Positions 1-64,000 are shown, counted from the stretch's first letter. The stretch: 64,000 nucleotides of DNA from Nemertoderma westbladi (GCA_032718475.1 JAUCBJ010000961.1:42417-106416), one strand, 5' to 3'. Notes: a model not told the origin generated them from the letters alone. Translations and numbers: made by a program.

Positions 1-580
1 CCTCTTGTAACTTATAATGGTTATACTGTATGTACACCGGCAGAACAAGCTGACCTTTTTTCCGAATTCTTCCACTCAGTTTACAAAAAGCCAGCAATAA
101 AAACAGCAGCAATTACTCCTCCAACATTATCCCCCACTGAGGATCCCTACCACGATAATTTTATTGACGACTACGATGTGTCTGTATCCACTGTACAACT
201 ACTCCTAACATCACTAAATGTTACCAAAGCCAGAGGCCCCGATCACTTACCACCACGTTTCCTCCAACAATTAAGCGTACAACTAGCACCATCTTTAGCT
301 GCATTATTTTTAGTGTTTTAACTGTTACTTTCCACTAGAATGAAAACATGCATCAATATCATCACGACATAAGAAGGGCAATATAACTCCAGTACCGCTT
401 TACCGTCCAATATCTTTACTTGCTATCCTCTAGAAAGTTCTAGAACGATGTATCTACATGCCAATTTACAGCCATTTTCGTCCACTTTATCATCGCGCTC
501 AGTACGGTTTTAGAAAAGGCCGCTCACTTGTTCTTCAACTGCTATTGGTTTTAGATAAACTCTATAAAAATACGCTGTAG
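1..580 (+). mobile_element. Degenerate non-LTR retrotransposon (CR1/L2-like) ORF2 reverse-transcriptase fragment
   Basis: Hand translation gives KARGPDHLPPRFL, YRPISLL and QYGFRKGRS...QLL, the motifs preceding and starting LINE RT domains; interrupted by stops and frameshifts. Confidence 0.8.
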
Positions 581-1132
581 AAAATAATGATTCAACAGTA
601 TAAGTCTAAATAATAAATTCCAAATCCCACGGAATCACAAATTCATTAATTTAAAATTACCATATTTATCCATTGGATCTGTATCTAGATTTTAGGGCGT
701 CCTTTTGGCACAACTTTTGCGTCCAATACCTAATTTAAGGTATGTCAGATTAAGTCGTGACTGCTGACTGTTACTGAATGTGAGCAATCGTAATTGCTTA
801 AATGCCTTTTTTTTGCAACTATCTACTTGAGGGTGGGAATTTCCACTGAACAACCTGTTTTAGTGTACTTTTCACTTATTCTATTATGGTACAAGAGCAG
901 GTTACAGTGACTGAGTTTCTAACCAAAACAATAAACGAATACATTTGATTGTAAATAAATTATTTAATAAAAATAGTTATTATTTTACTATTAAAGTAAA
1001 AAAAATATTAAATTAAATTAACTTTATAAAAATTGTAATATATATTTATTTAATTCACCAAAAAAGGTATTATTAATAATTATTATTAATATAATATATA
1101 TAAATAAAATTATATAAAATTTCAGCTGGCGC

Positions 1133-1145
1133 GTTGCCAAGTAAC
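1133..1145. promoter_or_regulatory. RFX X-box upstream of BBS4
   Basis: GTTGCC-A-AGTAAC fits GTNRCC-N(0-3)-RGYAAC; lies right after an AT-rich stretch, about 430 bp before the ATG. BBS genes are established RFX targets. Confidence 0.65.
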
Positions 1146-1447
1146 ACCTAAAACAATATTAGATACAAAACAGAATTAATACCACAGTCAGGCAAGTTGA
1201 TGTCTCAGTACCGGTGCAAGAAACCGGTGTAAAAGAGCTGTCTACATCCAAGTGGACCCTGAAATCCAAACCGTCAGGTAAATTAAATCTGCAGAATAAT
1301 AGGATAGATTGATCTTTAAAAAATGCTGAAATGTTCGGGATACTGACAGACAGGTCGCTTTGTTAATTCGCGCGTTAGCGTTACCGGTAAAGCCGCATTA
1401 TTCTGACTTACGTCTAATATAAATATTATAGACGGCAGATAGATCAG

Positions 1448-1567
1448 GTAAGGCTGTATCTGTAGGACCATGCAATAAATACACACATACATCACGTAGG
1501 CCTATGGCATCTTGCTCATCAGTTCGATTTTCGTTTTCCGTAAATTGAGGTTGATTTCTTTATATAG
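1448..1567 (+). other. Probable 5'UTR intron of BBS4 (a second one is possible at 1278-1430)
   Basis: CAG|GTAAGG donor at 1448 and tttctttatatAG acceptor 8 nt before the ATG; no transcript evidence. Confidence 0.5.
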
Positions 1568-1575
1568 ATAGATAA

Positions 1576-3204
1576 ATGTCCGAATTGGCAGTTAACGCTG
1601 AAGCTGAGGCGCTATTAGCCCCAGACGCGATTCCCAAACCGCCAAACGAACTTCCCGCAAAAGCGACCTCAAAGGATTTCGCAACAACTTCGATAAAATC
1701 CGCAACAAAAACCGGTGCAAAGACAAAACCCCCCGAGTTACCGTTATTCGAAGGTCGAAATTACCTCATCCATCTCGACTACATAAATAAGGATTACGAA
1801 AAATGTAAGGAAGTTATAGCAGAGCAACTTCGGGAGTCAGGGGGTTTCTGCGAATACGCCCTCCTAGTGAAAGGTTTAATCCTCCGAAAAGAAGGAAAGA
1901 TTCTCGAATCGTTGGAGTGTTTCCAGGGCTGTACGGTAATAAACCCAACAGCGGGTGAGTATCTCAAACAATGCGGTCGGTCGTTGTTCCTGCTAGGCCG
2001 CCATAAAGCCGCCATCGACACGTTCAACCAGGCGCTCAAACAGTGCGGCCTGGATGACTGGGAAGTCAACCACAACCTCGCGGTCTGCCACATGTTCCAG
2101 AAAGAGTTCGAAGTCGCAAAGACCTACATAGGAAAGGCGATCTCCGGCATCCGACACGAGACTTCATTCACCGTCCTGGCCAACATATTCTTAGAGGAAG
2201 GCGATAAAGAGAGCGCGGTAGAAGTTTATACCAAGGCTGTGGAACAATTCCCCGAGAACGTGGAGCTGCTCACCGAACTGGGTTTACTTTACCTCGAGTT
2301 GGGCGTCCCGACCAAGGCCTTCGAGTGTCTCGGCACCGCGATGACCTACGATCCGACACACAGCCGCGCGGTCATGGCCGTCGGCTCGGTAATGCAGGGC
2401 TGTGCCGACTTCGATGTGGCGCTCACTAAGTACCGAGTCGGCGCAGTCCACATGCCGGAGTCAGCCGCCCTCTGGAGTAACATCGCCATGTGTTTCTACG
2501 GAAAGCGGAAACCCGTGGCCGCGATCTCGTGTCTGAAACGCGCGGTTTATTTGGCTCCTACGGACTGGAAGATTCTGTACAACCTCGGGTTGGTCTATCT
2601 GTTTATGCAGCAGCCCGCGTCCGCGTTCCAGGCGCTCAACGCCGGGGTCAACGCCCACGGCGGTTCGCCACGGATGTTTATGTTACTCGCGGTCGCGCTG
2701 ACGCGTCTAGACGACGCGGATAACGCGTTGATCGCCTACCGACGAGCCGCGCAGATCGCCGCGAGCGCCGCCGATCTGGTTTACGTGCAACTCAACTTCG
2801 CGGTGTTCCTCCGGTCGCGAGGGCGACGGGATGCGGCGGTGGCGGCGTTGGACGCGATGAACGCGGCGCTCGGGGGGATGGGAGAGACGGAGATGCGGGC
2901 GTTGAGTCCCGAGGTGGTGGCCACTGCGGCGCGGTTGGGCGTCGAGCTGGGGGTTAGTGAACGGCTCAACTGGACGCCCAAACCCACGGACAGTAAACCG
3001 ACAGAGAGTAAACCGACTGAAAGTAAACCTACGGAGAGTAAACCCATTCCAACTTCCGACTCGACTCCCTTCTCCCCCACTCGAGAAGCGCCCCCTGGCG
3101 GCAGTAACAACCCTCCCCCCAACGTGGACGCGGCTGCTAAGCAGTCCAGTCTCGCCTCGCTAGGGGGCGCCAGTAACCACAGCCAATCCAACGAGCGCTT
3201 TTAG
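1576..3204 (+). CDS. BBS4: Bardet-Biedl syndrome 4 protein (BBSome TPR subunit), single-exon CDS
   Basis: 542-aa ORF. PELPLFEGRNYLIHLDYINKDYEKCKEVIAEQL...CEYAL, LWSNIAMCFYGKRKPVAAISCLKRA and WKILYNLGLV match BBS4 hallmarks; TPR repeats; AATAAA at about 3334 and 3392. Confidence 0.95.
   Translation: MSELAVNAEAEALLAPDAIPKPPNELPAKATSKDFATTSIKSATKTGAKTKPPELPLFEGRNYLIHLDYINKDYEKCKEVIAEQLRESGGFCEYALLVKGLILRKEGKILESLECFQGCTVINPTAGEYLKQCGRSLFLLGRHKAAIDTFNQALKQCGLDDWEVNHNLAVCHMFQKEFEVAKTYIGKAISGIRHETSFTVLANIFLEEGDKESAVEVYTKAVEQFPENVELLTELGLLYLELGVPTKAFECLGTAMTYDPTHSRAVMAVGSVMQGCADFDVALTKYRVGAVHMPESAALWSNIAMCFYGKRKPVAAISCLKRAVYLAPTDWKILYNLGLVYLFMQQPASAFQALNAGVNAHGGSPRMFMLLAVALTRLDDADNALIAYRRAAQIAASAADLVYVQLNFAVFLRSRGRRDAAVAALDAMNAALGGMGETEMRALSPEVVATAARLGVELGVSERLNWTPKPTDSKPTESKPTESKPTESKPIPTSDSTPFSPTREAPPGGSNNPPPNVDAAAKQSSLASLGGASNHSQSNERF
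2980..3045 (+). repeat. 15-bp coding repeat (KPTDS/KPTES x4) in the BBS4 low-complexity tail
   Basis: Visible in protein and DNA, with synonymous differences between units. Confidence 0.85.
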
Positions 3205-4233
3205 GAAGTCTACTCCAATGCGATGGTAGCAGTATAAGCCCCGTCAATGTACTCTTAGATTCATTGGAATTCGTAACTCATTAATTTATTGAGTAAAACT
3301 AAACTTGTTTTTTTCTCACAAACTAATTTAGTTAATAAATAACTTGTTTTTGTTTTTTGTAAATTAAATCACAAATGTAAATATCACATGTAATAAATAT
3401 TAATTTATATTGCTTGATTTAACTATTTGAATAGGCCTACTTGGAAAGCCAATAGAAAGACTTATTTTCTCACCGACAGCAGATAGAGGGAGAAAAAGTT
3501 GTAACAACAATAAACAAATAATTGAATAAAAGTTTAACCAATAAAAGCAGGAAGGGGCATCCTAAACGATTGGATCTTCTGCAAAGTCCCTGTAAGTGAA
3601 ATCTAGAAAATGGAAGACCGTGAATGATTTGGAATAAATTGTTGATAAAGTTTTTTAATTTTTAATATTTATATACGAAAAATGTGAGGAATAAAAGTTA
3701 CTGCATCCATCATTTGCCGAGTCAAAAAATTAAGGTGTGATAAAAGGGAAACATCGATTTGTTTTGACTAATAAGTTTTCCTTCCACGCAATCCTTCCCG
3801 TCGCCTACAGCAAGGTCCCATATCCGTTAATGGCAAGGTCCCATATCCGTTAATGGCAAGGTCCCATATCCGTATGGCAAGGTCCCATATCCGTTAATGG
3901 CAAGGTCCCATATCCGTCTACGGCAAGGTCCCATATCCGTTAATGGCAAGGTCCCATATCCGTTAATGGCAAGGTCCCATATCCGTATGGCAAGGTCCCA
4001 TATCCGTCTATGGCAAGGTCCCATATCCGTCTACAGCAAGGTCCCATATCCGTTAATGGCAAGGTCCCATATCCGTCTATGGCAAGGTCCCCTATCCGTT
4101 AATGGCAAGGTCCCATATCCGTTAATGGCAAGGTCCCATATCCGTCTATGGCAAGGTCCCATATCCGTCTATGGCAAGGTCACATATCCGTTAATGGCAA
4201 GGTCCCATATCCGTATGGCAAGGTCCCATATCC

Positions 4234-4501
4234 TGTCGCAGTGTCCGAGTGGATATGGCGCCTGAACTGCTTACACAATAGTGTTTGGTGGCGCAGGTTC
4301 GAATCCGACTAAAGGCTGTAGAAATTTCGCACTGTTGTGTCCCTAGGCAAGATACTTTAGACATTAGTGCCTACGTCAACCCAGCGGTATAATGGGAACC
4401 TGGCTTTGCTGGGGTAATGATAATAAAAGCGCTTTGAGTATGCCGAGCATAATAAAGCGCTATATAAATAACCAATATTATTATTATTATTATTATTATC
4501 C
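4234..4501 (+). mobile_element. tRNA-derived SINE (about 265 bp) inserted in the 23-bp array
   Basis: A-box-like GTGTCCGAGTGG, B-box GGTTCGAATCC, CORE-like GTGTCCCTAGGCAAGATACTT, L2-type tail AAGCGCTATATAAAT...(TTA)n; TATCC on both sides. Confidence 0.85.
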
Positions 4502-7500
4502 GTTAATGGCAAGGTCCCATATCCGTCTATGGCAAGGTCCCATATTCGTCTACAGCAAGGTCCCATTTCCGTCTATGGCAAGGTCCCATATACGTCTATG
4601 GCAAGGTCCCAGATCCGTCTACGGCAAGGTCCCATATCCGTATGGCAAGGTCCCATATCCGTTAATGGCAAGGTCCCATATCCGTTAATGGCAAGGTCCC
4701 ATATCCGTTAATGGCAAGGTCCCATATCCGTCTACAGCAAGGTCCCATATCCGTTAATGGCAAGGTCCCATATCCGTATGGAAAGGTCCCATATTCGTCT
4801 ACAGCAAGGTCCCATTTCCGTCTATGGCAAGGTCCCATATACGTCTATGGCAAGGTCCCAGATCCGTCTACGGCAAGGTCCCATATCCGTCTACAGCAAG
4901 GTCCCATATCCGTTAATGGCAAGGTCCCATATCCGTTAATGGCAAGGTCCCATATCCGTATGGAAAGGTCTCATATCCGTCTACAGCAAGGTCCCATATC
5001 CGTTAATGGCAAGGTCCCTTATCCGTCTACGGCAAGGTCCCATATCCGTTAATGGCAAGGTCCCATATCCGTTAATGGCAAGGTCCCATATCCGTATGGA
5101 AAGGTCTCATATCCGTCTACAGCAAGGTCCCATATCCGTTAATGGCAAGGTCCCTTATCCGTCTACGGCAAGGTCCCATATCCGTCATGGAAAGGTCCCA
5201 TATCCGTCTACAGCAAGGTCCCATATCCGTCTATGGCAAGGTCCCATATCCATCTATGTCAAGGTCCCATATCCGTTAATGGCAAGGTCCCATATCCATC
5301 TATGTCAAGGTCCCATATCCGTTAATGGCAAGGTCCCATATCCGTCTACGGCAAGGTCCCATATCCGTCTACGGCAAGGTCCCATATCCGTATGGCAAGG
5401 TCCCATATCCGTCTACAGCAAGGTCCCATATCCGTATGGCAAGGTCCCATATCCGTCTACGGCAAGGTCCCATATCCGTATGGCAAGGTCCCATATCCGT
5501 CTATCCGTCTACAGCAAGGTCCCATATCCGTCTACAGCAAGGTCCCATATCCGTCTACGGCAAGGTCCCATATCCGTTAATGGCAAGGTCCCATATCCGT
5601 CTACAGCAAGGTCCCATATCCGTTAATGGCAAGGTCCCATATCCGTCTACAGCAAGGTCCCATATCCGTTAATGGCAAGGTCCCATATCCGTCTACGGCA
5701 AGGTCCCATATCCGTTAATGGCAAGGTCCCATATCCGTCTACGGCAAGGTCCCTTATCCGTCTACGGCAAGGTCCCATATCCGTATGGCAAGGTCCCATA
5801 TCCGTCTACAGCAAGGTCCCATATCCGTATGGCAAGGTCCCATATCCGTCTACAGCAAGGTCCCATATCCGTCTACAGCAAGGTCCCATATCCGTCTACG
5901 GCAAGGTCCCATATCCGTTAATGGCAAGGTCCCATATCCGTCTACAGCAAGGTCCCATATCCGTCTACGGCAAGGTCCCATATCCGTTAATGGCAAGGTC
6001 CCATATCCGTCTACAGCAAGGTCCCATATCCGTTAATGGCAAGGTCCCATATCCGTCTACAGCAAGGTCCCATATCCGTTAATGGCAAGGTCCCATATCC
6101 GTCTACGGCAAGGTCCCATATCCGTTAATGGCAAGGTCCCATATCCGTCTACGGCAAGGTCCCTTATCCGTCTACGGCAAGGTCCCATATCCGTCTACGG
6201 CAAGGTCCCATATCCGTATGGCAAGGTCCCATATCCGTCTACAGCAAGGTCCCATATCCGTATGGCAAGGTCCCATATCCGTCTACGGCAAGGTCCCATA
6301 TCCGTATGGCAAGGTCCCATATCCGTCTATCCGTCTACAGCAAGGTCCCATATCCGTCTACAGCAAGGTCCCATATCCGTCTACGGCAAGGTCCCATATC
6401 CGTTAATGGCAAGGTCCCATATCCGTCTATGGCAAGGTCCCATATCCGTTAATGGCAAGGTCCCATATCCGTCTATGGCAAGGTCACATATCCGTTAATG
6501 GCAAGGTCCCATATCCGTCTACAGCAAGGTCCCATATCCGTTAATGGCAAGGTCCCATATCCGTTAATGGCAAGGTCCCATATCCGTATGGCAAGGTCTC
6601 ATATTCGTCTACGGCAAGGTCCCATATCCGTTAATGGCAAGGTCCCTTATCCGTCTATGGCAAGGTCCCTTATCCGTATGGCAAGGTCCCATATCCTTGT
6701 ACGGCAAGGTCCCATATCCGTTAATGGCAAGGTCCCATATCCGTCTATGGCAAGGTCACATATCCGTTAATGGCAAGGTCCCATATCCGTCTATGGCAAG
6801 GTCCCATATTCGTCTACAGCAAGCTCCCATTTCCGTCTATGGCAAGGTCCCATATACGTCTATGGCAAGGTCCCAGATCCGTCTACGGCAAGGTCCCATA
6901 TCCGTTAATGGCAAGGTCCCATATCCGTATGGAAAGGTCCCATATCCGTCTACAGCAAGGTCCGATATCCGTTAATGGCAAGGTCCCATATCCGTCTACG
7001 GCAAGGTCCCATATCCGTCTATGGCAAGGTCCCATATCCGTATGGCAAGGTCCCATATCCGTCTACGGCAAGGTCCCATATCCGTCTATGTCAAGGTTAC
7101 ATATCCGTTAATGGCAAGGTCCCATATCCGTCTATGGCAAGGTCCCATATCCGTATGGCAAGGTCCCATATCCGTCTACAGCAAGGTCCCATATCCGTTA
7201 ATGGCAAGGTCCCATATCCGTCTATGGCAAGGTCCCATATCCGTTAATGGCAAGGTCCCATATCCTTTAATGGCAAGGTCCCATATCCGTTAATGGCAAG
7301 GTCCCATATCCGTCTATGGCAAGGTCCCATATCCGTTAATGGCAAGGTCCCATATCCGTCTACGGCAAGGTCCCATATCCGTCTATGGCAAGGTCCCATA
7401 TCCGTCTACAGCAAGGTCCCATATCCGTCTATGGCAAGGTCCCATATCCGTTAATGGCAAGGTCCCATATCCGTTAATGGCAAGGTCCCATATCCGTCTA

Positions 7501-10500
7501 TGGCAAGGTCCCATATCCGTCTATGGCAAGGTCCCATATCCGTCTACAGCAAGGTCCCATATCCGTCTATGGCAAGGTCCCATATCCGTTAATGGCAAGG
7601 TCCCATATCCGTCTATGGCAAGGTCCCATATCCGTCTACAGCAAGGTCCCATATCCGTTAATGGCAAGGTCCCATATCCGTCTATGGCAAGGTCCCATAT
7701 CCGTCTACAGCAAGGTCCCATATCCGTCTATGGCAAGGTCCCATATCCGTCTACAGCAAGGTCCCATATCCGTCTATGGCAAGGTCCCATATCCGTTAAT
7801 GGCAAGGTCCCATATCCGTCTATGGCAAGGTCCCATATCCGTCTACAGCAAGGTCCCATATCCGTTAATGGCAAGGTCCCATATCCGTCTATGGCAAGGT
7901 CCCATATCCGTCTATGGCAAGGTCCCATATCCGTCTACAGCAAGGTCCCATATCCGTCTATGGCAAGGTCCCATATCCGTTAATGGCAAGGTCCCATATC
8001 CGTCTATGGCAAGGTCCCATATCCGTCTACAGCAAGGTCCCATATCCGTTAATGGCAAGGTCCCATATCCGTCTATGGCAAGGTCCCATATCCGTTAATG
8101 GCAAGGTCCCATATCCGTCTATGGCAAGGTCCCATATCCGTCTACAGCAAGGTCCCATATCCGTCTACAGCAAGGTCCCATATCCGTCTACAGCAAGGTC
8201 CCATATCCGTTAATGGCAAGGTCCCATATCCGTCTATGGCAAGGTCCCATATCCGTCTATGGCAAGGTCCCATATCCGTCTACAGCAAGGTCCCATATCC
8301 GTCTATGGCAAGGTCCCATATCCGTTAATGGCAAGGTCCCATATCCGTCTATGGCAAGGTCCCATATCCGTCTACAGCAAGGTCCCATATCCGTTAATGG
8401 CAAGGTCCCATATCCGTCTATGGCAAGGTCCCATATCCGTTAATGGCAAGGTCCCATATCCGTTAATGGCAAGGTCCCATATCCGTCTATGGCAAGGTCC
8501 CATATCCGTTAATGGCAAGGTCCCATATCCGTCTATGGCAAGGTCCCATATCCGTCTACGGCAAGGTCCCATATCCGTTATGGCAAGGTCCCATATCCGT
8601 CTATGGCAAGGTCCCATATCCGTCTATGGCAAGGTCCCATATCCGTCTACAGCAAGGTCCCATATCCGTCTATGGCAAGGTCCCATATCCGTCTAATGGC
8701 AAGGTCCCATATCCGTCTATGGCAAGGTCCCATATCCGTCTACAGCAAGGTCCCATATCCGTCTATGGCAAGGTCCCATATCCGTCTATGGCAAGGTCCC
8801 ATATCCGTCTACGGCAAGGTCCCATATCCGTCTATGGCAAGGTCCCATATCCGTTATGGCAAGGTCCCATATCCGTCTATGGCAAGGTCCCATATCCGTC
8901 TACAGCAAGGTCCCATATCCGTTAATGGCAAGGTCCCATATCCGTCTATGGCAAGGTCCCATATCCGTTAATGGCAAGGTCCCATATCCTTTAATGGCAA
9001 GGTCCCATATCCGTTAATGGCAAGGTCCCATATCCGTCTATGGCAAGGTCCCATATCCGTTAATGGCAAGGTCCCATATCCGTCTACGGCAAGGTCCCAT
9101 ATCCGTCTATGGCAAGGTCCCATATCCGTCTACGGCAAGGTCCCATATCCGTCTATGGCAAGGTCCCATATCCGTTAATGGCAAGGTCCCATATCCGTTA
9201 TGGCAAGGTCCCATATCCGTCTATGGCAAGGTCCCATATCCGTCTATGGCAAGGTCCCATATCCGTCTACAGCAAGGTCCCATATCCGTCTATGGCAAGG
9301 TCCCATATCCGTCTAATGGCAAGGTCCCATATCCGTCTATGGCAAGGTCCCATATCCGTCTATGGCAAGGTCCCATATCCGTCTACAGCAAGGTCCCATA
9401 TCCGTCTAATGGCAAGGTCCCATATCCGTCTATGGCAAGGTCCCATATCCGTCTATGGCAAGGTCCCATATCCGTCTATGGCAAGGTCCCATATCCGTTA
9501 ATGGCAAGGTCCCATATCCGTCTATGGCAAGGTCCCATATCCGTATGGCAAGGTCCCATATCCGTACGGCAAGGTCCCATATCCGTTAATGGCAAGGTCC
9601 CATATCCGTCTATGCAAGGTCCATATCCGTTATGGCAAGGTCCCATATCCGTTATGGCAAGGTCCCATATCCGTCTATCGGCAAGGTCCCATATCCGTCT
9701 ACGGCAAGGTCCCATATCCGTTATGGCAAGGTCCCATATCCGTCTATCGAGCAAGGTCCCATATCCGTCTACGGCAAGGTCCCATATCCGTCTATGGCAA
9801 GGTCCCATATCCGTTAATGGCAAGGTCCCATATCCGTTAATGGCAAGGTCCCATATCCGTCTATCGGCAAGGTCCCATATCCGTCTACGGCAAGGTCCCA
9901 TATCCGTTAATGGCAAGGTCCCATATCCGTCTATCGGCAAGGTCCCATATCCGTCTATGGCAAGGTCCCATATCCGTATGGCAAGGTCCCATATCCGTCT
10001 ACAGCAAGGTCCCATATCCGTCTATGGCAAGGTCCCATATCCGTCTATGGCAAGGTCCCATATCCGTCTATGGCAAGGTCCCATATCCGTCTATGGCAAG
10101 GTCCCATATCCGTCTATGGCAAGGTCCCATATCCGTCTACGGCAAGGTCCCATATCCGTCTATGGCAAGGTCCCATATCCATCTATGGCAAGGTCCCATA
10201 TCCGTCTATAGCAAGGTCCCATATCCGTCTATGGCAAGGTCCCATATCCATCTATGGCAAGGTCCCATATCCGTCTACAGCAAGGTCCCATATCCGTCTA
10301 TGGCAAGGTCCCATATCCGTCTATGGCAAGGTCCCATATCCGTCTATGGCAAGGTCCCATATCCATCTATGGCAAGGTCCCATATCCGTCTACGGCAAGG
10401 TCCCATATCCGTCTATGGCAAGGTCCCATATCCGTCTACGGCAAGGTCCCATATCCGTATGGCAAGGTCCCATATCCGTTATGGCAAGGTCCCATATCCG

Positions 10501-13500
10501 TCTACGGCAAGGTCCCATATCCGTTATGGCAAGGTCCCATATCCGTCTATGGCAAGGTCCCATATCCATCTATGGCAAGGTCCCATATCCGTCTACAGCA
10601 AGGTCCCATATCCGTCTATGGCAAGGTCCCATATCCGTCTACAGCAAGGTCCCATATCCGTCTATGGCAAGGTCCCATATCCGTCTATGGCAAGGTCCCA
10701 TATCCGTTACGGCAAGGTCCCATATCCGTCTACGGCAAGGTCCCATATCCGTCTATGGCAAGGTCCCATATCCGTCTATGGCAAGGTCCCATATCCATCT
10801 ATGGCAAGGTCCCATATCCGTCTACAGCAAGGTCCCATATCCGTCTATGGCAAGGTCCCATATCCATCTATGTCAAGGTCCCATATCCGTTAATGGCAAG
10901 GTCCCATATCCGTCTACGGCAAGGTCCCATATCCGTCTATGGCAAGGTCCCATATCCGTCTACTGGCAAGGTCCCATATCCGTTACGGCAAGGTCCCATA
11001 TCCGTTAATGGCAAGGTCCCATATCCGTCCAGCAAGGTCCCATATCCGTATGGCAAGGTCCCATATCCGTCTACGGCAAGGTCCCATATCCGTCTATGGC
11101 AAGGTCCCATATCCGTTATGGCAAGGTCCCATATCCGTCTACGGCAAGGTCCCATATCCGTCTACGGCAAGGTCCCATATCCGTCTATGGCAAGGTCCCA
11201 TATCCGTATGGCAAGGTCCCATATCCGTCTACGGCAAGGTCCCATATCCGTCTATGGCAAGGTCCCATATCCGTTATGGCAAGGTCCCATATCCGTCTAC
11301 AGCAAGGTCCCATATCCGTCTATGGCAAGGTCCCATATCCGTCTATGGCAAGGTCCCATATCCGTTAATGGCAAGGTCCCATATCCGTCTACGGCAAGGT
11401 CCCATATCCGTCTATGGCAAGGTCCCATATCCGTATGGCAAGGTCCCATATCCGTCTACAGCAAGGTCCCATATCCGTTACGGCAAGGTCCCATATCCAT
11501 CTATGTCAAGGTCATATCCGTTAATGGCAAGGTCCCATATCCGTCTATGGCAAGGTCCCATATCCGTTGGCAAGGTCCCATATCCGTCTATGGCAAGGTC
11601 CCATATCCGTATGGCAAGGTCCCATATCCGTCTACGGCAAGGTCCCATATCCGTCTACTGGCAAGGTCCCATATCCGTCTATGGCAAGGTCCCATATCCG
11701 TATGGCAAGGTCCCATATCCGTCTATGGCAAGGTCCCATATCCGTTAATGGCAAGGTCCCATATCCGTCTATGGCAAGGTCCCATATCCGTTAATGGCAA
11801 GGTCCCATATCCGTCTAATGGCAAGGTCCCATATCCGTTAATGGCAAGGTCCCATATCCGTCTATGGCAAGGTCCCATATCCGTTAATGGCAAGGTCCCA
11901 TATCCGTCTATGGCAAGGTCCCATATCCGTTATGGCAAGGTCCCATATCCGTCTACGGCAAGGTCCCATATCCGTTAATGGCAAGGTCCCATATCCGTCT
12001 ATGGCAAGGTCCCATATCCGTTATGGCAAGGTCCCATATCCGTCTATGGCAAGGTCCCATATCCGTTATGGCAAGGTCCCATATCCGTCTACAGCAAGGT
12101 CCCATATCCGTCTATGGCAAGGTCCCATATCCGTTAATGGCAAGGTCCCATATCCGTCTATGGCAAGGTCCCATATCCGTTAATGGCAAGGTCCCATATC
12201 CGTCTATGGCAAGGTCCCATATCCGTTAATGGCAAGGTCCCATATCCGTCTACAGCAAGGTCCCATATCCGTTAATGGCAAGGTCCCATATCCGTCTATG
12301 GCAAGGTCCCATATCCGTTATGGCAAGGTCCCATATCCGTCTATGGCAAGGTCCCATATCCGTTAATGGCAAGGTCCCATATCCGTCTACGGCAAGGTCC
12401 CATATCCGTCTATGGCAAGGTCCCATATCCGTTAAGGCAAGGTCCCATATCCGTTATGGCAAGGTCCCATATCCGTCTACGGCAAGGTCCCATATCCGTC
12501 TATGGCAAGGTCCCATATCCGTCTATGGCAAGGTCCCATATCCGTCTACGGCAAGGTCCCATATCCGTCTATGGCAAGGTCCCATATCCGTTAATGGCAA
12601 GGTCCCATATCCGTCTACGGCAAGGTCCCATATCCGTCTACGGCAAGGTCCCATATCCGTCTATGGCAAGGTCCCATATCCGTTAATGGCAAGGTCCCAT
12701 ATCCGTTAATGGCAAGGTCCCATATCCGTCTACGGCAAGGTCCCATATCCGTCTATGGCAAGGTCCCATATCCGTCTACAGCAAGGTCCCATATCCGTTA
12801 TGGCAAGGTCCCATATCCGTCTACGGCAAGGTCCCATATCCGTATGGCAAGGTCCCATATCCGTCTACGCAAGGTCCCATATCCGTTAATGGCAAGGTCC
12901 CATATCCGTCTATGGCAAGGTCCCATATCCGTATGGCAAGGTCCCATATCCGTCTACAGCAAGGTCCCATATCCGTCTATGGCAAGGTCCCATATCCGTC
13001 TATGGCAAGGTCCCATATCCGTTAATGGCAAGGTCCCATATCCGTTAATGGCAAGGTCCCATATCCGTCTACGGCAAGGTCCCATATCCGTCTATGGCAA
13101 GGTCCCATATCCGTTATGGCAAGGTCCCATATCCGTCTACGGCAAGGTCCCATATCCGTCTACGGCAAGGTCCCATATCCGTCTATGGCAAGGTCCCATA
13201 TCCGTCTATGGCAAGGTCCCATATCCGTTAATGGCAAGGTCCCATATCCGTCTATGGCAAGGTCCCATATCCGTCTATGGCAAGGTCCCATATCCGTCTA
13301 TGGCAAGGTCCCATATCCGTCTACAGCAAGGTCCCATATCCGTCTATGGCAAGGTCCCATATCCGTCTAATGGCAAGGTCCCATATCCGTCTATGGCAAG
13401 GTCCCATATCCGTATGGCAAGGTCCCATATCCGTCTACAGCAAGGTCCCATATCCGTTAATGGCAAGGTCCCATATCCGTCTATGGCAAGGTCCCATATC

Positions 13501-16500
13501 CGTCTACGGCAAGGTCCCATATCCGTCTATGGCAAGGTCCCATATCCGTCTACAGGCAAGGTCCCATATCCGTCTACGGCAAGGTCCCATATCCGTTAAT
13601 GGCAAGGTCCCATATCCGTCTATGGCAAGGTCCCATATCCGTCTATGGCAAGGTCCCATATCCGTTAATGGCAAGGTCCCATATCCGTCTATGGCAAGGT
13701 CCCATATCCGTCTATGGCAAGGTCCCATATCCGTCTATGGCAAGGTCCCATATCCGTCTATGGCAAGGTCCCATATCCGTCTACAGCAAGGTCCCATATC
13801 CGTCTATGGCAAGGTCCCATATCCGTCTACGGCAAGGTCCCATATCCGTCTATGGCAAGGTCCCATATCCGTCTATGGCAAGGTCCCATATCCGTCTATG
13901 GCAAGGTCCCATATCCGTCTATGGCAAGGTCCCATATCCGTCTATGGCAAGGTCCCATATCCGTCTATGGCAAGGTCCCATATCCGTCTACAGCAAGGTC
14001 CCATATCCGTCTACAGCAAGGTCCCATATCCGTCTACAGCAAGGTCCCATATCCGTCTATGGCAAGGTCCCATATCCGTCTATGGCAAGGTCCCATATCC
14101 GTCTATGGCAAGGTCCCATATCCGTCTACAGCAAGGTCCCATATCCGTCTATGGCAAGGTCCCATATCCGTTACGGCAAGGTCCCATATCCGTCTACGGC
14201 AAGGTCCCATATCCGTTAATGGCAAGGTCCCATATCCGTCTATGGCAAGGTCCCATATCCGTACGGCAAGGTCCCATATCCGTCTACGGCAAGGTCCCAT
14301 ATCCGTCTACGGCAAGGTCCCATATCCGTCTATGGCAAGGTCCCATATCCGTCTATGGCAAGGTCCCATATCCGTCTATGGCAAGGTCCCATATCCGTCT
14401 ACGGCAAGGTCCCATATCCGTCTATGGCAAGGTCCCATATCCGTCTACATGCAAGGTCCCATATCCGTCTACGGCAAGGTCCCATATCCGTCTATGGCAA
14501 GGTCCCATATCCGTTATGGCAAGGTCCCATATCCGTCTACGGCAAGGTCCCATATCCGTCTATGGCAAGGTCCCATATCCGTCTAATGGCAAGGTCCCAT
14601 ATCCGTCTACGGCAAGGTCCCATATCCGTCTATGGCAAGGTCCCATATCCGTACGGCAAGGTCCCATATCCATCTATGTCAAGGTTACATATCCGTTAAT
14701 GGCAAGGTCCCATATCCGTCTATGGCAAGGTCCCATATCCGTCTACGGCAAGGTCCCATATCCGTCTATGGCAAGGTCCCATATCCGTTAATGGCAAGGT
14801 CCCATATCCGTCTACGGCAAGGTCCCATATCCGTTAATGGCAAGGTCCCATATCCGTTAATGGCAAGGTCCCATATCCGTATGGCAAGGTCCCATATCCG
14901 TCTACGGCAAGGTCCCATATCCGTCTACATGGCAAGGTCCCATATCCTCTATGCAAGGTCCCATATCCGTTATGGCAAGGTCCCATATCCGTCTATGGCA
15001 AGGTCCCATATCCGTCTATGGCAAGGTCCCATATCCGTCTACGGCAAGGTCCCATATCCGTCTACGGCAAGGTCCCATATCCGTCTATGGCAAGGTCCCA
15101 TATCCGTCTACGGCAAGGTCCCATATCCGTCTATGGCAAGGTCCCATATCCGTCTACGGCAAGGTCCCATATCCGTCTATGGCAAGGTCCCATATCCGTC
15201 TATGGCAAGGTCCCATATCCGTCTACGGCAAGGTCCCATATCCGTCTACGGCAAGGTCCCATATCCATCTATGCAAGGTCCCATATCCGTTACGGCAAGG
15301 TCCCATATCCAGTCTATCGATGGCAAGGTCCCATATCCGTCTATGGCAAGGTCCCATATCCGTCTACGGCAAGGTCCCATATCCGTCTACGGCAAGGTCC
15401 CATATCCGTCTACGGCAAGGTCCCATATCCGTCTATGGCAAGGTCCCATATCCGTCTACGGCAAGGTCCCATATCCGTCTACGGCAAGGTCCCATATCCG
15501 TCTATGGCAAGGTCCCATATCCGTCTATGGCAAGGTCCCATATCCGTCTACGGCAAGGTCCCATATCCGTCTATGGCAAGGTCCCATATCCGTCTACGGC
15601 AAGGTCCCATATCCGTCTATGGCAAGGTCCCATATCCGTCTACGGCAAGGTCCCATATCCGTCTACGGCAAGGTCCCATATCCGTCTATGGCAAGGTCCC
15701 ATATCCGTTAATGGCAAGGTCCCATATCCGTCTACGGCAAGGTCCCATATCCGTCTATGGCAAGGTCCCATATCCGTCTACGGCAAGGTCCCATATCCGT
15801 CTATGGCAAGGTCCCATATCCGTTAATGGCAAGGTCCCATATCCGTTAATGGCAAGGTCCCATATCCGTATGGCAAGGTCCCATATCCGTCTACGGCAAG
15901 GTCCCATATCCGTTAATGGCAAGGTCCCATATCCGTCTACAGCAAGGTCCCATATCCGTTATGGCAAGGTCCCATATCCGTTAATGGCAAGGTCCCATAT
16001 CCGTCTACAGCAAGGTCCCATATCCGTCTACGGCAAGGTCCCATATCCGTCTACGGCAAGGTCCCATATCCGTCTACGGCAAGGTCCCATATCCGTCTAC
16101 GGCAAGGTCCCATATCCGTCTACGGCAAGGTCCCATATCCGTCTACGGCAAGGTCCCATATCCGTCTACGGCAAGGTCCCATATCCGTCTACGGCAAGGT
16201 CCCATATCCGTCTACGGCAAGGTCCCATATCCGTCTACGGCAAGGTCCCATATCCGTTAATGGCAAGGTCCCATATCCGTCTACAGCAAGGTCCCATATC
16301 CGTCTACGGCAAGGTCCCATATCCGTATGGCAAGGTCCCATATCCGTCTACAGCAAGGTCCCATATCCGTCTACGGCAAGGTCCCATATCCGTCTACAGC
16401 AAGGTCCCATATCCGTATGGCAAGGTCCCATATCCGTCTACGGCAAGGTCCCATATCCGTCTACGGCAAGGTCCCATATCCGTCTACGGCAAGGTCCCAT

Positions 16501-19500
16501 ATCCGTCTACAGCAAGGTCCCATATCCGTCTATGGCAAGGTCCCATATCCGTCTACGGCAAGGTCCCATATCCGTCTACGGCAAGGTCCCATATCCGTCT
16601 ACGGCAAGGTCCCATATCCGTCTACGGCAAGGTCCCATATCCGTCTACGGCAAGGTCCCATATCCGTCTACGGCAAGGTCCCATATCCGTTAATGGCAAG
16701 GTCCCATATCCGTCTATGGCAAGGTCCCATATCCGTCTACGGCAAGGTCCCATATCCGTCTACGGCAAGGTCCCATATCCGTCTACGGCAAGGTCCCATA
16801 TCCGTCTACAGGCAAGGTCCCATATCCGTTAATGGCAAGGTCCCATATCCGTTAATGGCAAGGTCCCATATCCGTCTACAGCAAGGTCCCATATCCGTCT
16901 ACGGCAAGGTCCCATATCCGTCTACGGCAAGGTCCCATATCCGTCTACGGCAAGGTCCCATATCCGTCTACGGCAAGGTCCCATATCCGTCTACGGCAAG
17001 GTCCCATATCCGTCTACGGCAAGGTCCCATATCCGTCTACGGCAAGGTCCCATATCCGTCTACGGCAAGGTCCCATATCCGTCTACGGCAAGGTCCCATA
17101 TCCGTCTACGGCAAGGTCCCATATCCGTTAATGGCAAGGTCCCATATCCGTCTACAGCAAGGTCCCATATCCGTATGGCAAGGTCCCATATCCGTTAATG
17201 GCAAGGTCCCATATCCGTCTACAGCAAGGTCCCATATCCGTCTACGCAAGGTCCCATATCCGTTAATGGCAAGGTCCCATATCCGTTAATGGCAAGGTCC
17301 CATATCCGTCTACAGCAAGGTCCCATATCCGTCTACGGCAAGGTCCCATATCCGTTAATGGCAAGGTCCCATATCCGTCTATGGCAAGGTCCCATATCCG
17401 TCTATGGCAAGGTCCCATATCCGTCTACAGCAAGGTCCCATATCCGTTAATGGCAAGGTCCCATATCCGTCTATGGCAAGGTCCCATATCCGTATGGCAA
17501 GGTCCCATATCCGTCTACGGCAAGGTCCCATATCCGTTAATGGCAAGGTCCCATATCCGTCTATGGCAAGGTCCCATATCCGTCTATGGCAAGGTCCCAT
17601 ATCCGTTAATGGCAAGGTCCCATATCCGTCTATGGCAAGGTCCCATATCCGTCTACGGCAAGGTCCCATATCCGTTAATGGCAAGGTCCCATATCCGTCT
17701 ACGGCAAGGTCCCATATCCGTCTACAGCAAGGTCCCATATCCGTTAATGGCAAGGTCCCATATCCGTCTACAGCAAGGTCCCATATCCGTTAATGGCAAG
17801 GTCCCATATCCGTATGGCAAGGTCCCATATCCGTCTACAGCAAGGTCCCATATCCGTTAATGGCAAGGTCCCATATCCGTCTACAGCAAGGTCCCATATC
17901 CGTTAATGGCAAGGTCCCATATCCGTATGGCAAGGTCCCATATCCGTCTACAGCAAGGTCCCATATCCGTTAATGGCAAGGTCCCATATCCGTTAATGGC
18001 AAGGTCCCATATCCGTCTATGGCAAGGTCCCATATCCGTCTACGGCAAGGTCCCATATCCGTTAATGGCAAGGTCCCATATCCGTCTACGGCAAGGTCCC
18101 ATATCCGTCTACAGCAAGGTCCCATATCCGTTAATGGCAAGGTCCCATATCCGTTAATGGCAAGGTCCCATATCCGTCTACGGCAAGGTCCCATATCCGT
18201 CTATGGCAAGGTCCCATATCCGTCTACAGCAAGGTCCCATATCCGTTAATGGCAAGGTCCCATATCCGTCTACAGCAAGGTCCCATATCCGTTAATGGCA
18301 AGGTCCCATATCCGTATGGCAAGGTCCCATATCCGTCTACAGCAAGGTCCCATATCCGTTAATGGCAAGGTCCCATATCCGTCTACAGCAAGGTCCCATA
18401 TCCGTTAATGGCAAGGTCCCATATCCGTATGGCAAGGTCCCATATCCGTCTACAGCAAGGTCCCATATCCGTCTATGGCAAGGTCCCATATCCGTCTATG
18501 GCAAGGTCCCATATCCGTCTACGGCAAGGTCATATATCCATCTATGACAAGGTCCCATATCCGTCTACGGCAAGGTCCCATATCCGTCTACGGCAAGGTC
18601 CCATATCCGTCTATGGCAAGGTCCCATATCCGTCTATGGCAAGGTCCCATATCCGTTAATGGCAAGGTCCCATATCCGTCTACGGCAAGGTCCCATATCC
18701 GTCTATGGCAAGGTCCCATATCCATCTATGTCAAGGTTACATATCCGTTAATGGCAAGGTCCCATATCCATCTATGTCAAGGTCCCATATCCTTGTACGG
18801 CAAGGTCCCATATCCGTTAATGGCAAGGTCTCATATCCTTGTACGGCAAGGTCCCATATCCGTTAATGGCAAGGTCCCATATCCGTCTATGGCAAGGTCC
18901 CATATCCGTCTATGGCAAGGTCCCATATCCGTCTACGGCAAGGTCCCATATCCGTCTACAGCAAGGTCCCATATCCGTCTATGGCAAGGTCCCATATCCA
19001 TCTATGTCAAGGTTACATATCCGTTAATGGCAAGGTCCCATATCCATCTATGTCAAGGTCCCATATCCTTGTACGGCAAGGTCCCATATCCGTTAATGGC
19101 AAGGTCCCATATCCGTTAATGGCAAGGTCCCATATCCATCTATGTCAAGGTCCCATATCCTTGTACGGCAAGGTCCCATATCCGTTAATGGCAAGGTCCC
19201 ATATCCGTATGGCAAGGTCCCATATCCGTCTACGGCAAGGTCCCATATCCGTCTATGGCAAGGTCCCATATCCGTTAATGGCAAGGTCCCATATCCGTCT
19301 ACGGCAAGGTCCCATATCCGTCTATGGCAAGGTCCCATATCCGTCTACGGCAAGGTCCCATATCCGTCTACAGCAAGGTCCCATATCCGTCTATGGCAAG
19401 GTCCCATATCCGTTAATGGCAGGGTCCCATATCCGTCTACGGCAAGGTCCCATATCCGTCTATGGCAAGGTCCCATATCCGTCTACGGCAAGGTCCCATA

Positions 19501-22417
19501 TCCGTCTACGGCAAGGTCCTATATCCGTATGGCAAGGTCCCATATCCGTTAATGGCAAGGTCCCATATCCATCTATGACAAGGTCCCATATCCGTGTACG
19601 GCAAGGTCCCATATCCGTCTATGGCAAGGTCCCATATCCGTCTATGGCAAGGTCCCATATCCGTCTATGGCAAGGTCCCATATCCGTTAATGGCAAGGTC
19701 CCATATCCGTTAATGGCAAGGTCCCATATCCGTCTATGGCAAGGTCCCATATCCGTCTACGGCAAGGTCCCATATCCGTCTACAGCAAGGTCCCATATCC
19801 GTCTACGGCAAGGTCCCATATCCGTCTATGGCAAGGTCCCATATCCATCTATGACAAGGTCCCATATCCGTGTACGGCAAGGTCCCATATCCGTCTATGG
19901 CAAGGTCCCATATCCGTCTATGGCAAGGTCCCATATCCGTCTATGGCAAGGTCCCATATCCGTTAATGGCAAGGTCCCATATCCGTCTACGGCAAGGTCC
20001 CATATCCGTCTACGGCAAGGTCCCATATCCGTCTACAGCAAGGTCCCATATCCGTCTACGGCAAGGTCCCATATCCGTCTATGGCAAGGTCCCATATCCG
20101 TTAATGGCAAGGTCCCATATCCGTCTACGGCAAGGTCCCATATCCGTCTATGGCAAGGTCCCATATCCGTCTACGGCAAGGTCCCATATCCGTCTACGGT
20201 AAGGTCCCATATCCGTATGGCAAGGTCCCATATCCGTTAATGGCAAGGTCCCATATCCGTCTATGGCAAGGTCCCATATCCGTCTATGGCAAGGTCCCAT
20301 ATCCGTCTACGGCAAGGTCCCATATCCGTTAATGGCAAGGTCCCATATCCGTTAATGGCAAGGTCCCATATCCGTGTACGGCAAGGTCCCATATCCGTCT
20401 ACGGCAAGGTCCCATATCCATCTATATCAAGGTCCCATATCCATCTATATCAAGGTCCCATATCCGTCTACGGCAAGGTCCCATATCCATCTATATCAAG
20501 GTCCCATATCCATCTATATCAAGGTCCCATATCCATCGCGTCTACGGCAAGGTCCCATATCCGTCTACGGCAAGGTCCCATATCCATATATATCAAGGTC
20601 CCATATCCGTCTACGGCAAGGTCCCATATCCGTTAATGGCAAGGTCCCATATCCGTCTACAGCAAGGTCCCATATCCGTTAATGGCAAGGTCCCATATCC
20701 GTTAATGGCAAGGTCCCATATCCATCGCGTCTACGGCAAGGTCCCATATCCGTCTACGGCAAGGTCCCATATCCATCTATATCAAGGTCCCATATCCGTC
20801 TACAGCAAGGTCCGATATCCGTTAATGGCAAGGTCCCATATCCGTCTACGGCAAGGTCCCATATCCGTCTATGGCAAGGTCCCATATCCGTATGGCAAGG
20901 TCCCATATCCGTCTACGGCAAGGTCCCATATCCATCTATGACAAGGTCCCATATCCGTGTACGGCAAGGTCCCATATCCGTCTATGGCAAGGTCCCATAT
21001 CCGTCTATGGCAAGGTCCCATATCCGTCTATGGCAAGGTCCCATATCCGTTAATGGCAAGGTCCCATATCCGTCTACGGCAAGGTCCCATATCCGTCTAC
21101 GGCAAGGTCCCATATCCGTCTACAGCAAGGTCCCATATCCGTCTACGGCAAGGTCCCATATCCGTCTATGGCAAGGTCCCATATCCGTTAATGGCAAGGT
21201 CCCATATCCGTCTACGGCAAGGTCCCATATCCGTCTATGGCAAGGTCCCATATCCGTCTACGGCAAGGTCCCATATCCGTCTACGGTAAGGTCCCATATC
21301 CGTATGGCAAGGTCCCATATCCGTTAATGGCAAGGTCCCATATCCGTCTATGGCAAGGTCCCATATCCGTCTATGGCAAGGTCCCATATCCGTCTACGGC
21401 AAGGTCCCATATCCGTTAATGGCAAGGTCCCATATCCGTTAATGGCAAGGTCCCATATCCGTGTACGGCAAGGTCCCATATCCGTCTACGGCAAGGTCCC
21501 ATATCCATCTATATCAAGGTCCCATATCCATCTATATCAAGGTCCCATATCCGTCTACGGCAAGGTCCCATATCCATCTATATCAAGGTCCCATATCCAT
21601 CTATATCAAGGTCCCATATCCATCGCGTCTACGGCAAGGTCCCATATCCGTCTACGGCAAGGTCCCATATCCATATATATCAAGGTCCCATATCCGTCTA
21701 CGGCAAGGTCCCATATCCGTTAATGGCAAGGTCCCATATCCGTCTACAGCAAGGTCCCATATCCGTTAATGGCAAGGTCCCATATCCGTTAATGGCAAGG
21801 TCCCATATCCATCGCGTCTACGGCAAGGTCCCATATCCGTCTACGGCAAGGTCCCATATCCATCTATATCAAGGTCCCATATCCGTCTACAGCAAGGTCC
21901 GATATCCGTTAATGGCAAGGTCCCATATCCGTCTACGGCAAGGTCCCATATCCGTCTATGGCAAGGTCCCATATCCGTATGGCAAGGTCCCATATCCGTC
22001 TACGGCAAGGTCCCATATCCGTCTATGGCAAGGTCCCATATCCGTCTACGGCAAGGTCCCATATCCGTTAATGGCAAGGTCCCATATCCGTATGGCAAGG
22101 TCCCATATCCGTCTACGGCAAGGTCCCATATCCGTTAATGGCAAGGTCCCATATCCGTTAATGGCAAGGTCCCATATCCGTATGGCAAGGTCCCATATCC
22201 ATCTATATCAAGGTCCCATATCCGTTAATGGCAAGGTCCCATATCCGTATGGCAAGGTCCCATATCCATCTATATCAAGGTCCCATATCCGTCTACGGCA
22301 AGGTCCCATATCCGTCTACAGCAAGGTCCCATATCCATCGCGTCTACGGCAAGGTCCCATATCCGTCTATGGCAAGGTCCCATATCCGTCTATGGCAAGG
22401 TCCCATATCCGGCAAGG

Positions 22418-22717
22418 TTCCCCCAAGCTTGACACTAGAACAAAATCGCCTCCGCTTTGCAGGACATTGCTTTCGCCGTGAGGACCAGCCAGTGCATAAT
22501 CTTGTACTTTGGCAGCCTCATGGAGTGAATAAGAATGGTGGACAGCCCATGACTTTCTTGAGACGCATCTTAAAGGACACTGGCCTTAAAGATGCGGATG
22601 ATCTAGCAAATGTCATGGGTGATAGGGAGTTGTGGCGGTGCAATTTTGTTGACAAGCCGGCACAGCATTCTTAAAAATGCAGCTGCAATGCAGCATGCCG
22701 ATCCTAGTAGTAGTAGT
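22418..22717 (+). mobile_element. 5'-truncated RTE/RTEX-like LINE 3' end with (TAG)n tail, inserted in the array
   Basis: RLRFAGHCFR...LVLWQP...DTGL...MGDRELWR is typical of the RTE-clade ORF C-terminus; followed by a stop, a short UTR and ctagtagtagtagt. Confidence 0.85.
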
Positions 22718-23522
22718 ATGGCAAGGTCCCATATCCGTATGGCAAGGTCCCATATCCGTCTATGGCAAGGTCCCATATCCGTCTATGGCAAGGTCCCATA
22801 TCCGTCTACAGCAAGGTCCCATATCCGTCTACAGCAAGGTCCCATATCCGTCTATGGCAAGGTCCCATATCCGTCTACGGCAAGGTCCCATATCCGTCTA
22901 TGGCAAGGTCCCATATCCGTCTACGGCAAGGTCCCATATCCGTATGGCAAGGTCCCATATCCGTCTACAGCAAGGTCCCATATCCGTCTACGGCAAAGTC
23001 CCATATCCGTCTACGGCAAGGTCCCATATCCGTCGCGTCTACGGCAAGGTCCCATATCCGTCTACAGCAAGGTCCCATATCCGTCTACAGCAAGGTCCCA
23101 TATCCGTCTACAGCAAGGTCCCATATCCGTCTACAGCAAGGTCCCATATCCGTCTACAGCAAGGTCCCATATCCGTCTACAGCAAGGTCCCATATCCGTC
23201 TACAGCAAGGTCCCATATCCGTCTACAGCAAGGTCCCATATCCGTCTACAGCAAGGTCCCATATCCGTCGCTGTTTTCCCGAGGTTGTTATCGTATTACC
23301 CCATCCCCTGGTTTAATATCAACCCCGGCAGGTTGACGACCTGTTGTCGCATCTCCTGTTTCTTTACAAATACGTTCCGAGAGACCGCCAGCTGTCTCCT
23401 AACTGTACTACAGTCAGTACCAGTGGGGTACCCGACGATAATTAACTAAGTGGTTAACGGTTGCTATCTGCCACATCGCAGTACAGCGCAGTAGTATCAC
23501 AATACAGTTGTACTGTTTATCC

Positions 23523-23658
23523 TTAAGGGGAGATGGTACCCCAGGCTGCCCCCATACATTTTACTATTAAGGGGAGATGGTACCCCAGGCTGCCCCCATA
23601 CATTTTACTATTAAGGGGAGATGGTACCCCAGGCTGTCCCCATACATGTTACTATTAA
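23523..23658. repeat. 44-bp tandem triplication containing TTAA plus the left TIR of the adjacent element
   Basis: TTAAGGGGAGATGGTACCCCAGGCTG... at 23523, 23567 and 23611. Confidence 0.95.
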
Positions 23659-24485
23659 CACATGTGTACCCATTACGCTGGTTCTACAAGATGGAATTTC
23701 ATGAAAATAACTATAGAGACACCCCTGGAACCTAAAAAAATTTGAAATTTTTTGTGTCTATGTTTGAGGGTCACTAAACTTCATTGCACCAAAAACCAAA
23801 AAATGACACATTTTCGAAGTTTATATTAGAAATACATTTGATAATTGTTTCAAACATGTGTAATATGTTTTTAGAGGTTCCACAATTGTGTCTCAGAACA
23901 ACAAACCTGCTGCGAAAATTTCAGCCAATTCCATCTAGCCGTTCTCGAGAAAAAGGTAGCCTACATTTATCTCTAAATTGTACAAAAAGTAAAAGCGGAA
24001 TAAAACGCATTTAAAGTTTTCAAACCTTCCCGCTAATTTTATATAAATCGCTGGGAATTAAAAAAAAAAAGCCAAAATATAATAAACTACTCCAGCCTAC
24101 CAAAATGTACGATTTAGGGTTTTCGTAGTCGCTGAGTTAATTTCTGATATCTGTTTTCATGTTTAATGATATCTGGAATTTCTGTTTGTCTGTCTTTCTG
24201 TCTGTCAATCTCAGACAATAAATAAGTAAACACACCACTTTACTATAATTTATGATATGGGGGGGGGGGGGGGGGGGTGGTTTCCCTAGTAGCTGATTCC
24301 ATTCCCGATGTCAATTTTACTATTTGACTGAACCTATAATGTCTGTTTGTCTTTTTTTACTCCTGTCTGTCTGTCAGTCAAAATATAAGGAGGCATATCA
24401 CCTGAACAAAATTTCTGATATGGGGGTTATCCTAGTCGCTGATTTCGTTTCTAATACCTGTTTTAATGTTTGATTACATCTGGGC

Positions 24486-24518
<33 letters not shown>

Positions 24519-25139
24519 GACTCGGTCTCACAGAAAAAAACTGTATTTAAGTAAACACATCACTTTACTATAATTTCTGATATGCGGGTTTTTCTAGTCG
24601 CTGATTTCATTTTCGATGTCTTATTTACTAGTACTAGGATCGGCATGCTGCATTGCAGCTGCATTTTTAAGAATGCTGTGCCGGCTTGTCGACAAAATTG
24701 CACCGCCACAACTCCCTATCACCCATGACATTTGCTAGATCATCTGCATCGTCAAGACCAGTGTCCTTTAAGATGCGTCTCAAGAAAGTCATAGGCTGTC
24801 CACCATGCTTATTCAATCCATGAGGCTGCGTGCCATTAGGTAGCCCGCCAACTTGGTGATTGACAACTTAACTGGTCCCATTTTCTGGTGGATAGTGCAA
24901 GGGAATTGTAGCAATAATTTTAGTTAGGTGGTGTACATTTTATATAATAATAATAATTTGTTGAGAAACAGAAGAACAGACCAATAGACAGACAAACATA
25001 AAACTTAAGCTTATGTATGATGTTAGGATTTCGATTTCTGAAATCTACGTTAAATTCAGATTTAGAATTAATTAAAAAATCTTCTAAAATCTTCTCTTTT
25101 TTAAAAAAAAGGCTTCTGGTTCTGGCTTACCATCTCCCC
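23615..25139. mobile_element. Non-autonomous TTAA-flanked DNA transposon (Kolobok-like termini)
   Basis: TTAA-GGGGAGATGGTA ... TACCATCTCCCC-TTAA: perfect 12-bp TIR plus TTAA on both sides; purine-purine start; internal (GTCT)n subrepeats; no ORF. Confidence 0.75.
24627..24829 (-). mobile_element. Second, inverted and shorter copy of the RTE-like LINE 3' end
   Basis: Reverse complement of about 22511-22712 with scattered substitutions. Confidence 0.9.
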
Positions 25140-25718
25140 TTAAGACACCAAATGAAAGATAAAAAAAAAATTATTTACAAAAAAATAATTCATATAAGTT
25201 TATAATTTGATAGAACGGTTTTCATTGGTGGTATCGGTTTTCACCATCGAGTGATTTTTTCACCACAAAACAGCACTTTTTAAAATTGGAATCTTCGAAA
25301 AAAAATTATTACTTTTTTATATAAAAAATTATTGAAATTTTTTCGAAATTTTTTTACTGTTTTCAGCAATTAAATATGAAAAATGAAAAAAAAACCACAG
25401 GGAACGTGAAACGGCAGAGTCCAAAAAGGCAGCATTTAATTTATTCAACAGTTTCTAATTATGGCTGCTATTCATTACTCTCTGTATAAAACAAACTTTT
25501 TCTCAGTTTGTCGATTTTCACATTTTTAATCACCAAATTCCCAAAGACTACGTACGTTGTTATATTTCAATTTTCATCGAACATATACTAATGTTCAGCA
25601 ACTTAATGCTGTTCGGCTGCGAACGTGAGTATTGAGGGCACAAAGACGACTTCTGTGCGGTTCCCCCAGGACTATACTCTCCAGAGGAATCTCTAGTACT
25701 CATTTAGATACCATTTAA

Positions 25719-26703
25719 GAGGGGGGGGTGTAGCGCATCTTCTGACAAAAAAGTCGAATTTTTGGAATGGAAATGGAATGCAGAGTCATGTGCCAACTCA
25801 TAGCCCCGTGCCACCTCATAGCCCCGTGCCAACTCATAGCCCCGTGCCACCTCATAGCCCCGTGCCAACTCATAGCCCAGTGCCACCTCATAGCCCAGTG
25901 CCACCTCATAGCCCCGTGCCAACTCATAGCCCCGTGCCACCTCACATCGATGGGTATCACCATTTAATATGTTCGAACTCTAGCCCTTTCCATAAACGTA
26001 TGCCTAGTTGTTTGTGCATCCATTGTTCGCTAACCTGTTCCGACCGCCACCACGCATTAACTTGCAGCTTACGCCCTTCCCTCTCCGCTCTTTCCAAACA
26101 CAGTCTCACTACTCGCTCCTAACTATTTATTTATTGTGCTAAATATAACCTTAGTTACTTATATTATTTACCTCGGTTTGGAGGTGTACATAATAATATT
26201 ATTATATATCACGATATTGATAAATACGAGATTTGGAGATTATACATTGTGAAGATCTCCGATGACCGATAAGTCCATTCCGTGTAATCCAGCAAAGTCG
26301 CTTATTCGAGTCCCGTCTTCATTCCGGAGACTTGAAGTTGTCTTATAAACTGATCAGTAGGTCCAATATTCATAAAAAAATACGTTCTCAATTAAAATTG
26401 TATGCTCTTTCTCGTGGAGACATCCAGTTAGCACCACTGAGCACAGAAAATGGCAGAAATTGAATGCAAACCCCAAACTTTATCGCATTTACCGATATCG
26501 CGATATGTTTACTCCAGATATCTCGAAAACTAAGCAAGATATGGGAAAACGGTTTCCATATTTGGATTCAGCATGAAAATTTGCCTCAGATAGGATATGT
26601 TTCAAATTTTTTTTTACTTTTGGTCAGACGTAAGACTTTAGGTCTTTAAAGACTTTTTGGTCAGAAAATGCGTTACCCCCCCCCCCCCCCCCCCCCCCCC
26701 CCC
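25719..26703. mobile_element. TTAA-flanked MITE-like element with poly-G/C imperfect TIRs
   Basis: TTAA-GAGGGGGGGGTGTAGCGCATCTTCTGACAAAAAAGTC on the left versus GACTTTTTGGTCAGAAAATGCGTTACCCC...CC-TTAA on the right. Confidence 0.7.
25790..25945. repeat. 18-bp minisatellite GTGCCA(A/C)CTCATAGCCC(C/A), about 8.5 units
   Basis: Directly visible; inside the MITE-like element. Confidence 0.95.
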
Positions 26704-29146
26704 TTAAGGATGGAAGGAACTCCTGAGAGACGTGAATTCAATGCAACCAATACAACAAGCTGACTCTGTTTTATACCATACCCAACCGCCACCAATAAGG
26801 ATTAAACAAATAATTATCTTTATCACTTTTCTTATTTAATTCAAATTCACATGGGTTTATCAGATTGAAGAGTAAATTTTCTTATAAATATAATAAATGC
26901 GAGAAAAGGCATAGCACTTAATGAAGACGGTTGCTTATACACGTGGGAAAATAATACAAAACGTGAAGATTAACATATAAAATGATTGAATTTGATCTCT
27001 AGTGTTGAGTTAAAGAGTAATTTATTATTGTTGATTAAATTAGTATTAAAATTCCATGGCGAGAATCGGTGTAATTTTACGTTTTCAAAAGACAATTTAA
27101 TTCATAATTTACTCCAGAATACCTAAAATCGTAAAAATTACGGAAAATAACATAATTAAATCGACAGAGAAAAGCAATTCGGTGGGTGAAAAACTACGCG
27201 AAGCAAAATCGCCAAAAAATACAAGTAACTATAATAAATAATACGAGAATAAATGTCACTGTTTAAATGGATATATTGGTAGGCCAACCGATAAACTTTA
27301 ATTACATCGTTAATAACTAACATCGTATAGGAGCTCCAATCGCGACAAAGTGTTAAGTTATGTTCTACTGTAGAAAATATTCTACTGTTTAGCCAATAAT
27401 TATTAATCATCTGTTTTTATTTTTTTTTCACTTACTGAGCGCCAGCGATGTTAATAATGGGTTGAGAGAAAACTGAAAATAAAAGTTCTAAGTTTTTTCC
27501 CATGTAATACGTAATTTTATTCTTAAATTGGTACTTTTTGTTGTTGCTAATATCTTTAATAAAACATAGAGCGATTTAGTGTTACAAAATAAATTAAACT
27601 TTAGTATTTAACTATATTATTTCCATAGTTACTGCGATTCTAATTATTGTACTCTTCAACTCCTATTGCTGCCTTACTCAATGTTAAATAATTTAATGTT
27701 CTCGAATATTTATTACGTAACTAGAGAGCCGCTTAACAACATAAACCAATATTGGATATTGAGTTCCGTTTTGGAGTTCGTCTTGCAGACACTAAAGTTG
27801 CAATTACTTTCGAGTGTGTGGGTGGATTTTGCTCAAATTGCTTGCAAAGATTTTCTATTTCTATACATGTAATTATATTAATAATATGTTAAGAAATTCA
27901 CCGAAAATATTTTCTTATTTGAATTTTTTCCCGGGAAAAAAGTAAAATAAATGCAATCCTATGCGTTACTTTTTTCCCTAGAGAAAAGGTTCTCTTTATC
28001 TCCCGATTGTAGCTGTGATATAAGCGCGAAAAAGTAACATTTTAAGAATAAAATATATTTTTAAAGATTCGATTTAATCATAAATGGATGAATGCAAATA
28101 AATGCAAATTTGACATCATGACAAAGTTTTGGTACACTTACACACTTATTAAATGGAGATAGTTTATTTTTAAATAATACTGCTCATAATCGTGAACATA
28201 CCCAAACCCTTGGTAATTTTCTTGGTTCATTTTCCACCCACTAAAATATTGTTTTACATTTTCCAAATAATTAAATGCATAGAGTAGCACAATAATTAGG
28301 TATAATTAGCCGGATATCGGATAATAATTACATGACATCCACAAAGGCCGGGTTGATTGGCTGCATATATAAAAAAAATCAAAATACATACACTGCGCAA
28401 ATAATGGGAAAAGTTGTTAACGCAACAGATTATTTATTTAAATAAAGTTACTGCAACTAAACGCAATAGATACCAAAATAGTTACATCTACTTACTTGGT
28501 TGGGAATACAATTACTGGATATTTCAAGAAGATTCTTAAACTAAAACACTAACATCTATTATAGCTAAAGGGTAATACAATGGGTAAATAAACTATCTAT
28601 AAATAAAGTAGCTTTAGTAAATAATGCAGATTATTATGCTCGTGTTAGCTCGAAATATGAATCGGACACAAAGGATGTCTCCTAGGAAACTAATGAGCTG
28701 CAGGTTAAACATTCTGGCAATATGGAGGAGGTCAGTACGGAAGACTTCGCCAATGGAGGCCTACACGAAAACTTGAAGAAATAATGATTAAAAATAAAAT
28801 CGCATAATGAAACCTGTTACTTACCCAATATAGCACAATTATTATTAAGGGGGTCATTTTAATGCAAATAATAATGTTAAACTTAAATTCATTCATCAGC
28901 CAAACCAAACACCACGAGGTATTAATTGTAACCGCTTCTAAATAAAACTTGTTTCTAATTAAATAGCAAAATGTGTACCAATAAAGACAAGATACCAATA
29001 ATATTCTGTGGTGGTAATGAGGCGTGGTGGGTATGTCTGGGGTTCCGATACCACAATACAAACACACTTACATACTATACAGGCAGTTCGTTAACATCAC
29101 GTTAAAGGCAGATTGTGTCACAATATTAGCTGGTGGTCAGTTGATG

Positions 29147-30678
29147 GTTCCGGTTACGTATTGACCTGGTTCCGGTTTGGTTACGTATTGACCTGGTTCC
29201 GGTTACGTATTGACCTGGTTCCGGTTTGGTTACGTATTGACCTGGTTCAGGTTTGGTTACGTATTGACCTGGTTCCGGTTACGTATTGACCTGGTTCCGG
29301 TTTGGTTACGTATTGACCTGGTTCCGGTTTCGTATTGACCTGGTTCCGGTTTGGTTACGTATTGACCTGGTTCCGGTTACGTATTGACCTGGTTCAGGTT
29401 TGGTTACGTATTGAACTGGTTCCGGTTACGTATTGACCTGGTTCCGGTTACGTATTGACCTGGTTCAGGTTTGGTTACGTATTGACCTTGTTCCGGTTAC
29501 GTATTGACCTGGTTCCGGTTTGGTAACGTATTGACCTGGTTCCGGTTACGTATTGACCTGGTTCCGGTTACGTATTGACCTGGTTCAGGTTTGGTTACGT
29601 ATTGACTTTGTTCCGGTTACGTATTGACCTTGTTCCGGTTACGTATTGACCTGGTTCCGGTTACGTGTTCCGGTTACATATTGACCTGGTTCCGGTTTGG
29701 TTAAGTTTTGACCTGGTTCCGGTTACGTATTGACCTGGTTCAGGTTTGGTTACGTATTGACCTGGTTCCGGTTACGTATTGACCTGGTTCAGGTTTGGTT
29801 ACGTATTGACCTGGTTCCGGTTTGGTTACGTATTGACCTGGTTCAGGTTTGGTTACGTATTGACTTTGTTCCGGTTACGTATTGACCTTGTTCCGGTTAC
29901 GTATTGACCTGGTTCCGGTTTGGTTACGTATTGACCTGGTTCCGGTTACGTATTGACCTGGTTCAGGTTTGGTTACGTATTGACCTGGTTCCGGTTTGGT
30001 TACGTATTGACCTGGTTCCGGTTTGGTTACGTATTGACCTGGTTCCGGTTACGTATTGACCTGGTTCCGGTTTGGTTACGTATTGACCTGGTTCCGGTTT
30101 GATTACGTATTGACCTGGTTCCGGTTACGTATTGACCTGGTTCCGGTTTGGTTACGTATTGACTTTGTTCCGGTTACGTATTGACCTTGTTCCGGTTACG
30201 TATTGACCTGGTTCCGGTTTGATTACGTATTGACCTGGTTCCGGTTTGGTTACGTATTGACCTGGTTCCGGTTTGATTACGTATTGACCTGGTTCCGGTT
30301 TGATTACGTATTGACCTGGTTCCGGTTTGATTACGTATTGACCTGGTTCCGGTTTGGTTACGTATTGACCTGGTTTGGGTTACGTATTGACCTGGTTTGG
30401 GTTACGTATTTACCTGGTTTGGGTTACGTATTGACCTGGTTCCGGTTCGGTTACGTATTGACCTGGTTCCGGTTACGTATTGACCTGGTTCAGGTTTGGT
30501 TACGTATTGACCTGGTTTGGGTTACGTATTGACCTGGTTTGGGTTACGTATTGACCTGGTTCCGGTTTGGGTTACGTATTGACCTGGTTCCGGTTCGGTT
30601 ACGTATTGACCTGGTTTGGGTTACGTATTGACCTGGTTTGGGTTACGTATTGACCTGGTTTGGGCTACGTATTGACCT
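29147..30678. repeat. 22/27-bp minisatellite CCGGTT(TGGTT)ACGTATTGACCTGGTT
   Basis: Directly visible; two unit lengths interspersed, with a TGGGTT variant at the right end. Confidence 0.98.
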
Positions 30679-31286
30679 AAACCTTCTAATACCTACAAAT
30701 TCCTAAATAAATAGCACAATTTTGAATAAACAGTTTGGTCAAAAAAAGATCATGATCTTTTTTTTAGAAAAATCAATTCTACTGGTATCTGTCAAATGGA
30801 ATGGCATTGTAACAAGACTGAAACTTAATTTTAAATTAATCAATGAACAATTATGAATTAATTAACGAAGTATAATGATATTTATGATATGTAAATTAAG
30901 TTAGATTCTATCTATAGCTATTCAACACTAAATCTCTACAGGCTGCATAATATTAGATAATAATTTATAAACCAAAACTGCGAAGACAATACTAAATCGA
31001 CGGCTAATTAATTGTATAAAAATAAAGCTAAATAAATTGATCGGTTTATATACAAAGTGGACCAACAGCAAACTCTGATTGGCGTTAAGGTATGATCATG
31101 GACTCTAGTAGACGTACTCCAAATTATTGCTTAAGGCCACTGAACGTCAAATTAATTATATGGCTAGACAGTCCACGCTGTTTAGTGAACACGGTACTAC
31201 CGGTACATAGATACATAAACAACAGAAATGAGCACCAAGCATTAATTGTTAGTCGCAGTCACTTATAATGCCACTCTAATCAAACT

Positions 31287-34200
31287 CATCCGACAGCAAC
31301 CCACTCCATCCGGCTGCAACCCACTCCATCCGACTGCAACCCACCCAATCCGACAGCAACCCACTCCATCCGACAGCAACCCACCCCATCCTACAGCAAC
31401 CCACTCCATCCGACAGCAACCCACCCCATCCTACAGCAACCCACTCCATCCGACAGCAACCCACTCCATCCTACACCAACCCACTCCATCCGACAGCAAC
31501 CCACTCCATCCTACACCAACCCACTAAATTCGACAGCAACCCACCCAATCGGACAGCAACCCACCCCATCCGACAGCAACCCACTCCATCCGACAGCAAC
31601 CGACTCCATCCGACTGCAAACCCACCCAATCCGACAGCAACCCACTCCACCCGACAGCAACCCACCCAATCCGACAGCAACCCACTCCATCCGACAGCAA
31701 CCCACTCCATCCGACAGCAACCCACTCCATCCGGCAGCAACCCACTCCATCCGGCTGCAACCCACTCCATCCGACAGCAACCCACTCCATCCGACAGCAA
31801 CCCACCCAATCCGACAGCAACCCACTCCATCCGACAGCAACCCACTCCATCCGACAGCAACCGACTCCATCCGACAGCAACCCACCCAATCCGACAGCAA
31901 CCCACTCTATCCGACAGCAACCCACTCCATCCGACAGCAACCCACCCAATCCGACAGCAACCCACTCCATCCGACAGCAACCGACTCCATCCAACAGCAA
32001 CCCACCCAATCCGACAGCAACCCACTCCATCCGACAGCAACCCACCCAATCCGACAGCAACCCACTCCATCCGACAGCAACCCACTCCATCCGACAGCAA
32101 CCCACTCCATCCGACAGCAACCCACCCAATCCGACAGCAACCCACTCCATCCGACAGCAACCCACTCCATCCGACAGCAACCCACCCCATCCTACAGCAA
32201 CCCACTCCATCCGACAGCAACCCACTCCATCCTACACCAACCCACTCCATCCGACAGCAACCCACTCCATCCTACACCAACCCACTCCATCCGTCAGCAG
32301 CCCACTCCATCCGACAGCAACCCACTCCATCCGACAGCAACCCACCCCATCCGACAGCAACCCACTCCATCCGACAGCAACCGACAGCAACCCACCCAAT
32401 CCGACAGCAACCCACTCTATCCGACAGCAACCCACTCCATCCCCCGATAGCAACTCACTCTATCCGACAACAACTCACTCTATCCGACAACATCACACTC
32501 TATCCGACAACAACTCACTCTATCCGACAACAACTCACTCTATCCGACAACATCACACTCTATCCGACAACAACTCACTCTATCCGACAACAACTCACTC
32601 TATCCGACAGCAACCCACTCCATCCCCCGATAGCAACTCACTCTATCCGACAACAACTCACTCTATCCGACAACATCACACTCTATCCGACAACAACTCA
32701 CTCTATCCGACAACAACTCACTCTATCCGACAACATCACACTCTATCCGACAACAACTCACTCTATCCGACAACATCACACTCTATCCGACAACAACTCA
32801 CTCTATCCGACAACATCACACTCTATCCGACAACAACTCACTCTATCCGACAACATCACACTCTATCCGACAACAACTCACTCTATCCGACAACATCACA
32901 CTCTATCCGACAACAACTCACTCTATCCGACAACATCACACTCTATCCGACAACAACTCACTCTATCCGACAACATCACACTCTATCCGACAACATCACA
33001 CTCTATCCGACAACAACTCACTCTATCCGACAACATCACACTCTATCCGACAACATCACACTCTATCCGACAACAACTCACTCTATCCGACAACAACTCA
33101 CTCTATCCGACAGCTACCCACTCCATCCCCCGATAGCAACTCACTCTATCCGACAACAACTCACTCTATCCGACAACATCACACTCTATCCGACAACAAC
33201 TCACTCTATCCGACAACAACTCACTCTATCCGACAGCAACCCACTCCATCCCCCGATAGCAACTCACTCTATCCGACAACAACTCACTCTATCCGACAAC
33301 ATCACACTCTATCCGACAACAACTCACTCTATCCGACAACAACTCACTCTATCCGACAACATCACACTCTATCCGACAACAACTCACTCTATCCGACAAC
33401 ATCACACTCTATCCGACAACAACTCACTCTATCCGACAACATCACACTCTATCCGACAACAACTCACTCTATCCGACAACATCACACTCTATCCGACAAC
33501 AACTCACTCTATCCGACAACATCACACTCTATCCGACAACAACTCACTCTATCCGACAACATCACACTCTATCCGACAACAACTCACTCTATCCGACAAC
33601 ATCACACTCTATCCGACAACATCACACTCTATCCGACAACAACTCACTCTATCCGACAACATCACACTCTATCCGACAACATCACACTCTATCCGACAAC
33701 AACTCACTCTATCCGACAACAACTCACTCTATCCGACAGCAACCCACTCCATCCCCCGATAGCAACTCACTCTATCCGACAACAACTCACTCTATCCGAC
33801 AACATCACACTCTATCCGACAACAACTCACTCTATCCGACAACATCACACTCTATCCGACAACAACTCACTCTATCCGACAACATCACACTCTATCCGAC
33901 AACAACTCACTCTATCCGACAACAACTCACTCTATCCGACAACAACTCACTCTATCCTACACCAACCCACTCCATCCTACACCAACCCACTCCATCCGAC
34001 ACCAACCCATCTCTATCCGACAACAACTCACTCTATCCGACAACAACTCAATCTATCCGACAACAACTCACTCTATCCGACAACATCACACTCTATCCGA
34101 CAACAACTCACTCTATCCGACAACAACTCACTCTATCCGACAGCAACCCACTCCATCCTACACCAACCCACTCCATCCTACACCAATCCACTCCATCCTA

Positions 34201-37200
34201 CACCAACCCACTCCATCCTACACCAACCCACTCCATCCTACACCAACCCACTCCATCCTACACCAATCCACTCCATCCTACACCAACCCACTCCATCCTA
34301 CACCAACCCACTCCATCCTACACCAACCCATCTCTATCCGACAACAACCCACTCCATCCTACACCAACCCACTCCATCCTACACCAACCCACTCCATCCT
34401 ACACCAACCCATCTCTATCCGACAACAACCCACTCCATCCTACACCAACCCACTCCATCCTACACCAACCCACTCCATCCTACACCAACCCATCTCTATC
34501 CGACAACAACCCACTCCATCCTACACCAACCCACTCCATCCTACACCAACCCACTCCATCCTACACCAACCCACTCCATCCTACACCAACCCACTCCATC
34601 CTACACCAACCCACTCCATCCTACACCAATCCACTCCATCCTACACCAACCCACTCCATCCTACACCAACCCACTCCATCCTACACCAACCCATCTCTAT
34701 CCGACAACAACCCACTCCATCCTACACCAACCCACTCCATCCTACACCAACCCACTCCATCCTACACCAACCCATCTCTATCCGACAACAACCCACTCCA
34801 TCCTACACCAACCCACTCCATCCTACACCAACCCACTCCATCCTACACCAACCCATCTCTATCCGACAACAACCCACTCCATCCTACACCAACCCACTCC
34901 ATCCTACACCAACCCATCTCTATCCGACAACAACCCACTCCATCCTACACCAACCCACTCCATCCTACACCAACCCACTCCATCCTACACCAACCCACTC
35001 CATCCTACACCAACCCACTCCATCCTACACCAACCCATCTCTATCCGACAACAACCCACTCCATCCTACACCAACCCACTCCATCCTACACCAACCCACT
35101 CCATCCTACACCAACCCATCTCTATCCGACAACAACCCACTCCATCCTACACCAACCCACTCCATCCTACACCAACCCATCTCTATCCGACAACAACCCA
35201 CTCCATCCTACACCAACCCACTCCATCCTACACCAACCCATCTCTATCCGACAACAACCCACTCCATCCTACACCAACCCACTCCATCCTACACCAACCC
35301 ATCTCTATCCGACAACAACCCACTCCATCCTACACCAACCCACTCCATCCTACACCAACCCACTCCATCCTACACCAACCCATCTCTATCCGACAACAAC
35401 CCACTCCATCCTACACCAACCCACTCCATCCTACACCAACCCACTCCATCCTACACCAACCCATCTCTATCCGACAACAACCCACTCCATCCTACACCAA
35501 CCCATCTCTATCCGACAACAACCCACTCCATCCGACACCAACCCACTCCATCCTACACCAACCCACTCTATCCGACAACAACCCACTCCATCCTACACCA
35601 ACCCACTCCATCCTACACCAACCCACTCCATCCTACACCAACCCATCTCTATCCGACAACAACCCACTCCATCCTACACCAACCCACTCCATCCTACACC
35701 AACCCATCTCTATCCGACAACAACCCACTCCATCCTACACCAACCCACTCCATCCTACACCAACCCACTCCATCCTACACCAACCCATCTCTATCCGACA
35801 ACAACCCACTCCATCCTACACCAACCCACTCCATCCTACACCAACCCACTCCATCCTACACCAACCCATCTCTATCCGACAACAACCCACTCCATCCTAC
35901 ACCAACCCATCTCTATCCGACAACAACCCACTCCATCCTACACCAACCCACTCCATCCTACACCAACCCATCTCTATCCGACAACAACCCACTCCATCCT
36001 ACACCAACCCACTCCATCCTACACCAACCCACTCCATCCTACACCAACCCATCTCTATCCGACAACAACCCACTCCATCCTACACCAACCCACTCCATCC
36101 TACACCAACCCACTCCATCCTACACCAACCCATCTCTATCCGACAACAACCCACTCCATCCTACACCAACCCACTCCATCCTACACCAACCCACTCCATC
36201 CTACACCAACCCATCTCTATCCGACAACAACCCACTCCATCCTACACCAACCCACTCCATCCTACACCAACCCACTCCATCCTACACCAACCCATCTCTA
36301 TCCGACAACAACCCACTCCATCCTACACCAACCCACTCCATCCTACACCAACCCACTCCATCCTACACCAACCCATCTCTATCCGACAACAACCCACTCC
36401 ATCCTACACCAACCCACTCCATCCTACACCAACCCATCTCTATCCGACAACAACCCACTCCATCCTACACCAACCCACTCCATCCTACACCAACCCATCT
36501 CTATCCGACACCAACCCACTCCATCCTACACCAACCCACTCCATCCTACACCAACCCATCTCTATCCGACAACAACCCACTCCATCCTACACCAACCCAC
36601 TCCATCCTACACCAACCCACTCCATCCTACACCAACCCATCTCTATCCGACAACAACCCACTCCATCCTACACCAACCCACTCCATCCTACACCAACCCA
36701 TCTCTATCCGACAACAACCCACTCCATCCTACACCAACCCACTCCATCCTACACCAACCCATCTCTATCCGACAACAACCCACTCCATCCTACACCAACC
36801 CACTCCATCCTACACCAACCCATCTCTATCCGACAACAACCCACTCCATCCTACACCAACCCACTCCATCCTACACCAACCCACTCCATCCTACACCAAC
36901 CCATCTCTATCCGACAACAACCCACTCCATCCTACACCAACCCACTCCATCCTACACCAACCCATCTCTATCCGACAACAACCCACTCCATCCTACACCA
37001 ACCCACTCCATCCTACACCAACCCACTCCATCCTACACCAACCCATCTCTATCCGACAACAACCCACTCCATCCTACACCAACCCACTCCATCCTACACC
37101 AACCCACTCCATCCTACACCAACCCATCTCTATCCGACAACAACCCACTCCATCCTACACCAACCCATCTCTATCCGACAACAACCCACTCCATCCTACA

Positions 37201-38447
37201 CCAACCCACTCCATCCTACACCAACCCATCTCTATCCGACAACAACCCACTCCATCCTACACCAACCCACTCCATCCTACACCAACCCACTCCATCCTAC
37301 ACCAACCCATCTCTATCCGACAACAACCCACTCCATCCTACACCAACCCACTCCATCCTACACCAACCCACTCCATCCTACACCAACCCATCTCTATCCG
37401 ACAACAACCCACTCCATCCTACACCAACCCACTCCATCCTACACCAACCCACTCCATCCTACACCAACCCATCTCTATCCGACAACAACCCACTCCATCC
37501 TACACCAACCCACTCCATCCTACACCAACCCATCTCTATCCGACAACAACCCACTCCATCCTACACCAACCCACTCCATCCTACACCAACCCATCTCTAT
37601 CCGACAACAACCCATCTCTATCCGACAACAACCCACTCCATCCTACACCAACCCACTCCATCCTACACCAACCCATCTCTATCCGACAACAACCCACTCC
37701 ATCCTACACCAACCCACTCCATCCTACACCAACCCATCTCTATCCGACAACAACCCACTCCATCCTACACCAACCCACTCCATCCTACACCAACCCATCT
37801 CTATCCGACAACAACCCACTCCATCCTACACCAACCCACTCCATCCTACACCAACCCACTCCATCCTACACCAACCCATCTCTATCCGACAACAACCCAC
37901 TCCATCCTACACCAACCCACTCCATCCTACACCAACCCACTCCATCCTACACCAACCCATCTCTATCCGACAACAACCCACTCCATCCTACACCAACCCA
38001 CTCCATCCTACACCAACCCACTCCATCCTACACCAACCCATCTCTATCCGACAACAACCCACTCCATCCTACACCAACCCACTCCATCCTACACCAACCC
38101 ATCTCTATCCGACAACAACCCACTCCATCCTACACCAACCCACTCCATCCTACACCAACCCATCTCCATCCGACACCAACCCACTCCATCCTACACCAAC
38201 CCACTCCATCCTACACCAACCCACTCCATCCTACACCAACCCATCTCTATCCGACAACAACCCACTCCATCCTACACCAACCCACTCCATCCTACACCAA
38301 CCCATCTCTATCCGACAACAACCCACTCCATCCTACACCAACCCACTCCATCCTACACCAACCCACTCCATCCTACACCAACCCACTCCATCCTACACCA
38401 ACCCACTCCATCCTACACCAACCCATCTCTATCCGACAACATCACAC
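31287..38447. repeat. 7.2 kb 20/21-bp CA-rich minisatellite with three variant domains
   Basis: CCACTCCATCCGACAGCAAC, then TCACTCTATCCGACAACAAC, then (CCACTCCATCCTACACCAAC)n + CCATCTCTATCCGACAACAAC. Confidence 0.99.
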
Positions 38448-38480
38448 TGCATTCGAGATAAACACGAAACGCCCTCTATA

Positions 38481-38636
38481 TCACTCATTAATAACATATT
38501 TCTTCTTTCTGCCCATTTTCTCTTTGAGTTTTAGCATTTTATGTTGTTCTTTTTTATCTTTCTCGAAGATCGTCTTCAAATCTTTAATTTGTCTCTTTAA
38601 TCGGCGTTTGTCATTCGAGTTGTGAATACCAAGCAC
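38481..38636 (-). CDS. PPP1R9A: Neurabin/spinophilin last coding exon (SAM end and basic coiled-coil tail, stop TGA)
   Basis: ttattttAG| then VLGIHNSNDKRRLKRQIKDLKTIFEKDKKEQHKM...VINE*; resembles the neurabin-1 post-SAM tail; phase 0. Confidence 0.85.
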   Translation of the reverse strand: MLGIHNSNDKRRLKRQIKDLKTIFEKDKKEQHKMLKLKEKMGRKKKYVINE

Positions 38637-39188
38637 CTAAAATAATTAAACCAGCCCAATATAATAACAATATAATAATAAATAATAACTAAACTCAGTA
38701 CTATTTCTGAGACCCGTAAGGCCCCTACTCCACTGGTAAGTTGTAAATTATGTCCCAGGTTCCATCCTTTGACTTAAACGACTCTTGATTCATTGCAGAC
38801 TGGAGGCCTGTGATTGTCTTACCAGTGGGGCCCGGGCCTCACACTCGTGATAATATTAAAGTAAAGCGATGAAAGTAAAGTTTTCTTCGGCCACTAGAAT
38901 AGGGATTGCGAACAAAGTCTGACGACTTCCAGTTCGGTCCCCCCAGAACTTTACTCCCCAGAGGAAACTCCAGTACTCATTTAGCCTCTATTTAAAGATT
39001 TAGGTTAGAGATGAGGTCTGGCTAGTCCTTTTAAAGCGTTCGCGTCGAAACGAAAACTGCAGAGAGACGTGTATTCAATGCAACCTCTACAACTACACCA
39101 TAAATATGTATCTCACGTGCTGCGTATAATAAGGTACAAGAATCATCTAGAAGTGAATATTTGTATCGCTTATATAATGAAAGCAAAC

Positions 39189-39347
39189 CTTCATCTTGCT
39201 GGAGTCCAATTGGAGCAACTGAGTGATATCTATCGAGTGTTCAATGAATACAGGAAGGAGGCTGTCCATCTCGATATTGGTCAGCCATTGCCTAACTTCA
39301 TCCGGCCCCCAATCGCCTATTGGTTTATTGATTCCCGACAAACAATC
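39189..39347 (-). CDS. PPP1R9A: Neurabin exon, SAM domain
   Basis: cattacAG|DCLSGINKPIGDWGPDEVRQWLTNIEMDSLLPVFIEHSIDITQLLQLDSSKMK|GTTTGC; classic SAM pattern; phase 0/0. Confidence 0.9.
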
Positions 39348-41905
39348 CTGTAATGAGAATAGTTCTAGAATTTATAAGTATTTAAACTGATTATTTTTGA
39401 CAAATTGCAACAAACTAACTGAATCATTTCAATGTTGTTTGTTCAAACACTTATTACTTTGGGTTACAGTTTAATATAACAAGTTTATCTTCGCCAGCCA
39501 AATATCTGGAAGGCCAAATATTCTCCAAACGTAAATTAGAAAATTATTGGCCTCAATATAAAGGCTGGCGGCGGAATTGATAATTTTACTATAAACACTT
39601 AGTCCCTAAATCTTGGTCCAAATTTCTTAAGGCCACTTTTTTGAATTCAGCGCGATCGACTCTACAAAATTTATCTTATATAATTTTTAATTAGCTAATT
39701 TTAATTAATTAGTTTAATTAAATAATTTTTTTGATAAAATCAGCTATTAGATAAAATATAAAGATTTCTCCGAAATTCTATAAGATAAATGTTAAAGAAG
39801 TGCCGAAACCCTTTCGAATCAGTCGAAAATCATGATATTTGGTTGAGAAAGATAATTGCCTTTAAAGTTTAATTAAACCTTACGCGTTATGTCTGTCAAT
39901 TGTATCTAGCAACAAGAAAGCAGAAAACCATGCGTAGATTTTTTCCTTGGGGGCTTTCCAGGTCGATGATTTTATTTCTGAGGTCAGTTTTCAATTTTGA
40001 TGAAATATAGTTAGTCTGTTTGTCTGTCTGTCTGTATATTTCAAATATAAGAAAAAGGCACACCATCGAGCTAAAAGTTTAGCTATAGGGGGATTTCCTG
40101 GTCGCAAAATTCATTCCGAATGTCAGTTTTAACATTTTGATGACTTCCAAATTGTCTGTTTGGCTGGCGGTTATATTTTAATGGACAGACTGACAGGCAT
40201 ACAGACAAAAACGACGATGCCAAATTTGAATAATGACATCAGAAATGAAGTCACTGACCCCGAAATCCCCTATTGGGAATTTTTTAGACAGATAGTATAT
40301 ACGCTTTTTATTGACGGACAGACATACTGACGGTCAGAACGACAGTCAAATGGACAGACAGCCCTATCTCGAGAAGTAAGAGAGATCTTGCTTAGCGGTT
40401 TTCAAATTTGTAATCTTGATAAAAATCTGCTATTGATTAAATAGTAAAATAAAATTTGAAATTTTTTTTTATGTGGTGGTGTCAGGAAACTTAGCTGTAA
40501 CCAATCAGCATCCACCACACTTGATTATTTTAATTAACTACGATATTTACATTATTCAAATAATGTATATTAACTGTATATTATCATACATCAAAAAAAA
40601 TTATTATCTTAATTAGAATTCCAACAAGATTAGCTCCGGGTTAAGTTGCCCGGAGCCGGAGCCAGAAAATTGGCCCGGAGCCGGAGTTCTGTTGCATCCC
40701 TAGATCTATGACTGCTGATACTTTACCTAGAGAGTGAAATTCTGATATATGCAAAAATTACTGCAATTAATATAATAAAAAATTATTACAAATATAGTTG
40801 TAAGATGACAGGATGACTATAATAAACAGATGACAACAGATGTAAATTCGGGGTTCTGAAGTTCAGAACCCCGGACTGATTGACAGGGGCCAGTCACCCT
40901 TAAGGGGGCCAACTATAACCCCCACAGAAATGAAATTTTCGAAAATGTACACAATTCTTTCATGAGGTGATATCGGTTTTCAAGATTGAATTATTTTTTG
41001 ACCTCAAAACTGCTCTTTTCAACAACATAATATATTGCTGATATTTATGATTCTCTGTATAAAACAACCTTTTTATCAGTTTGTCTATTTTTTACTTTTT
41101 TTCATCACTAAATTCCCTACTACTATTTTATTTTTTACTCAATTGTCATCAAACATATACCAAAATGTTCAGCAGCTTTAGGACTACTACCGTTGGTTTC
41201 GTTTTAAAACATGGCCATTTGGATCTTCTAGAACCGATTTTGTAACTGCTACCCTTTGTCTATCACAAAATATTAGATTCCCAAAATATAGTCCGGACAT
41301 ACTAAAACCCCCATAAATTTTTCAAAAACAATAATTTTGTGCTAATAAAATTGTTTTAACGTTTTCATAGAAGATAGCCTACATATCTAGGTCCATTTTA
41401 CCAAAGTCTTGAGCCAAGAACTTTAATGCAGGTGGTATTACAGATCTTTAAACGTGAGCTAGTTTACATAATAAATGCCTCAAAATTTATAGAATTTTTG
41501 AAAAAAACCGACCTGCTCAAAAAGTGCCATATTTTTCGAAGAAAGAGTTTATGAAGCTCTATTATACTTTTTATAGCAAAGGTTTTATAAGAATAGCATA
41601 ATATCCCGTTTAGTAATGTTACAATTCTTTATGAAAACTATTCTTGCAAAGTACTTATTGGCACGCAGTCATCCAACGAAAATACTTTATATATCATTCG
41701 CAACAATTTCAGTTATTTTTAGCAGCTTTTTCTTTTGAAAGGGTTTGCGGAAAAATATGAATTTTCGGGCCATTTTTGGAAATTACTAAAATGTGCCTTA
41801 GGGCCACCAGAGGCTTAATCCGGCACTGTTCTGAAGACGGAGGGGAGGGGGGGGGGGGGGGGTCCTAAAATGCAGTTAATATTTATAACTTAAAGAAGAG
41901 CTTAC

Positions 41906-42105
41906 ACTTAGTCCTTGACTGCCGTCACTGTCAATAGAACCGGAATGTTTCCGAGATGGAGTGTTCATATTGGTTAATTGGGGACTGTCTCTGGCCGGTT
42001 GGGCGCGGGATCTCTCCTGGGCGTCGTCCAATCGGTCTGTAGAAGGAATTCCAAAACCCAGTGACGTCTTCGACACCCCTTCATCTTCGTCACTAACATA
42101 TGCTA
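41906..42105 (-). CDS. PPP1R9A: Neurabin exon (Ser/acidic low complexity)
   Basis: ttcttacacAG...|GTAAGC; VAYVSDEDEGV...DSDGSQGLS; phase 1 to 0 fits both neighbours. Confidence 0.75.
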
Positions 42106-42214
42106 CTGTGTAAGAAAATGTCACTGAATTATCATCGAAAAGGTGCTTATTTTACGAAGAATAAAATAAATAAACAAATATTATGAGTTCGCAGTTAATT
42201 CAATGTTAACTTAC

Positions 42215-42289
42215 CGTTCGCAGTCAAATCAAATGCGTCATTTCCAGCCCCGTAATCGCTACATCTGGAACTCATTTTACTCGTCTCAT
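42215..42289 (-). CDS. PPP1R9A: Neurabin exon (75 nt)
   Basis: ccttttacAG...ACG|GTAAGT; DETSKMSSRCSDYGAGNDAFDLTAN; phase 1/1. Confidence 0.75.
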
Positions 42290-42645
42290 CTGTAAAAGGA
42301 ATATAGTTTTCTTATAAGTTACAGTTCCATAAAGTATTCAGTAATTAATTAAATTAATTAAAATTCACAATAATATTTTAACACAATTTTTTCAAAAATG
42401 TTCTAGAGAGTTTTTTTAACGATCTTTTAAAAACCTTTCAAACGGGCCATAAATCATCGAATTCGAGTGAAAAATGGCGGAGGAGTCGAATAGGAGTTGA
42501 AAAATCGAATACGTCTGTCTGATGACGGGTTGTCTGTCTGTCTGTCTTCTAAATTTTGACGGACAACTGGTGAACGGAAAGACAGCGATAACTCGAGAAC
42601 TAAAATTTAATAAAACAACCAAAAAATGCGAAACTTCTACCCAAC

Positions 42646-45600
42646 TTACTTACCTTAGCTACTGTTGGGGGAGTTACTTACCTTGGGTACTGTTGGGGGA
42701 GTTACTTACCTTGGGTACTGTTGGGGGAGTTACTTACCTTGGGTACTGTTGGGGGAGTTACTTACCTTGGGTACTGTTGGGGGAGTTACTTACCTTGGGT
42801 ACTGTTGGGGGAGTTACTTACCTTGGCTACTGTTGGGGGAGTTACTTACCTTGGCTACTGTTGGGGGAGTTACTTACCTTGGCTACTGTTGGGGGAGTTA
42901 CTTACCTTGGGTACTGTTGGGGGAGTTACTTACCTTGGGTACTGTTGGGGGAGTTACTTACCTTGGCTACTGTTGGGGGAGTTACTTACCTTGGCTACTG
43001 TTGGGGGAGTTACTTACCTTGGGTACTGTTGGGGGAGTTACTTACCTTGGCTACTGTTGGGGGAGTTACTTACCTTGGGTACTGTTGGGGGAGTTACTTA
43101 CCTTGGCTACTGTTGGGGGAGTTACTTACCTTGGTACTGTGGTACTGTTGGGGGAGTTACTTACCTTGGGTACTGTTGGGGGAGTTACTTACCTTGGGTA
43201 CTGTTGGGGGAGTTACTTACCTTGGCTACTGTTGGGGGAGTTACTTACCTTGGGTACTGTTGGGGGAGTTACTTACCTTGGCTACTGTTGGGGGAGTTAC
43301 TTACCTTGGCTACTGTTGGGGGAGTTACTTACCTTGGGTACTGTTGGGGGAGTTACTTACCTTGGCTACTGTTGGGGGAGTTACTTACCTTGGCTACTGT
43401 TGGGGGAGTTACTTACCTTGGGCTACTGTTGGGGGAGTTACTTACCTTGGGTACTGTTGGGGGAGTTACTTACCTTGGGTACTGTTGGGGGAGTTACTTA
43501 CCTTGGGTACTGTTGGGGGAGTTACTTACCTTGGCTACTGTTGGGGGAGTTACTTACCTTGGCTACTGTTGGGGGAGTTACTTACCTTGGCTACTGTTGG
43601 GGGAGTTACTTACCTTGGGTACTGTTGGGGGAGTTACTTACCTTGGCTACTGTTGGGGGAGTTACTTACCTTGGCTACTGTTGGGGGAGTTACTTACCTT
43701 GGGCTACTGTTGGGGGAGTTACTTACCTTGGGTACTGTTGGGGGAGTTACTTACCTTGGGTACTGTTGGGGGAGTTACTTACCTTGGGTACTGTTGGGGG
43801 AGTTACTTACCTTGGGTACTGTTGGGGGAGTTACTTACCTTGGCTACTGTTGGGGGAGTTACTTACCTTGGGCTACTGTTGGGGGAGTTACTTACCTTGG
43901 GTACTGTTGGGGGAGTTACTTACCTTGGGTACTGTTGGGGGAGTTACTTACCTTGGGTACTGTTGGGGGAGTTACTTACCTTGGCTACTGTTGGGGGAGT
44001 TACTTACCTTGGGTACTGTTGGGGGAGTTACTTACCTTGGGTACTGTTGGGGGAGTTACTTACCTTGGGTACTGTTGGGGGAGTTACTTACCTTGGCTAC
44101 TGTTGGGGGAGTTACTTACCTTGGGCTACTGTTGGGGGAGTTACTTACCTTGGGTACTGTTGGGGGAGTTACTTACCTTGGGTACTGTTGGGGGAGTTAC
44201 TTACCTTGGCTACTGTTGGGGGAGTTACTTACCTTGGCTACTGTTGGGGGAGTTACTTACCTTGGCTACTGTTGGGGGAGTTACTTACCTTGGGCTACTG
44301 TTGGGGGAGTTACTTACCTTGGGTACTGTTGGGGGAGTTACTTACCTTGGCTACTGTTGGGGGAGTTACTTACCTTGGCTACTGTTGGGGGAGTTACTTA
44401 CCTTGGCTACTGTTGGGGGAGTTACTTACCTTGGGTACTGTTGGGGGAGTTACTTACCTTGGCTACTGTTGGGGGAGTTACTTACCTTGGCTACTGTTGG
44501 GGGAGTTACTTACCTTGGCTACTGTTGGGGGAGTTACTTACCTTGGCTACTGTTGGGGGAGTTACTTACCTTGGGTACTGTTGGGGGAGTTACTTACCTT
44601 GGCTACTGTTGGGGGAGTTACTTACCTTGGCTACTGTTGGGGGAGTTACTTACCTTGGCTACTGTTGGGGGAGTTACTTACCTTGGGTACTGTTGGGGGA
44701 GTTACTTACCTTGGGTACTGTTGGGGGAGTTACTTACCTTGGCTACTGTTGGGGGAGTTACTTACCTTGGCTACTGTTGGGGGAGTTACTTACCTTGGCT
44801 ACTGTTGGGGGAGTTACTTACCTTGGGCTACTGTTGGGGGAGTTACTTACCTTGGCTACTGTTGGGGGAGTTACTTACCTTGGCTACTGTTGGGGGAGTT
44901 ACTTACCTTGGCTACTGTTGGGGGAGTTACTTACCTTGGGTACTGTTGGGGGAGTTACTTACCTTGGGTACTGTTGGGGGAGTTACTTACCTTGGCTACT
45001 GTTGGGGGAGTTACTTACCTTGGCTACTGTTGGGGGAGTTACTTACCTTGGCTACTGTTGGGGGAGTTACTTACCTTGGCTACTGTTGGGGGAGTTACTT
45101 ACCTTGGCTACTGTTGGGGGAGTTACTTACCTTGGCTACTGTTGGGGGAGTTACTTACCTTGGCTACTGTTGGGGGAGTTACTTACCTTGGCTACTGTTG
45201 GGGGAGTTACTTACCTTGGCTACTGTTGGGGGAGTTACTTACCTTGGCTACTGTTGGGGGAGTTACTTACCTTGGCTACTGTTGGGGGAGTTACTTACCT
45301 TGGCTACTGTTGGGGGAGTTACTTACCTTGGGTACTGTTGGGGGAGTTACTTACCTTGGGTACTGTTGGGGGAGTTACTTACCTTGGCTACTGTTGGGGG
45401 AGTTACTTACCTTGGCTACTGTTGGGGGAGTTACTTACCTTGGCTACTGTTGGGGGAGTTACTTACCTTGGCTACTGTTGGGGGAGTTACTTACCTTGGC
45501 TACTGTTGGGGGAGTTACTTACCTTGGCTACTGTTGGGGGAGTTACTTACCTTGGCTACTGTTGGGGGAGTTACTTACCTTGGGCTACTGTTGGGGGAGT

Positions 45601-48600
45601 TACTTACCTTGGCTACTGTTGGGGGAGTTACTTACCTTGGCTACTGTTGGGGGAGTTACTTACCTTGGCTACTGTTGGGGGAGTTACTTACCTTGGCTAC
45701 TGTTGGGGGAGTTACTTACCTTGGCTACTGTTGGGGGAGTTACTTACCTTGGCTACTGTTGGGGGAGTTACTTACCTTGGCTACTGTTGGGGGAGTTACT
45801 TACCTTGGCTACTGTTGGGGGAGTTACTTACCTTGGCTACTGTTGGGGGAGTTACTTACCTTGGCTACTGTTGGGGGAGTTACTTACCTTGGCTACTGTT
45901 GGGGGAGTTACTTACCTTGGCTACTGTTGGGGGAGTTACTTACCTTGGCTACTGTTGGGGGAGTTACTTACCTTGGGTACTGTTGGGGGAGTTACTTACC
46001 TTGGCTACTGTTGGGGGAGTTACTTACCTTGGCTACTGTTGGGGGAGTTACTTACCTTGGCTACTGTTGGGGGAGTTACTTACCTTGGCTACTGTTGGGG
46101 GAGTTACTTACCTTGGCTACTGTTGGGGGAGTTACTTACCTTGGCTACTGTTGGGGGAGTTACTTACCTTGGCTACTGTTGGGGGAGTTACTTACCTTGG
46201 CTACTGTTGGGGGAGTTACTTACCTTGGCTACTGTTGGGGGAGTTACTTACCTTGGCTACTGTTGGGGGAGTTACTTACCTTGGCTACTGTTGGGGGAGT
46301 TACTTACCTTGGCTACTGTTGGGGGAGTTACTTACCTTGGCTACTGTTGGGGGAGTTACTTACCTTGGCTACTGTTGGGGGAGTTACTTACCTTGGCTAC
46401 TGTTGGGGGAGTTACTTACCTTGGCTACTGTTGGGGGAGTTACTTACCTTGGCTACTGTTGGGGGAGTTACTTACCTTGGCTACTGTTGGGGGAGTTACT
46501 TACCTTGGCTACTGTTGGGGGAGTTACTTACCTTGGCTACTGTTGGGGGAGTTACTTACCTTGGCTACTGTTGGGGGGAGTTACTTACCTTGGCTACTGT
46601 TGGGGGAGTTACTTACCTTGGCTACTGTTGGGGGAGTTACTTACCTTGGCTACTGTTGGGGGAGTTACTTACCTTGGCTACTGTTGGGGGAGTTACTTAC
46701 CTTGGCTACTGTTGGGGGAGTTACTTACCTTGGCTACTGTTGGGGGAGTTACTTACCTTGGCTACTGTTGGGGGAGTTACTTACCTTGGCTACTGTTGGG
46801 GGAGTTACTTACCTTGGCTACTGTTGGGGGAGTTACTTACCTTGGCTACTGTTGGGGGAGTTACTTACCTTGGGTACTGTTGGGGGAGTTACTTACCTTG
46901 GCTACTGTTGGGGGAGTTACTTACCTTGGCTACTGTTGGGGGAGTTACTTACCTTGGGTACTGTTGGGGGAGTTACTTACCTTGGCTACTGTTGGGGGAG
47001 TTACTTACCTTGGCTACTGTTGGGGGAGCTTACTTACCTTGGGTACTGTTGGGGGAGTTACTTACCTTGGCTACTGTTGGGGGAGTTACTTACCTTGGCT
47101 ACTGTTGGGGGAGTTACTTACCTTGGGTACTGTTGGGGGAGTTACTTACCTTGGCTACTGTTGGGGGAGTTACTTACCTTGGCTACTGTTGGGGGAGTTA
47201 CTTACCTTGGCTACTGTTGGGGGAGTTACTTACCTTGGCTACTGTTGGGGGAGTTACTTACCTTGGCTACTGTTGGGGGAGTTACTTACCTTGGCTACTG
47301 TTGGGGGAGTTACTTACCTTGGCTACTGTTGGGGGAGTTACTTACCTTGGCTACTGTTGGGGGAGTTACTTACCTTGGCTACTGTTGGGGGAGTTACTTA
47401 CCTTGGCTACTGTTGGGGGAGTTACTTACCTTGGGTACTGTTGGGGGAGTTACTTACCTTGGCTACTGTTGGGGGAGTTACTTACCTTGGCTACTGTTGG
47501 GGGAGTTACTTACCTTGGGTACTGTTGGGGGAGTTACTTACCTTGGCTACTGTTGGGGGAGTTACTTACCTTGGCTACTGTTGGGGGAGTTACTTACCTT
47601 GGGTACTGTTGGGGGAGTTACTTACCTTGGCTACTGTTGGGGGAGTTACTTACCTTGGCTACTGTTGGGGGAGTTACTTACCTTGGGTACTGTTGGGGGA
47701 GTTACTTACCTTGGCTACTGTTGGGGGAGTTACTTACCTTGGCTACTGTTGGGGGAGTTACTTACCTTGGGTACTGTTGGGGGAGTTACTTACCTTGGGT
47801 ACTGTTGGGGGAGTTACTTACCTTGGGTACTGTTGGGGGAGTTACTTACCTTGGGTACTGTTGGGGGAGTTACTTACCTTGGCTACTGTTGGGGGAGTTA
47901 CTTACCTTGGCTACTGTTGGGGGAGTTACTTACCTTGGGTACTGTTGGGGGAGTTACTTACCTTGGCTACTGTTGGGGGAGTTACTTACCTTGGCTACTG
48001 TTGGGGGAGTTACTTACCTTGGGTACTGTTGGGGGAGTTACTTACCTTGGGTACTGTTGGGGGAGTTACTTACCTTGGGTACTGTTGGGGGAGTTACTTA
48101 CCTTGGGTACTGTTGGGGGAGTTACTTACCTTGGGTACTGTTGGGGGAGTTACTTACCTTGGGTACTGTTGGGGGAGTTACTTACCTTGGCTACTGTTGG
48201 GGGAGTTACTTACCTTGGCTACTGTTGGGGGAGTTACTTACCTTGGGTACTGTTGGGGGAGTTACTTACCTTGGGTACTGTTGGGGGAGTTACTTACCTT
48301 GGGTACTGTTGGGGGAGTTACTTACCTTGGGTACTGTTGGGGGAGTTACTTACCTTGGCTACTGTTGGGGGAGTTACTTACCTTGGGTACTGTTGGGGGA
48401 GTTACTTACCTTGGGTACTGTTGGGGGAGTTACTTACCTTGGGTACTGTTGGGGGAGTTACTTACCTTGGGTACTGTTGGGGGAGTTACTTACCTTGGGT
48501 ACTGTTGGGGGAGTTACTTACCTTGGGTACTGTTGGGGGAGTTACTTACCTTGGGTACTGTTGGGGGAGTTACTTACCTTGGGTACTGTTGGGGGAGTTA

Positions 48601-49903
48601 CTTACCTTGGCTACTGTTGGGGGAGTTACTTACCTTGGGTACTGTTGGGGGAGTTACTTACCTTGGGTACTGTTGGGGGAGTTACTTACCTTGGGTACTG
48701 TTGGGGGAGTTACTTACCTTGGGTACTGTTGGGGGAGTTACTTACCTTGGGTACTGTTGGGGGAGTTACTTACCTTGGGTACTGTTGGGGGAGTTACTTA
48801 CCTTGGGTACTGTTGGGGGAGTTACTTACCTTGGGTACTGTTGGGGGAGTTACTTACCTTGGGCTACTGTTGGGGGAGTTACTTACCTTGGGTACTGTTG
48901 GGGGAGTTACTTACCTTGGGTACTGTTGGGGGAGTTACTTACCTTGGGTACTGTTGGGGGAGTTACTTACCTTGGGTACTGTTGGGGGAGTTACTTACCT
49001 TGGCTACTGTTGGGGGAGTTACTTACCTTGGGTACTGTTGGGGGAGTTACTTACCTTGGGTACTGTTGGGGGAGTTACTTACCTTGGCTACTGTTGGGGG
49101 AGTTACTTACCTTGGCTACTGTTGGGGGAGTTACTTACCTTGGGTACTGTTGGGGGAGTTACTTACCTTGGGTACTGTTGGGGGAGTTACTTACCTTGGC
49201 TACTGTTGGGGGAGTTACTTACCTTGGCTACTGTTGGGGGAGTTACTTACCTTGGCTACTGTTGGGGGAGTTACTTACCTTGGGTACTGTTGGGGGAGTT
49301 ACTTACCTTGGGTACTGTTGGGGGAGTTACTTACCTTGGGTACTGTTGGGGGAGTTACTTACCTTGGGTACTGTTGGGGGAGTTACTTACCTTGGCTACT
49401 GTTGGGGGAGTTACTTACCTTGGGTACTGTTGGGGGAGTTACTTACCTTGGCTACTGTTGGGGGAGTTACTTACCTTGGGTACTGTTGGGGGAGTTACTT
49501 ACCTTGGCTACTGTTGGGGGAGTTACTTACCTTGGGTACTGTTGGGGGAGTTACTTACCTTGGGTACTGTTGGGGGAGTTACTTACCTTGGGTACTGTTG
49601 GGGGAGTTACTTACCTTGGGTACTGTTGGGGGAGTTACTTACCTTGGGTACTGTTGGGGGAGTTACTTACCTTGGGTACTGTTGGGGGAGTTACTTACCT
49701 TGGGTACTGTTGGGGGAGTTACTTACCTTGGGTACTGTTGGGGGAGTTACTTACCTTGGGTACTGTTGGGGGAGTTACTTACCTTGGGTACTGTTGGGGG
49801 AGTTACTTACCTTGGGTACTGTTGGGGGAGTTACTTACCTTGGCTACTGTTGGGGGAGTTACTTACCTTGGCTACTGTTGGGGGAGTTACTTACCTTGGC
49901 TAC
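42646..49903 (-). repeat. 28-bp minisatellite (about 260 units); on - it reads TA(G/C)CCAAG|GTAAGTAACTCCCCCAACAG, an amplified exon-intron junction
   Basis: Directly visible; the first unit overlaps the end of exon 49895-50031. Confidence 0.99.
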
Positions 49904-50031
49904 AACTGTTGTCTATACATGTTTCTGTTAAGCCACCCATTTGCAGGACGTCGTCAAAAGACAACCTATTCCTAACGTTGTCTTCCGCCCTTCCACCGGG
50001 TTGCTCTGGACTCCCAACCACAGGTAAATCT
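49895..50031 (-). CDS. PPP1R9A: Neurabin exon whose donor site seeds the 28-bp array
   Basis: tattttTAG|(R)DLPVVGSPEQPGGRAEDNVRNRLSFDDVLQMGGLTETCIDNSCSQ|GTAAGT; phase 2 to 1. Confidence 0.8.
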
Positions 50032-50127
50032 CTAAAAATAACACATTACGATTACATAACAAACCATACAAATAACAAACTAGCGTTAGTAATACGTAAT
50101 CAACAAACCCTAATCAATTAGACTTAC

Positions 50128-50253
50128 CTGGAAGACAAATTAGTTGATACTGTTGTGTTATCAGGAGATTTACAATTGACCAATCGCTGATCAGCTTTCA
50201 GTTTCTCTATAACAATGTGGGCGTCGCACAGTTGTTCAGCTAAATCTGCCTCT
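50128..50253 (-). CDS. PPP1R9A: Neurabin exon (end of coiled coil)
   Basis: ttaccttcTAG|(R)EADLAEQLCDAHIVIEKLKADQRL...NLSS CAG|GTAAGT; phase 2/2; continues ...EVQER-E. Confidence 0.8.
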
Positions 50254-50271
50254 CTAGAAGGTAAACAACCG

Positions 50272-50285
50272 GTTACTATGGTAAC
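50272..50285. promoter_or_regulatory. X-box-like near palindrome GTTACTATGGTAAC
   Basis: Fits the 14-bp RFX consensus; 2.1 kb upstream of the WDR17 ATG. Confidence 0.4.
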
Positions 50286-50572
50286 GAGGGATAAATATTA
50301 TTATTATAGGTAATTATAATGTGTGGTCTGCTTTCTGGGTTGTTATGCTATACCCTTTTGTATTTCGAGAGAGAGGAGGGGGGGGGGGGGGGGGGGGGGG
50401 TCATGACGCATATCTCATCTCGGGGAGTAAACAATGTAAGTAATCAATTAAGAGAAATGAGCAGGTTACAGCGGCACGCTATTCTAACCAAAACAATAAA
50501 CGAGAGTCAATGTCATAGGTTATAGTTTAATTTTTGGGAGTAATCAGCTGATATTTGGGTTGAATTTTCCCT

Positions 50573-50612
<40 letters not shown>

Positions 50613-51487
50613 ATTAACTCAATACAGAAAGTCGAACTATATCTGCACAGCACCTGTCCCTTGGCAAGGTGAGTTAAGGTCGCTTCACAAAATATATTTT
50701 GGTCTTAGCACATGCGCCTTTTCGTACTTGCTAATAACTTAATTTGTTTTTATTAATTACACCCGGTCGGAAATAATACCCCATTAGAGAAGTTATAGAA
50801 TATACTAGAAATCAACTAACAGCCACCATCATTACCACTAGTGATTTTCCATTACATAGTAATGTGTTGTCTGTAGTCTCTACATAAAATGTACACATAA
50901 ATACAGTGTACATGTAAAGATAATGAGATGATTATAGCAGACTCAATTTACATTACGCATTCCGGCGCTTACAAAATGTAAAAAATTTAATAACGACAAA
51001 TTTGCTCGCCAATTTATAATGCTTACGAATGCGATAAGAGTGAATAAACCGCATATCAAAAAATGTTGGTGTTGATATAAAAAAGTGTCTATCTTAAAAA
51101 TCTTTGCTGATCAATCATATATTATTTAGTTAAATAGTTAAATCAAATGGAATTCTTAAATTGCCCAAAAGCAATTACATACAGTAAAACAGTATTAAGA
51201 ATGGACTATGTGCAGTTAATAATTGCACAACATTTTTATGGGGACATATAGAGCCAGAGTGACACCCAACTTAAGTGTAGAAACGATATTCACTTTTTGA
51301 AATCACTTGTAATACTAACACGAGGCGGCCTATTGAAGCAATTTTTCATTTTTTTAAATTATATAATTTTTCTTTTTTTATAACTTTATTTACGTAGTTT
51401 TTAGTCTCTTATTTGCCTCCCTTTAAGTAACAATAATAAATTAGAATTCATAGCTCGCAAATAGCAATAATCACCAGCTGTTTTAAA

Positions 51488-51500
51488 GTTACCAGGCAAC
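51488..51500. promoter_or_regulatory. RFX X-box upstream of WDR17
   Basis: GTTACC-A-GGCAAC; followed by a candidate 5'UTR donor GAG|GTAGGC at 51586. Confidence 0.6.
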
Positions 51501-52160
51501 GTGCAAAACATAAACAAGGATTAGCAGAGTAGTTCAATAAATAGGCCTGTCTGTATACTGCAGTTTGGGGATCACGCAGTAGGAGGTAGGCCTATGTAAT
51601 ACCTATTATAGCAGTAACTGCTATAATAATATAATAATTGTATAATATTATATTAGCAAGCGCCACAGATGCGGAATGATTCGCTGTAATCAAATATATT
51701 ATTTAATATAATATTTATATCTACTACCGGTACACCGACCGAACCAGAATGAGTTTATGAATCACGACACGATACGGTTCATGATTGAATATTGATCACT
51801 CAGTGACTCTAAGTCACTAAGTGAGCCCGTGAGTCCAATGGATGATTTTTTACTAAAGAATCTTATTGATTTAATATTCATTAGTTGTTGAATAATTGAA
51901 CAATTATTTTAATCTTAATTGGCTATATTTTGGGCTGACGACAAATTTTGATTTGATTATTTGTGGACAGCCATAGATTGTTGATTGTATATGCCTATTT
52001 GTATAAATATCCGCCGAAAACTAAGCCATATAAGAATAAAAGTTAAAAAATGATAATTACGTGTTACACTACACAGATTATGAATACCAATTAATTTAAA
52101 TATTCCCCATTCCAATGTCATAAGTCAACTCACTAAATGTGTTCGCAATGGAAACCTTAC

Positions 52161-52184
52161 CTGGCGTAGTCATGTGCACCAGTA
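52161..52184 (-). other. Candidate 24-nt frame-preserving neurabin microexon
   Basis: tttgtgttacAG|TACTGGTGCACATGACTACGCCAG|GTAAGG; open in phase 2 (STGAHDYAR). Confidence 0.4.
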
Positions 52185-52374
52185 CTGTAACACAAAATAT
52201 TACAAAAATACAAGTCATTCATTCATTCATCTCCGGACTAAACGCATCCGGAGGCTTTAAATATTATTACGATTAAAATAAATAATACAACATAGCTTAT
52301 AAAGCTCCTTATAGTTTGGGTCACAAATCTCAGTTGATGAGACTTAAGTTATGTAATTAAACGAATGTTTTATA

Positions 52375-55300
52375 ATGGATTCTATCTGTGCAACCCTGGG
52401 GGGTCAACCAGTAGTGATTGGAGCACGACAGGTTGTGTTACAACCAGCGGGATGCCAGCAGCACCACCGTAACATCATAGGAATCAACAAGGACCACACT
52501 ATGTTGGCCTACTGCGCCACACTAGCTGTCTACGTGTACGTGGCGGGAAGGGAAGCCACAGAGAACTGGTTGCTCAGCGGGGTCATGTCGCATCATAAAA
52601 AGGCGATAACAGCACTGCAATGGTCGCCCCACCAGGCAGCTCTGTTCGCCAGCGCAAGTAACGACCCTGTAATCTGCGTTTGGAACGCGAAGGAACAATG
52701 TCTGGTGGTGGAACTGCATTCCATAGTCGACGTACCGTTCTGCATCGGGTGGTGCTATGACGACACGCAGAGCATTGCTTTCAGCTATGACGTCACCTCC
52801 TCCAAGGCAACTAACGTTTACGTATGGAACACAGGGTCGGGCAAATGTAAACCCCATAAACACATTGCTGGTTTCAGTTCCGGGATCAGAACGTTTAGAT
52901 GGAACGGTATTAGGTTGGGTAAAGTAATAGTGGGGCACGAGAACGGAAGTATATCTCTTTATACGCCGGGTAATAAAGTAATCAAACACATACTGAAACC
53001 GGAGTATTCTGAGAGCAATAGCAACGACCCAGTGACTTCACTGCAGTGGGACCCGTTGTCCCCGGACTACGTCCTGGTAGTTAACAAGTGGAGCGGAGTC
53101 CGACTGCTGGACTCGGAATCCCGTACGACCGCGATGCGGTTCGCGAACACTCGGAACGCAGGGATTCAGGACGTCTCGTGGGTGGAGAACGCGCCGGGAA
53201 CGTTCCTCTCCGGGGACAGTCGGCTGGGCGTGCTCGGCGTGTGGAACGTGTCGCAGCCGGCCCCGCTCGCGAGCGTCCAGATCCGAGCGAGCGGGTTCAA
53301 CGCGATCGTGGGACTGCCACGGGACTCCGGGGGGAGGGGCTCCAACCCCGAGTCGCCCCCCGGGACACCAACCCGCGCGTTCTGCGCGTTCCGCGACGGA
53401 GCCACTGGCATCTACGACGTTCCGCTCCGCCAATGGGACTTCCTCCTGGACGCCGGGCACAGCGAGACGATATTCGACTGCCGGTTCCATCCCACGGACC
53501 CCGACAGACTGGCGACGGCCAGCTACGACGGGACCATAAAGATAACGGATCTGCCGACGATGAAAGTTGTCGAGACGTCGCCCCGAGTGCGAGCCATCGT
53601 CTACAGCCTCTCGTGGGCGCCGCCGCAGTGGAACTGCATCACAGGATCAACCAATCAGGGCTCGGTATTCGTGTGGAACGTGGATAAATCCAAGATCAGC
53701 CATCAGTACACGGAGCACGCGAGTAGCGGGACGGGGGTTTGCGTCTACGTGTGTAAATGGAATCAACGCAAACCGGATTGGATCGCGAGTAGCGGCAGTG
53801 ACGGTCGGTGTATCGTACGGGAGGTTACCGGGACGCTGGTACGCAGTTACACGCACCCCGCCGGGGTCTACGGCTGCGACTGGCACCCCAACAACGGCCA
53901 CGTACTGGCGACGGGTTGCCACGACGGAAACCTCCGGATATTCAACGCGGCGACCGATGCCACCGCGACCCACACCGTCGCGCTGCACGGTAAACGGGTG
54001 TTCCACGTGGTCTGGCACCCCTTGTTGCCGGGTTACCTGGCGACGGGTAGCGACGACTCCACGGCCAAGGTGTACGACTACGGCGCGGGACTCACCGTGG
54101 CCACGGTAACGGGACACACGGCCCCGGTGCGAGGGATGGTGTGGCACACTGAGTTGCCCTGGCTGCTCATCACCGGCAGTTGGGACTCGACGGTGCGAAT
54201 GTGGGACATCCGGAGCTCCGCCTGTCTGCAGACGCTGGACAGCCACGAAGCCGACATTTACGGGTTGTCGGTTCACCCGGACAGACCTTTCCTGCTGGCG
54301 TCCACCTCCCGGGACTCCACACTGCGACTGTGGCACCTCGCGGGGCTGTCCGCATTGCTATACGCGCGGATGGTTGCTACCGGAGTCGCCGCGTTGCTTG
54401 GCGACCCATCGACGTCCATGGATCAGGACGCGGCCCCGTTACTATGCGGAAGGAGGTCGGCCCAGCTCGGCTCGTCTCCGCAGGTCGGCTCGACGCCGCA
54501 GCTCGACTCGACTCCGCATCTCGACTCGACTCCGCATCTCGGCTCGACTGATTCAACCACCGACCCCCCCGCACTTACACGAACCTTCACTACATTCCTC
54601 CACCACTCCCCGCGACTCCCCAACCTATACGACCTCGTCTCCCTCCTCCAGGGCTCATCCCACTTCTCCCAACTCTCCTCCCGCTATCCCGCCTCCGTGG
54701 TCCACCACCGACACCTCCTCCGACTGCGAGCATCGGAGGCTCGCGCGCTCGAGTTCGCCTCGAGCAACGCGAGCTCGGAGCGCTCGCGAGTGGCGCAACT
54801 GAGCGCCGCGCGCGAGTTGTACTGCAACCTGGGCGAGCGGCGACGCTACTGCGAGGTCAGCGTGCGGCTGGGGGAGTGGGTGGAAGCGTTGGCTGTCGCA
54901 CCCGCGGTCAGTCTAGATTACTGGAGACAGTTAGTCGCCCAATACACAGACCAGCTCTCAGACAATCACAGCGGTCAGCAGTCAGCCAATCAGAGCGCTC
55001 GTCTATCGACGGCGATTTGTAACGACCAGCGAACCGTTGACTATCTGATTCATCGAGGAGAGTTGGAACAAGCGCTGTTTGTAGCTACAGCAGCAAGTTC
55101 TAGAACGCAGGAAGGATCGAATTCTAGAACGCTGGAAAATGCCATGGTTCTGGGAGGAGACAATAACGTGATGGAACCCTCAGCCCCTGATCTACCGTTA
55201 CTAAGCAACCAGCCGACTCCACTCTCATCAGACCTTCTACCAAAGGTCAATGAACTCTTCACTAAGGTCACTGACCCCTCAGTACTGCGGTGCAGTCGCA

Positions 55301-56382
55301 TATTAGCGGAACGCGCCTTCAATAACGGTGACTGCGTGACGTCAGCATGTCACTATCTATCGGTTGACGACGTCACTGGCGCCATAGAAACGCTGCTACA
55401 TGGCAACGAGCCGAGTCTCGCTCTATCCGTGGCGTTGTCTCTGCGTGCGGCCTCCGGAGACATTCCAGCGCAGACAGACGCCACCCAGCGGCAACTAAAC
55501 GCAATAGCGAGGATCCTACTGATGCGCTGCGAGAAGCTGCGGGAGAGTAAACTCGCCGCCGATCTTCTCCGCAAGGTGGCGCCGCACGCCGACGCCCTGG
55601 CGACCGAGTACTGCGCCCGGAACCACGACGCCACCGACCTCAGACAGTCCCGCGGTCTCCCGACCAGGGAGAGATGCCATTTAGCGGCCGAGGCGCACGA
55701 GTCGACGCGAGAGGCGGTCCGTTACTACGCGATGTCCGCGACTCCGGAACTCGCTGTTGCTATGGGGATCCCGGAAGTGGTCGCGGCTATGAACCGGGAG
55801 GGGTTTGATATCGAGGAGGTTGACCCGTTACTGGGCCTCCTGCAGTCCGTAGACACCGCCGTCTACAGCAGAGACCCGTACAGACACAGAGGGGCCGAGT
55901 TACTGGTGGTGAGCGCCTACACAGGCGCACTGAAAGCGATCCGGCTGGGGTTCCATACCATAGTCCCTTCTCTATTCCTATTGGCCAAGCAACTGTTGTC
56001 GGGGTGGGAGGGGTCTAACCAGCAGTCCAGCGCCCTCAGACTGACAGCGGAGACCGTGCTAAGAGAACTAGACACCTGGAGATCGATGCAGAACTCAGGC
56101 GGGGGAAACATGTCTCCAGACTGCATGGCTCTCTGCAGAAAATGCTGCGTAGACATACGGCAAGTGCGACAGCCTAGACTCATAGTCTCCGCCGGTAGTC
56201 AGTTGCCCTGCCATGGTAACGCTTGTATCTCCATAGTAACCCACACTAGGATTAAAGGGGAAGCTTACTGTTTGGGAGACGGGAAGGCGGGTCCAATGAT
56301 GTCATTAGACGAGGCGTTAATGTGGGTAGAGGTGAACCCGTTCTCACCTTTAGGGACATTCCACAGACTCAACCCTTACTAA
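52375..56382 (+). CDS. WDR17: WD repeat-containing protein 17, single-exon CDS nested antisense in a neurabin intron
   Basis: 1335 aa. N-terminal AGCQ...AYCATLAVYVY...MSHHKKAIT, GHSETIFDCRF, many WD40 repeats, and C-terminal SLDEALMWVEVNPFSPLGTFHRLNPY are WDR17 signatures. Confidence 0.95.
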   Translation: MDSICATLGGQPVVIGARQVVLQPAGCQQHHRNIIGINKDHTMLAYCATLAVYVYVAGREATENWLLSGVMSHHKKAITALQWSPHQAALFASASNDPVICVWNAKEQCLVVELHSIVDVPFCIGWCYDDTQSIAFSYDVTSSKATNVYVWNTGSGKCKPHKHIAGFSSGIRTFRWNGIRLGKVIVGHENGSISLYTPGNKVIKHILKPEYSESNSNDPVTSLQWDPLSPDYVLVVNKWSGVRLLDSESRTTAMRFANTRNAGIQDVSWVENAPGTFLSGDSRLGVLGVWNVSQPAPLASVQIRASGFNAIVGLPRDSGGRGSNPESPPGTPTRAFCAFRDGATGIYDVPLRQWDFLLDAGHSETIFDCRFHPTDPDRLATASYDGTIKITDLPTMKVVETSPRVRAIVYSLSWAPPQWNCITGSTNQGSVFVWNVDKSKISHQYTEHASSGTGVCVYVCKWNQRKPDWIASSGSDGRCIVREVTGTLVRSYTHPAGVYGCDWHPNNGHVLATGCHDGNLRIFNAATDATATHTVALHGKRVFHVVWHPLLPGYLATGSDDSTAKVYDYGAGLTVATVTGHTAPVRGMVWHTELPWLLITGSWDSTVRMWDIRSSACLQTLDSHEADIYGLSVHPDRPFLLASTSRDSTLRLWHLAGLSALLYARMVATGVAALLGDPSTSMDQDAAPLLCGRRSAQLGSSPQVGSTPQLDSTPHLDSTPHLGSTDSTTDPPALTRTFTTFLHHSPRLPNLYDLVSLLQGSSHFSQLSSRYPASVVHHRHLLRLRASEARALEFASSNASSERSRVAQLSAARELYCNLGERRRYCEVSVRLGEWVEALAVAPAVSLDYWRQLVAQYTDQLSDNHSGQQSANQSARLSTAICNDQRTVDYLIHRGELEQALFVATAASSRTQEGSNSRTLENAMVLGGDNNVMEPSAPDLPLLSNQPTPLSSDLLPKVNELFTKVTDPSVLRCSRILAERAFNNGDCVTSACHYLSVDDVTGAIETLLHGNEPSLALSVALSLRAASGDIPAQTDATQRQLNAIARILLMRCEKLRESKLAADLLRKVAPHADALATEYCARNHDATDLRQSRGLPTRERCHLAAEAHESTREAVRYYAMSATPELAVAMGIPEVVAAMNREGFDIEEVDPLLGLLQSVDTAVYSRDPYRHRGAELLVVSAYTGALKAIRLGFHTIVPSLFLLAKQLLSGWEGSNQQSSALRLTAETVLRELDTWRSMQNSGGGNMSPDCMALCRKCCVDIRQVRQPRLIVSAGSQLPCHGNACISIVTHTRIKGEAYCLGDGKAGPMMSLDEALMWVEVNPFSPLGTFHRLNPY

Positions 56383-56479
56383 TTAATTATTTAATATGCA
56401 ATACTTAAATTGTTTGTTTATATGATGTTAGATAACCACGACTTAAGAGGTGTTGTAATATTGTGATATTAATATGAAG

Positions 56480-56673
56480 ACAATAAAATAGGACATGAGA
56501 TGAGGTCTTATTCCCTCAGATACTAGCATTTAGGGCCACTTGGGCCACTGTATGTGGCACTAAAATCGATTTGGTATTTCATTTTTTAATGGGCCTTAGT
56601 GCCTGAGTACTAACAGTGGCCCAAGTGGCCCTAAATGCTAGGTAGTATCTGGGGGAATGTCCTATTTTATTGT
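56480..56673. mobile_element. About 190-bp foldback/MITE-like inverted repeat downstream of WDR17
   Basis: ACAATAAAATAGGACA...TAGCATTTAGGGCCACTTGGGCCACTG...GGCACTAA is mirrored by TTAGTGCC...CAGTGGCCCAAGTGGCCCTAAATGCTA...TGTCCTATTTTATTGT. Confidence 0.8.
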
Positions 56674-56894
56674 TTTAAATTATTCGTCATATAGATACAC
56701 GATGTTGTAGCTGATCTATCGGAATATATAATTAGGCGAAAATGCTGGACTATCCAAACATATTTAATTTAATGACAAAGCTGTTGCGTAAAAACAACTT
56801 TACCGGTGGGTATCTCATATTGGTGACTAGGTGGTAGGTTTCTACAAAACCAATAAGGTTTTCTCAGGGAGCTATAGCTAGTAGGTCGACTCAC

Positions 56895-56960
56895 TCTCTA
56901 CTGTCGCATACTCTATATCCTTGATAGAGCTTGGGTTGGTTGGCTGGGTCGGGGCGAAAC
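56895..56960 (-). other. Candidate 66-nt frame-preserving neurabin cassette exon
   Basis: tctgTAG|...AGA|GTGAGT; open in phase 2 (RFRPDPANQPKLYQGYRVCDSRE); weak polypyrimidine tract. Confidence 0.3.
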
Positions 56961-57045
56961 CTACAGATCAACTTTAACTTTCATCAGATCGCTGATTCCA
57001 TTCACGACTGTGTCAGCAGTCAATACATCAATAACCTAATCCGTT

Positions 57046-58012
57046 GTTCGAGTCTCCAGCGCGATTGGGTACAGAGACAAGGGTTCGAGTCTCCAGAGCG
57101 ATTGGGTACAGAGACAAGGGTTCGAGTCTCCAGCGCGATTGGGTACAGAGACAAGGGTTCGAGTCTCCAGAGCGATTGGGTACAGAGACAAGGGTTCGAG
57201 TCTCCAGAGCGATTGGGTACAGAGACAAGGGTTCGAGTCTCCAGAGCGATTGGGTACAGTGTCAAGGGTTCGAGTCTCCAGAGCGATTGGGTACAGAGAC
57301 AAGGGTTCGAGTCTCCAGAGCGATTGGGTACAGAGACAAGGGTTCGAGTCTCCAGCGCGATTGGGTACAGAGACAAGGGTTCGAGTCTCCAGCGCGATTG
57401 GGTACGGAGACAAGGGTTCGAGTCTCCAGAGCGATTGGGTACAGAGACAAGGGTTCGAGTCTCCAGAGCGATTGGGTACAGAGACAAGGGTTCGAGTCTC
57501 CAGAGCGATTGGGTACAGAGACAAGGGTTCGAGTCTCCAGAGCGATTGGGTACAGAGACAAGGGTTCGAGTCTCCAGAGCGATTGGGTACAGAGACAAGG
57601 GTTCGAGTCTCCAGAGCGATTGGGTACAGAGACAAGGGTTCGAGTCTCCAGCGAGATTGGGTACAGAGACAAGGGTTCGAGTCTCCAGAGCGATTGGGTA
57701 CAGAGACAAGGGTTCGAGTCTCCAGAGCGATTGGGTACAGAGACAAGGGTTCGAGTCTCCAGAGCGATTGGGTACAGAGACAAGGGTTCGAGTCTCCAGA
57801 GCGATTGGGTACAGAGACAAGGGTTCGAGTCTCCAGAGCGATTGGGTACAGAGACAAGGGTTCGAGTCTCCAGAGCGATTGGGTACAGAGACAAGGGTTC
57901 GAGTCTCCAGAGCGATTGGGTACAGAGACAAGGGTTCGAGTCTCCAGAGCGATTGGGTACAGAGACAAGGGTTCGAGTCTCCAGTGCGATTGGGTACAGA
58001 GACAAGGGTTCG
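57046..58012. repeat. 37-bp minisatellite GGGTTCGAGTCTCCAGAGCGATTGGGTACAGAGACAA, about 26 units
   Basis: Directly visible and highly homogeneous; intronic. Confidence 0.99.
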
Positions 58013-58065
58013 TATATAATTAAACTGCGTATAAAGTTAACTTTATAATAGTTTATTGCCCTTAC

Positions 58066-58289
58066 CTCTCCTGTACCTCACGCAGCAACTTTTTCGCTTT
58101 CGTGTACTTTTTATCCAACCACTGCAGAGTCTCTTCCCGTTCCCCTAGTAACGTCTGCAGCTCCACCAGACTGTATTGTGACTCCTTGTAGGCCTGTTCC
58201 CGACTCTGATTGGCCAGTTTCTCTGCCTCTTCACATCTGGCCCGCAGTCGATCCATCTCGGTACTCATTGTTGCGTTCACTTCCTCCAA
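58066..58289 (-). CDS. PPP1R9A: Neurabin exon, coiled coil
   Basis: ttattcTAG|LEEVNATM...LDKKYTKAKKLLREVQER|GTAAGG; KYxKAKKL is the conserved neurabin coiled-coil motif; phase 0 to 2. Confidence 0.9.
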
Positions 58290-58578
58290 CTAGAATAAAC
58301 AATAGGAACCACCATCGTACAACCTGTTGCATTCACAATAACTTTAGGTCGATCAAACTTACATGTTGACTCTTTATAATATAGAACCGAACTCCAGTTA
58401 TGGGGGGGGGGGGGGGGGGTGTAATCGGCGCGAAAATAAAACTGTAACCTGTTTTATTGTTTTGGTTAGAATAACCTGCCGCTGTATCCTGCTCCTTTCC
58501 CTTAATTACATTGAGACGAGATATTACAACGAGATGGTATTTGCGTAATCCCCCCCCCCCATATATCTCCAAACTCAC

Positions 58579-58731
58579 ATGCCTACATTGACTCATGACT
58601 TCTTCCAATCTTTTGGCGCTGGCGTCTTCTATTAGTTCGCTCTCATAGGCGCCTTCTGTATCAACATTATCATCACTCGAGGCCTCAGCCTCCCCTGAGG
58701 ACGAACCGGCATCAGCCATAGACAATGTGTG
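58579..58731 (-). CDS. PPP1R9A: Neurabin exon (acidic)
   Basis: tttctgtttgCAG|HTLSMADAG...LEEVMSQCRH|GTGAGT; phase 0/0. Confidence 0.8.
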
Positions 58732-59323
58732 CTGCAAACAGAAAAGCGACGACATGTGCAATTAACAAAATTGCTAATTAATATTGGAAGTTCATCGTAT
58801 CTTCATACAAATAGAAACTATTCACGCGGACATTGTATGCTGTTAGTAGAGGTTACATTGGAAACATTAATTAAATTTAATAAGTCAATACATATTCTGA
58901 CACTGTAGGAAATTAAATAGTGATTGATGGCTGATGGGATCCAACTTCCCCAATTAATATAAATGCAATTGTACCAGCTGCTACGCTACAGTCTGTCAGT
59001 CAATAAAATAGAATTTATTTTATTGTATTGTACTATATTGCACGGCGCCGTATTAATGTGGCTAGTATTAACTCATGATTGGACTAAAATATTTTAGGCT
59101 CATGATGATGATGTAGAAAGAATTGTAATATTCCAGTACCGGTGCCCAGAACAAGGATGGTACATTATTATATTCCGATACAGGTTCGGTTAATTGTTTA
59201 ATTACATAAAGTACGTGTTCTTTATTCCCACTCGAGTCGTAGTGAAATATGGCGCGAGTTGAATCCGAATACAGTTATTAGCTGCAAAAAGAATTGAACA
59301 TCAGTTGAGACCGCGGTACTCAC

Positions 59324-59522
59324 TTCTATTTGGTTCTGTACTTTTAGTAATCCGTCGTCGGGTTCATCCTGGTTGAGTAATCCGCGATCAGTGGTGTCTG
59401 CCTGGTTGTTGGACTTATCAACCCAACCGTTATACGGCGGAGGGCACTCCTCCTCGTCTCTAGGTGGGGGCCCGGGACTAGTAGAAGGGCTGGGACTAGA
59501 GTTGTAACCAACATCCGATCTC
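59324..59522 (-). CDS. PPP1R9A: Neurabin exon (Pro/acidic linker)
   Basis: ttatTAG|(R)RSDVGYNSSPSPSTSPGPPPRDEEE...LLKVQNQIE|GTGAGT; phase 2 to 0; a different frame from the listed ORF. Confidence 0.8.
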
Positions 59523-59816
59523 CTAATAACATTAATAGATCGGTAACCTAACCAACATCGGATACGATACGATACGATACGATGACGTATCGTATCGTAT
59601 TCAATAACATGACCGACCTACTACTGTTATATAGTAGTAGGTCATAGTTGTAATTACTTGATACTGGATCTCAGACCTTTGTTGGAGATTAATGGCAAAC
59701 GAATAGAATATAAATTGAACTAACCCTGGGCGTCTCATAAATGTCTACAATATTAGTCCCTGGTTAATTAATGTAGGTTAATTGTTAGACTTAATTAAGG
59801 AAATTGACCAACCAAC

Positions 59817-59983
59817 CTCCTAGCTTGCTCCTGGTGTTCCTGTTGCTGTCGTAGCAACTGGGCCACTTCGCTGTCTTCTGGTCGGTGTTCCCTTCCGATA
59901 ACAAAATGAACGTATCCGTTTGTGTTCCGTAATACAGAGGCAGCGAACGCCTGAGTTACACCAACTAACGACTTCCCGTCAAC
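59817..59983 (-). CDS. PPP1R9A: Neurabin exon, C-terminal half of the PDZ domain; upstream exons not identified in the window
   Basis: [32 protein letters not shown]...SEVAQL matches the neurabin/spinophilin PDZ; ttgCAG acceptor and AG|GTTGGT donor. Confidence 0.92.
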
Positions 59984-60310
59984 CTGCAACCAATCAACGT
60001 ACGAGTTACATCAACTAACGACTTCCCGCCAACCTGCAACCAATCAACGTACGAGTTACACCAACTAACGACTTCCCGCCAACCTGCAACCAATCAACGT
60101 ACGAGTTACACCAACTAACGACTTCCCGCCAACCTGCAACCAATCAACGTACGAGTTACACCAACTAACGACTTCCCGCCAACCTGCAACCAATCAACGT
60201 ACGAGTTACACCAACTAACGACTTCCCGTCAACCCTCAACCAATCAACGTACGAGTTACACCAACTAACGACTTCCCGTCAACCCTTAACCAATCAACGT
60301 ATGACTTACA
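59953..60310 (-). repeat. 50-bp tandem repeat (7 units) of the PDZ exon's acceptor plus its first 31 nt
   Basis: The unit on - is GTACGTTGATTGGTTGCAG|GTTG(A/G)CGGGAAGTCGTTAGTTGGTGTAACTC. Confidence 0.97.
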
Positions 60311-60449
60311 TCAGCTTACATTTTGGTCATACAAAGAGAGGTAATAACCTATTAATTCAGCTTTAAACGGCAAGGACCGCATTTTGGATTAAAATAATAT
60401 AGATAGATAGTATTGTGAGATAGGAGGACTTCATCAGGACTTCAAGGAC

Positions 60450-60745
60450 GATTGCAACACAAGGCCTCTAGAAAAGGTATGACGTTGCACGAAGTTCACG
60501 AGTTGACGTGGCTATCCTCATAGCAATAGCTTCAGTCCCCATAAAGGTTAAGGGTAATGGTGGATGAGGTCTTTATAGGTTGTGGATTTCAATTCTTCGG
60601 CCCTAGAGGCTGCAGTGTGTATGGATGCAAGAGAGTCACAGAGTTTACGGTAGGTTAAAGTTCCATACGAACGGTAGTGCAGTGTAGTGGGGGTCGGCAC
60701 GGGGATATGCAATCAGGCATGACAGGCCTTCTTCCATCTGAGATT
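60450..60745 (-). mobile_element. Degenerate restriction-like endonuclease end of a CRE-type non-LTR retrotransposon
   Basis: Hand translation across frameshifts gives SDGRRP, FVWNF, AASRAEELKSTTYKDL and RIATSTRELRATSYLF*RPCVAI, in the order of the DGKRPDG / WD / AExxKxxKY / FLxQRLSxAI motifs. Confidence 0.6.
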
Positions 60746-61339
60746 AGCCCATTGGGCCCAATGATGGTGGACGCTACAAATGTGGCGTGTCATCTAGAAA
60801 ATGGGTTAAGTGGTCATTCAGAAAAGTGTATAGAAAATTTATTTAATTTTCCAATGCGCTGTAATGAACCCCCCCCCCCCCCCCCCCCCCCCCTCAAGTC
60901 AAATTTATACGGCCTATAGAACAAGCATAATATTTCGGTTTGTGAAAAAAAAAACGTGTCATACTCGTTACAATTTACAATCTAAGTCAATATCAGTCGT
61001 ACATGTAAAAATATTAATTTCTAGACGCCCCCTAGCGGCAAACGATATAATAACTGTTTTTATTTGAATCGCTACTAGTCTGCCAATCTTGAATGAAAAA
61101 TTTCGAATTCGCATTTAAAGTGTTCTCAAATATACAACATTAAATAATTCTAGTACCGAATGTTAAAAAAATTTCCTTTTTACGGAAAGTGGCACCAAAA
61201 TAACTGAAAAATATATTATTCCAAAATTTCATACTAGAATACTTGTAGAGCACATCTATCTGATTCGAATGACATAAAAATGGATAAATTTGGATAAAAA
61301 ATGGCGGAGGAGTAGCATTTTTCATATTTCAGATATTAA

Positions 61340-62960
<1,621 letters not shown>

Positions 62961-63867
62961 CTAAGATGAATGTTTTTGTTATAATTCGACAGACAACCCA
63001 TCAGAAACAGACACATCAGTTTCACAGACATTCACACAGAGCGAGGATAACATTATCACTCGTAACTGAAGTTTCGGATTCAATTAAAAAAAATAATTCG
63101 TATTAAAAGCTGAAAAGTAAAACTTACTTTGCTATTAAATGTTGTTACGATGAGAATATTTTGTACTCTAGAGGAATAATCTGCTACATAGCCGCCAAGT
63201 AATGGTAGTGGTATAATTAGTAGTTTGGTAAAACCATAAAATTAAATATTTAATATAATATGATGTAATATTATCTAATATAATAATTAAGAAGTTAAAT
63301 AAAGATGTGTAACTTTGCACTTTGTGACATGGGTAATTTTGTTAATAGAAAAAGTCTGTTATAATAATTGTTTTTCACGAAAATAATTCAGATATAAATA
63401 CTGAAATAAGAAAAGGGAGAGTTTTAGTTGACAGACTATCCATTAGGTATGGGTTACTGTCGGACTATAACCAAACCACCCGGCTGCCCTAATCTAATAG
63501 CCGGCAATATAATATATTTTGATTGACAGGGGAAGCAGAGAATATCAGCCCGGCACTAACTTATATAGGCCGGGCCTTACCTGAATGCTAAATAACAGCT
63601 GCCATACATAACGCTGCGTAAAAATATTGATCTGGGAAGCAACAATTTAGTCATATAGGCGAGGTAAGCAGACTGCCAGCATGGTGACACGCCGATAGCA
63701 ATAGCAAAACAATATATTGTAAAAAAAATATGTCAGTTTGTTAATGTGCGAGGGGGATATAGAGGCAGACAGAGCTGCCTGACGACCGTGGTGGCCAATA
63801 ACAAATTACTAACTAAAAAGCTACAAATTAATACGTAACGTCCCTGATTAATTCGGGCGTAGACGCT

Positions 63868-64000
63868 GTGCCGACACAGGTGCCGACACAGGTGCCGACA
63901 CAGGTGCCGACAGAGGTGCCGACACAGGTGCCGACACAGGTGCCGACACAGGTGCCGGCACAGGTGCCGACACAGGTGCCGACACAGGTGCCGACACAGG
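63868..64000. repeat. 12-bp tandem repeat GTGCCGACACAG running off the window end
   Basis: 11 units visible. Confidence 0.97.

Follow-up and report, generated by a model that had tools for sequence, protein, structure and literature searches.

The neurabin gene in the window analysed here, a 64,000-nucleotide stretch of Nemertoderma westbladi DNA, carries a 28-bp minisatellite that lies across a coding exon-intron junction and repeats the 5′ splice site 259 times. The array was probably formed over a real neurabin junction by ordinary repeat instability and is probably tolerated through commitment to the most upstream donor, the other copies leaving with the intron. It belongs to the class of junction-spanning minisatellites already in print (F7, CBS, 6-16, ABCA7 and the lancelet mirages) and, on present evidence, reveals no new mechanism.

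The donor array and its intron

A head-to-tail repeat with a unit of minisatellite size was located with TRF at 42646-49903 (period 28, 258.6 copies, 98% matches). Its first unit lies over the authentic exon-intron junction, and the donor is reiterated within the intron: 259 GGTAAGTAA sites are present on the minus strand, with the first GT at 49894 and the last at 42653. These sites bound 258 units and the array makes up 95.3% of the intron (49894-42290), in agreement with the first-pass annotation, which had described about 260 tandem donors filling about 95% of it. Past the last donor there is an abrupt switch to unique intron sequence. The features of the intron are as follows.

49887..49897, minus strand: the genuine 5′ splice site, first in the series, with its GT at 49894; joined in the X4 contig from 49895 to the exon starting at 42289
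42646..49903, minus strand: 28-bp minisatellite with 259 donor copies AAG/GTAAGTAA, first unit across the exon-intron junction
42646..42656, minus strand: last donor copy, GT at 42653, with a C>T variant unit before it and unique intron sequence after it
42290..49894, minus strand: intron of 7,605 nt, 95.3% array, with about 350 nt of unique sequence at its 3′ end

The 258 units between the first and last donors comprise 143 of a G-type, 103 of a C-type, eight hybrids (a 29-nt G/C hybrid) and four singletons, and AAG/GTAAGTA and CAACAG are kept in all 258. Each unit consists of the exon's last bases minus 3 nt, followed by the donor and a short C-run. The earlier proposal that the unit came from the gene's own exon end therefore stands as to the exon's last bases but not as an exact copy, and the likely seed is the 3′ end of exon 49895..50031. 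As the unit carries a 3-nt deletion relative to the exon end, exact duplication is insufficient as the seed, and we infer from the unit sequence that its origin would have required at least one further step.

The same annotation had called the splice sites perfect. When compared with the 5′ end of U1, the array donor matches at 9 of 11 positions and an ordinary neighbouring donor, at 50128, at 10 of 11, so that the term does not hold in this respect. It does hold for the consensus, since the donor AAG/GTAAGTAA is a full match to MAG/guragu in the form printed in PMC1557585.

The G- and C-type variants are clustered along the array, with 80 runs compared to 120.8 ± 7.8 in shuffled orders (none of 10,000 shuffles was as low), and seven of the eight hybrid units fall within units 154-231. 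Such clustering and grouping would be expected from local duplication. The six distinct variant events all lie outside the 9-nt donor motif; because the probability of this occurring by chance is 0.10, the invariance of the donor is not evidence of selection on it, and the P value of 0.05 for an 11-nt version of the motif was not taken as a sign of selection either. Masking of the internal donors by RNA structure is not supported by folding: the unpaired probability is 0.63 for the first donor, 0.61 for the second, 0.09 for the third and mostly 0.4-0.5 for the internal donors.

The neurabin gene and its spliced transcript

The assignment of the host gene to neurabin, made in the first-pass annotation, was borne out by both recognisable domains and by the reading frame. 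Exon 59983-59817 matches the PDZ structures of neurabin/spinophilin (eight PDB sequences at E ≤ 0.01, the best, neurabin-2, at 2e-15) as well as named neurabin/Spn proteins, and exon 39347-39189 matches Pfam SAM_1/SAM_2 (E 9e-6 for SAM_2). Ten exons form a single open frame of 531 codons with one terminal stop, and the shortest of the nine introns between them is 96 nt.

59817..59983, minus strand: PDZ C-terminal exon (PDB and protein matches, X4 contig)
59324..59522, minus strand: neurabin coding exon (X4 joints and frame)
58579..58731, minus strand: neurabin coding exon (X4 joints and frame)
58066..58289, minus strand: neurabin coding exon, coiled-coil-like by inspection, with no Pfam match (X4 contig and frame)
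50128..50253, minus strand: neurabin coding exon that precedes the seed exon (X4 joint 50031-50128)
49895..50031, minus strand: neurabin coding exon of 137 nt, phase 2 in and phase 1 out, the likely seed (required for the frame; spliced X4 contig)
42215..42289, minus strand: 75-nt exon following the array intron, phase 1-1, whose skipping would keep the frame (X4 contig and frame)
41906..42105, minus strand: predicted neurabin coding exon (phase and frame fit only)
39189..39347, minus strand: SAM-domain exon, lost on any internal donor use (Pfam and frame)
38481..38636, minus strand: predicted last coding exon with the stop (frame)

A single spliced contig (3,848 nt, depth 68.5) was found in run X4, from sample S3; X4 is entered as 'DNA?', and none of the six runs is catalogued as RNA. 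This contig skips four CT..AC stretches, giving four joints, and its two loose ends run into neighbouring exons. It leaves the reference at 49895, and the loose end at this point corresponds, in reverse complement, to the exon that begins at 42289; therefore exon 49895-50031 is real and its first donor is joined to 42289, both of which had been put forward from the sequence. The most upstream donor thus gives the main mRNA, as judged by one X4 contig from a sample that may carry an allele of another length, and we infer that the 259-unit allele is also spliced from its first donor. No X4 contig lies on the 28-bp units and one, of 67 nt, lies on an intronic 37-mer array; as contigs drop rare variants, this absence says nothing about rare donor use or about the allele in S3. 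According to PMC12424806, isolated contigs that were not circular and fell below 150 bp were discarded. Alternative junctions were absent from the contigs examined, although contigs drop rare isoforms.

Exon 50031-49895 is required for the frame, its skipping leading to a stop at codon 290. Use of any of the 258 internal donors leads to a stop at codon 337, ahead of the SAM domain, which upholds the earlier claim that only the first donor yields the full-length protein. Skipping of the downstream 75-nt exon (42289-42215) preserves the frame. The seed exon has no Pfam match, and its end gave no matches in the metagenome contigs searched. The neighbouring gene is WDR17-like, with 32-40% identity to the 120 matches listed, nearly all of which are from vertebrates.

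The same gene carries a second junction-spanning minisatellite, in this case over an acceptor.

59953..60310, minus strand: minisatellite of 7.2 copies, each 50 bp long, lying across the PDZ exon's acceptor (TRF)

CAG/G is present in five of the seven units of this array and the last unit alone is in register. The X4 contig stops at 59985, which indicates that the exon-adjacent (last) acceptor is used. Ten minisatellites, which include an 18.8-kb 23-mer and a 7.2-kb 20-mer array, make up 57.7% of the window; their GC content is 47-68% compared to 35% in the background and 47% in exons. Two of the four arrays within the gene overlap a splice junction. The naive P value for this is 0.011, but it rises to 0.14, and significance is lost, when the donor array that drew attention in the first place is removed, so the overlap was not counted as evidence.

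Array length in different samples

Four of the six listed runs were compared, namely X1 (sample S1), X2 and X3 (sample S2) and X4 (sample S3); X5 and X6 were left out. In X1 the main unit contigs have depths of 715.6 and 515.6 compared to 3.3-6.9 on the unique flanks, from which a unit number of about 180-380 was estimated for S1. The S2 estimates, also from contig depth, are 5-22 units in X2 and 1-3 in X3, giving about 1-22 units for this sample. In S2 the exon also continues into a unit (X2 record 49874-50375). Contig depth is not equal to copy number, and copies elsewhere in the genome could add to any of these depths. The single-copy depth for X3 was taken from another region, this run having no cover on the unique flank first examined. 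The share of G-type units is 0.581 in both X1 and the window; X1 may come from the source individual and is for this reason not independent support for the array.

X2 and X3 carry one sample label, yet on each of the three arrays their depths are about 5-8-fold apart, and ratios within runs were therefore relied upon. The ratio of 28-mer to 50-mer depth is 65-281 in X1, 36 in the window and 0.10-0.27 in X2 and X3, and that of 28-mer to 37-mer depth is 16 in X1, 10 in the window and 0.15-0.22 in S2. Since one of the 28-mer and 50-mer arrays gains where the other loses, a library bias against repeats in general is no explanation. Compared with S1, the donor array in S2 seems to be shorter by a factor of tens to hundreds, and the acceptor array looks longer. 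Copy number therefore seems to vary between individuals, as judged by rough depth estimates from two samples, and there is a strong indication that the array is a length-variable minisatellite.

Origin of the array and alternative explanations

A short imperfect duplication of the exon end and donor, with the 3-nt deletion, could have produced the seed unit. Slippage or unequal exchange would then have expanded it, leaving the G- and C-type blocks and the recurring hybrid unit, with a repeat-prone genome as the setting. The first donor would win either by exon definition over the 137-nt exon or by first-come commitment in the 5′-to-3′ direction, as shown for human F7, and the mirror rule would govern the acceptor array, whose last copy, next to the PDZ exon, is the one used. 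As all donor copies are equal and match the full consensus, donor 2 may plausibly receive a little of the splicing. Transcripts with premature stops are degraded by NMD, and the products of internal donors, in which the stop would come two codons past the exon, would probably share this fate, so that occasional splicing from the second donor or one beyond it would cost little. Among the four readings offered by the first-pass annotation, a neutral expansion tolerated by the spliceosome is the best fit, given the length shifts, the 57.7% of the window that is minisatellite and the existence of a described class.

The closest parallels to the neurabin array are human F7, human ABCA7, the lancelet mirages and a few further human minisatellites. 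The 37-bp VNTR in intron 7 of human F7 is made up of 5-9 units, its donor is weak (CV 74), and in minigenes with 1-12 monomers the most upstream site alone was used; competition arose only when the pseudo-sites were made perfect (CV 100), and they then took 70-90% of splicing from the weaker first site (Borensztajn et al. 2006, PMC1557585). In both arrays the first unit lies over the junction, identical donors are reiterated, length is polymorphic and the most upstream donor is used. By contrast, the neurabin array has 259 units with a full-consensus donor, and any function of its downstream copies would be putative, whereas that of the copies in F7 was demonstrated by mutation. With every copy at full consensus, the downstream donors may compete more strongly than those of F7; the first donor, however, is just as strong as they are. 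The same source describes human 6-16, CBS intron 13, LMNB2 and PDGF intron 4, in which, as in neurabin, a junction-spanning minisatellite reiterates the donor (10-25 times); in 6-16 and CBS two further donor copies are also used (PMC1557585).

The 25-bp VNTR in intron 18 of human ABCA7 ranges from 298 bp to 10,678 bp, or about 12-427 units, which brackets the size of the neurabin array; retention of one unit (about 2%) is not length-dependent and gives a frameshift and NMD, and VNTR length changes next-exon skipping and expression (De Roeck et al. 2018, PMC5954066). In both genes the unit starts at the exon's GT donor and a skippable in-frame exon follows. The ABCA7 unit is described there with GT only as the donor, whereas the neurabin unit also carries the exonic AAG, and the documented effect of length in ABCA7 has only a hypothetical counterpart in neurabin. 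By analogy with this effect on splicing and expression, it is not guaranteed that the neurabin array is harmless. The lancelet mirage minisatellites (Adh3 and the globins BflGb6 and BflGb9) lie over 5′ and 3′ boundaries and leave splicing undisturbed (PMC3087553). Like the neurabin arrays they are tandem exon-intron boundaries of both kinds and unstable in length, neurabin having donor and acceptor arrays in one gene. Unlike the 259 near-identical neurabin units, which are from another lineage, they have few units (three and six for BflGb6) of 10-160 bp.

The alternative with most in its favour, which we nevertheless regard as unlikely, is a length-tuned modifier of splicing of the ABCA7 type, in which long alleles lower the amount of full-length neurabin and copy number acts as a dial of dosage or isoform, selected or not. 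It could operate through donor competition followed by NMD, or through skipping of the in-frame 75-nt exon. Each of the 258 internal donors matches the full consensus and would end translation ahead of the SAM domain, the frame survives omission of exon 42289-42215 and the estimated unit numbers differ greatly between S1 and S2; ABCA7 exon-19 skipping rises 3.2-4.1-fold with VNTR length (PMC5954066) and perfect pseudo-sites compete in F7 (PMC1557585). However, the contigs examined hold no alternative junction, the one-unit-retention isoform of ABCA7 is independent of length (PMC5954066) and the choice of site in F7 was unchanged from 1 to 12 monomers (PMC1557585). It is unlikely that natural alleles, whose full-consensus donors would number anywhere between about 1-10 and about 260, act with the reciprocal acceptor array to tune neurabin output, long ones sending transcripts into SAM-less or NMD-targeted forms or skipping the 75-nt exon. 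Stepwise (recursive) removal of the intron, in which the ratchet points would be the AAG/GT junctions of the units or else the CAG lying 8 nt upstream, is very unlikely. Every unit does have AG/GT, CAG and a TAAC branch-like motif, the pyrimidine content at -20..-4 falls in a range (9-11 of 17) shared with the gene's true acceptors (9-13 of 17) and zero-length steps would be invisible in mRNA. The junction is AAG/GT, however, and not the YAG/GT consensus given in PMC5126111; YAG is not juxtaposed to GT, the unit's CAG sitting 8 nt upstream of it. There are 2-3 T in 17 positions compared to 7-10 at all ten true acceptors, the 20-nt units are far shorter than the gene's shortest intron (96 nt) and the intron minus the array, about 350 nt, needs no ratchet. 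The number of sites is not conserved above the flanking intron, as it appears to vary greatly between samples of one species label. The suggestion of stepwise splicing was thus not sustained: the unit junction counts against it, and the acceptor context is poor in T while overlapping that of true acceptors in total pyrimidines.

Still less probable is a selected sink for U1, or a telescripting platform protecting the transcript from premature polyadenylation. The 259 sites would pair with the U1 5′ end at 9 of 11 positions, and folding leaves the donors partly open, with a mean unpaired probability for most of them of about 0.4-0.6; some U1 binding to the array is plausible. For telescripting there are no nearby cryptic intronic poly(A) signals in need of shielding: of the two hexamers counted, the intron has no AATAAA and one ATTAAA, which is outside the array, and two introns without donor arrays have more (4+8 and 3+8). 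Since these hexamers are scarce in the intron, there would be little for telescripting to protect and this proposal is not supported. S2 appears to manage without a long array, and the few nascent transcripts could probably take up no more than a minute fraction of the cell's U1; nothing in the analysis supports the sink proposed earlier. The least probable explanation is an assembly artefact, in which the long array would be an over-expanded collapse or a read error. The S2 runs show few units and no array-spanning read is at hand, but the X1 unit contigs (716 and 516 compared to a unique depth of 3.3-6.9), a G:C share equal to that of the window and the structured variant blocks argue against it.

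A tolerated minisatellite would mean that decoy donors of full consensus, spaced at 28 nt, can number in the hundreds within one gene and, provided that the long allele is confirmed to be spliced in this way, would extend the most-upstream-site rule of F7 to an animal that is not vertebrate-like. The locus has value as a test system, as short and long alleles seem to be present in one species and donor and acceptor arrays in one gene. Should length alter isoform ratios, ABCA7 would gain a second natural counterpart in which a repeat controls splicing; were tuning true, an animal distant from vertebrates would possess a splicing dial set by repeat length, and the upstream-donor rule could be tested at consensus strength.

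An open reading frame of 2,469 codons on the plus strand (42522-49931) was set aside as a by-product of the repeat, whose unit has no stop in any plus-strand frame.

Array edges at the neurabin splice junctions

At its 3' end the donor array, the 28-bp minisatellite that carries 259 donor copies in a neurabin/spinophilin intron (minus strand), gives way to unique intron, and the 20 nt that directly follow the last donor (42626-42645, minus strand) match the repeat unit over 7 nt in reverse complement. A match of this length was reached by 18 of 1,024 control 20-mers in a post hoc comparison, and the match is a possible, likewise post hoc, trace of a template switch at the seed of the array. 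The following features lie across this array and at the PDZ exon.

42522-49931, plus strand: antisense ORF across the donor array, 2,469 codons
59953-60310, minus strand: second junction-spanning minisatellite, over the PDZ-exon acceptor, 50 bp x 7.2

The antisense ORF was rejected as a gene, being a by-product of a repeat unit that is free of stops. At the acceptor array the spliced neurabin transcript contig (X4, sample S3) uses the last acceptor, and contig depth suggests a higher copy number of the 50-bp unit in sample S2.

In one S2 DNA run (X2) a second haplotype of lower depth appears at 59733-59876; it carries three substitutions in the PDZ exon and lacks 4 nt near 59807, approximately 10 nt inside the intron. 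The two runs that share the S2 label (X2 and X3) nevertheless differ at several sites, and the sample may therefore be pooled.

Small elements within the neurabin introns

52161-52184, minus strand: candidate microexon, 24 nt, frame-preserving, with AG and GTAAG flanks
57046-58012: intronic minisatellite, 37-bp unit that includes a B-box-like GTTCGAGTC motif
58453-58508: short interspersed element of very high copy number, within a 289-nt intron

The candidate microexon is absent from the X4 contig, in which 58066 is spliced directly to 50253. The GTTCGAGTC motif is presumably tRNA/SINE-like; the 37-bp minisatellite may be multi-locus, which makes it a weaker depth control. Depth of the interspersed element sums to more than 100,000 over the three DNA runs, and it also occurs in X4.

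The neurabin 3' end and neighbouring genes

31287-38456: 20-mer array, 7.2 kb, starting about 25 nt past the predicted neurabin stop codon
52375-56382, plus strand: WDR17-like gene, single ORF, 1,335 aa, nested antisense in a neurabin intron
1576-3204, plus strand: TPR protein gene, single ORF, 542 aa
3810-23269: 23-bp minisatellite, 18.8 kb, in two parts separated by a short unique insert (4234-4496)

Since the X4 contig extends about 480 nt (1,071 minus 590) beyond the remaining coding exons, sample S3 may either be without a long array in the 3' UTR or contain additional exons. The intron hosting the WDR17-like gene spans 7.8 kb (58065-50254), and two intron-free genes, this one and the TPR protein gene, thus lie alongside one intron-rich gene. 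The TPR protein may resemble BBS4, and both products are possibly ciliary.
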